Of a stretch of DNA of 64,000 nucleotides, positions 1 through 64,000 are shown in pieces (position 1 is the stretch's first letter; every line of letters begins with the position of its first letter). Under the pieces are notes generated by a model that was given only the letters and a program-made list of their open reading frames with translations, was not told the DNA's origin and ran no database searches. The stretch comes from Dimorphilus gyrociliatus (taxonomy: Eukaryota > Animalia > Annelida): the NCBI GenBank assembly GCA_904063045.1, contig CAJFCJ010000017.1, positions 930,001 to 994,000 on the forward strand, in the 5' to 3' direction. The translations under genes and the position numbers were made by a program.

Positions 1-55
1 AAGGTAAAGAATATTTTCATTTTAGAATTGAATTATTAGAACATTTATTTTTCAG

Positions 56-309
56 TCGTTTCTCTGCAAGAAATGTGTTGTCGAACCATTGTTAGCCATA
101 CTACAATATATGGAATAGATCATCTTCCACTACCTTTACCAATAAAAACACATTTGAAATCCTTTTTGATGGCAAACAATACACGATCGATAAATAGAAG
201 AAAAGGTTGGACAAACGATTCAAAATCTCGATCTCTTCGTAAACGAATGCCATTAAACCCATCTTACTCACCGGCGACAAACTGTCGAAAATCGTGTTGT
301 ATTAGTTGA
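56..309 (+). CDS. RAB40: Last exon of Rab40 GTPase (SOCS box and CaaX tail); gene starts before the window
   Basis: Intron 4-55 (GT..AG), then VVSLQEMCCRTIV..LPLPLPIKTHLKSF (SOCS box like Rab40 SLQDLCCR..LPLP..HLKSF) and C-terminal CCIS. Confidence 0.85.
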
Positions 310-419
310 TTATCAAGACTGATTTAAGCATTTATTATCCAACTCGAATGTTTTTTACATAGTTTCAATTTTTCGTTATATGACTGTTGTTGTCCGTTTT
401 TTTTTTACAACATTAAAGT

Positions 420-1634
420 CTACTTTGTTTCTATTGATAATTGTTTTTTAGGCGTATAGTCTGACAAAGGAAAGAATTCCTGAATTCTCAAATACCATTG
501 AATATCCTCCTGGAGAAATTAAACAAATTTATATTACAATTTAAAAATTTCGTTTTTGACTTACTTCAATCGCACCATTTTTTTTAGCATCATTTGTTAA
601 TGAATCGAGGTTAGTATTCAATTCTGACCAGGAGGCTTTTAGGTACTGAGATGATGCTAAAGAGTTCTTACAAATGCAATATAACGATCTAGCAAGCATT
701 TCTGTTGTTTGGTTGTGAGAGGGTTTCAATTGAGGTATGATCGCTTTAATTAGCTTTTTGCTAACAAAATCTGATTGGCGATTCCAATCTTCTTCTATTA
801 AATTATATATGATAAATGCCGATTTTGCTATACAGCGATCTATTCCACTACTTAACCATGATATCAGAGATTGCAAACCGTTATTTTTCATAAAAAATTG
901 GTAACCATCTTTTGTTCTTATTAATGCTAATAGAAAAAAATTTAATTAATTAAGCTTGATGAAAAAGTATACATGCTTACTTGAAACTGGCGATAAGGCA
1001 GAAGATAAAACTGTATTTGGACACGAGCTATCGTTAATAATTTCTAGAATAGTTTGGAACCATTTCTCTTCAAGGGCAACTTTTTCACCATCTGTGTTAT
1101 TTTGTACTAAAGATGATATTAATTGAAAACAAGCAATTTTAATGTCTTCGGAGCCATGCTTTAAATATTCAGTAATCATTAATGAACATCCGGAATTAAG
1201 AAATGCTGGAAAATAAGTTTCTAAGTCTTCATTTTATAATATCTTTAATTATATTACCTTTGGCTAAATCAATGTCTTCTACAAAATCTGCTATATCTTC
1301 TAAAATTTCAACTAAATCGTCCAAATTTGAACTATTATGTTTGGCTTTTAGTAAATTTATATTATGTTGTAATAATTCTAATGGGTGATTTGCTGCCATG
1401 CCTTTCATAACTTCTTGCAATATTTGTTGTCTCTGCAAAAGTACATAGCGAAATTACTTAGAGGCTAATAATATTAAAGTAATAAAATGAGCTTACCTCC
1501 TGTGGATTAGTGGACATCTCCTTCTTCGCCTCCTCCATATCTACCATGTTGTTTTCTAAGTGTTCCTGAACGGCATTACAGTGTTTCAAAAGCTGCTTAA
1601 AGTTTTGTGGATTTCTAGGGTTGTTTTCACTCAT
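420..1634 (-). CDS. HSPBP1: Hsp70 nucleotide-exchange factor HSPBP1/Fes1-like, multi-exon
   Basis: ATG 1634 MSENNPRNPQNFKQLL; RQQILQEVMKG, LEDIADFVEDIDLA and ARM-like helices; last exon EDIQWYLRIQEF ends at TAG 420-422. Confidence 0.85.
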
Positions 1635-1946
1635 AGTTACAATTATTAAGCTACTATAACTATAATCTTTATCTTAAAGTAAAATTGAAATAGAAAATTC
1701 TAGAATCGAGTGGAACTTTTATTCGTCGTGATCAGGGTTCATAGTCAAATTTTTTAATTATAGAATCAACACATAGCCATAACCAGTTTATGATCTCCAT
1801 ACATTGCAGATGGCGTTGCAACATGTTGCACAACACTAGTCCATTTGTTGCACAATAAAATGAAAGTATGGGAACATTTAAAGGCTCTATAAATTGCCTG
1901 AGAGAATAGTTTTAGCTCAATTAGAGATAGGAAACAGAAGAGAAAA

Positions 1947-2315
1947 ATGGCATTAAGCACAAGAGAGGCTCTGAGAAGATGCCTTCAAACCACTGATATA
2001 AATGAAGTAATCTCACTCAGTAAACACTCCGATCCGACAGTAAGGCAAAGAGCTTTAAGAGAAATGTGTCCCTGCCGAGTTAAAACAGATATAGGAGAAT
2101 TTTGGGCAAGAGTTTTGGAAATGATTGACGATCCTGCAACAAATGTTAGACAACAAGTTTTACACACATTATGTGACGGCTCACCAGTTCACATGGAATA
2201 TGATGTTGTGGAAGCTCTTCAAAAGTTCAATATAGATTCAGATAAGGAAATAAGACGAAAGGCTCATAAAGCACTAGCTTCATATAGCAGAACCGGAAAA
2301 TGGAACATTTTGTGA
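1947..2315 (+). CDS. Intronless 122-aa uncharacterised HEAT-repeat protein
   Basis: Single ORF with three HEAT-like units (DPTVRQRAL, DPATNVRQQVL, DSDKEIRRKAH) plus CPC and LCDG motifs. Confidence 0.75.
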   Translation: MALSTREALRRCLQTTDINEVISLSKHSDPTVRQRALREMCPCRVKTDIGEFWARVLEMIDDPATNVRQQVLHTLCDGSPVHMEYDVVEALQKFNIDSDKEIRRKAHKALASYSRTGKWNIL

Positions 2316-2493
2316 ATGAATTCTCATTTTTATTTGTACTTTATTGAATTTATTTTTAAAGATATAAACGGTTTCAATATTTAAATAAATTATATATTAA
2401 AACCAAAAAGAAAAGCACCAATTAATTTAAATAGAAAAGTATAAATATATTAAAATAAAATATATATTTATATAATATGGTCTTAGTCAAATA

Positions 2494-3361
2494 CTAAGCA
2501 TCCAAGGCCTGTTGTTCTGGAATGGATGGATTTGCTACATCTGATGGACAGACATCATATCCTAATTTCTTCATATCTTTGGTAACAATATTAAACGAAA
2601 GAGTTACATATCCTTGGGATCTAACACGGGTCACTACGAAAATTAATGAATTTAAATGTCAGTTGAAAAAAGAATATTTAAAACATTAATTTTTAAAAAT
2701 ATTACCTTCCCTTCCTTCTCCATGAGCTAGATTGGAAGGATCTACGTACTCTGGACGTCTGTTTGTAAGCCACCCAATTAATTGTTGAAATCTAGATGAA
2801 GATTCCGGCACAAACATGGCTATTTTTCGCTTATGAGTTCCTGGAACCAAAGGAATGTGTGTAACACCATATCCTCTAGGCTGTTCAGTGCCACGAAAGT
2901 CTGGTCCATGCGCACTTAATATAATTTGTGGCCCTTAAAAGATTAATTAATAAATATTCAGAAATATTCATAATTTAAAAAAGTAAAGCTTACATCCAAA
3001 AGGATTAGTAGATTTGAATGTAATGTCAATGGGAAAATTAAAAGAAAACTTTGCGGTTTCAATAAGATTTTTGCGCGCTTTCTGAGTGCATCCTTCTTCT
3101 AGTCCCTTTTAAAATTTAACTTTATTATAAACTTTTCAAGTGCATAAAGTATTTAACTAACTGATGTTATAACCCAGTCCTGGCCATAAACAAAAGAGTA
3201 GCGGCAACTGATTTCAGAGAATTCAGGAAACTGTCATGATTGTTTTTTAGTTTAGTTAATACAAATGAATTATGTGCTGTACAATCAAATAATGAAAATA
3301 CCTCAGCACTTTCTATTTGACCATTTACCATCAAAAGAAAAACCGAGTGATCTCCCGACAT
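2494..3361 (-). CDS. B9D1: B9 domain-containing protein 1 (ciliary transition zone)
   Basis: Spliced [15 protein letters not shown]|FPEF..GQDW..|[41 protein letters not shown]|[18 protein letters not shown]; stop 2494-2496. Confidence 0.95.
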
Positions 3362-3626
3362 ACTGAATCGAAGGAAAACAATTTAGGAATTTCTTTGCTA
3401 CTCACTCCTTTTTCGCAACATGCATTTCAAAATGTCTGCTCTTTATTATGCTATATTCCACCATTTTTGCTTTTTGTTTGTTGGCTTCCTCAAAATTTTA
3501 AATAACTTTTTGCACTATAAATCTTGTAAGGATTTTCAAAATGGCGTCCTTATATAGTTCTTTCGCGAATTCATTTTTATAATCTCTGATTGGTAAATTA
3601 CCTTACATTTTATCACAATGGCTTGG

Positions 3627-3640
3627 CCTCTTCCTTTTCC
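3627..3640 (+). promoter_or_regulatory. 5'TOP/TCT pyrimidine tract of RPL28
   Basis: cctcttccttttcc ending 9 nt before the RPL28 ATG. Confidence 0.7.
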
Positions 3641-3649
3641 GCTTTGAAA

Positions 3650-4063
3650 ATGTCTGCCGACGTACAGTGGCTCGTGGTACGAAATAATTCTTGTTTTCTT
3701 CGCAAGAAAAACAAGGCCTACTTTAGTGCCGAACCTAACAACCTTAAGAACTTAAACTCCTTTCGGTTCAGCGGTCTAGTTCGTGACAAAACCCTCGGTA
3801 TTGAGGCTGGCCAAGACAATAAGGGAGTCGTGGTTGTTAAGAAGAAGAATCATAACGCTCGCCGACCCAACCGAGTCTACGAAAGAGCACCTTTGAAGCA
3901 TGGAGCCCGCAGAACGCTAATGAAAATTAGCAAAATGGTTAAGAAAGACAACTATCGAAAGGATTTAAGGATGGCGGCGATGAGAAGAGCCAGTGCTATT
4001 ATGGCTAGCCAGAAGCCGAGAAAACTATCGAGGAGATCCCGTCTTCAAAAGAAGAAAGAATAA
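3650..4063 (+). CDS. RPL28: 60S ribosomal protein L28, intronless
   Basis: MSADVQWLVVRNNSCFL..FSAEPNNLKNLNSFRFSGLV..YRKDLRMAAMRRASAI; the true ATG is 3650 (the ORF track starts upstream at a TTG). Confidence 0.97.
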   Translation: MSADVQWLVVRNNSCFLRKKNKAYFSAEPNNLKNLNSFRFSGLVRDKTLGIEAGQDNKGVVVVKKKNHNARRPNRVYERAPLKHGARRTLMKISKMVKKDNYRKDLRMAAMRRASAIMASQKPRKLSRRSRLQKKKE

Positions 4064-4301
4064 ACTCTTTCGATAATGTTTTGCTTAATACAATTCTGTT
4101 GCTGGAATAAAAAAAAACGTTTACGCGTATATTATAGATATTTTTTAATCTTAGCCCTAAATTGTACGTAGCGTGAATAGATAGGCTTCATTAGCCAGTA
4201 CAGCGAAGGCAAAAATTGCGACTGGTAATTTTCGACATTTTTTTAATGGAATTATTTTAACTTGCTTTCAAATAGAAGTAAAAAGACCATATAAACATGT
4301 A

Positions 4302-4384
4302 ACCAGGATGGCCGAGTGGTTAAGGCGTTGGACTTAAGATCCAATGGACAAATGTCCGCGTGGGTTCGAACCCCACTCCTGGTA
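4302..4384 (+). tRNA. tRNA-Leu, anticodon TAA
   Basis: 83 nt ACCAGGATGGCCGAGTGGTTAAGGCGTTGGACTTAAGATCCAA..GGGTTCGAACCCCACTCCTGGTA with A and B boxes and a long variable arm. Confidence 0.98.
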
Positions 4385-4387
4385 AAA

Positions 4388-4396
4388 TTTTTTTTT
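4388..4396 (+). terminator. Pol III oligo-T terminator of tRNA-Leu
   Basis: T9 run 3 nt after the tRNA 3' end. Confidence 0.85.
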
Positions 4397-4910
4397 AGTT
4401 TTTTTTTTTAAATGAAGAGGTCTAAAATACATAGTACCTGCTACAAACATAATTCGTATTCAAAGGCTTTAATGTGTAAATTAACAATAAAAAATTTTTA
4501 ATACATTTTTATGATACATTTGTAATAAATATAGAAAATATTTAAAGACTTGTTTAGTAAATTCATTGTTCAAAAGGTTTTCTTTTTATTTAAAATGAAA
4601 AAGATGGCGTTTAATTGTATAAAAACATTTATTCGCTATCTCTTTTCCCTTTCTGAATTTCCAAAAGTTTAAAACAAATATGACAGTAGCCATTTAGGAA
4701 AAACATACAGAAACTGAATACATCTGCACCACGAATGGACGTTAACCATCAAGTATATATTAAAAATTTTTTTGTCATTTTTGTGTTACAATTAAAACAT
4801 GGCCACCGCAGAATTTTTTAAAAAGATATCTTTTATATACATTATTATTTTTGAAATAATATTCAAAAACAAACAAAAATAGCCACCAAGAAAAATTGCA
4901 GACGTTTAAC

Positions 4911-7839
4911 TTAAAGTTGAATATTTCTGTAGGACGACTTTGTCTTAAAACAGGTTGAACAATAAAAGTCTGTTTGAACAGAACCATAGAATTCGCAATC
5001 CGGATTCTTGCACCGTTCTTCTTGTCTCCTACTATCCTCAAATGGAGCGAAATCGTTGAATTTTGTGAAAAAGTTATCTTCGTTCTCTGTACTTTGCAGA
5101 TATTTCGCTCGATGAATAGGAGGTAGTGAGTTGAATTTTTTAGGATCCATAATTACATTGGATTTCATTTCATGTGCTCCTGAAACAGGCTGATAGAATG
5201 TTGATTTTCCAACATTTCTAGGATTTGTTGCTGGAGTAAATTCGTGTTTAATAGGAATATTTGTAGGATTTTTCGTAATTTGAGATTCTTCTGTTCGTTT
5301 CATAGTTGAAGGTGAGTTTGGATGTGATTGTTCGATGTTTAATAAGTCTAATTTTTGCTTTTCGAAACACTCGAGACAGAGATATGTATTCTGGCAGACT
5401 ACTTTATTGCAACCGTTTATACACTTACCCCTGGATAATTCTTTATTGGCATTGATACTATCCGTTGTATCAACTACATGTTTGGCAGTTCTTTCTTTTA
5501 ATTCTGCTTCTCTTTGCTTGAAATGCTCTTTTTCTATGGCAAAAACTTCCTTCTTAGAAGCAATATAATTTTCAATCATTTTATCGTAATAATCCGCCCT
5601 CACAATATTTAATTTTGCACACATTATTGAATCCCTTTCACTGAGCATCTTAGCAGTTACCGGTTGCATTTTCGTTGTTTGTGTAACAGAACCGACAGAA
5701 ACCCTCCTGTTGTTAGCTAAATCTGTCATTTTCTTTTTCCGACTTCTCCTTAAGCCACCAAAACCTTTTTTTATCTTTTTACCCACTGTTTTACTAATGT
5801 TACCAAAAGATTTAGCTACATTTTGCATTTGCTTTCCAACTTTCGCTTTCTCCTTTTCAGTTGATTGCTGTGTGTATTCTTGCCCCGATATGTTGTTTAT
5901 AATTGCACCGGAAGGCAATGAACTTGTTATATGTAAAGAATTAAGTTCCTCTGATTCCGCAGATTCCGAATCCGACCTAGGCGTTGAACTATCACCGTTC
6001 ATGGAAGACGGTCGAGGAATCGGAACAGCAACGATATCTAGATACTTCTTTATTAAATTTAACTTCCCCTCATCGGTTTCTCCCGATTTAATATCAATGT
6101 CTTTCCCCCAAGAGTAGTTGGAACCAGGATCGACTGTAAAGTGGATAGGTTGTAACTTAAATTCGGGATCAACAATAGGTATGACTGCAGGAGGTTTATC
6201 TTCACTAGACGCAACAGAGGCGCTTGATGATGGCACAGTTGAGTAGAAGCCACTTTCGGCATCGTTATAGCCTTCATTGACTGCCAACAATGCAGAGAAA
6301 TGAGATGAATCATACGTGAGAATGAGAGGACTCCTATAACAATGTCGAACATCAACTTGAAGAGGTAGATAAATGCCACCAAAAGGGATAGGAGCAAGAG
6401 CTTCTCCTTTGGTATCCTTCAAAACTGTGTCGGCTACAACAATTATAGGCCTTTTGACGACATGAGCTAAGACAAACACGTGGAACTCTTCCAATGACTC
6501 ATAGAAAACTTCTTCATCTATAGCATGCCTTTCCATCAAGCCCTTAGTAGCCGGACTCTGACAGCAACTAATTCTCGATGCAGGTGGATTTTGTGATCGT
6601 GGAACATCCGAGGCGAGTTTTAAAAGATTCTGCCATTCAATATTCCACTCTTTCTCCGAGTAAATTAGTCCTGACTGTTTATTTATCATTGCTTGATGCC
6701 AGCGCCATCTTCGATATAAAGTATCTTCTTTTTTTGTATTTACTAGCATGTTATATACTGCTTTTCGTAACATTAATTTCCTATCTTGAAATCCCCACAT
6801 TCCTGAAGAAACATAGTTAATTATTTTTTTATTCAGCCAAAAAATACAAATTTTCTTACCAAGCGATGCAGCATGTAGCAAGCAATTACCATCTCCTATC
6901 GTGGCTAGGGGCATTAGTCTCTGACAAGCTCCAGTATCAGCCCACCAATTAAGACGACCTGAAAACCAATAAATAATTAACATTATAATGTTCAGTTAAT
7001 AGAATTAAACTTACCAGCTTGTTCTAGTGTCACAAGTGTTGATGTTTCGATTAGTTGTTTGTGCAAGAAGGCTCTAAAATCTTCGGGATAACAACTCAAA
7101 TCGGGTATAACGAAGGTGTACATGGGCGTCTCTTGTAATTGGTGTATACTGCAGTCTTTTTGCACTCTGTCTTGAGCTTTACTGACAAGAGCTTCGTTTT
7201 CACTAGTACGCGAAAAACCTCTTCTTAATGGACGCTCTGGAAAAAGGAAAATTAAAAGATAATAAATTGCAAGCTTCTAAGAAATAGACAAAACAGAAAC
7301 ATATATAGATTGTAAAGTTTAAAAAAAAAACACTATTGTCATCACAAAGACCAAACTAACAACACAGTGTACCTGCTTCCGACAGAGTCAGAAGAAAAGC
7401 TGAACGTGAAAAGGGAAATGTGAAGCAGGTTTGATATATACATATTTATATACATATATTTATAAAATTTAATTACTTTCGGGTAGAGGTGAGCTTGAAG
7501 ATGCGCTTCCGCCGCCAACTATTGGAATTTTTTGAGTGGGTAAATTGTCCGTATTATAATTTTTTTCAATATTCTTCTGTGTACCACTAGGTTTTGAAGA
7601 AAAAGCGCAATACTTCGCAATACCCACTGCAGCTTCATAATTCCAACAATGTGCTGTAATGATATTTAAAATAAACGATATTATATCAAGCTTTTAAAAA
7701 ACATAAATTTTAGATATACAAAATCACATTTCAAAATGGAATTTTGCACCTTACCGTTGAGCATTTCTCGAGCTAAATCGGGCTCTATATTGTAATCCGA
7801 TGTTAGTTGAGATATTTTTTTCTCTCTCGAAGTCTCCAT
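4911..7839 (-). CDS. OTUD7B: OTU deubiquitinase of the OTUD7/Cezanne family
   Basis: N-terminal UBA-like EPDLAREMLNG; catalytic GDGNCLLHAAS and YDSSHFSAL; KKGFGGL segment; C-terminal A20 zinc finger. A vs B paralogue cannot be resolved. Confidence 0.9.
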
Positions 7840-8224
7840 CCTGTTTATAAAAATAAATTGTATAAGATTCGGTGAGAATGATGACACGCCCATTGAAGTG
7901 TAATTATTTAACTATTTGTCGGTTCAAGACCTACCTAAATTATGAATTTATAAAGAGCATAAGCCTTACATTAGCAAAGAATTATAATTAATAAATAAGC
8001 CTAGACATCGGTCTAATACAATAATCTCAGGCAACCTACAATAAACGATGTTCCTGAATTATGTATTACATGACAATCATAGAAACTCTATTATGCAAGT
8101 ATATTACCTTTAATTAATATGTTTAGTTGAATTTGCGAAGAATCAGTGCAAAGAATACGCTGTAAAAGCGAGAATTTAAAATCTCTTCATTAACGGGATT
8201 CGCCATTGATGACTGTGAGTTGAT

Positions 8225-8246
8225 TGATTTGCGCATGCGCAAATCA
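8225..8246. promoter_or_regulatory. 22-bp perfect palindrome with NRF1/EWG core TGCGCATGCGCA, between OTUD7 and ELL
   Basis: TGATTTGCGCATGCGCAAATCA equals its own reverse complement; YY1-like AAAATGGCCG at 8291. Confidence 0.65.
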
Positions 8247-8580
8247 GTGATATTTAGAACAGCACTAAATGACCTTCTTGTAGGTTTTAAAAATGGCCGA
8301 TTAAATCAATAATACTCCGTCATTTTTGGGAAAGCATACTCTCAGTCATCTGGTCAACGTTTTGGAAATTTCTACAATTGTTTGACAATTATGTGGCCAA
8401 GGAATGAATCTGTGATCATCTCTTGAGCTCCGTTAGTATAGTTGTCTTCTTAGTGACATATCATACTGGATTGCATTTGAGGACAATTTCCGCTGGTTAA
8501 TCTACTTTGAGAAAACTTAACTGAAGCATTCCGATATTTCGACGTTCTACCCAACCTTTAGGCCTAAGAACCAATAAGAG

Positions 8581-10158
8581 ATGGAAAATACTACTTACGA
8601 CTTAGATTATCGAAATTTTAACGGCTGCTGTTCTCGATACACAATTTTTAAGTTGAAGTTAACAGATAGCGCCTTGAATGCTATTGATCAATATAAAAAT
8701 TTCAAAGTAATATGTAACTAACTCCACACGTGATATAAATTTTTCCTAATTTTGATCTATTTGTTACAGAAAACGTTACCGAGAAAGCCAACAGTTAAAT
8801 TTCAGGAAAAAACTGGCATAATGACAATTCCAGTCCCTCAACAAGGTGATAAAAAATATCAACTAACCTTAAGCAAAATCTTGGATCCTGAGGATTGTGT
8901 TTTGCACGGGAGTCATAAATCTAACAAATTGGTAGCTATAGGTGTTCAAACTCATAAAATTCAAGTTGGAGCAACCGAAGAGATTTTTGAGCATACCAGG
9001 GAACGCATTAATGCTGTCGAAAAAGAAAGGCAGAAGGATGGAACACAGGAAATTACCAAAACAGTAAAAAAAAATAGTTCAAAAGGCGTAAACAGAAAGA
9101 TCACTGACATGAGGACATTACCCAGACCAATTTCACCTTACAATAGGGGAAAGAAACCTACACCACCATCAAGCCAAACAAATGGTCTTCTTCTAAGCAA
9201 ATCACTCAAGTATGTTGCCATTTCTATTCCTATAACTGACAAGATGAATATAACAAGAGACTATTTCTTCCAGGGAGAGAGTCATACATATTTTAGCATT
9301 AAAGCCATATAACAGACCAGAATTGATCATGCGACTGGACAAAGGTACATGTTTATGTAAATATTATTTGATTAGCCTTTAACCATGACAAATTTTTCTT
9401 TTTTAGACGGCCGTTCAGAAGATGCCCATAACCCTGAACTCCTCTCCAGCGTTCTTAAAGAAGTGGCTGTTCAATCACGTGACAACTATATATTAAACCC
9501 TCAATTATATGCTCAAGTTAAACCTAACTGGCCTGGCTTTAGCGTCGAAGATAGGGCATTTGTTGAAAACCGTAAAAGGCAGAAAGTTTCAAGACCAGAT
9601 AATGAAGAAACAGCCGCAAAGCGATCGAAATTTTCTGACTTTGTGCCAATTAGAAAAACACGCGGAGAGCAGAGAAAAGAGCTTGAAGATATGATGAAAG
9701 AAAAGAAGTCCTTAGAGCAAAAAACTGCTAATAACGAGAAGGAAAAGCCTACAGAATTGAAGGTAGAAAAACTACCATCAGAGCCTGATTATCACCTCCA
9801 GTATGTTCCAATAACTAATGAAAAGCAGTATCAAAATTACGTTGAAGATTACAAATCTCAATACGAAGAATACCTAAATTTGCATAAGTTTTTAGCAGAA
9901 GTGTATGCCCCATTTCGAGAACTTCAACAACAGCTTAAAACTTCAACAGAGGGAACTAATGAATATAATGAACTATGCGTTAAGGTTAACAACGAATTTC
10001 AACGTGTGAAGAAGGATGAAAATTTTAGTTTAAAAAAAAAGAGATTTGATTTTCTTCATTCAAAACTCAAGTTCATAAAAGAATTAACGAAAAAGTATGA
10101 GGCAGCTGAGCAATCAAAAGTATCCAGGACTGAAAATTCTTACGCTGATTTATTTTAA
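8581..10158 (+). CDS. ELL: RNA polymerase II elongation factor ELL
   Basis: ATG 8581 ..KLKLTDSALNAIDQYK; KIQVGATEEIFEHTRERI; central PELLSSVLKEVA; C-terminal occludin/ELL domain (QYVPITNEKQYQNY..FDFLHSKLKFIKEL). Confidence 0.9.
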
Positions 10159-10233
10159 TATTATTTTAACGTATAGCATTGTAAACGCTTTTCTTTTACT
10201 ATAAACGTTTGAAGTTCGTTATCTGACGTCAAA

Positions 10234-10664
10234 TTAATAAGTGTAATAATTTTTCGGCTTGTTTTCGTCAACTTCATCGGGCCTCACAACTGTGAAAATT
10301 ATTTCTCTATGTTTATTCATCGTTGATGGATTCTTTTAAACTTTATACTTACCAACATATTTTGCTTTGAACATGGCATAATAATCTTGATTTTTAGTTC
10401 TCTCCCAGACCTTATATGCAGCCGCTGGGAGACCTTAAATTTAAAGAATAATATGATTATGGGGCTGTGGAAAAGAATGACTTCTAATGTGCTGTACCTA
10501 GACCGAGTAGCGTAGCCGTTCCCAAGACTATTTCTGGTCGCTCATTCCAGCCTTTTTTGATCAGTTCACCAAATGTGTTCACACCTATTGATTAGAATAA
10601 TTATTTTTATCTTTTACATAAAAAAGTTCGCTGAATTACCGAATCTTCGGATATACCAAGACAT
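10234..10664 (-). CDS. NDUFA3: 82-aa single-pass complex I accessory subunit, NDUFA3/B9-like (4 exons; not in ORF track)
   Basis: Exons 10664-10640, 10584-10498, 10433-10353, 10289-10234, all GT-AG and phase-compatible, giving MSWYIRRFGVNTFGELIKKGWNERPEIVLGTATLLGLGLPAAAYKVWERTKNQDYYAMFKAKYVVVRPDEVDENKPKNYYTY. The WNE-P-IV/TM/K-YVV-R-D pattern resembles protostome NDUFA3. Confidence 0.7.
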
Positions 10665-11046
10665 CCTGACCTTGACACTTAAATGATTCCTAACTACCAG
10701 TTTTCCTCATGAAAAACAGGGATCGTTGCTAGCGACGAAGCAGACGACGAAATATGAATCTAGTTCACGGAACCTTACTAATGTATGTTCTACCGCATTT
10801 TATCTTGAAAATTGTAGATAAATACTTTTTAAAAGTGTGATGTTTTCACCTATTAAATTACTTTCGAAAGACTTGCAATAACTATTTAACATTAAATGAT
10901 TTATTATTATTGATAAAGAAATTTGTTTGGATGTTTGAAGGTTGGAAATTAACAAAGGCAGAAGAACGAGTTCAAACACGTAACTTTGTTAAATTTGATT
11001 TGTCCCTTAAATCAACGAAATACTTATACTCAATTAGTCTTTAACA

Positions 11047-14000
11047 ATGGAAGGCGACGATGGTATATAGATCAGTTAACCAAAGCTTCTTGTAATATAA
11101 TAAATTTTGAATCAGATTTAGCCAAGATCTGCAACGGATTACTTGCCGCTCTTCACGTTCCCCATCGGCTTAAAAATTGGCGGGATATAACAAGTCATGT
11201 ATTTGTGCTATTGTACGAAGGATTAACCGGAGAACCATTAGAAGGTTGTATCAATCTCTCTATTGTTAATCCGAAATTGCATGATTTGTGTATTTTTAAG
11301 GTATAATTCGAAAAACAAAAAACGAATCTGAAGAGGTCAAAAACGTCCAACACATAATTGATACGTTACAAAATTCCGTCCTGAAAACATCTTTGAGCCA
11401 TATAAATGGCGAAAGAGTGGTTAGAAAGCGGAAAACAGCCGTTTCAAATCTTTTAGAAATATTTTCGGGTCTCTTCGAATACATTGTCCACAAAATTGAC
11501 GACGAAGTTAGTAAGAGTGGCGTCGGAACTGATTCAAATGGAGAATTAGAAGGCATATCGGAAGGAGCTTTGGAAAGACTTGGCGAAATTGAAACAAGGT
11601 TTGTTATACTGTATTTTAGAATCCTTTTGTTTTACAAGTTATTTTCTTATACGTCATTCAGCGGGTCAATTTCGAGGGAGCTCAAAGATACAGCAGACTA
11701 CATTGCTCTTGCTGATACAGAACAGTTCGTTTCTAAACAATCATGAGTGAATGATTAATATAGGTCTGTTTTTTCTATTAGTTCTCTACCCTCAACTACA
11801 GCCGATACAAGAGAGTTAATCGCGTCAGCCGGTGGAGAGTTACCATCTAAGTATAACTAAATAATGAACACTGTATTCATTAATGTACAAAATAAATCTA
11901 CAGAAGCGCAACTCAAGAAGACACGAGTGAACTAATTGCATTAGGAGACATAAGCAACTCAAAAGAGGAGCGAGATGCTTTGACGAGCCATAGAGATAAA
12001 TCCGATAGGAATACAATAGAAACTGCAGATGAATCTGATTCTGTAACAAATTATTATACTAGCATTTGATTGATCCTTCAAAACTTATTCATATTCATTA
12101 ATTTCAGCCGTTGAGGTTGACATTAAGTGATAACAGTCTGGAGAGGGATAAAAAATTTGATCACATTGGCCTTCGTCCTAAGCCATTTGATTCTGGCAAA
12201 CATAAAGGTAAAATTAAAGATTCAAAGCATCATACTTATACACATCACTTATATCATCATATAGTCGACGGTAAGTCTCTAAAGGATTACCCTAAACTTC
12301 GTACAAGCTAATTTTATTGTTTACTCAAGAATCATCGAGAGACACCCTAACGAGATCACTTCCATTGTCAGTAAGCGATGAAAGACTGAATCATTCCCAC
12401 ACAAAGTCCACAAGTTTTTCTTCAAAAGAGGGATCGATTGAAAATTTGCAAACAAATCCTTCTTTTGCCGAAATCCTTAGGAAATATGATCTCTTACCAG
12501 AGAAGAAAGTTCAAGAAAGCCGCTCTTTAGACAGTTCTTTAAGTAAATCGATGCCAGTTGCATCAAGGGAAACAGTACCGGCTAAACATAAGAGAGAGAT
12601 TCCAGAACGAATAGAAGCATGGAAACTAAAAGACACAAAAAGTTCTACTTGGAAAGCTGAAATAAATAACAGATTAGAAGCAGCTCACAGAGCGGCTGGT
12701 GTACCTATGAGAGTGTCTCCAACTGAGGAAACTTTAAAGTATCTGTCAGATAGGCCTGGTATAGACCAGGATCAGGATGAAGAGAAAAACTCTTGCATAC
12801 AGTAAGTAACATAGATAACTTTGTTAATAATCAGTATTTAGACATGATAAACCCCTAAAGCGATAGATTAGAGCGTATGAACAAATCACTGGAAGAATTA
12901 GTACAGGCATTCGGTAACTATTCGGCTCGCTTTTCGAAAATCGGAAGTGAAAATATCGGAAATGTTGTAAGTCTGAGAGATAATTTGCTTGCGAAAAATA
13001 TGCTGTAGTAATATTAATATATTTAATGTGAAAATATAAAGGACTCGCTGGTAGACGTAGACGAAGAAGAAGATGATGATGATGACGACGATGTTGAGAG
13101 TGACAGAAGATCAAACTCTTTTACAAGGTTACTAAAAGCAAATCTGTTAAATACTTTTTAAAAAATGAAATGTCTTTAAAATATCTGTTGGAAACAGACA
13201 AACGAATATGTCAGCTGAAAAACAGGATTCGGAATATTCCTCGAAACAAAGCCCTTCTTCGACAAAAGAGTAACAGTTAATTTATTTTACAAATTGTAAA
13301 TATTTATTTGACTTTTAACCAACAGGTTAACCTACTCTGACGGGCAAGAAGCAGATATCAGTAGTTTCGAAAGAGAAACTAAAAATTACCGTCGTAAATT
13401 GGATAAAAAAGTCGTTCGATTTGATGATAAATTCGACAAAAAAGCCAGTGGAAACTTGGGTCCATATAGAAAACAATTCTTAGGAGAAGAAAAGAAAATG
13501 AGACGCCATAAAGAAGTAAAGCATTTTTAAAGTTACATACGTTAAGCACAGCATACTATAAAACAAAATTATTTTATTTCAGATGATAAATGATGAATAT
13601 GTAGATGCTCTGGATAATTTTAAAGCTGCTAAGAAAGATATTTTATCTAAAAGTAAATCAAAAGGAAAGGAAATTGTAAGTGATCATTTCTTCTAAAGTA
13701 TACTAAAACGAGAGAATGAATTTGAATTGCTTGTCTTCTTTTATTGATAATAAACATATAATTATATAATAATAATAATATGAATTGTAGGAGAAGAAGT
13801 ATAAGAAGAGTGCCTTAAAAAAACCCAAAACAACCACATCAGCCAATATTATTAATAAATACTCGAGTAATTATATTTATTAGATTTATCTTTGATAAAT
13901 ATCTAATTGAAATATTTTTTTTTCGAAAGAACCTCGTTTGCGCTCTAAATCTTCAAATCGAACCCACCCAATATTAAATTCTAGAAAGAGATCTTCTTCA

Positions 14001-14921
14001 GAAAGTCCGATTAGACAAGTTTACACAGATGATCCTCAAAAATTATTGGGTATGCTTTTGAAAGAATTTCCGCACTTGGATTTATCATCGGATGTCCTTC
14101 ATGAGTTATGGAGATCGGCTGCTCAACAAGCAACCCTAATGACTTCTGTTGGAAAGAATACCGGGCGAGATAAAGTCTTAGAACAAATAGAGGAAGCCGA
14201 GAGAAAACAGAAAATTTTGCTCGATATTATGAGAAAGGAAATGAACCACAGAGCTCGAATGAAAGAGATCGATGACCGAAGACATAGAGAGCAAACAATG
14301 AAAAAAGTCGAGAGGGAGAAGAGACAGCAAAGTGCCAGGGCACGAAGATACTATAATGAATACCACTCTGGTATTAAATCGAAACTATTGAAGGCTAGAA
14401 CTAAAGAAGAAATTGTAAGTAAACTAAAACGGTTCTCGTCAGTAATTCTTAGATGCAAGCTTTTTTCTTAGCTCTTCAAGCGGCTGTTTAAAGAAGGCTT
14501 GGAAATTCAGAAAGATCGTCTCCGTGAACTTCGTAAATATGCTAAAGAACAACGATCAGAGAGAGCTCAGAAACAAAAGAACGAAATGGACTCTTTGGAA
14601 AACTTGTAAATATTTATTGCATATATTTACAATAATAATACTAATAATAATAATATTCGTTGAAACAACAGCTATAGGGATCAGTTTGAAATGTTGGCTG
14701 ATTCGTTTGATAAAGAAAAGAAAGACTTTCAAATAAGAGAAGACGCCCAAAGTAGAGCACTAAAGAAGATGAAAGTTGAAATGAGAAAGAAATTAGAAAG
14801 TGATATAAAAACTTTACATGCTCAATTAATTAACGACAATGACGATGAATATTGGCGAAATGTGGACGTTGATCGTATAAGATTAGATATGCAAAGAGCC
14901 CCATTTACGGCCAGAGTTTAA
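11047..14921 (+). CDS. CEP95: Centrosomal protein CEP95/CCDC45
   Basis: MEGDD|DLAKICNGLL..SLSHINGERVV..AVSNLLEIFSGLFEY matches the CEP95 N-domain; C-terminal coiled coil RQQSARARRYYNEY..FKRLFKEGLEIQKDRLRELRKYAKEQR. Confidence 0.85.
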
Positions 14922-15613
14922 TCAAATTTTTTAAATTTTATTCATTGAATATTTTCTATCGTTCTATTTTCTTATTATTTGGAGAAATTATATTTTTTGT
15001 CCAATGTTCTTAGATAAAAATAAAACCCGGCTTCTTGTAATATTTCCTCTCCGAGCTGCTTGATTCGTGTAACGCGTTGGTTTGCCATGTTTGTACAACG
15101 GTTTCCAAAAGGCCAATCAGAGTTCAGTAAAATGCTGTTGCCATAGCAATATTTGCAAAACCCGATTTGGCTTAGTTTACGGAAGCTTTCAGTGAGATAA
15201 AGATAAAAAGAATTAACCGAAAAAGTAGAAATATGTATTGTAAAAATATAAACAAATAATTTTTTTTAACCGGTATAGATCTAATTTTTGAATAAGAAAT
15301 AATAGAAAATTAAGCAACAAAAGTATAAAAGAGTTATAAATTATTGAAAGACTGAAAACATATTGAGAGAATATCAATCAATATGAATAAAACTTGAATA
15401 ACATTCCTGAGAGAATGCAACTTAGTTTACAAATATTCGTCTTTATCACCAAACACGGTTATATAATAACAGCCTTACCGAATAAGGCAAGCATTACCCA
15501 GATCTACTATGACGCCACCTAGTTCTAATATAAAAGCTTGGTACTGAGACTTATCGGAGCACACCGCATTTTTGCATTCTAATCTTCGGTCGACGGAAGA
15601 AAGCATAAATTAA

Positions 15614-16984
<1,371 letters not shown>

Positions 16985-19060
16985 GCATTTTAATTTCGCT
17001 GTCTCTTTCATTTATATCTTTCTAGCATGGTCTTAATCGTGTGCTGAATAAACGTTCTCTAGACAATAAAGAATACAGACTTCTTAAAGAACGTTACTGA
17101 GTGAAACAATTGAATGTTGTAAATTTTATACTTCTATATATAGCTAGTCAGTTATTTAGATATACAATATCAACGGTACGATTGAATCTATTTTAAGCTT
17201 ACGTTTTCTAATAGTATATGCATTTCCACGCCCTCTCTCCCTCCTGAAATATTCGTACGTTAGCGCCACCTACATGGTAGTTAATAATATTATCGTATTA
17301 CTAGTCTCAACTTTTCCACAATGAAAAGCTAGTGAGAAATGCTTCTGACTTGACTCGATACTGAAATGATAAAGCCAGTTGGTAATAGACTGGTCTTTTT
17401 TCATTTCTATTTACTCAAGTAAAGAACCACTATAAAGATTATTACGCTTTTAAGATTACTTATTCAAAAAGAGACAAATAACAAGAATCGTAAAAGGTTG
17501 AAATAAAGAATAGCTTGAAAGAAGTTAACGGAAAATTCGAAGAATTCTTCAATTGATAGATAGTTAAAAAAAAACGAGTTACGTTTTAGACTCAATAATC
17601 TATGCAATTTTTGAGATTTACATTTTTTGTTAAAGGGAAGCAATTTTCTATTTATTTTTCGTATTCATATTCTCTCTCTGCCATTGTTATCACACTTTCT
17701 TTTCCTACACCGCCAGTTAGAAACACATTTTTGAGCGGAAATAATACAATTTGTGACAATATAATAACATTTATATATTATTATATATAATAATAATGAT
17801 ACTCTAATTTCTGCCTCGACAAATTTAGCTGGAAGTATTTGCAATACAAAATAGTACTACTTACATTTGTTGCAGATACGAAAATGTTTGTGTGTGTGTT
17901 TATGTTTTGCTTTAACTTGGACTGAAGAATTGATAGTCATTTATGAAGCAAACTTTAAATAGGAGTTAAAATACGGATGATACAAATAATCAATAATTAT
18001 TTTTTATAAGATCACTCGAATATAGAGTTTACAATAAAAGTTTATAATATGTTTACATTTCTTTCTGTTTGTGACAATGATCACGGCAAAGTAAACAACT
18101 ATTTCTAAGAACTAGGAGAGTTTGAGTTGTCAAAAGATATGATAATAATTACAGGCTGTATATATATGAAATATAACAATAGCAAGATGATCATTATGAC
18201 AAGATAAAGTGGTAAGAGAATGGAATAGTTTTCCACGCATATTTTTTAAATAGTTGCTTTAATGATTATGGAAAGATGATATAATTATAGCAATAAACTA
18301 TATACATATCTCTGAGAAGAGCTTCATCCGAATAAAATATACTCAAGGAATATATCAATTAGAGGGAAAAATGTGATAATAAATTTATACCTGTTTGACA
18401 AATGTACAAGTTATTCAGAAATAACATCTATAGCTTTACATTTGTCTCCAATGGAGCAAAACTTTCGCTAGATAGCAAATTTCTTTCACTTAGAAAAAAG
18501 CCTTCTCGCTAATGTGTTATTCTTTCACAAAAAACATTAGCATACAAAATATAGGTGTTTAATCAAATTATTAAAAAAAACATACAGATTGTATTGCATT
18601 AAAAGCATATATCAGCTATATAGTAAGTAACGTGTAATTGTTTACTGATTCATTGAAGTCATTACAAAATACTGTTGACGTAAAAAATATGGACATAAAA
18701 GGAAATGTAAACTTAATCAATAGTTCTTATAAATTGAAATAACCTATATTAAATACTTTAAATATGATATAGATTAGTCACCTCGCTTTAAGACGTAAAT
18801 AATACAGTCTGTTTTGCTTATCATTAACACTATGTCTTGCAAAAGAAAATTAAGATCTCTACTTTTATAAAATATACTTAATTAGCAACATTTCTTATGT
18901 AGAATTGATAGTTGCGTAATTTTATATAAAATTTATTATTAATTTGCATATAATTCAATAATAAATCGCAAAATTTTCATTTTTAGTGGCAAAGGGCTAT
19001 CATCAGTCATTTTATTGCGCAATAATCGACAGCCATTTTCATACGTTTTTATTACAATAA

Positions 19061-19070
19061 CCATATATGG
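19061..19070. promoter_or_regulatory. Perfect CArG (SRF) box upstream of the divergent actin
   Basis: CCATATATGG; a one-mismatch CArG CCCTATAAGG follows at 19101-19110. Confidence 0.6.
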
Positions 19071-19231
19071 CATTAACTCTCTTCTTATTCATATTGACAG
19101 CCCTATAAGGAGCCCTTGTGAATTTTTTAAATTATTTCTGAATGGTATATAAGCTCAATTGATTTCTAAAACTTATCAGAGAGTGTTTAAACTTTATACG
19201 AGGCGAGTGAAAACAAAATAATTTTATAAAA

Positions 19232-20573
19232 ATGTATTCAGAAGAAGCAACAGCATTGGTTATAGACGTTGGGTCTGGAATGTGTAAAGCTGGATTTGGT
19301 GGAGAAGATGCACCAAGAGCCGTTTTTCCTTCAATAATTGGACGTTCTCGATTCGCTGTTAGTACTTTTCTGTTTATTGCCAAATCTAAAGCTTTTATAT
19401 CATTAATTTGTTTAGTTGATGACTTATTTAATATTCTTCGTTTTAGAATATTATGATTGGTATGGGTCAAAAGGAATCGTATATCGGTGATGAAGCTCAA
19501 TCTAAGAGAGGTGTCCTTACCCTCAAATATCCAATTGAACACGGTATCGTTACCAACTGGGATGATATGGAAAAAATCTGGCATCATACCTTCTACAATG
19601 AATTGAGAGTCGCCCCTGAAGAGCACCCAGTCTTGCTAACTGAAGCCCCTCTTAACCCCAAGGCTAACAGAGAAAAGATGACCCAAGTAATTATTGTTAT
19701 TTACTGAAAAAGTGAGGGAGTGAATATACTAATTGAAATCTTCCTTTTCTTCAGATCATGTTTGAAACCTTCAATGTTCCAGCTATGTATGTTTCTGTCC
19801 AAGCCGTTCTTTCCCTCTATTCTTCGGGAAGAACCACCGGTATCGTTCTTGATTCTGGTGATGGTGTTACACACACAGTCCCCATATATGAAGGATACTC
19901 AATTGCACATGCTATTTCGCGTCTTGATTTGGCTGGCAGAGACCTTACCGATTATTTGATGAAAATCCTTACCGAGAGAGGCTATAGCTTCAATGGGTCT
20001 GCCGCTAGAGAAATCGTTAGAGATATCAAGGAAAAACTTTGCTATGCTGCCCTTGACTTTGACAAAGAAATGGAAAAATCAGTAGAGTCTTCTTCCATTG
20101 AAAAATCGTACGAATTGCCTGATGGTCAAGTAATCACCATTGGTAATGAAAGATTCCGTTGTCCTGAGGCCCTTTTCCAACCAAGCTTCTTGGGTATGGA
20201 ATCTGCTGGTATACATGAAATTGTCTATGGTAAGTTCCATCTCTTTTTAGAATAAGAACATATGTTTAAAATTTGTTTTACAGATTCTATTATGAAGTGC
20301 GATGTTGATATAAGAAGAGATTTGTTTAATAGCATGGTCTTATCAGGAGGAACTACTATGTATGCGGGTATCGCAGAGAGAGTGAGAAAGGAAATTGCAG
20401 CCTTAGCACCAAGCACAAATAGAATTAAAGTCATCGCACCTCCAGAAAGAAAGTATTCAGTTTGGATTGGCGGTTCTATTCTCTCAGAGCTGTCAACTTT
20501 CCAACAAATGTGGGTAAACTCGTCAGAATATAATGAATTTGGATCTGCAATAATTCACAGGAAATGCTTTTAA
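19232..20573 (+). CDS. Divergent actin paralogue (MYSEEATAL type), intact ORF with the same three intron positions
   Basis: Introns 19358-19446, 19687-19754, 20230-20283; no stops or frameshifts; ends IIHRKCF. Confidence 0.93.
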
Positions 20574-21564
20574 ATTTCTAATTGGTTGCTGTCATATTCA
20601 AAAAAGAAAACATTTGATCATTTTACTCATATTTTTGTATGAAGATATTTGTGAATATGCCAAATAACTAATATTTTACCTCAATCATTTATATAGATAT
20701 GATTATGAACGTAATAAATTTATCATTTGAACATTGGTACTGTATATCGCAACAGCAAAATATAATCAATATTATCTTGTTTTTAAAGATGTATATAGCT
20801 ATAATTTAATACAAAAATTGAACCTAAAAAACCTATTTGTGAATATATTTTCAAGCTTTTGATAATAAAAAAAAAACAGGTAAGATATTTTATAAATACA
20901 AAATAATTGCCTTTCATTTTTGTCGTGATTATTATGATGTGACTTTGTTTTGTTCCCCTTTAAATATAAGCTGATATGTCTGGTATGTCATAACTAGGGA
21001 TGTTAATTAATGAGCAATATATCTCAACCAGTAAAACAATTAGCAATCTAACCATCCAGATATAGAGTATTTTACTATTATAGAAAGTTAAAAGGTATTA
21101 CATGCTCGTGTTCTTTAAGTTTGTTGCGGTATAAAAGTCGAATATAAAGTCTTATTGAAATAAGATTAAAGACAGTTGATATGCTCCTGTATCTTTTAAT
21201 GTGACAGTTTAAAGCGAACCTTCAAATTAACGTATATTATTTCATTTAGTTAAGACTTTATCTGCCCTCTGAATTTAAACTCTAATATTACATTCTCAAA
21301 TATAACTGCTGTTAGATCGATAGGAGTGATTATTTAAATAGAATACTTTTATAGATGATACGAAAATCAAGAGAGATATAGAGAACATTGAACTCCTTTG
21401 CGAAAGGGCGTTAATTTATTAGTCTTGTTTTTTTGCTAAAAGTAAGAACGACGCCAAGTTATTTCGTGCTAAAAACAAAACGATAAAAAGGATAAATACA
21501 ACATAGAATATTTTTAAGTCCTTTTTTATTTTATTTTATTGTTATTGAAGGCTGTTAAGTTTTC

Positions 21565-22569
21565 TCATTGTTCCATCTTTTGACTTGTGTTTCCTCTCAT
21601 TGTTGATTGAGTCATTGTCGTGATATTTATTTTGTTCTTTGAAAAGAACATTAGAAATGTTTTACGAAAACGTTTGCTGAAAATTATATAAATGATAAAG
21701 TTTATTGCGGAATTAAACATTACGGCCAGAGAGCTAAACTCTGAATAGTAATTATAAAATGAACCACATCCACCTCCGTCAAGCTTTAAGGCAACGAGTA
21801 GTCTCCTTACAGGATTCATTATTTGACAGATGATGAAAATTAAGACTACAACTATCAAAGTCCTTGTTATATCTCGTCCATCTCTGCCTCTTCTTGACAT
21901 CTGATCTCTTTCAGTAATACCTGATTTTAAGTATTCAATTAGTTTGTGAGTCATAATTATTAAAGATAAGAGGGGTAGCAAGTAAATGAAGGTATAATAT
22001 AAGAAGAGAGTGTAAAAGTACACATAAACATCTCCTTTTGTCCAAGAAAGTTTTGTTGATTTATTGTTTATAACTTTACTTTCAAAGAAACGAGGTAAGG
22101 TAAACACTAAGCTAAAGAGAGAAATTGCTAGCATTTGATATCTTGTCGACTTTATTGAAGAAAATGTAGTATTATGGGGAAAACGTACTGCTAACCATCT
22201 ATGACCAGTAACCAAAACAGTTGTTAGCGTTGCGGCAAGATGAGAGACGCTATTTACAGGCCATCCGTAGGCAACAAGCCAAGGTTTCGAAGATTGATAG
22301 TTTGGCCAATCATTAAAATATTCCGAATACGCTGCAAGAGACTTATTAACGAATCGAACTATGACAACTACAGTGTCGAATATCGCCAAACAACAAAGAA
22401 TAAAGTTTGTTGGGGACTTTCTCTTGTCCAAAGAGAGAATAATAAAAGATAAAAAATTTCCTGTAACACCAACCAAGAATAGAATACTTCCAATCACGAA
22501 ACTTAACCAAAACTTAAAGAGAATGCATTTATGATTGGAGTCTGACACATCTGATCTATTTACAGCCAT
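21565..22569 (-). CDS. Intronless class A peptide-type GPCR (FMRFamide-receptor-like clade)
   Basis: Seven hydrophobic segments; GN in TM1, LAIFD in TM2, HRW at the DRY position, NSAINFIIY in TM7; first ATG 22569. Confidence 0.85.
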   Translation of the reverse strand: MAVNRSDVSDSNHKCILFKFWLSFVIGSILFLVGVTGNFLSFIILSLDKRKSPTNFILCCLAIFDTVVVIVRFVNKSLAAYSEYFNDWPNYQSSKPWLVAYGWPVNSVSHLAATLTTVLVTGHRWLAVRFPHNTTFSSIKSTRYQMLAISLFSLVFTLPRFFESKVINNKSTKLSWTKGDVYVYFYTLFLYYTFIYLLPLLSLIIMTHKLIEYLKSGITERDQMSRRGRDGRDITRTLIVVVLIFIICQIMNPVRRLLVALKLDGGGCGSFYNYYSEFSSLAVMFNSAINFIIYIIFSKRFRKTFLMFFSKNKINITTMTQSTMRGNTSQKMEQ

Positions 22570-22750
22570 TCCTTGCTTTTGCAATGATATAACTGTGGTC
22601 GTGTAAAGCAATGCCTACTTAAAATGTATGCAGTGCTGCCTCTACTCTCTTAATATTATTAAGTTCCCAAATATTTCCCACAACTAACATTATAATTACA
22701 GAATTTTGAATGGCTGTATTATTATTATTATCATTACCAACAGATAAAAG

Positions 22751-23795
22751 TTACACAGCTTGTTTCAACAGTTTCGTATAAGTGCTAATTTTACTAGCCA
22801 TCGACATGTCGATGTACTTATCTCCAATATTGACAATCATTCCACCAATGATTGACGGATCAACATTTGTCTCTAATGAGAGAGACTGATTCTTTTTCAA
22901 AAATCCTTTCAAAGCAGCCTCCAAATCGTTCAACTCTGCTTTATCTAGAGCTTTAGCTGTGGTGACCGAACAGACAATTTCTCCCCTGTGGGCACTCATA
23001 ATTTTCTGGAAACTGCTTAATACGCCGTTTGCTTTAGGTAGTCGTCCATTCTCTGCTAGAGCTCCAAAGAGGTTCAAAGTTAAGCTGGAAACTTTCAACT
23101 TTTGTAAAATTTGATCCATAGCATCTATAAAAGTTAAATATATTTGTCAGATAAATATACTTCTATTTAATGGGTAAAAAAGTATTCATACTTTTCTTCT
23201 CTAATCTTTGAATGCTTGGGTTTTTAACAAATTCTGAGAATTGGGCGTCATCCTTCAACAATTTCTGCAAATAAATTTATGTAATTGTTGGTGGGGTGAA
23301 ATAGTCAAAAGGAAAAATGCACTAATGACGTTGGAAATCCACCTAATTCTTTAGCACTCATTAAAAAAGAAAACCATTTAGTAAATAAAAGATTTATCTA
23401 ACTTAAATTAATCAGTTTGAAGAACATGAGTGCAAATACTTTAACTTTTACGTTTTATATATTAACCTGCAACTGTTTAAGGTCCTTATCAACGGAATCT
23501 AACTTCTTTTCTTTAACGGCGGCAGAATATAAGGCATGAGCATAGCGACCCTCTACACCAAATACCTGAACAGGTGCCTGGAATTGAAAAATTAATATTA
23601 AGACGATTCGACATTTATATCGGTTTAGAATGTGGAAAGGCACTAAATGCTTTTAGAACAGCTTACCTGTACCAATTGAAGTCTACTAGCAGTAGAGCTT
23701 AATTGACGAACCTAAAAGTAAAATATATTTATCAAATTGCTACAATTTTGAGTAGTTTTGAGAAATACCGCAAAAGCCAATCGTCCGGTTAACAT
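22751..23795 (-). CDS. ATP5PO: ATP synthase subunit O (OSCP)
   Basis: MLTGRLAFA|VRQLSST..|[48 protein letters not shown]. Confidence 0.97.
23283..23436 (-). ncRNA. Intronic H/ACA snoRNA in ATP5PO intron 23265-23466, predicted guide for an 18S rRNA pseudouridine (SNORA14/ACA14-like)
   Basis: 5' hairpin closed by GCACTCAT/ATGAGTGC; H box AAAGAA; 3' hairpin with lower stem GGTGG/CCACC and upper stem GTCA/TGAC; ACA at 23286-23288, 15 nt from the pocket top. Pocket arms TCCAA and ATTTCACC pair with 18S GGUGAAAU-UC-UUGGA. Confidence 0.8.
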
Positions 23796-24035
23796 TTCTT
23801 TCTCTCTTTCAAGGGCAGACGAACAGGATACGGAAGCGGAACTACAATCATTTTCGTATTTTGATGTATAAATTTTAAATATTTACTCAAAAAATTAATC
23901 GAATAAAACTACTCATTTTTTAAAATATACTTATACTTTTTTCTACGAGAATGTAACATTTCACAAACATCCGGTTCTTGTGTGGATGAAGAAGAAATAC
24001 TACGAGAAAACTGTGCTACTAATTTACATGTCCAA

Positions 24036-26764
24036 ATGGAAACGCCAAAGCGTTTTGTGGAAGAGATACACCACACAGACCTTCAAATATGCCAAGTACG
24101 TTATTGTAATAAAGTGGTAAGTTCTCTAATCATAAAAAGTCTTTCGTTTTCAAAAGCTGGTAAACGAAGGGTCATTCGGAATTATTTCACTCGCCTATTG
24201 GAAGGGGCGCGAAGTTGCTGTCAAATTAATAGCAGACAGCAACAAAGATAGTTTTGTGGTGGAATTAAAACAATTATCACGTATTGATCATCCTCATATC
24301 GTCAAGTTATTCGGAGTTTGTCGTAGTCCATTTTGCCTTGTGATGGAATTCGCTGAAGGAGGCTCATTGAATAAAGGTATAATGAATTGAACACTGTTAT
24401 TTTATAATTATGAAAGTACGGTAACGTGGCTTACAGTCCTGCATGAAGACACCAATGCTCATTTTACGCCCGGCTTGGCTATCAGTTGGATGTATCAGTG
24501 CGCAGTAGGAGTTGAGTATTTGCACGGCATTAAACCAAAACCTTTGATTCATCGTGATCTTAAACCAGCAAAGTAACAAGACAAATATATTTATTTAATA
24601 TTTGCTTGATATGTGTATATATATATATATATGTATACATGCCCATACAGCCTATTGTTGATTGATCAAGGAAGATTTATGAAAATTTGTGATTTCGGTT
24701 TATCGAGAGAAAAGAGTGCTCATATGTCAGGTAATCGTGGAAGTGCCTATTGGATGGCTCCAGAAGTTTTCGCTGGTCAAGACTACAACGAAAAGTGTGA
24801 TCTTTTTAGCTTTGGAATAACAGTTTGGCAGATTTTAACAAGGAAATTCCCAATGGCTGAACGTGGTGTAGATATTGCATTTAAATTAATGTGGGACTAT
24901 TATAAAGGTTAGATGCAATAGAAACAAAAGTGAATATTTCAGTCCATGTAATGTTCCTCAATTTCCATAGGCAAACGTCCACACTCTATATCAAATTGTC
25001 CGAAACCTCTTGCCGAGCTTATGGTTCATTGTTGGGATCAACGACCCTCCGCTAGACCTACTATGACAGAAGTTGTACGTATCCTAAAAGGACTACAAGA
25101 AATGTTTAAGGGAGCGGATGAACCTGTGTATTATATATCAACACAAAAGGGTAAGCTATTGACGTGACCTCATCCAATGTTTTTTATCATTTTCGTTTCA
25201 TCAAATTATTTAGAAGATGATCATTTGTCTTTTCTTACATCTCCGAAATCCAAAATTACAGATGACACACGTCAAACTTTAATAAAAAATACCAGTCAGC
25301 AAGAGGTATGACTATCATTTTGCAACAAAATTATGATCATAAATATACAAAAGCTTTAATAGTTTAAGGTTGAAGAGGAAAGATCAAGATCCTTTTCAAT
25401 GACAAGCGCTCCAGCTTCATTAGCAGCGTCTATGGAGCAGTTAGATATTGGTGATAACAGGCCATCAGATAATGAAACTACACCAGTTCCAATGAAACGA
25501 GGTAATTATTAATATTTTCAGTGTTAACTAATGAATAACTATATAGGTGTCTTGCGTGACTCATCAATGTGATTTACTGTGATCATTAGTTAGAATGATA
25601 GTACGAAAAAAAATACTTAAAAGCCAATGCTATTTTTTGTAGAAAACAAAAAAAAATTAACTTAATTTGTTGTCACTGGGAATGTTAATTCTGCATATTT
25701 TCTTTCTTTGAAAAAATTTTGCATGCTTTGTAAATTGTTAGGTCATCGCCGTACTGGCTCGCATGGACAGAAATTTGTTACACCTCCCAATCAATTACCG
25801 AATTTAAACGAACAAAATATGTCCCGATTGACAGGTAAGATTAATTTGGTTTGGTGACGCTTCCTTTTGAATCTCTCTCAATTTCATCCACCTATTTTCA
25901 AATTTAGAAGTGTTATTATATCGATGACTAACGAACAACTAGCATACTATCTAATTGTTATATTTTAATTTTAATTCTACGCATTCTTTTCTTTCTTGAA
26001 GTTACTCGACAAAATAGATCCGGATCAGGATCTCAGGCTGCGAGCCCATATGATCCAACAGGATCAACAACATCTCTTACACCAGGAACTCCAATTGATA
26101 TTACTAAGGATGGTTTGTATACTAAATTGAGAGAAAAGTATAAGATATTCAAAATGCTTCCTCTTCAAGCCACTTGGGTAGAGGCGGGAATCAGTCGAGA
26201 TGATGTAAATAGAGTAAACGCATTGGCCTGTAAACTTGAATATCAGGTTTGATGTTTAAACAGAAAATTCGGAACTAAATTAATTAGACCTTTATTTCTC
26301 TCCTCGAACTTTAGCCTTTAGCTCCTGATTTTAATTGTCCTCAATCTATACACATATTCAATGAACACTATAGGGTAAATGTTATTAAATATTAAACTTA
26401 ATGACTTTTTTCTTTCAATTTAAATAATTACTTTTTCTATTTATCTCTGTCAAAATTATTTTTTATTCATCAGTTAGCAAAATCATATCTTGAAACGCAA
26501 GTGGAAATTCAATTTTTGACTTCTCGAAAGTAATTTGCATAAATTTTCTACTTTGATAAACAAATGATTAATTATTTTATCAATAGGTTTGAGCTTGATA
26601 AAGAATTAGAGACAGATTTAAGAGCGGAACAAGCCGATGTCGAATTACAAGATCAGTTGGCAAATGAAACTGCCGAACGAGATAGTTTGGCAAATTTTTT
26701 GCATAACTTGCAACAACAAGTGAGTAAGTTAAAGCAGCAGAAGAGACATCCTCAAAATGTATGA
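24036..26764 (+). CDS. MAP3K7: TGF-beta-activated kinase 1 (MAP3K7)
   Basis: EVAVK, ELKQLSRIDHPHIVKL, IHRDLKPAN, KICDFG, GSAYWMAPEVF; GHRRTGS motif; C-terminal YQPLAP..EH..LAKSYLETQVEI TAB2/3-binding coil. Confidence 0.9.
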
Positions 26765-27090
26765 ATTTTCCGTTTTGTTATGAACTATGTTTTATAAATT
26801 AATTAATAATAGAGAATTTTTTCGCTAAAATACATGTAATTATTGAATTATAAACAAAAAAAAAACATTAAAAAAACTGCTTTCACGTATTGATTATGGA
26901 TGTTATAAATTTTATCAAGACGGTGCCGGATAGATCAATAATTTTCCATTGATCCTGATGCGTGCGCGTTGTAAACTTTCAGGCCTAGGAATTTGCGGCC
27001 ATTGCAGTGTTCAATCGCATACATGTTTTCCTTCTATATCTAATTACAACATCTATAGTTTACCTTTACTATTATGGATTTTTTTTTCGG

Positions 27091-30000
27091 ATGGCAGTCA
27101 GGTAAATGTTCATTGTTTTATGCAAATTTTCTATTTTTGCCTTATCTTTTTCAAATTGTGATATTTATTCAATTCTCTCTCTGTTTTTTTAATAAAAACA
27201 ATGCAGAAAAATCACGACTCGCCGAACGGGTACTGGCTTTGGTTTTGTTCTAAAAGGCGAGTGTCCCTGCGTTGTTGATGAGATTAGGCCAGCTAGTTCA
27301 GCCCTTGCATCGGGTTTAAAAATTGGAGACATTGTTATTGCTGTTAATGGCATCGACGTTCGCAATTGGGGCCATTATAAGCTTGTACAATTAATTCAAC
27401 GCTGCGGTTCGACATTGGATCTCGTAGTGAAGAATAATAATATGGGTAATGAAAATGTTTTTCAATATTTTCAAGCATTCTCCTCATAACACATAGTTTT
27501 TACAGATTTGGGTAGGAATATTATCTCGACAACGTTTAGTGGACAAGCTGACTATCTGTTGACTAAAAGAGAAAAACAATTATTTAGAACTTCACTGATA
27601 AATTACAATTTGCATCATAATATTCAATTATTAGTTGGGGAATTAGAGAGAGTTTTGGATACAAATTCAAAGAAACAGCTATGGCGATATATTATCCAAA
27701 GGATGACACCAGATCATCAAATTTATGTGCTAGAGAGAATCTCCTTACCAAGAAAAGCTATTACGCCAACGAGCAGGTCCATGCAAGATGCCGTAACCGA
27801 ATTGGCTCACAATCCGTCCAGAAAGTTAGCACCGAATAGTAATTGGTCGTTATTTAAGCAGAAAATAGACTTTTTACTAACACCAAATGAAAGACATGCT
27901 TTAAAACTTTTACTGCAAAATTACGCCAACCTTCGCCATGTAGAAAATTTATTAGAAAGTTTACAAAAGCTCTTTGATACGCCATCTAAACGCTCCTTAT
28001 GGAAATTTGTACTGCCCCTACTCTCTGAAAAAGATAGGCGATATTGCATTTCCAGACTTCGAAATGGTGGTATACGTTCCTCAACGCCAGTTAGAAATTC
28101 ATTTAGAGAAGCATCCCCCAGGGAAGGAGATGTTACTTTTCAGTCAAATTCTTATTATTACGGGGGTGGCAATACTTTAATAAGTACAGCGCCTAACTCG
28201 TCCTTTCAGGTATAACTTAAATTGACTATTATAACATTTTTTGAATAACAAAGATATTTATTATATTTCCTCAACGACAGTCGGACGATTCGTCTAACAT
28301 TACCAGATCAACCGTTAGACGCCGTAGTGTGGATAGTTCTAATAGTTTGGGATTTCATAATCAAGACGGAGAGGTATCCGTCGTCACGGTTCAGCCTGAT
28401 ATTGTTGTTGATAAGAAAGAAGTTTCTGAAAGTGCTACTCAAACAGATGATGGTCATAGAAACTATCGAACTTTGGTTAGACTGCGCAGTCGGCCGGAAG
28501 AACAAGCTGATATAGTCGAAATGGATGATGATGAATTTCTAACAAGCCCAAATTTCTCCGAAATAGTTCATTCAAAACCGCTTATGCAGTCGGCAAGTAT
28601 TCAAACTGAGTTGGTTCCTATAATCGAAAAACCTAGTGATTCAGAGGAACTTGAAGACAGCCAATCAGAATCGTATATGTATGCTAGAACCATGAGTGCC
28701 CTAAGAGTACTAGATGACGCTGTAGCGGACGAGCTGACAGATGATGTAGATACTCCAAATGAAGCTTTCGTACCTCCTGCACCCCCTATTCCACCCCCTC
28801 CACCACCACCTCTACCAGTAACTGTCAACAACACCGGTCCACCTGGTGTTAAAAGGATCAATTGGGAAAAAATTGAGAACATAGACGAAAATTCTCTATG
28901 GGCTCAAATACCCGAAGCGAATATGGAATTAGAAGATGTAGTTAAATTTTTAGAAATAGAACAACAATTTAGCACCAAGAAACTAAATATAGGTAGGCGT
29001 AATACAGAAGCTATATATTAATCATATCTAAAATAATATCTAACTGTAATCCTTCTATATTTATAACTAAAATCAATAGCACTAAAGAAACGTCAGCCGA
29101 GAATAACTATTTTAAATGCAAAAAAGGCCTATAACATCTGTGAGTTAGAGTCCTTTTATTTTATGCCATTAGCTATACAGACTTATGCATTTTGATAGCG
29201 ATTCTACTTGGACAATTAAAGAAATCAGCCCCCGAACTAAGGGAGTCTTTATTGATGATGGATGATAATACGTTATCAGCTGATTTACTTAACCAATTAC
29301 TTATGTTTTTACCAGATGCAAACGAGGTTGTTTAAATAATTAAATATTCATAAAAAGATTCTATTTATTTAAATTATGAATAGAAAGAACATTTTAATCA
29401 ATTTACTGGTAAATTAGAAGATCTAAGCATACCTGATCAATACATATACGAAGTAAGAAATATCTAAAAGTATCCCTGCACTGTAGATAAATATTAAGAT
29501 ATAAGGCTTCTTTAACAAAATTTATTCCTATTTGTATATTTACTATTTTAAAAAAGATATCTCGAATACCATCGTATAAGGAAAGATTACGAGCTCTCTC
29601 CTTTAAGAACGTTTTCCCAGAACGAATACGAGAACTTCAAAGCCATTTAGAATGCATTCAAAAAGCGTCTTTGGAACTACAAATTAGTAAAAAATTAGCT
29701 AAGGCTTTAGAGGTAAAGTTTATAATTGATTGAAATATCTGGTGACTACTCTCAATTTTTTGACATATTTTCATTAGCTCGTCCTTGCTATAGGGAATTA
29801 TATGAACAAAGGAAATGCAAGGGTTGGTCAAGCTGTTGGTTTTAAAATATCCTTCCTATCTCAGGTAACAATTTATAGATATTTAAGTTATACAGTATAA
29901 TTTATCACTTTCTCGTCTTTTAACTAAAAATTTTTAGTTGGAGATGACTAAGACTAGTGACAAAAAGGGTACATTCTTGAACGTTCTGGCGGAAGCTTTA

Positions 30001-30948
30001 AATTCTAAATATCCTCAGTTAATCGATTTAAGATCAGACCTTCCATCTATCCCATTGGCAGCAAAAGGTAATTGATTTACTATTGATTTTTACGTCATTA
30101 TTTTGCTATTTTTACTTACATCAAATTCACGGTTTTTTTTTCATTACTAACTTAAAAACAAAAAAAATTCACTTCAGTTCCATGGTCTAAAGGTTCGTTT
30201 AGTTGGGAGGTGCAGTGTTTCTCATTCTTTTTTCTGCTCCATTATATTAAGCACATTCTTTTTCAATTAGTAAATGTTTTCATAAAAAACATCACTATAT
30301 ATTACTCTTTCCTCTGTTATATGTAATTATCTATTATTCTACAGTATCCCTCGTTGGAATAAAACAGGAAATCGACGAAATTAAGGAAATCTTAAGGGTA
30401 TCCAGTTACATTTTACTTCACTAAAACTTACTCAAAGGAAATATCCTTTTTGTATAATTTAGGACAGCCATACAGCTGTAGCAGTACATGGTGAAACAGC
30501 ATCAAATAATCAAGGGCCTGATAGATTTCAAAGCGTTATGCAGGTAGACAAAAGAAAGAGGACGAAAGCTTTTTATCACCTCAAGAGTAAATCTATCTTT
30601 TTTAGGCTTTCCTTAAAGAAGCAAATGAAACTTTAGACGACATCACGTCCAAACATCAGCGAACTATAGACGACTACAATAATATGCTCAAGTATTTCGG
30701 CGAGGAGAACGGTGAGAATAAGAGCGAAATTTTTGAAATAATGACCAACTTTGTTAGCAAATTTGAGGTAACATTTTGTTGTTTTTAATAACGCTATTCC
30801 AGCAACATTCCAAATAAAATTTTCTCAATAATTAACTTAGGAGGCGCATAAAGAAAATTTAAGAAAGAATTATCATAAGAATTTTTCATCTCCAAGGATA
30901 ACTAAAACTGAATACAAACGGCAGACTCGTCTAAAACCGAATAATTAA
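27091..30948 (+). CDS. GRID2IP: Delphilin-like formin: PDZ, two harmonin-N-like domains, short FH1, FH2
   Basis: MAVR|KITTRRTGTGFGFVLKG PDZ; two repeats (DYLLTKREKQLF.. and DFLLTPNERHAL..); polyproline; KRINWEKI, NISILL, LAIGNYMNKG and TKTSDKK FH2 motifs. Confidence 0.85.
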
Positions 30949-31294
30949 TGTTTCATTTTGTGTATAAAACATATTGTGCGTCCTTAGAAAGCAAAAAAAA
31001 AAAGAAAATATCTTACGTTTAAAAAGCACTGAATGGATTGACACTTGTAGAATAAATGTACAAGTTAGAAATTTTGACAACATTATACACTCGCGTAATA
31101 TAGACAAATGAAAAAACTTAAAAAGATATTTACAACTTACATATAAAATCGACAATACTTTGTTCTTTTAATTTACAGATATTAAATTTCGTCTGCAGAC
31201 GTTTTCTAAACTATAGCTTATCTTCACTATAAATGAGAAAGCTCAGATATTGTCACTTATCAGTTTTTTTTATTAATATGCTAAGACCAATGTC

Positions 31295-34200
31295 TTATTC
31301 TTTTTTTCCGTTGCACATTTGCATCATTTTCGAAATTTTCGCCATCGATTGCAATCCTGAGACGTTGGCTGCAGTCTATTTGTAAAAAAAATATTTGATT
31401 ATTAAAAATTTGTTATCTTCAAAAAAATTAAATCTATCTTGCTCACAGTCAAGGATAAGAAGCCCATTAGTTTATTAAGCATATACACAAGGGGTGTAAA
31501 ATCATTATTAGGCAGTCTATTTCGTAGAACACTTTGAAGATGCTAAAATAGAAAATAATCGTTGTTATTAAACAAAAGAATATTTTAAGGATGTTTACCT
31601 CATCACTTTGGATCATACATCCAAGAGCTAATGATATAAAACCGGCCATTACGCATTCCTCCATATGTTTATCAGCAAACTTCAAACCTACATATAATAA
31701 ACGACAGCTGTAATATATAACAAATAAAATCATTCAAAAATCACTGACATTTAGTAAAATTCGTTTCTTCATCATCCAAGTCTCGTCCCAGAGGTTTTGT
31801 TTTTTTCTTAACAGTAGTTTGACCGGTACTTGGCAGCCACTGCAATCCATTTTCGTCATCTTTCCAAACTCCACTAGTTTCCATTGGACTCGTTTGTAAA
31901 TTCGTTGCTTTCTCTCTTTCTTTATCTTGCTCCTCGACTACTTTGTCAGCGGCAGCTTCTTTTTCAAAGAAACTTTCTATAAGAGCATCATAGAATTCCA
32001 TGGTATTTCCGGAAACTGAAATTCGTCTTGTAAACATCTTTTTCCTGTTTGGCTCATGATGTTCGCAAATATTTAAAACAACGCTTAAAGAGCAAACTGT
32101 CACTTCAAAAACTTGTGAGCGTGTCAGAAATGAGTTTGCTGAGAAAATGCATTGAAATAAGGCATCAGGAATCCGCGGCTTTTGCACGCAAAGCTGGCTG
32201 GAAACTTGACTGTTATGCGTTATGTTCATGAGCATACCCAGACTTGATGATAAGCAGGAATACACAGATGAAGAATTAGACATGGTCCCTTTGGACAGAG
32301 TATTTAAGCAGATGAATAGAACACTGCAAAAAATGATAAAGACTTGTATTTCCGTATGGCTAAGAGAGAAATCTAAATAAAATTTTAATACTTGGCAACG
32401 GCTGGAATGATTTGATGATTGTTAAAATCAACGATAAATTTCTGATTTGCTTCTCTATTATATGATAACTGAAAAAGAAATTACTTTTATATAAATTACA
32501 CGGAAAAAGTTTTTAAAATCTAAAAAAAATTACGTTTTCGATTAGCTTAATTATTTTAGCAAGCTTTTTAAACAAAACCGATTTTTCAGAATTTTGCGCT
32601 GCTTCCAGGGTGTCCAGTCTATCGATTAGCTCAAAAACTGTAAAATTCAAAATTCGTTTCTGAACTTATTGCTATATAGATATCTTACCAATATTTAGCA
32701 CGTATTCTAATCCACCACCTGTACGAACACAGTCTTTAAATTCATCTTTCACGTTTTGATTAGTCCAACTCAGTAAACTTTCCAAGATCAGACTAGATGC
32801 ATTCAAGTCATTCACCACCCAAGACTGGGTATTGCTAAATAATTTATCTTCTGAATCTTTAATTTTTTTCAGTGTTTTCTCATAGTCTTTACAATTAAGA
32901 ATATCGGGTTTCGTGACAAGTAACTTGTTGAGCAATTCTAACCAAGGTCTATCTAACTCTAATTTGCGTCTATCACGTGAAAGGAGAAAAAATAAAGCCG
33001 CTGTACATAATCCCAAAGAAGGGAAATCGGCAGAATCAGATAACAATTCCAGTACTTTTGACAACGTTTCATGAGCTCTCAAATGCATTCGAAAAGCAGT
33101 TATACAACTTTTGGTAATCAGTTGCGTGGCTGAAAGACATCGGACATTGAGAGAACTCTTGGGCGATAACGAATGCAATATATAAGCTATATCAGTTTCG
33201 AAATCATCAGTTTCACCATGTTCTAGACATTCATGAGCACCACGGACCTCCTTAACAACTGTATATACTGGTTTATGTTCTCTAGTAACTTTAAGTTTCG
33301 AACTTTCATTATCGAAATCTAATTGAGAAGTTACTTTTCTTAATCTTGGTTCTCTATTTGAGGTAACAGTCACAGGATCGTCATCAAAATCATAGGCTGA
33401 GGGTTCCTTACTCGGCAAGTTTCCTGGGGCGGATAGTTCAGGGGAAGCCATGTCCTTTAGAAAAGATAAAACATAAATATCCATGGTAGACTACATACAA
33501 TAAACATAAAAATTTTAAACAAATACTAACTTCTTCCTCGGGTTTCCAAATACAATAATTATATTTATACTTTTTCGGGCTAGTTGAAAAGATGCGCCTG
33601 TTGGCCTTCTTCTCGCTGGCTTTTAATGCGGAACAACTTAAACTTCGCTTTAAATTATCGTTTGAATTGTCTTTTAGGCTTTGAACAGCTGGTGGGTTCA
33701 AAGACGTTGCGGCTTTCTTTAACACCAGGGGAGGTTTATGGTCGTCCATAAAGTCATTCGACTCTGTAGTTTTGTCTTTCATTTCATCACTTTCATTATT
33801 CTCTAATCGAATACGTTTTTTTGGTGAAGGAATACATGCAGAGTCGTCATCAGTGGATCGCTGTTTAGAGACTTCTTTAATAGGAGAAGTTGTGAAGAAT
33901 TTTTTTGTTTTTGTCGCACATGACGTAGTTTTCGTAACAGGTATAGTATATTCCTCTGCTTTACCAGGTCTATCATATGGTTTCGATTTGCCTGACGACT
34001 TTGTTGGGGCTTTATTCGATGTGGCCCCGATATCAGATGAGGATTTACCAAATTTCCTAGGTGATTTTCGTTTTTTAGGACTATCTTCACCTCCTGATTC
34101 GAAACTAAATGGATCGGAATCCTTAGCTGGTGGAGGAGTAGATGTTGATTTTCTAACACTTGTAAACGACTGTTTTCCCCATAATCCAACAGCTGCGGCC

Positions 34201-34322
34201 GCTTTGCAAGCCTTAGGACCTTGCTTATCATCATTCTTCAGCATCTCCTCGAATAACTTTGTCGATTCGCACTGCTTGCTATTTCTTTTCCCGTAGGTTC
34301 GATATACCTTTGAAGAAGACAT
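31295..34322 (-). CDS. WAPL: Cohesin release factor WAPL
   Basis: N-terminal YRTYGKR and DPFSF; VKEVRGAHECLEHGETDDFETDIAYIL; FRMHLRAH; C-terminal HMEECVMAGFISLALGCMIQ and TAANVSGLQSMAKI. Confidence 0.93.
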
Positions 34323-34881
34323 TCTCCTGTTGTTTATAAGAATACTTTCCCTGTGTAATTATCAATTATCCAGCATCGCTGTAGCGGTAGCAAACAATGA
34401 GACTAGTCCACAGCTAAGTTTAGGTGCATCTGAATCACTAAGATCAAAAAATAGATTCACTATCCAATACAACACAGACGTTTTGAGGGAAAAAACTTGA
34501 ACGTTTTTAAAGATGATACAATATTAACATTTTAAACCAATGGACACGAGCAGTAGACAACCGCCATCATTAATTTAAATTGGTAATGCGCATGCGCGGC
34601 CAAAGATGAAGAGTATTTCCTCTCGAAATTGCCTCCACCTAGTGTGTATTTGCTCTAGTAATTTAAAAGATATTTCAATTCATTTTGTAATAATGAGATA
34701 ATATGTTATTTATTTAAGAATGATATTGTTGTAAATTTTATCATCTTTTTTTTGTATATCTAGAAATATGATTCACTGTTGATTTTCACATATTATGAGG
34801 AAATGTTAGTTTTTACGATCCAATATATGTAGACAGTGCAAGTTAAAAAAAACTCTTTCCAAGATGTAAGTCCTGTCATCT

Positions 34882-35485
34882 CTATCCAGAAGTTCCACCA
34901 CCTGTAGCACCAGCACTAGCAGCCGCAGCTTCCTTTTTCTTTTGCTTCTCCCTCATAATATCGGCATCTCTGAGTAAGAGAGATTCATTATATTATTGAT
35001 TAAAATTGTTCTAAGGATTATTCAATATTTCGGCTTTCTTTCATTTTAATGAAAACTTACCTCTGCTTTCTAGCTTCTAAAGTAACACCTTTGTTTCCAT
35101 CCTTACCAGTTGCAGTCGCCTGCTTCTTGCTTTGTTGTTGTTTTTTAAGATTTTTTTGCCTGGCGAGTTCACGCTGATTTCCTCCTGTTAAAATATTAAG
35201 CATGAAATATGTCACCGAGACATACCTTATTCAAATAACGTGTTAAAATAGTATAATTACTCGTAAATCTCGTTGTAATAAAAGTCAATCGCTTCTTCAA
35301 AGAAATCCTTCCGGAAAACTATACACAGAAAATTCAGCAAGATATTGCATTGCATATCAAGTCATTCACTCTTATTGCATAACACGATCACATTAATTTC
35401 ACCCTTTTATCTATTTTAAACACTTCTACTCAAGGATGAAATTTTTCAAAGACTTAATGTTTAATTGGAAAAACTTACGGGTCAT
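34882..35485 (-). CDS. SERF: Small EDRK-rich factor (SERF/4F5)
   Basis: 7-nt first coding exon ATGACCC (35485-35479), then RGNQRELARQKNLKKQ..GVTLEARKQR|DADIMREKQKKK. Confidence 0.93.
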
Positions 35486-36126
35486 TTTAGTGTGCCCTAT
35501 GTACTTCCTGGAGTTGTTTTTCTTCGCGCTAGTGGCGGGTGTTAAAAGAACTAAAAATGGCGATTTATTGTTGAGGAGCAATCTCAGATAGGAAACCCTA
35601 CTAATTGAGCTGTTTTGGTTTGGCGCCATCTATCCATTGGTTATTTAAGAAAAATTCTATAAATGGCGGCATATTTAAAAAAATTAATTTAATATTTCTA
35701 AATTATTACGCAATAGAAAGATCACACCATTAACGCAAATTTACCTTTCATCATTGAACAGAATAATTTATTATTCATTCCTACTTTGAATAAATACATT
35801 AAGGCGAAAGTTTACATATCGATCAATGTCAAAAACATATCATAAAACATTCTACTCTTTAACTGTTTGAGTCACAACAAAAGCAGAACTCTCCTATTAT
35901 CCCACCAATCTCGCCTTTCTCATAGTAATATAAGCCCACGTGTTCAAAAATGTTTGGTAGTGCCATCTATTAATATTGTGTAATTGCAAAACGAAAACGA
36001 GACTTCGATGAGCAAAAATCATATTCGTTGGGATCCGAAATACGTTGCAGATAACATAATTAGTGTGACTCAACTCATCAATTCAATAACAGTCCGTCGC
36101 TCTCTCTATAGACTAAAATATTCAAA

Positions 36127-36506
36127 ATGCCAGATTTGATAACCACATTGAGTAAGGACAAGCCAATTCAGACAACAGCAGAAGAATCCCTTGCGCCTCA
36201 AAATTTCTCTCCAACTGCTGAAGTTTACTTACTTCCACAAAAACCAGTGGTATGGAGAAGTTTCTTTGTTTTTATTGGCCTTGCTGCGATTGTATTGATA
36301 TATTTTGGTATAAGAGCAATACGGTATGTTAACAACATTTCTCTATTGTAGAATATTATAATTCAAACATACTTTTCTTTCTTTATAGTCTAAAGCGTAA
36401 GAAGTCAAGAAAATATGGAGTGTTAACCAACACTGATATGGAATTGACTCCTTTAGACGCCGAAGATGAAGATGATATGACTCTCTTCGATAGAACAAGA
36501 AAGTGA
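36127..36506 (+). CDS. FAM174: FAM174-family single-pass membrane protein
   Basis: TM RSFFVFIGLAAIVLIYFGIRAIR|LKRKKSRKYGVLTNTDMELTPLDAEDEDDMTLFD matches the FAM174 cytoplasmic tail. Confidence 0.85.
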
Positions 36507-37302
36507 TAGTCATACTTTTTACATTGAAACTTTTTAATCAATTACTCATGAAAGTTGTTCCTCTTCTGGGTATTGTACGTTCTGCTTTAAACGGCTCTGG
36601 TTAAATTTGATAATCGGGCAACTTTATTGTAATTTGAACTAAAACAAAAAACAAGAAATGATTATCATTAAACAAAAAATATTTCTTTTTCATCTGCAGT
36701 CCTTAACTGTTTTTCTTTGTTTAAAAACATCTTTTCAATATCTTCACTTGAAAGAAGCAGAAGAAGAAAAGAAAGATATTATTCTATTCATATATAATAT
36801 ACAAATCGTCTACTAGACTGTTTTCGCTTTTTAAAGAAAGACTTACTTAAAAGAGTGAAAAAAATTAAATGTGTGAATATGTCAATTTTTCTTGTTTTTT
36901 GTTTTCGTCTTTTTTATTAACGCTTATTTTAAACACACTTTTGCTTGAAAAAGACTATTAACCAATATTACGTTGTTAAAAAATCTTGATAATTTGGTAA
37001 ATTTTTAGTTTATGATTGCTAAAAATTGCCTTCAATAAAAATCTTTCTGGTCATTTCCTTCCGATTCTGTTCTTAACTATAAAACTTTAAGACAATCTGC
37101 TCTTTCTATTCAAATCAACAGCTAAGTGTGTGTAAAACAGGTATATTTCGCTTTTTCTTTTGTCAGCCTAGCACACTGTTTATAACCTATAAACGATAGA
37201 GGGCGTTCTATATGTTTGAGCTGCTAGTTCTTTCATTCCTCAATATTTTGTTATACTGTTACCTTCCTTACCCTGACGAACCTTTAGTATTCTACATAAG
37301 TT

Positions 37303-38127
37303 ATGGCTTTGCAGAAGTTGGCAAACAATCGTTTGCAGAATGCTGTGACAAATGAGGTAAGCTTTTATAATATATTGAGTTTTCGTCTTGGGTCTTTTTT
37401 AAAGAAGAGGTTCACTTATTAGGTCGTCGAAATGCAATCGCTTTGGACAAATAGAAATGTCATCATTTACTTTATGAGAAGGTTTGGATGACCTTTGTGC
37501 AGGCTCTATCTGCGGCAGGTTAGCATTATCTGTTTTTAGAGTTAACTCTAGGATGGATATGATACTTTACAGATCAATTTATTTAGCTTTCAGAAGCCAC
37601 AGATCTTCTACGGCAGCATAATACAGCAATTGCTGTTATCAGCGTTCTTGATAATGAAACCAGCTATAAAACCTTTATGGATGAGGAAGATAATTCCAAT
37701 AAAGGTGATCAAGTTAATTTTTGTTTTAAAATACAAAAAATGAACTTTTCTTTAATTGCTTACAGAGATTTATATTGCTGATGAAAAGTTATATAAAGAT
37801 ATTGGCTTCACTTCTCTAACTAAATGCCAGTATTGCTGTAACGCTTGTACATGCTGTTGCAGAGGAATAATATGCAATCAAGTTTGTAAAACCTTTTCTG
37901 CCGGAGTTGGAGGTGATTTGAGAGGTAACATACTCAGAAATGGGGGTATGCTGGTAATCAAAGACGGAGAAATTGTTTTAAGCCTCATACAATTAGGACC
38001 CGAAGATCATCCTGAAGTTTCAGAAGTTTTAAAATCTTTAGGAATTGAAGAAAAGATATCTCCAAAAATCGTTTCGAAGCAACCTAAATTGGTTTGCAAT
38101 GATGAATTTTGTCAGATACGAAAGTAA
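37303..38127 (+). CDS. SELENOU: Peroxiredoxin-like PRXL2/SelU-family selenoprotein (U41-x-x-C44), 209 aa with TGA recoded
   Basis: Exons 37303-37356, 37423-37518, 37587-37704, 37766-38127. In-frame TGA 37489-37491 lies in YFMRRFG-U-PLCR; family motifs continue after it (GDLRGNILRNGGMLVI, DHPEVSEVLKSLG); SECIS in the 3'UTR. Confidence 0.9.
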
Positions 38128-38187
38128 TCTTCAAAAGTCACAAAACAATTTCAATTAAAATAAAATAGCTTGTTTGAAAACACCAGT

Positions 38188-38232
38188 ATGACGCAAAGTA
38201 GAAAAACCTTAAACGGATCTACTTTTGCTGAC
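38188..38232 (+). promoter_or_regulatory. Eukaryotic SECIS element (type II core)
   Basis: ATGAC-GCAAAGTAGA-AAAA-CC-TTAAAC-GG-A-TCTACTTTTGC-TGAC: UGAN/NGAN quartet, 10-bp helix II with one bulge, unpaired AA 11 nt after ATGA, apical mini-helix. Helix I is less clear. Confidence 0.88.
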
Positions 38233-38624
38233 GATAATATTACATTAAGGTTGTTTGTCAACAAGTTATTTCATTATTAATTGAAATTGTATCTAATGCG
38301 TTGTAATGTTTATCTGTTGCATGTATCTTTAATTAGTCTATTTGCAAAAATTAAATACGAAAGTAAGGTAAAAAAGGAGTTGAAAGGCTTTATGTAAAAT
38401 AGAATAAAAGAGAAATTACGACTTAATATAATTTACTTCCTTGCATATATTTCTATGCAATAAATATTTCTAACGAATAAATTAATGAAACATAAAACAG
38501 CATGTATTAGATATTTTATTATTAATACTCAGGGACACATTAACAAACATAAGCATTTACTTTAATCTGATTATGCAAGTTAATTATTGTTATCCTATAT
38601 TAAGAGCCAAAATATTTTCTGCAA

Positions 38625-39851
38625 TTAGAATTTATTGAGTGCCTGAATTTCATCGTCTTGAATCATAAACAATGTACTTTCTGAGCCCCAATAGACAAAA
38701 GGTCTATCCCATTCACTACTACCTTCTTTATTGAACAGAAAATTGCCTGTGTTAACATCCCAAACTTTTATCGAACCGTCTACACCCGAACTGGCTAAAA
38801 ATCTATCGTTAAAAGCCATATTGACAACTCTGGATTTGTTAAATGAGGATCCATAAGTAAGAAGAGGTTTTTTCAAATTCCTCAAATCAGTTCTGAAAAT
38901 ATTGCCCATATAATCGGCTGACAGAAGCATGTTGTTTTGGCAATATAAGTTTGTTATGACACTAGCATGTCCACCGTGTTTAATAAGACCAGTAAATTTT
39001 ATTCCAGAATTTCTTATATCGTGCATATAAATTTTACCCGGCCTGGACCCATTAAAAATTAAATTGCTGCTATCTCCCTGACCAAAGCAACAAGATAAAA
39101 CGTCAGAATAGTCCGTTTGAAGGAACCACGATTTTCTATTCAATGGGTCTAATATTTCAGCCTTTCCCTGCATACCATAACATGTTTTCTTCAAAATAGA
39201 ACTCCATGCCACACACCAAACATTTTTGCAAGAGAGTAGGTATACCTGTTTTTGTCCTTCAGCAGTTACGTATACCAATCTGTATTTTCTCCCTGAATTG
39301 TACAGCTCAAAAGGGCTTTGAATTATTATAAAGTCAGTATTATGTGCTAAACAGAAACAATGGGTTCTAAAATCTGAGAAAGATTCCCGAAGGTTTAAAT
39401 CCAAGTAATCGTTTCTTTTGGCAGAATAAATATTACTTATTCCGCATGGCGTTACCGCTTCTATTAAGATGTTCTCGTCAGACCAGTCTAATCTTTCTAC
39501 AGTGTGACTCTCTGGAAATGGTCTCAATTCCGTAGTTACCCTGGAGTTTTTCACTAAATTCGTTATTAATCTGCCTGTAAAGTTTAACTGCTTTGAGAAC
39601 TGCCTTTGTTGGAGAATTTGAACTATATTAGAATTCGTTGAATGTAGTTTTTCTGAAATTTTCCTTGAGTTTTCACTAGCTCGAATTGAATCCTTGGTCA
39701 AAGAACTCCCTGGATTGTCATGAGATGAGAGGATTTTAAAGTAACGCTTCTTTACTTTATCATAGAAAAAACCAGGCAAATCAGATTCTTCCTCTGCTGA
39801 TTTCGCTGGTTTCTTTGGTGATTTTTTACGATTACGTCGATATCGTGGCAT
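38625..39851 (-). CDS. DCAF4: DCAF4/WDR21-like WD40 CRL4 substrate receptor, intronless
   Basis: DLPGFFYDKVKKRYFKI N-terminal signature; WD40 repeats with IYMHDIRN, FRTDLRN and IKVWDV. Confidence 0.85.
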   Translation of the reverse strand: MPRYRRNRKKSPKKPAKSAEEESDLPGFFYDKVKKRYFKILSSHDNPGSSLTKDSIRASENSRKISEKLHSTNSNIVQILQQRQFSKQLNFTGRLITNLVKNSRVTTELRPFPESHTVERLDWSDENILIEAVTPCGISNIYSAKRNDYLDLNLRESFSDFRTHCFCLAHNTDFIIIQSPFELYNSGRKYRLVYVTAEGQKQVYLLSCKNVWCVAWSSILKKTCYGMQGKAEILDPLNRKSWFLQTDYSDVLSCCFGQGDSSNLIFNGSRPGKIYMHDIRNSGIKFTGLIKHGGHASVITNLYCQNNMLLSADYMGNIFRTDLRNLKKPLLTYGSSFNKSRVVNMAFNDRFLASSGVDGSIKVWDVNTGNFLFNKEGSSEWDRPFVYWGSESTLFMIQDDEIQALNKF

Positions 39852-40646
39852 TTGACTTGCTAACTTCTGATTCCTTTGGTATTCTTTAACATAATTTGAT
39901 GAAAATATTGGACTAACTAAGTAATTTTTACTAAACTATTATCGTATAGAACCGATTACAAAAATGGACACTGCAAAATGAAAAAGTAGACTGGTATTCG
40001 ATATTTCTCGACCAATCACCGTTGCTCTGAAACTATTTTTGTTTGGGTTAACCTAAAGATAATCTACTAATTATTACTAGATCTCTATGGTTTTAGATAA
40101 CATCTTAATTATTCTTATAATTAAAAAGTATATTACTTAATTTATTGTAAGCACTTTTAAATTTTAAATAATTTAATCTTATTTGTTACTTTAATCTGAC
40201 AAAAAACTTATTGCTTGGAATCCAATTTCGAATATTTTTAAATAAATTATTCTGAAATGCAATACTTTTCGTATTAGAATTGTTTCGATTAACTTTTGGA
40301 GAGGTAAGTCTGTTTTTAAAGTTCGTTCCGTTATTTCTCTTTTATGGTATTTAGCATAGCCTTTCCAATTGAGGAATATATCTACTTTTTAATATTTTCA
40401 ATTTCATCTTAAAATAGGCTAAAAAATGTATACAAAAAATAAATTAAAAAGCCGCTATATATTTATGACTCTATATTTTGTTAGAACCGTTGCAAAATCT
40501 TATTTTGATCTTATAATAGAGATCAAATTGAGGGGAGAGACTTTGGGGTAGAAAAATATAAGCTATCGCTTTACCAGTTTTCGTAGCCAATATTTTCCTT
40601 CAACGTGAATTAAAAAGTTATTACACTGGTAATCTTTCCGATTTAA

Positions 40647-41777
40647 ATGGCTACAGAAAGGAGCTTACTTCATGTAATAAAATCAGTTGTTTATTTCTTG
40701 ACTTTATAATATAATAAAATAATTGACACCAGTTTTCAATTTGTATATCGTTCTAAATATTAATATATATGCTTTTCATTCAATTATCGCACCATTCGAT
40801 ATTAATAAACGTTGTGTTTTTTTTAATTTCAGATCCTCTGTATTCATGGATATAGGTTACCTTCAATATATAGTTTTAAGATCAACAGTAAAAGTAATTG
40901 ATTACTATTGATAACAGACAAAATGGACAAACATTTAGGGAAAGAACAGGAGCTTTTAGAAAACTTGTTAAGTCGCATGCAAAATTTGGTAATTTACTTT
41001 TTTCCAATAAATTGGTTTTATATATGATTTGAATTGTTTTTAGTTTTCATAACCGCTCCCAACGTTGTTCCTCCTTTACCTTCCGATACCAAAAATGATC
41101 AAGATCAAAGGGGATGGTGGTTTTCTCGTCAAGATGACTATTTTAACGCACAGGATGATTCGCACTGCGATAAAGGCTATGAAAACTCTTTGCAAATAAT
41201 TAAGGAGACTTGTAAAACAGAGGTAATGATACTTTACCATATCGAAAATGGCAGACTATTTCGAAATAAAAATATTCGTTTAATAAATTTAGGGGCCTTT
41301 CGATGGTATACTTGGATTTAGTCAAGGAGCGTCTATGGTTTCTTTGATTTTGTCTTTACAAACTCTACAAAAAGGTTGTTGTAAAAAAGAAAAATAATCA
41401 CTTAACCGATATTCTTTTTAACGTAAATACCAGAACCGTCCTTTCAATTTAAATTTGCCATCTTGGTCGCTGGCTTTAAAAGCAAATCCGTTCAACATGC
41501 ATCTCTTTACGAAACGAAAATAGATATTCCTACTTTACATGTTTTTGGTGAAAATGATAAAGTAATTGAGAGTGGTAAATAAAAATATTTTAAATTTGAA
41601 TATAGTTATTCTAATTATTATAACTCTTACGTTTATTATTCAGCCATGAGTGAAGAATTATTAAAGGATTATTCAAATGCAAAAACTTTGAAACACAGCG
41701 GCGGCCATTACATACCAGCCACTACAGATCAGAAAAGCGTCTACTTGGAATTTTTGCAATCTCGAATAGTAGCTTAA
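40647..41777 (+). CDS. OVCA2: OVCA2/FSH1 serine hydrolase
   Basis: MATERSLLH|ILCIHGYR|QNGQTFRERTGAFRK; GFSQGAS nucleophile, GENDKVI and GGHYIP triad motifs. Confidence 0.93.
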
Positions 41778-42316
41778 ATAGTAGGTTAAAGTATTCAAAT
41801 ATACTATATGTAATAAAATGAAAGACAAAAATTGTAAATTCGTTAAATTTCAAAATCGATAGATATCGATTTTTTTTATTTAAAATCCTCAAAACGCTTA
41901 ACATATATAAAATAGTATTTTCGCATATTATCGTTAGATAATATACATATTATTAAGCATACATCAAAAAAAATAATTTATCCACCAGCACCGCGTGCAG
42001 CTTATATAAAAAACTTTTATCAAAGACTCAAGCACCAAAAAATTGTCTAAATAAAGTAGATAGATAGATAATCCAAAAGCTGTCAAAGTTAAATATTGTC
42101 GATATCTTAATCGACCCTTAAAATGGTCAAAACAGCTTAACATGAATATATATGCATATATAAAAAAATAGTTTATGATTTTTTTTTGCAAAGTTTGTAG
42201 AAATACAAAGTTTTGCTTGCATAATAAAGTTAGCAGCATTGCATGCAGATATTTAAAAACAGTTCATCATAAACTAACTCAAAGAACACTAAACCATGAT
42301 TTTTAACATTAATATC

Positions 42317-45300
42317 TTAATAATTAGAAAACTTCGCCACTAACCTTGAACTTGGACTTGTATAAAGTTGGTACTGTTCCGAAAAGGAACTTTCAAATCC
42401 ACTTTCTTCAGAATCTTTTATCTCGGATTCAGGTGATGTACTTTCAGATGTCAAATTATCTATATCAGGCAAATAAGATGCTGCCATATCTAAGCTGGTT
42501 GGTTTCTTTTTAGTTGCCTTCTCAAAAGTTTTCTCTTCGTAGTTCTCTCTTCTGCAGAATGCTTGTGTCAGCGATATCGTTCTCTTCTGTCCCCTTCCTC
42601 GAACATGTACAACAACAACATGAGGTACGGCGTCCAGCAATGCCAACAAGTTCGATCTACCATATGTTGCGGGAACAAGTACAACACCAAAGTGACTGGA
42701 ATAAGCTTCCTCTAAATTAGCAGCCGACATTCTACCGCCGGCTTGTAAAAGTAAAGTTCGGACATCTCTGGCAAACAATTGTAAAGGTTGTAGTCTAACT
42801 ATATTATCAGTTATAGTTACTTTATCTTCTAAATGTCGTCTAATTTCTACTTCAGATATTGAATCCGGTTTATAGATTTTATGGTAAAGGTTAATTAGCG
42901 TGTTGATTTCCATACAACCATCAAAAGTTGTATCCATTAATAATAAAAGTAATCTGTTAACTAGTCTGGCAACGTCGGCAGCATCAACGGCCACAATCGT
43001 TTTTTGATCATTTTTTGTTACGACTCTTGCAATTCCCGGTATAAGGGAAATCAATTGTTCAGTATCTCTTACCCCATAATCTTCTAACCTTATGGAATGC
43101 CCATGCTGTCTGAGGAAAGCATTGGGCAATTGCTGCAGTGCTAATGTTGGGGTAGCCCTTAAAACAACGGCCAATTGTTCTTCAAGTACTTTTATCATTT
43201 GTTCCTTGGCAAGAACAACCGTTTTATCACCATGTTCATCGTCCGACACGTGAGCAACGTGGCTCACTGCCTCTAAAAGTTCAATAAGTTTCGTAAATCC
43301 ATAATCTGAGACCCTACATTGCCTTCCAAAGTGATGATGATAAGCTGGAATAAATTTTGAGAATGGTAAACGACCTCTTGGACTATGACGAAGGAGTTCG
43401 ATCACTTCTTTTGTAAAATGTCGAGTTCGCTCCATTTCTGCTGGAGTTTGCTGACGTCTGGGAAGTGAAAAAATTGTTCCTGTTTCATCTCGCATTATCA
43501 GTATAGCTTGATCCGGTACATCTGCCATGATATCTTCTAGAACACAAACACCATAGTCGCAAGGCTCCAAAGGTTTACCCATAACTTTCACAAAAGTATC
43601 CTGAAGCTCGCACATTCTTGCTTGTTTGCCAGGGAGACTCTTAAGAACTTTGGTAACATCCCCCGTGAATCTCTTTACATGAGCTCTATGAGTGAGAGTT
43701 ACTACTCTTCTGGATCCAGCTCCTAAAACTTGTACAACATGACCAACTGCATCTAATAACTCTATTAATTTTGTATAACCATAATCAGCAACTCTACACT
43801 GCCGTCCAAAATGATGATGATAGGCAGGAATAAACTTCGAAAACGGAAGAGAACACTTTGGGGAGTGCTTCAAAAGATCTGCAACTTCTCTCGCAAACTG
43901 ACCTAGTTGTTGAGTCATGAGGGGACTAGAAGATCCTCTTGGAACGTCTTCTCCTTGCCATTCCACTTTCTTAACACCAGATGGTGATGATATAACTATT
44001 CTTACGCCAGATACGCAGGTTATGAGGTGCTCCAGGGGAACACCCCCGTTTTCAACAGCTTCTAACGGTTCAAAAGTCGCTGCATAGCAGGTTGCCAGAG
44101 AAAGCATGGGCAAAGAACCACCATGTTCTGCGACCAGAGTATGAATTCTTGGTGCGAGTATTCTTAACGACATGAGAACGTTAGGGAGAGAGCATGAATC
44201 TAGAGCTGTTGCGTAGTCTGACGAATTTTCTGGACAATGCTTAGCGCATACTAAATCATCTATTTGAGATATATCAGTTGAAGTACTTTGGTTCATCTGG
44301 ACTGTTTGAGAAATAGAAATCATCCTTCCACCACTATTTTCCCATACTTCTACAGTATCTCTAAGTTTGTACAATTCAGCAACGGATACAGATCTATGAT
44401 GTCTTTGCTCGAACAATTCAATAAACTTGAACAGTGGTAAGGTATTACCGGCAACATCCTTCAATAAGCGGATTATATCACTTTTAAGTGTATCGGTCAT
44501 CGTGTTGAGGTTTTCATTTTGGACTAATTGAACGTGAACCCTCTTGTAGCCGATTTTTCTCCTATGCAATTGTGAAATTGCATACCTAGCATTTTCTTCC
44601 GTAGGTACTCTTACAATTCCAATATTAGTATTGTCGGGTTGAGTAGCAATTTCTACGCTCAGTACTGTGACGTGTTGCTGAAATTCGGCGCAAAGTATTT
44701 TTCTCCACTCTCTCGCCGATATATTATAGTCTAAATTCGTCACATGTAATTCAAAGGATGGCTGCTGAGACGAAGATTGTTGAGATAGCGACAACGACGA
44801 CTGCGACTGCGGTGTCGATTGCTGCTGCGGTTGTAGCTGCTGAGGTGGCGTATGTTGTTGTGGTGTAGATTGATGTTGAGGGTGACAGTGACCAATACCA
44901 GAAACTGTTGAATATTTTCCGAAATATATATATATATATATATGTATTCGTAGTTGGTAATAATTTCATCCATAAACATTCAGTTGAAGAGACGTAAACC
45001 AATTAAATTTAAGTCATATAAATTTAATAAAATTGCTTAGCCTATCATTTTTTCAAAGTGAAATAATTGACTTTCATTATAGAATAAAAACACTTAACCT
45101 TTTAAATATAAATTTAAATATAATTTATCCATATAACTTTTCATGTTTTAAATATTTCTATATAATCGTTTTTGATATAAAATACGAGAAAGTATTTGTC
45201 TTCTGATTAAACACGCCGTTTTGGTTGAGGACTATTAAAAATAGACGGGGCGAAAGGAGAGAAGTTTCGGTGGGTGGTTGGAAAAAAAAAAACCACTTTC

Positions 45301-45993
45301 TTCAAAATTCATTGAATTATTGAAAGATTTTTTAAAGAGGTTAATATAAAATTATATAATATTTAATAAAAATATTACATAATATATTCAAATTAATATG
45401 GATATTTAATAATTTTTTGTTATAAAATTTTAAGTCAATTTACCAAATAAAAACTTGTACATTTTCGTTTCTCTTGACCTAAATTGAATATTTAGTACTC
45501 ATCCACACGCGTACTTGAACGCAAATAATCAGTCAAAAAACTGAGCCATTTCTATTTCTATTGGGGGGAAAAGTGATTTTGTCGGAGAGTATTTTTTATG
45601 ACTACCCCTCCGCCCCGCCTACCACTCTATTACCCAGTTAGGGTTTATACCATCTTCTTTCCTAACTATTCAAATATATTGAATATTATTTAATACATTA
45701 CCATTTGACGCTAAATCAGCAACTGACAGCAATGAGCTACCCGAACCCTCGATGTTCTTACATACTGGAAATTCAAAAACAGTGTTTCCGGACGGAGGAG
45801 TGCTAGAAAGGACTCTAGTCGGAGGCCGACAAGCTCCCGGTGTTCTGCGAAAATGCTGCCTCGGCGAGTAAATTCGAGATCTTTGCGGAGTTGTCTTCCA
45901 GTCTCGTCCCGGAGAAGTGAAGTTTTCCCGCTCGAAACTGTCGGGAGAGTCGTAAATTCTCCCCGGCAAACTTAATGTAATTTGTGGTTCCAT
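42317..45993 (-). CDS. MARF1: MARF1/Limkain-b1: low-complexity N-terminus, one RRM, eight LOTUS domains (about 959 aa, two coding exons)
   Basis: Exons 45993-45702 and 44904-42317 join in phase 1. RRM LHVTNL..LHRRKIGYKR; repeated [30 protein letters not shown] LOTUS units. Confidence 0.9.
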
Positions 45994-46088
45994 ATCCGAG
46001 ACTAGAGACGGAGATAGAGAGAGAGATAGAGAGAGATTGAGAGAAGAGTAGATAAAGAAAACAAACGCACACACATATATTTATATAT

Positions 46089-46096
<8 letters not shown>

Positions 46097-46130
<34 letters not shown>
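46097..46130. repeat. (AT)17 microsatellite in the putative MARF1 5'UTR intron
   Basis: Direct reading; adjacent to AG-rich simple repeats at about 46003-46050. Confidence 0.95.
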
Positions 46131-46133
<3 letters not shown>

Positions 46134-46340
46134 TATATTATATATCGAGAACGGCGAGAGGAAGAGAAAGAAAGGTAGGTAGAGAAAGGCAGGTAGAGAA
46201 ACAGTAATAGATAGATATAGAGGTAAGGAAGGAGGCGATAGGAAGAGAAATATGAAAAAAAAAAAAAAACAAAACAAAATTAGCTATATATAGAATGGCA
46301 TAAAATTTAATTAGGCATTAATAGAAAAAACTAAGATGTA

Positions 46341-46368
46341 TAGATAGATAGATAGATAGATAGATAGA
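46341..46368. repeat. (TAGA)7 microsatellite
   Basis: Direct reading. Confidence 0.95.
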
Positions 46369-47135
46369 AAGAGGATATTTAATTGAAAAAATACCATTTT
46401 ACCAATCCGTTTTGTAATTTTTAAGAAAATTAAGAAACAGTAATAGAAATATAATCTTTTAAAAAGGCTTACTAGGAATTCACTTTTTACACTGTTCCCA
46501 TCGGCGGATCATGCGGGTTTGACTAAGTCTTTTTCAATTTATCTGCTGAATAGAAACTCATTTTGAGTAAAATTAACAATGTAAACAGCTCAATATGATT
46601 TTGAGGACAGAAATCGAAATTTTTTGCCTAATTGGCTTAAAAGTTAGCTTTTGAAACAAATAAGATATTTGGTTGATAAAAACATATATAAATTTATATA
46701 TATATAAAAGAAGAACTAGTACATGTGGAATAAATCGAAAAACAGCGTATACTATATACACCCTCACCTACAGATATATATATATACATATATACGGTAT
46801 ATATACCATACACATAAACTACATATTTTGGTCAATTTTAAGTTTGTTGATCGAAAATATTAATAAATTCTTTTAATCATAAAGCATCAAATTTGATATC
46901 TTTAATTCTTTAATATAATTGAAAAAGTTAAAAAAAAAATGTATTTTTAGATAAAAATTTTTCAGTACTGGAAAATTTTGCACACAAAATTAGATAAAAT
47001 ATTTATTTTAGGTCTATTTATTGTGATTTATGTGAATTTGCAGCTGTTAAAAGACTTAGTCATTTTTTTTGCCTTTATAAAGAGCGTTATATTTATGAAT
47101 TTAATAAGTTTACTAAGAGAACTAAAAGAAAGCAA

Positions 47136-48265
47136 ATGTCTAAAGTCAAGTATATTTTTGTATTAATTTCTTGCATTTTTGCAACAGTTCAAGGTAAAAG
47201 ACTTTCCTTTATATGTTTTTTAATTATGTTTTATTAATATTATTTAATGTTCCTTTCATTTCTTCTCTCATAGCCCAAAACTGCTCAGAAGGTTTTGATC
47301 GATTTGAAGACTCTTGCTATTACTTTGTACGTTCGCAATTGGGATGGTATGATGCTGATCAATACTGTACTTCTCTTCGACCAAAAACCTACACTGTTCA
47401 TCTAGCTTCGATTGAAAGTCAAAATGAACAGAATTGGATTGCCGACAAGATTAGGGCAGACAGTAATCTTAGAGATAGAAGTGTATGGATTGGTTTGAAC
47501 AATGCCGATAAAAAGGAAGGTTGGCTCTGGACTAGGACTTACCAAACTCCAGACTATAAAAATTGGGGTTCAGGACAACCAGTATCTAGCGGAAGATGCT
47601 CGAGAATGCATTACCAACATAGTTATAGATGGCATAATACAGCTTGTTCTGGAAGATATTCTTCAGTATGTGAATATAGTTTAACAGCACCATGTCCCAA
47701 AGGCTTTGATAGATACCAAAACTCGTGTTATAAAGTCATCCCAACCACCCTTGATTGGTTTGAAGCTGAGCAATTCTGTACTTACGCTGTTCCCGACAAA
47801 TATAATGTACACTTAGCTAGTATTGAATCTTCAGGAGAACAACAATTTATAGTTGAAAGAATTAGAGCAGATTCCGGTAAATACTCTGTAAAATATTATT
47901 GTGTCAACATATAAAATTCATCTTTTTCCTATAGCTAATAGAAATAGAGATTTTTGGGTAGGTGGTAACAGAATCGATTCTAAGAAAAACTGGGCTTGGG
48001 TAGCAAATAATAAGAGATTCTCGTACACAAATTGGAATTCCGGAGAACCATCCGGATCCGGCCAATGCATGTGGTTAGACACTGATTACAGTTACAGGTG
48101 AACCACTAATCTTGTTTCAAAATTAACTACTTTTTTACCAAAAAGTATTTGCAATTAATATTGTCTAATACTTTATTTCTTTATCTTTTTAGATGGAATG
48201 ATAAAGACTGTAACAGCAACGGCAGTGGTTTCGTTTGTGAAGTTGAATTAGCAGATCTTAATTAA
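47136..48265 (+). CDS. Secreted lectin with two tandem C-type lectin domains
   Basis: Signal-peptide exon MSKVKYIFVLISCIFATVQA; two CTLDs (HLASIES, WIGL/WVGG, CxxM, WxxxxC); QPV/WHN in domain 1 and EPS/WND in domain 2. Confidence 0.9.
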
Positions 48266-49578
48266 TAAATAAACGTTTTAAAAGTAATGGTTATACATTA
48301 AAAAGCTAAAAATATAAATCGATATTTGTATTGTTTAAAAACAAAAAAAAAGTGTCTACAATAGGTTTCAAAGAGCTGATTCAAAATAAGAAATAAATTT
48401 GTCTCAATATAGGAAAGAATCGGAATTTATATGACAAATAGATATGACAATTTTTTGCTTATCATACAATTTACATTATCAGACATATACATTGATTAAC
48501 ATATGTCTATTTTTAAGGTTAATTCTTGCCAACAAAGCATATTTTTTTCAAATTTTTTAAATAATAATTGTCCTTTTTAAATATTTTTAGAATATCATTT
48601 ATTATAGAGCCTAGTTGTTATTTTAGAACGATCTATTTACATTCGGTTCATTCATTAATGCAGATCCACTTGCACAGTAATTTAAGATGGAATGAAAGCA
48701 AAAATTCTTAGCTAAAGTATAATCTTGCCTATATTTCGTGAGTTTCATGTCAATATCTTGAAGGAGTATAACTTGTTTTAGCAACAAGCGCCCATACGGT
48801 ATGGAGATATTATCGTAAGCATTCCCTTCGCAAAAAAAACGAAGGCTGACTTAACATTTGATAAACTGATGTGTATATACATTTTGGATAAAAACTATAT
48901 ACAACCCTGAACCAGATTATTTTATCTGTTTGGAAAACTAAGGGAGATAATTCGGTTAACCCATTTCAAAGTTAAAAACGAATTGCAGAGGACAGTTGAG
49001 CCATTTTTTAGGGCAAACTCAATAGTTTTTTCTGATAAAATAGGCCTACTGTCACCTAAGTGGCCCACTTGTATAGACAATCATGGAGCTTATGAAGTCA
49101 GGTCGCTCTTTCTTAGAAATTTGATATTATTACCAACAAATTTAATATTATTATCAACATACAATAACTGTATAGTTATTGTCCAGGTGATATTAGTTAG
49201 TGGATCGCAAATAAATAATAACCTTGATAGCCGGTAATTATTAAGAAAGGTTTATTAAAACGTGTCATTCTTTCGAATGCATCAGAATCCATTCGTAGCG
49301 AATCTGAATTTATTTCTTGATGGACAAAAGTAGTCTTGCACTATAATTGTTTCAATTGATTTATCAATATTTGGATAAAGAATCCACAGCGATGTTTTTA
49401 TATCAGTCTTGATGGGTAAAGAAAGCAGTGAAGTTTACAATATGAAAATAGAAAGAGTATAAAACGATGATGTATAATCTATTAGCATAGAAAGCATTGT
49501 ATTTGTAATGTATATATCCAAATACGTATTTTTATTCACGTTGACTAAAATATTATAGCAATAAATTCCCTAAAAAGT

Positions 49579-52500
49579 TTAAAATTTTTCAAAATTTGTC
49601 CACATATCGGGCACTTCTACAAAATATCTATCCATGGCACTGTTAAATCTACCCTTATATACGTCCGGTGGCATTATTGTTGGCGTTTTACCTGTTTTAA
49701 TGGTATTTTGTTATGAAGGATGAAAACTACTCATTTTGATATACAGTATAGATATATTAACCTTTCCCTTCCAAATGGCTATACGTGACTTTAACGACAC
49801 TCTCTAAAGCTTTATCCCATGTATAAACTCGAATATAGTCTAATATGAAAAGAAAAGCAGATGTTAGTAATGTTATATATTTAAAGCCATACATTGAACT
49901 TTAACCTATTATTCCAACAACTAGCTTTTTCTCTTTTTCGTCAACTCCAACAATTAAAGAATAATCCATTATAGATTGAGAACATAAAAATTTAGTGTCC
50001 CTTCGAATTGCCCTCATAAGTATACTTTTGCTATGGCTTCTGACGTACAGTGGATTTTCATTCATTTCTGTTAAATTTTTCATGATTGGTCTTCTAAATT
50101 GATAAAATATATAAAACACATACGCTTCAACAAATTTTCATCCAACAGAACAGTATCCATGCTCTGTTTGCCTTCAGTATCAACAAGACGATTTCTCAGA
50201 GATCCTTTAAGATCATAAATAGATTGAACGTCTTGCCTAAAAAATTTATTGAACAGTTTATGGCAAAAACAGAATAGTATATATTGTAAAAGTATTACTT
50301 GTAAAATAGATTCTCTATAACTAAGTATTCATATTTTTTATTACCAATTGTTACACAATAAACTCCAAAAATTTTTGCGAAAGCAGTAGGAGTCTATTGG
50401 TTGGATATGATTAAATGCATTATCATGTAAGAATATATAAGGCTATATAGTATTCACCTTATTGAAAATTGAATCAGTTATATACTGAATGTACGCCGTA
50501 GTAAATTGAAGAAAGGATGTTACTTCATTTGAAATTGATTTAATAATGAAACGTTCATCTAAAATAAAGAGTCCTTTATAAAACAAAGCGTTACACAGTA
50601 AAACAAGTTTACCTCTAGTTTTATAGAAATCCACTCCGGATTTTCCACCTTGAGGTTTAAATTTAACGCACTGCGAAAGTGATTGCAGATATCTATTGCA
50701 AAAGAAAGTAAAAATATATCAATTACGATATAAAATTAATTAACAAAATATGTACCTGCTCTCTCCAGATGGAAAGATTAACGAACGCAAATTATAGAAT
50801 TGATAAGCAAAATATATTTTACATCTACCGTCAGGAAATTCTGTGAATTTTCATAAAATAAACTATTAAATATATGTGTAACATTTCTCTATATTATAAC
50901 TTACGTAATTCAATATGAGGATTTGCAAGTTTCTTCTTTGCACTTTTATCATTTTCAACACTTGTTTGGGAGTGAAGTTTTAGCAGTTCTATTTTCAGAA
51001 ATAGTAATTAATAATCTCTAAATTCGTCAGTTTTATCAAATCTTAAAACACATACCATCTTCAAAACTATCAGTCTGTATATTAGGATTATAACGAACAG
51101 AAGCTTCTGTATCTTTGTGAGTTGATACTTCCACAGATTTTTTATTATCGGCTGAATTTAATTTGCTAGATTGGCTTTCATAAGAATTTGTTAATTCTTC
51201 AGTCATCGATTCTTTCGTTTTTAAGCTAGTTAGAAAATATATGAATTTATTATATAGCTATAACAGAAAAAAGTTCTTAACATACTTCGTTTGATTACGT
51301 TGTGGTTTATTTGAATCATTTTCACTTAATTCTTTCAAGTTAATTTCGTATTCTTTAGAACTGAAAAAAAGATAGTTAAATAGGGAGTTCAGGTTATAGC
51401 AATTTTTTAAAATATGCTCACCTCAGAGCATAAGCTACCAATGATACTGGATATTCATCACTAACTCCTGAGAATTGTCTTTTAGCTGACGTTAAAGTCT
51501 CTTCTAAGCTTTAAAATGGATTTAAATTCATGTATTTGTTAGAAGAAGAAATATACATATAAAATAAATTTACTTTGTTTCGCTTGTTATAGATGATACT
51601 TTTATTAATGGAGTTTTATCTAAGATTTTCGTTAAATTTATCAATTAGCATGCTATTTTAATTGACTATCTACCGTAACTTCCTTCCTCGCAACTTCCTT
51701 TTGGAGAATCATCTAAATAAGTAAAACAAAAAATTTATAGAACAGTAAACTTATTTAATATGAATATACCTGAATTTCGTTGAATTTGCCTTAGCCTAGA
51801 AACATATCAAATTGATTGAAAATAATGCACATAAAATGCAATCTTAACTTACCATTTATTCCATTTACAAGGTAGATTTTGCACAATATTCTTCAAAGCT
51901 AATATTTGAATATGAATAGATCTCAATATATTATCGTGCTGATCTATTTTGTTATTTTGATTTAATATCTCGTCAAGTTCATTAACTTTTGTATTGATTT
52001 CTCTTAATTCCTAGATAAAAGTTTTAAGTAAGAGGACTATCCATTGATATATTTTTAAACAACCTCATGTAAATTTGACATATTATTAGCCGATCCAGGT
52101 GAAGTTGACTCCTTGAATTGATTACTTACTGAAGTAGTTCTAAAACAGAATTACAGACTAGCTTATAAGCAATGATTTTTTTGAATAACTAACAATGCTT
52201 TTAGGTTATTTAATTCATTTCGAAGATAAGAAAGAAAAGGTAAAGTTGAAACAACTATTGGTGGAAGATAAATTTCTTTTTGCTCTAATTTATCAAATCT
52301 AATAAAAAATATGACAGCTTAATAGTATATAAATACTATGTAATATGTGTATCTTACCTAAACTGAACCATTTTATTTTCTTTATAGAATAAATGATCTT
52401 TTTTAATATGATCACATTTATCCCATTTACTATCGAACCAAGAAACATATTTGGAAGACATTCGTAATTGTAAATACTTTCCGAATGAGTAGTGCCAATC

Positions 52501-55500
52501 AAAGAAAGATACTGGTGATAAATCGGATTTCTATCAAGTTTAAATATAGTGATCTTTAGTTAATTTTTCAAAAAGGATATAAATTTTCTTACGATTCCAC
52601 ACTCTGTACATTTGCTTTGACTTGAAATACAGCCAGCAGGTACGGAGTCGTTGCTGGAATTCATCGTCTGAATTGTAACTTGAAGACTACTATTGTGATA
52701 TAAATATCTTCTGACATGCTTCAAGCTGGATTTGTCACAACCCTCTGTTGAGCACCTCGACTGTGTATTGAACCAATATTTTTCAAGGTATTTTCCTAAA
52801 GATATATCTCCTTGACTATAAAATTTTATGGTATCTACAAAAGGTCCTTTGCAAGTTTTAGAAGTTTCATTTTCCACAATAGATACAGTTAAAGACACAA
52901 CCAATCTCTGATGATGTTTCACATCCAGGCAATCTAAAATTTTTGTAACTTCTTCTGCTTGGGAATCGTTACATTCGCTGCAGTTGTCAAATGAAATTGG
53001 CTTAAGATAAGCCCCTCTAGCTCGGAAATCCGCAATCATTGACTAAACAATTATTAAACAGTTAATAGCTTTCGATGAATGATAAAATGTAAATATTACC
53101 TCAACTTTCCTATCTGTTAGGGAAGTAGTCATTGACAAAGAAATGAAGGGATGATAATCATTGATGTGATGAATAGATTCTTTTTGTTGTGTAGGTTCAG
53201 AAGAAATACTTCTCAAGCCTTTACTTTTTCTTCTCTCACTTTCATTTCCTTCAAGTAGTTTCGAATGATAGGCAACATCAGTAAAATATTGCCTTAAAAT
53301 AGAATTTTTTCCAGCTTTTGTCTCTAAATATGGAACATATATAAGTGTATAAGGTGAAACTGAAAGAACTACGTCTGAAAGCGCTCTTTTAAAAGCATTC
53401 TCTTTGCTTTCAAGCAATTGAAGTTTATCATAAGCATTAAAAATATCTTCATTTTGCGATTCCTGATAGTTCGATAAAGGATCGGAGCCATCTTTTATTT
53501 CTATTGCCTCCTGTTGTCTTATGGGAGATTTGGATCTTTTAATCGGGCTAGATGTATCTGAAGTCTTTAGACGACTGCAGTCATTAGTTTTATCGTTTTC
53601 AAGATTTTTATAAGAAATCTTTTGAAGAAAAGCTGATGAATTTTCAGGCTGTTTAAAAGTATTAGATAAAATACCATTAGCCAGAACATAACATTCAAGT
53701 TTCGAATTTTGAATAGCATAGATTACAAAGTTGAGTACTTGTTTAACCTAAAAAAATAAAAGGGAGAATGATAGACTTAAGGTCTGCTAAAACTTCGAAA
53801 ACAAAATACTTGATTTAATTCTTGTAAGCTATCGCCTCGCAGAACAACGCTTACATAGCAGTTCTCTTCCTTTTCGCTTTCTAATATAGCGAGATTTTTT
53901 ACTTTTCCATCTGTTGTTGAGAATGACTTAATTGTGAAATTTGAGCATAAACCAACTTGATCGGAATTAATAAGACCATCCACTGTTGTAATAATAGGTA
54001 TGTGAAACATTTGAGAGAGGCGATCCATAACAGATTTTTTAACATTAGTAATTACAGTTATATTGTCCTTTAAAAGGTATTGCAATGCTATACTAGCAAC
54101 GGTATTTTCAACAAATACAACATCGGGTTTAAGAGAAGCAATTCGAGCGGCACAATTTTTTAAAAAGTCATTTTCTTGCAAAAGTTGAGGTTCTAAGGAT
54201 GAGTATTTGTTTTCAACCCTCTGATACTCTATAGAAGTTCTCAAGAGCAACAAGCGGGCATTTTTTATACTTGATTTCATCATTTTATGACGAACATTTT
54301 TAGAAAAACATAAACCCCTTATTACATGTGACTTTTCAAAATCACCAGCTGTTACTTTTTTAATTTTAATGTATGTTCTAATATCCATCACTGTAGTGCA
54401 AGCTAAAACGCTATCAACTACAATTTTCGCTAGTCCTATTACAGTTGGAGACCATTTTTGATTGAGTCCATGAGAGTTCAATAAATGCTTTGTCAATATT
54501 TCTATATGAGTTTTATATTCCTACAAGTTAGAAAACGATTGAATTAGAAATCATATTTAAGAATTGGGTAATGTTAACTTTTTGTAGTTGAAATATCCTT
54601 GAATCGACATCATCCTTGTCCGATTTGCCGTTGTCGAGGAAGTCTGAAATTTGTGTACAAATTTTTATGCAAAGATAGTTCTTAAGATAAAGTCAAAATA
54701 AAATACACTAAATAGCATAAGTCTTTTTTAAATAGCATAGAATAAAGTTCAAATGATTGATCTGAATGTTCAAAGAAAATATCTGAAAAAATAACGTATG
54801 TACCTGTCACAGGTAATATCATATCATATTCATTACTTTCGTCCAATGTTATAGCAGAGCAGTCAGTTATTAATGAATCTATGATCGGAAGTCAAAAATG
54901 GAAATTTAGTCTAATAATGAAGCCTTTAATTACTAATCAAATTTTGCATTTAATGCTAATCTTTATTTTAACAATTCTTCTTCAAGTACCTTTTCTTTCG
55001 CAACACGGTCCACTATCCTCTCTGCTGTTGAGAATTATCGAATTAGCTTGATACTTAACTAATTAAGGATTTTATTACTCAATTTTTGCGTCACAATCGT
55101 CTAAATCTCGGTCATCAAACGTAGATGAACTTTCACTAGAAATGCAGTTATCTGGCCTTTCTTTTAAATCAATCTGATTTTCAATGGAAATGTTTTAAGT
55201 TATTGTTTGAGAGCGTTGTTTAAATCACCTCAGCACTGAATTTTGGATGAGTTTGTAAAATATGATTAGTCTTCTTATAGCAATGTGTGCATGCGCGAAC
55301 AAAATCATTTCGTCCTATTATAAACCCAGCAATTTGCTCATTGCAGCATCTACTGCAGAAAACCTGAAGAAGTGCGTCAAGATAAGATATAAGATAATGA
55401 AAACAATACCATAACGAATGCTACAGTAGTAATAGATAGTAACTTGGCCACAAATTCTGCAGTGATGTCGCCTCCTGAAAGTGGAAAATTTATCCCCACA

Positions 55501-55832
55501 TTCATAGCACTCCTTGCAACTGTTATCAGGCATCCAGTACTTTTTTAATTGATTATCCTTCCCTGAAGATTTGCTGCGGTGTTGCAAGGTTTTTAACCGA
55601 TCTATGAAAGCTGATTTTAGCGCCGATGCCATATCAGGCGACTTGTCCTCATCATTTTCAGTCTTTACAGGATCGGTAGTTTCTATATTTTGTGAACAAT
55701 TTGACGTTTTACTGACTGAATAGTGGAAGTTTTACCTGCTGTCGGTACCGAAGATTGTCTAAATAACTTTCTAATAAATTTTTTACTGGATCGCTCATCG
55801 TCTTCAATTGGGGGGAATTGATATAAATTCAT
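49579..55832 (-). CDS. PIKFYVE: PIKfyve/Fab1 phosphatidylinositol-3-phosphate 5-kinase, many exons
   Basis: FYVE YWMPDNSCKECYECGDKFSTFRRRHHCRICGQ; CCT-like MDIRTYIKIKK; kinase IMDYSLIVG..GIIDYIRVYTWDK..PTIMPPDVYKGRF. Internal exon boundaries only partly traced. Confidence 0.93.
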
Positions 55833-56148
55833 GTTTAGAAAATATCTAAATGTTTCGTCACATGACTATCGGAAATCACCTTAGAATTTCCTCAGAATCT
55901 TTTGCTTGGTACCAGTTTATTCTAAATTGAGTGTGATCTACTTTACGAGCCTTGTGAGCGTTATTTAAGAGTAACTCAGTAGCAGTAAATGACTTTACAT
56001 TTAGTGTAATCAAAGTTTTAACATTATAAGAAGCGGCTAGAATCGTAATTTTAACATAGTTGGGGTGTTTTGACTATAATATACGAGCATTCGGTTTCTT
56101 TCACCAAAATTGTATTGGAAACAATTCATTAACATCAAAGAAAGTAAT

Positions 56149-56915
56149 TTATTGGGTTTCCATGATACTTTCTTCAGTATGCTTTCCCTTCTCCAAAGCC
56201 GCCTTGCGAGACTTCTTTCTATCTAAAATCTTTTTACGGTCCTTGTCCAATTTCAACTTAACAATTACGACCTGGAGACACAAAAAGTTCATATAAGTAT
56301 TCTAGTGTTAAGATTAAAGCGGTTTGATCTTACTTTGCTTGGGTGGATGCCAACGTTGACGGTAGCTCCGTTAGCTTTTTCACGTTGGATTCTTTCAATG
56401 TGAAGGACGAACTTTTTACGGTAGCACTGAACTACTTTGCCAATCTGTTGTCCCTTGTAATGACCGCGGACGACCTGAAAGAGGGAACTGTGTTTAGAAT
56501 TTGAAAATATAACTATGAAATTAAGAAGTCTTAATGGATATTCAGTAAAACCAATAATCATAAGATTCATACTGGGGCGGTAATATCTCATCATTTATAA
56601 AACACAATAGGAGAGAGGGTGCGTTAGAGTTTACATCCCTTACACTTCTACTGTTACATGAAGATTCAAGGCGATAATACGAAAATTTTCGGTCATTATC
56701 AGTTCCTTGCATGGTCTTCAAGATAGCGTGACTTTCAGTAAATTTACCTGTACTTCATCCTCCTTGCGAACTGGCATACTTCTAACACCGTATTTAGTGC
56801 GAAGATCTTTTGAGAGAGGAGCACTCATTATTTTTCTTCTGATGTGAGAGGGCGCATTAAAGTGGCGTTTCCTGTTCTTCCTCCTGGAGGAAGACACCTG
56901 CTTGTTGAATTTCAT
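56149..56915 (-). CDS. RPL26: 60S ribosomal protein L26
   Basis: [33 protein letters not shown]|[14 protein letters not shown]|[13 protein letters not shown]. Confidence 0.98.
56540..56598 (-). ncRNA. SNORD31: Intronic box C/D snoRNA U31/SNORD31-type (snR67-like) in RPL26 intron 56475-56747
   Basis: C box ATGATGA (56594-56588), guide TACCGCCCCAGT, D' ATGA, C' ATGATTA, D CTGA (56545-56542). The guide is a 12-nt perfect complement of LSU P-loop ACUGGGGCGGUA; D box 67 nt from the 3' splice site. Confidence 0.9.
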
Positions 56916-57293
56916 CGTGAGGATGAATCTGAAATAATAATACGATATAAGTAAAGGTTTCAGTGCGGTTGCTTTTAACACATATCTCCATTGTAGTACA
57001 CATTTAATTATTACATTAATAAAAAGATAAAGTATATTATAATCTTAATATAGTGAAAATGTAGGATTCAAGAGAAAACTTGAAGTCAGGTTTGCGATTC
57101 TCGTTTCATATCACGAATATTTATCAATCTACGATTTTACATAAAATATCTCTTTTGAATTCAATAAAACTGCTGATATTTACTAAAGGGTTTATGATCT
57201 TTAGATTTCCTCTGAAACAGGGTACTGATAGTGACTTTTAAGCGAGATATTTTCCGATTTTAGATCAACTCACCCTATCAAACACGGCTTGCT

Positions 57294-57304
57294 GCAAAAG
57301 GAAG
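57294..57304 (-). promoter_or_regulatory. 5'TOP/TCT start of RPL26 with upstream ETS site
   Basis: CTTCCTTTTGC on the minus strand, CCGGAAG at 57320-57314, non-coding exon ending at donor GTGAGT 57273. Confidence 0.7.
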
Positions 57305-57623
57305 TTGCTACGTCTTCCGGTTTCCGTCATAACTTTTGGAGTAAAAATATTTTAGACCGAAAGAAGTTTTGCAATTATTTATCTTCGCGGAAACATGGCT
57401 TCGCAGTTACTAAAGTTCCATAAACTTGTAAGATCTATTTTTAAATGCATAAATGACATTCCTTATAAAACCACATTCATATCTAAAATAAATTTAACTC
57501 AGTGTTTTTTTCAAAGTCGTACCTCATAATTTGTTAATATTTGTTTTCAAAAGACTTCATCTAGAGTATTCCTAATATCGCTCTTTCAACAATTTTTATC
57601 TAAATGTAAAAATATTCAAAAAC

Positions 57624-59644
57624 ATGTTTCAGAAAGCTTTTGTTCAGCCAAATTTCATTAAAAGTCTACAATGTGTAGGATCAAAGGCTTTTTCAAGTCA
57701 ATCAACAGCTAGTAATGAGAGAGAATATGAAATTCTTCAAGGTCCCCTTGATCTATTATCAGAAGAAGAAATTATGTTTAAAGATAGCGGTATATTTATC
57801 CTTTACATTGCTAATATACAGAATTTTTCAACATTTATTTCTTGTAGTTGCAAAGTTTGCACAGGAAAATATTGCGCCGTTCGTTAAAGAAATGGATAAA
57901 ACTGGAATTATACCAGATGCTTTATTGAAGAAAGTTTTTGAGCAAGGGGTAAATTTATTACCAATTTTTAAATAATCATACAAAATTCTACTTACTTGAA
58001 CTATAGCTGATGGGTGTAGAAGTGCCAACTGAATATAACGGCTCAGAGTCTACCTTTTTCAATACCTGTTTGATGATCGAGGAAATTGCTAAAGTTGACA
58101 TGGGTATACAAATTTGTTGGTTTATTATATTTTTCGTAAAAATTTAAACAAGATTTTTCCTCTCATAAAGGAATTTCAGTCATTATTGATATTCAGAACA
58201 CGTTAATTAATAACATGCTAAAGCTATTAGGAACAGCAGAACAAAAAGAAAAATACTTGAAACGTTTTCCTGTTGACATGGTCTGATACATAATTTTGTC
58301 CTGCTTTAATAAAGTAAACTATGAAATTTTTGTAGGCAGGATCATTTTGTTTATCTGAGGCCGAGTCAGGATCTGACGCTTTCGCTTTAAAAACGCGAGC
58401 TGATCAAGAAGGAGAATATTTCATTCTAAATGGAAGTAAATTATGGATTTCTAATGCCAATGTCGCAGGAGTCTTTTTAGTTATGGCCAACGCAAATCCA
58501 AGCAAGGTAAAACTTGTCTCTCTTTAGTCGAATATTTATAAATCTAAAGTTTTTTTCTTAAAGGGATATAGAGGCATTACGTGTTTTATAGTTGACAGAG
58601 ATACACCGGGTCTCACTGTTGGTAGACCAGAAGACAAATTGGGTATCAGATGCTCATCTACCTGTCCAGTTATATTTGATAATGTTAAAGTAGGCTTGTA
58701 CAAATTACATAAATAAGCAAATAACAGCAAATTTATCATATTAGTGAAAGCGACATCTTGCGTATTACGAATTCAACAATATTGTTTACAATCATATATA
58801 TATACATATATATGTATATATACATGTTTGTGTTTTATATAATTTGACTATATACTTTCAATTAAATTAAGCTCAATTGAAATATTTAATAATTGAAAAT
58901 TTTCTACGCTTAGGTTCACAAAAGTCAAATTCTTGGTAAATTGGGTGAAGGATACAAATACGCCATTGGCTTCTTAAATGAAGGTAGAATTGGTATTTCC
59001 TCACAGGTAATTAGTTAAAAAATAAGATAAAATATAGAAGATAAGAAAACGCAATTGTAATATTCTCTTAAAACCTAAGTTGGTTGGAGCTGCTCAAGGG
59101 TGTCTTGATCATACTCTACCCTACGTTCATGAAAGAAAACAGTTTGGTAAGAAGTTATGGGATTTTCAAGGCATGCAACATCAAATTGCTGAAATGGTAA
59201 CGCATGTTGAAGCAGCTCGTTTATTAACTTACAATGCAGCTAGAAGAAAAGAAGCTGGTTTACCTGCAACTAAACAAGCGTCTATGGCCAAATATTACGC
59301 AGCCGAAGTAAGTCTAGTTTTTTATTTATTTGATAACATAATAATTAAACTTATTGTATACAATGTATTAATAATTTTTTCAGACCGCATGCAAAGTAAC
59401 ATCAAAGTGTATTGATTGGTTAGGTGGGATTGGTATCACAAAAGATTTCCCAGTCGAAAAATATTATAGGGATGTAAAAGTTGGTAAGTAGAATATATTA
59501 CTCAATATTTAAACTATTCTCTTATACATTTTATTTAATCAAATTTTTTTCTACTGATTAGGTACAATATACGAAGGAACAAGTAACATTCAACTGAACA
59601 CGATAGCAAAATACCTTGAGATAGAAGCAAATGAATCTTACTGA
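57624..59644 (+). CDS. ACADSB: Short/branched-chain acyl-CoA dehydrogenase
   Basis: [68 protein letters not shown]; ten exons traced. Confidence 0.93.
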
Positions 59645-59805
59645 AGTAATTGACTTGTATCTGAACTCTTTTCTCCTTTTTTTTAGAAAGTGCATCTGTT
59701 CAACAAGTTAAGTTATTTTTTTTTCAATACAAATACACTGGAAAAAGAATAAAATCTTAGCTGTCTTAGTAAACCAACTTATCAGTGAATAAGCTGTCTA
59801 CAATC

Positions 59806-59878
59806 TCACTGTGATGATGTACACAGCCAGTTATCGCTTGAAAGTTTGACATTTATATTATCGATTTTGCTGATTGGA
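59806..59878 (+). ncRNA. Candidate box C/D snoRNA-like element downstream of ACADSB
   Basis: GTGATGA 59811-59817, CTGA 59870-59873; AGCCAGTTATC 59825-59835 is complementary to 28S GAUAACUGGCU, followed by D'-like TTGA. Confidence 0.35.
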
Positions 59879-60979
59879 TTCAATACAAACATCACAACAA
59901 AGACCTAACAAGGAAAAACCATAGTTGCAGTAAGGCTGCAGTCTATTTGATTTTTACAGGTCAACAACAACATTCAAGGTTCTTACATAAGAAGTTTGGA
60001 AAGGTGACTCAGATATCCACGTGCTAGCTTTCAACTATAGGCCTATATACGGCACTGACACGTGTAGTGGGTCGGCTAGTAAATAGCAGAGTTCAACACG
60101 ATATATGTGTAATATACGCATCTATCTAGTTATTATTATGAAGCAACATAGCACATACTAAATAACCTACATTTTACTAATATTACTGTTGCTTGTATTA
60201 TTAATTAAAGGTGTTTTGAATTTGGATAAATTTTGAATAGTAAAAGAATATTTCCACCTTGGGTACTTTCTATTGTTAAAAAATATTCAATCGACTAACT
60301 TGTCAGATAATTATATAAGAAATTGGTAAAGATGAGTAACGTAAAAAATAATTATTCTAATCAAGGGTTGTCTACAAGAATCAATTATTATTAATGATTT
60401 ACAGAAAGTGACTAGAATATGAAGTATTTTTAGGCCGGATGTTTAATTTTAATTTGAGTTCGAATCTCTGATGAAATCCAATTAAATAGCCATTAATACG
60501 CATTTAGCTTTGTACAACTCTATTTATCTGTTATACATAAAATTTTAAAATGATAAGACAAATATGATTGTCAAGTGGCTCATCTCGGAGATAGTGAAAG
60601 CTAAATCCACGGGTTGTTTCAAAGACCAGGAAGTTAACAACCACCTTAATTGATGTCTAATTAATGACATAACTTATTTGCTTACGTAAACTACCCTTCC
60701 TATTTCATCATACGCTGGGTTATGTAATGAGATGAACTTTCTCTATTTACGAAACGAGGTGAGCATACTCGACATTTACGAATCTGTTAAGTTTTTGCTG
60801 TTAAGAAGGCCTTAACAAACCGATCGTTGACCTATTGTCACTTTATTGTGACTATACGTCCCATAAAGTATATTTAATATATTCAATTTTAAAACATTTT
60901 AAAATAGTTTTAGGTTTTTAAACTATCAGAAGGGGGTCGTCCTATGACCCATTTTTAGACCCTAAAAATTTCCACCTCA

Positions 60980-61080
60980 TGACTCAAGGAGCAACTTTCT
61001 CAAGCTCTGATTGGCTATTTTAATTTACAGGTGCTTTGCACGTGATTGTTGCCAAGGAACCTCCATGATTTTGGCGGGAG
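60980..61080. promoter_or_regulatory. Dense cis-regulatory motif cluster
   Basis: TGACTCA 60980, ATTGG 61010, CACGTG 61039, X-box-like GTTGCCAAGGAAC 61048, E2F-like TTTTGGCGGGAG 61069. Confidence 0.45.
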
Positions 61081-61600
61081 AAAGGCATAACTTACTCATT
61101 CTGTTTTTCGTTATCGTAAACACTACATTACAACAAGAATCTTCCTTTTATAGATACGTATGAAATCATCGAAAATATTATTGGTATGTAGTATTAACAA
61201 TTACAATGTATTACTCATCTCTTGCTATAAAATTGTTAGGTTTCTAACTTATTTATATAAATATTATTAATGAAAGTAGTATTAATCTTATCAAAAAGAG
61301 TTGTAGGGTAAGTAAATCTGTGAATTAATATATCTGAAATGCGAAAATATGAAAAATTCATATATTGTATTCGAAATGAACTACATTTGGAACATAATAG
61401 TAAAAGTTATATAGACATTAGATGAAAATCTACATTGAAAATGTTACTAATACAATAGAATATTGCGCTAAACATTACCATCAATATATATATATATATT
61501 TATATACTTGTCATTATACATCGGATAGTTTTAACAAAACAATTGAATTGATTTTCTGTTTAATTGTAAATTATTTATTAAAAATTTGATTATATATAAT

Positions 61601-61602
<2 letters not shown>

Positions 61603-61634
<32 letters not shown>
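61603..61634. repeat. (AT)16 microsatellite
   Basis: Direct reading. Confidence 0.95.
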
Positions 61635-61637
<3 letters not shown>

Positions 61638-62090
61638 TATAAATACAATATCAGCATTTACTTGTTATGAAGGTCTAAGCAATACAAAAATCTCCCTCTT
61701 TTTAAAAATAGGCCTTAAAAGAGTATCATATGTAGGAATGACATGGAAAGGTCTCTTTAATATTTTATTCAAGAAAAATAACTCTAAAAATATTACTAAA
61801 ATCTTGTTATCATTTTCTTTTGTTCATCATTTATCTAAAATGTGTAGAGTGGACGTAAATCGATTACACTGCCAAGAAAAAGTTCATGAACTTTCACTGA
61901 CACAACAAGGAACTCTATATTTAGTTACTCTCACTTTTTCTCTTTTCGTTAAATAAAACGCTAAGAAACAGATAGCGCATTTTCTGTGTGATACAATAAC
62001 TTATTACCAGTTTTTCTTCATAAGTGAAAGAAAACGGAATTTATATTTATTATTTGCTTTACCATCCAAACACAATAAGATTGTTTACAT

Positions 62091-62106
62091 CACGTGACTA
62101 TATAAA
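62091..62106 (+). promoter_or_regulatory. E-box plus TATA core promoter of the last gene
   Basis: CACGTGAC immediately followed by TATATAAA and a GC-rich tract; candidate first-exon donor AG|GTGAAG at 62213. Confidence 0.55.
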
Positions 62107-63627
62107 GAGGGCGCGGGTTTTCCTGCGCGCCAGATGGGAATGAATCAGAATTTCTTTACCGGTCGCTGCTCTTTTATTATATTTATCTACAAATCGACTC
62201 ATCAATTGAAAGGTGAAGATATATATATATATATTTGTGTAAAAAAAGGATTATACAGTGATTAAAAAAGAGCATGCAAGGTGTTTATTACCAAGAGTAT
62301 GTTAGATATTTTAGTTAATGTTTATTAAAAGTTCTAAGTAAAAATCGATATACAAATAAATTTCTCCCAGGCATTTGTCCTCTGTATACAGCATGCGAAA
62401 TTTTATTTAATACAACCTTGATCGTAGGAGTTCTTTGTAAATAAAAATTCAATTTTTTGCGTCAGATGTAAAAAAAAAATTATTCTTTTAAATCTAGGCA
62501 CATACGTCTTGTATATTATTGGTATATACAATTAACATTATATACTATATAGCATGTGATATAAAATATAATATTTTTAAAAGACTAGTATAGTTTTATT
62601 ATTTTTGTAATAGTAGAATAAATGAAATATACATTATAATTATTATCTAGAAAAAGAAAGCTATACAAAATAAATAATATATATGTAATATAATACATTA
62701 TACCGTGTAATAATATATTGTATTATAACTATAAAAAAGGTCTACATTCTTTAATAACCTTTATGAACATTATAGCTATAAACTTTTATTCATGATATAG
62801 TTTATTTAACCTTGTAAGATTGAATAAATGGGTCAGTTAACCTCCGATAAAGGATTATAATTGCAATAATAGCAAACTATTTCTGTGAATAACCTCTGCT
62901 TCTAGTACGTTGTGATTAAAGTACTCAAATATAAGAGTCAAACAGCTACCTCTCTTTTCATTTGAATTCAGAGTTATTGCTGTTATAACTTTTATAAAAG
63001 AATAAATGAATATTAAAGAAAATTAAATAAAATTTTATGTTATTGAAGAAAGGTCGACTTGACTTTTTTGAGCATCAATTTCAGTAAACACTATGATTCA
63101 TGTTATGTAAAAGTTTGTACCAAGGCAGAGATATTCAACAAAGAAAGTAGGCCTATACATTTTTTGTTGTTGTTGCAAGCTAGTCAGTGATACAATAAAG
63201 TCATTTCCATATTCTATTTTATAAGTAATGAATGTTGATTAATCTTTCATGATTTGAACTTTTGAACTTTTTTAATACCCTTATCCATTTACCTACATCC
63301 GCATGTTAGATTTATATGGAAACTGACGAAATATGCGTTCTACGTAATTGTAATTTTTGAAGGCCTATACTGGTACATATATATTTACGTTTATGTTGCA
63401 TCTAATAATTGGAAGCGTTCCAAGTATGATCGTTGAGTCAAGTCACGTGTAGAATCCTAATAGCGAACGCAGTATATAAGAGAAATATTTTAACCTTGTG
63501 TGACAGTTAGAAACAGGTTACAATACTTGTTAAGCTTCAATGTAATTTTTCAAATTGTTTGAAATTCCTAGTTTACGACGTATAACAGCCTTGTAATTGT
63601 TTATGCTGTTAGGTGTACAGGTTCTAA

Positions 63628-64000
63628 ATGATGAAAAATAGAAGAAAGATTGATCCTTTCGCTCCTGATATAGAAGAATGCGAAGAGACGAAACCCAAAC
63701 CAGTCATGCCTGAGCCCGTTCAGATGGAAGCTCACATTTATCTGCCTCCATTACCAAGGAAGAGACTTAGTTCTAAAGAAGAATTTCTTCGAGTTTTGGC
63801 AAATGATAATGGTGGATCTATTAATAATGCTGATTTGGAGCCATCGGACAGTAGTTCAGAAAGTGACACTGAGTTAATTCGTAGTAGAGGATGTCCACTA
63901 GCAGTTTGCGAAACTGAAGATCCTTTTGTACAGCAACTAACCAAGTTAAGATTATGGGATAGTCATCTACCGGATAGGGTCAGAAAGAAGAACAGTTTAA
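63628..64000 (+). CDS. 5' part of an unidentified protein; ORF runs off the window end
   Basis: 124 open codons after an acceptor near 63612-63620: MMKNRRKIDPFAPDIEECEETKPKPVMPEPVQMEAHIYLPPLPRKRL..SDSSSESDTE..QQLTKLRLWDSHLPDRVRKKNSL. Confidence 0.7.
   Translation, partial: MMKNRRKIDPFAPDIEECEETKPKPVMPEPVQMEAHIYLPPLPRKRLSSKEEFLRVLANDNGGSINNADLEPSDSSSESDTELIRSRGCPLAVCETEDPFVQQLTKLRLWDSHLPDRVRKKNSL

Follow-up and report, generated by a model that had tools for sequence, protein, structure and literature searches.

A probable selenocysteine-encoding PRXL2B (SelU3) gene in Dimorphilus gyrociliatus and a public gene model that lacks its active-site exon

The window, the whole 64,000-nt stretch of Dimorphilus gyrociliatus DNA analyzed here, carries a four-exon gene on its forward strand (Table 1). 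The coding sequence (CDS) is 630 nt long, comprising 209 codons and the TAA stop, and contains a single internal stop, a TGA. The three introns (66, 68, and 61 nt) all have GT-AG borders. Direct reading and translation place the lone TGA at the first Cys of the family CxxC, where the initial annotation had put it. As that annotation had also described, the frame runs on through two more exons in phase, and the mechanical list of open reading frames (ORFs) displays only the last exon, as a 123-aa ORF (37756-38127).

This last-exon ORF shares 100% identity with the public D. gyrociliatus protein DgyrCDS10967 (P0001), which is encoded at positions 967303-968127 of CAJFCJ010000017.1 (assembly GCA_904063045.1); these 825 nt correspond to window positions 37303-38127. 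The N-terminus encoded by exon 1 is also found in the public protein as well as in the orthologs described below. In the public model of 177 aa, exon 1 is joined straight to exon 3 (...NAVTNE|LSEATD...), and exactly the residues of exon 2 are missing. Because exon 2 is 96 nt long, skipping it is neutral for the reading frame. Standard annotation had been expected to truncate the gene or to call it a pseudogene; instead, the public model skips this exon.

The gene is arranged tail-to-tail with an intronless gene for a WD40 protein of 408 aa, which matches the DCAF4 beta-propeller family (PF23761) with 35.1 bits. This synteny is kept in one of the two relatives introduced below (relative B, L001 5086-6312) and probably in the other (relative C, ERR14224706 contig). 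Elsewhere, the window includes its sole tRNA, a tRNA-Leu(TAA) whose variable arm is long (65 bits in Rfam; also called by ARAGORN), and a SNORD31-type box C/D snoRNA (Rfam, 41.8 bits against a gathering score of 40).

Table 1. Positions of the gene, its predicted recoding elements, its paralog, and neighboring features. Numbers refer to the window unless another sequence is named.
Feature	Position	Strand	Description
Exon 1	37303-37356	+	start ATG at 37303; 18 codons; reads MALQKLANNRLQNAVTNE
Exon 2	37423-37518	+	32 codons, 96 nt; reads VVEMQSLWTNRNVIIYFMRRFG*PLCRLYLRQ; predicted active site RRFG-U-PLC-R; absent from public model
In-frame TGA	37489-37491	+	predicted selenocysteine codon, residue 41; context RRFG-TGA-PLCR
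Exon 3	37587-37704	+	ends in phase 1
Exon 4	37766-38127	+	stop TAA at 38125-38127; GGDLRG...GG core and C-terminal C-N-D-E-F-C motif
Cysteine string	37825-37887	+	CQYCCNACTCCCRGIICNQVC; 9 Cys in 21 residues, residues 110-130
SECIS core	38188-38231	+	AUGA(C), 10-bp helix II with one bulged U, unpaired AAAA, 2-bp mini-stem, (U)GA
Extended SECIS	38159-38275	+	predicted long helix I closing an asymmetric internal loop; constrained folding, quartet held unpaired
DgyrCDS12822 (paralog) locus	L007 3001-3963 = CAJFCJ010000021.1 about 679644-680606		skipped TGA exon at L007 3131-3226; SECIS at L007 3920-3963
WD40 (DCAF4-like) gene	38625-39851	-	intronless
tRNA-Leu(TAA)	4302-4384	+	long variable arm
SNORD31-type snoRNA	56537-56601	-	box C/D

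The product had been assigned to the thioredoxin-fold SelU/PRXL2 family. Profile, sequence, and structure comparisons all bear this out, and the best matches point to PRXL2B (SelU3) as the probable subfamily. Database queries were made with pieces of the gene, with the public protein, and with proteins from databases; the read-through D. gyrociliatus protein, with X at the UGA, served in local alignment. The Pfam family AhpC-TSA_2 (PF13911, PRXL2/SelU; cut-off 27 bits) recognizes a full-length ortholog with 30.1 bits and the public D. gyrociliatus protein at a borderline 27.8 bits; the last exon alone gives a weak match (E 0.021). An exhaustive phmmer search returned only 30 relatives at E<=0.001, and those that carry names are arthropod 'prostamide/prostaglandin F synthase' and fish PRXL2B-like proteins. 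Compared with the human prostamide/PGF synthase (PGFS; PDB 9US9/9USA), the full-length ortholog aligns over residues 14-187 with an E value of 4e-22. An AlphaFold2 model of the relative C ortholog, which is 71% identical to the D. gyrociliatus protein, has a pLDDT of 84.6 and a pTM of 0.80. Foldseek places 9USA/9US9 as the best matches of this model (TM 0.83-0.88, target-normalized), followed by peroxiredoxins and Bcp/AhpC. All named and all solved best matches are PRXL2B, and the gene product has its C-terminal C-x4-C motif in common with them.

In human PGFS, Cys44 and Cys47 form the catalytic CXXC, and Arg40 and Arg41 are strictly conserved (2026 structure paper, PMC12938796). When the ortholog is aligned with 9US9, the UGA position falls opposite Cys44 of the human sequence RRFGCVVCR. 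Arg40 and Arg41 have their counterparts in the two Arg of RRFG, and a counterpart of Pro167 is present too. In a MAFFT alignment, all full-length homologs of the Cys form have the first Cys of RR[FW]GCxxCR in the UGA column (X). That the family occurs in both Sec and Cys forms, as previously stated, agrees with the Cys of these homologs, including human Cys44, and with the Sec-containing SelU3 of invertebrates (PMC3473315).

Orthologs were found in two relatives. Relative B was reached via a 76%-identical database protein (P0002) and is represented by a 28.5-kb genomic contig (Logan run SRR23372228), in which the four exons, the 630-nt CDS, the DCAF4-like neighbor gene, and the position of the TGA codon are all as in D. 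gyrociliatus. For relative C, transcriptome assemblies of three sequencing runs provided spliced mRNA contigs. All three species have the TGA as codon 41, and the same codon is also found in a paralog (see below). Logan run ERR14224706 holds a 4.6-kb contig with the last exon of the relative C gene. This run is cited in a coral microbiome study (PMC13083261), which raises the possibility that relative C is a small coral-dwelling annelid.

In another database entry (P0005), a full-length read-through of an ortholog, the Sec position is occupied by Trp, for which a TGG allele or RNA editing was considered. Both are rejected, because the contig DNA (L005, Logan SRR31837514) reads TGA; the Trp thus reflects gene prediction with a different genetic code, evidently one where TGA is sense. 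Read-through database entries such as this one can mimic a Sec-to-Trp substitution.

Selection on the coding sequence was assessed by Nei-Gojobori proportions (pS and pN) in the three pairwise comparisons among the three orthologs. Over the whole CDS, pS is 0.64-0.86, that is, synonymous sites are saturated, and pN is 0.12-0.17, with constraint on both sides of the TGA. The longest invariant run of the CDS in the three species is a 19-nt segment centered on the TGA, TTTGGATGACCTTTGTGCA (CDS nt 115-133, window positions 37483-37501). A recoding-stimulating hairpin about 16 nt past the UGA was also considered. It would occupy the stretch 16-50 nt past the UGA in the mRNA, across the exon 2-3 junction, with one compensatory pair. 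It is predicted in the three orthologs but has z-scores of only -0.3 to -1.0 and is missing from the paralog, and so it is unsupported.

The best non-orthologous match (P0006) is DgyrCDS12822 from the same worm, on contig CAJFCJ010000021.1, with 35% identity. Between its annotated exons 1 and 3, the DNA has an unannotated exon that reads VVQLEDLWKERNVVIYFLRRFG-TGA-SLCRLYIKQ, and a predicted SECIS is found 69 nt past its stop. The two genes share the exon-intron layout around the active site, the TGA codon (RRFG-U-SLC-R in DgyrCDS12822), a predicted type-2 SECIS, and the exon-skip error. They differ in the strength of the PF13911 match (54.9 bits for DgyrCDS12822 vs. 27.8 bits) and in the lid region, where DgyrCDS12822 has just two Cys. 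With its skipped TGA exon and SECIS, DgyrCDS12822 indicates that the D. gyrociliatus genome contains a pair of Sec-type PRXL2B genes, each concealed by the same type of artefact.

A SECIS core with the canonical quartet, helix II, and apical AA had been noted 60 nt after the stop codon. All features of this pattern are there: the AUGA begins exactly 60 nt past the TAA, followed by helix II and the unpaired AAAA (Table 1). The long-helix-I architecture is also predicted for relatives B and C and for the paralog, 60-80 nt after their stops. A simple SECIS-pattern scan gave five matches in 128 kb (both strands of the window), two of them with ATGA. Searching Rfam with the whole window at the gathering threshold, or with 601 nt at E<=10, returned no SECIS match. 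SECIS_1 surfaced solely in searches with 101 nt, which were run with laxer filters; there it ranked first among 4227 families for each of the four elements, with 17.1 (D. gyrociliatus), 21.5, 17.3, and 25.2 bits (paralog), all below the gathering score of 35.

A leave-one-out covariance model, built solely from the SECIS elements of relatives B and C and of the paralog, picks out positions 38176-38243 at 34.7 bits (E 1.4e-4). This is the sole significant match in 64 kb, the next one scoring 15 bits. Together with the pattern scan, this shows that the SECIS pattern at 38188 is more than chance. In the model-fitted alignment of the four sequences, 6 of 11 helix II pairs are changed on both sides, 88.6% of cells are paired, none of 500 shuffles attained these values, and every slid register is worse. 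Note that this covariation serves as supporting evidence only, since there are four sequences and their alignment was fitted to the model. In a plain MAFFT alignment of two sequences, three of ten helix pairs are compensatory. The unconstrained minimum-free-energy fold of the region has no extra stability compared with shuffles (z -0.69). Fold energy by itself therefore says nothing for a SECIS, and the evidence lies in the pattern, the comparative data, and the covariance model.

Judged from its sequence, the locus is very probably a genuine Sec-encoding PRXL2B (SelU3) gene, in which the UGA at residue 41 specifies Sec in a U-P-L-C redox center. The initial annotation had proposed a Sec-containing UxxC redox enzyme, and this reading gains support from the alignment of the TGA with the family Cys, the TGA shared by three species and the paralog, the two-sided constraint, and the SECIS-like element in four genes.

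It is highly improbable that the public model is right after all, with exon 2 lying outside the mature mRNA or being a rare cassette, and with the protein being the 177-residue DgyrCDS10967 without the redox motif. The deposited annotation does join exons 1 and 3, the skip of 96 nt does keep the frame, and a search of the protein collection for transcript-derived D. gyrociliatus proteins found none, hence none contradicting the model. However, exon 2 is the best conserved exon, with 84% nucleotide identity to relative B vs. 45-48% for the introns, and its frame is under purifying selection. In relative C, exon 2 with the in-frame TGA stands between exons 1 and 3 in all three mRNA contigs. Given its conservation, the constraint, and the invariant run at the TGA, neither a skipped exon nor a pseudogene would be expected to look like this. 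Without exon 2, moreover, a core strand and the family-defining RRFG-UxxC active site would be lost. In the annotation of the paralog DgyrCDS12822, the TGA exon is passed over in the same way, a pattern that suggests a gene predictor steering clear of in-frame stops. DgyrCDS10967 is very probably an artefact, in which the in-frame stop was dodged by leaving out exon 2.

Termination is weak at a UGA with C as the next nucleotide, a context that occurs in D. gyrociliatus and both orthologs. A near-cognate tRNA for Trp, Cys, or Arg could then decode the UGA in place of Sec-tRNA, and the 3'UTR hairpin would have another role. This is highly improbable, as the UGA coincides with the family's catalytic Cys, a position with documented Sec/Cys exchange, and the hairpin has an AUGA...AA...GA core for which SECIS_1 is the best Rfam match in four genes. 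That the gene is a pseudogene, or that the UGA terminates translation to give a 40-residue peptide, would suit the early in-frame stop and the sub-threshold Rfam SECIS scores but is scarcely credible, given that the 168 codons past the TGA (42-209) have pN of 0.12-0.17 vs. pS of 0.70-0.86 and are free of other stops and of frameshifts in three species, that the TGA is kept though synonymous sites are saturated, and that the SECIS-like element keeps its structure but not its helix sequence.

If the UGA encodes Sec, the type-2 SECIS in the 3'UTR would recruit SBP2, eEFSec, and Sec-tRNA, and the UGA, about 570 nt upstream of the SECIS in the mRNA, would be decoded as Sec rather than as a stop. 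The paralog, a second gene with UGA and predicted SECIS, lends indirect support to the view that this genome may encode the Sec machinery (tRNA-Sec, SBP2, eEFSec, PSTK, SepSecS, and SPS2). By homology with PGFS, the selenolate would attack a peroxide or endoperoxide substrate. A selenenylsulfide would then form with Cys44 of the UxxC motif and be recycled by a thioredoxin-type reductant, in analogy to the cycle proposed for the Cys44/Cys47 pair of human PGFS (PMC12938796).

The encoded protein has one further peculiarity, the cysteine string in exon 4. Seven of its nine Cys are invariant among the three orthologs. The string is missing from the paralog and from all other homologs compared. It aligns with Tyr108-Asp124 of human PGFS, a flexible region that passes near the active site (PMC12938796). 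In the ortholog AlphaFold2 model, the string forms two helices of lower confidence (pLDDT 68-82). Tentatively, this gene may be a specialized paralog, in which the lid loop by the Sec active site was swapped for a conserved string of 8-9 Cys, perhaps serving as a palmitoylated anchor, a metal or Fe-S site, or a thiol relay for the selenenylsulfide; we regard this as possible but rather doubtful.

Sec-containing forms of this family are known. More than ten Sec-containing SelU genes were reported by Jiang et al. in 2012 from six invertebrates, the annelid Capitella teleta among them, with SelU3 being the prostamide/PGF synthase lineage and its Sec form the norm among non-deuterostome invertebrates (PMC3473315). 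Finding a Sec-type PRXL2B in an annelid thus comes as no surprise. The D. gyrociliatus gene resembles the Sec-SelU3 genes of Amphimedon, Trichoplax, Nematostella, Lottia, and Capitella teleta (PMC3473315) in probable subfamily, in UxxC replacing CxxC, in an AUGA_AA-type SECIS (here predicted) in the 3'UTR, and in habitual mis-annotation. It differs from them in belonging to a miniaturized genome and in being a divergent copy (35% identity to the second copy) with a nine-Cys string. With human PRXL2B/FAM213B (9US9, 9USA; PMC12938796) it shares the modeled thioredoxin-like fold, RRFG-[C/U]xxC-R, the two Arg, the Pro in the Pro167 loop, and a size near 200 aa. However, identity is only about 25-27%, human Cys44 corresponds to UGA here, and Tyr108-Asp124 is replaced by the Cys string with a 4-residue insertion. 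The fish and bird SelU1 (PRXL2A-type) likewise belong to the AhpC-TSA_2 superfamily and have Sec at a Cys position of CxxC (PMC3473315) but represent another subfamily, as judged from the PRXL2B identity of all named and solved best matches. A literature search found no papers linking D. gyrociliatus with selenoproteins.

The main value of these results is the correction of the annotation. The public proteome holds this enzyme and its paralog without the exon for the catalytic center, and comparative or functional studies using these models would therefore treat both proteins as inactive or odd. With the two genes, the predicted selenoproteome of D. gyrociliatus gains two entries. The genome of D. 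gyrociliatus is among the smallest known in annelids, and two Sec-type genes would mean that genome compaction did not remove the use of selenocysteine. New biochemistry could come from a single feature, the cysteine string by the predicted Sec active site. If its proposed role is true, the cysteine-string variant would be a new PRXL2 architecture, so far confined to D. gyrociliatus and two relatives.
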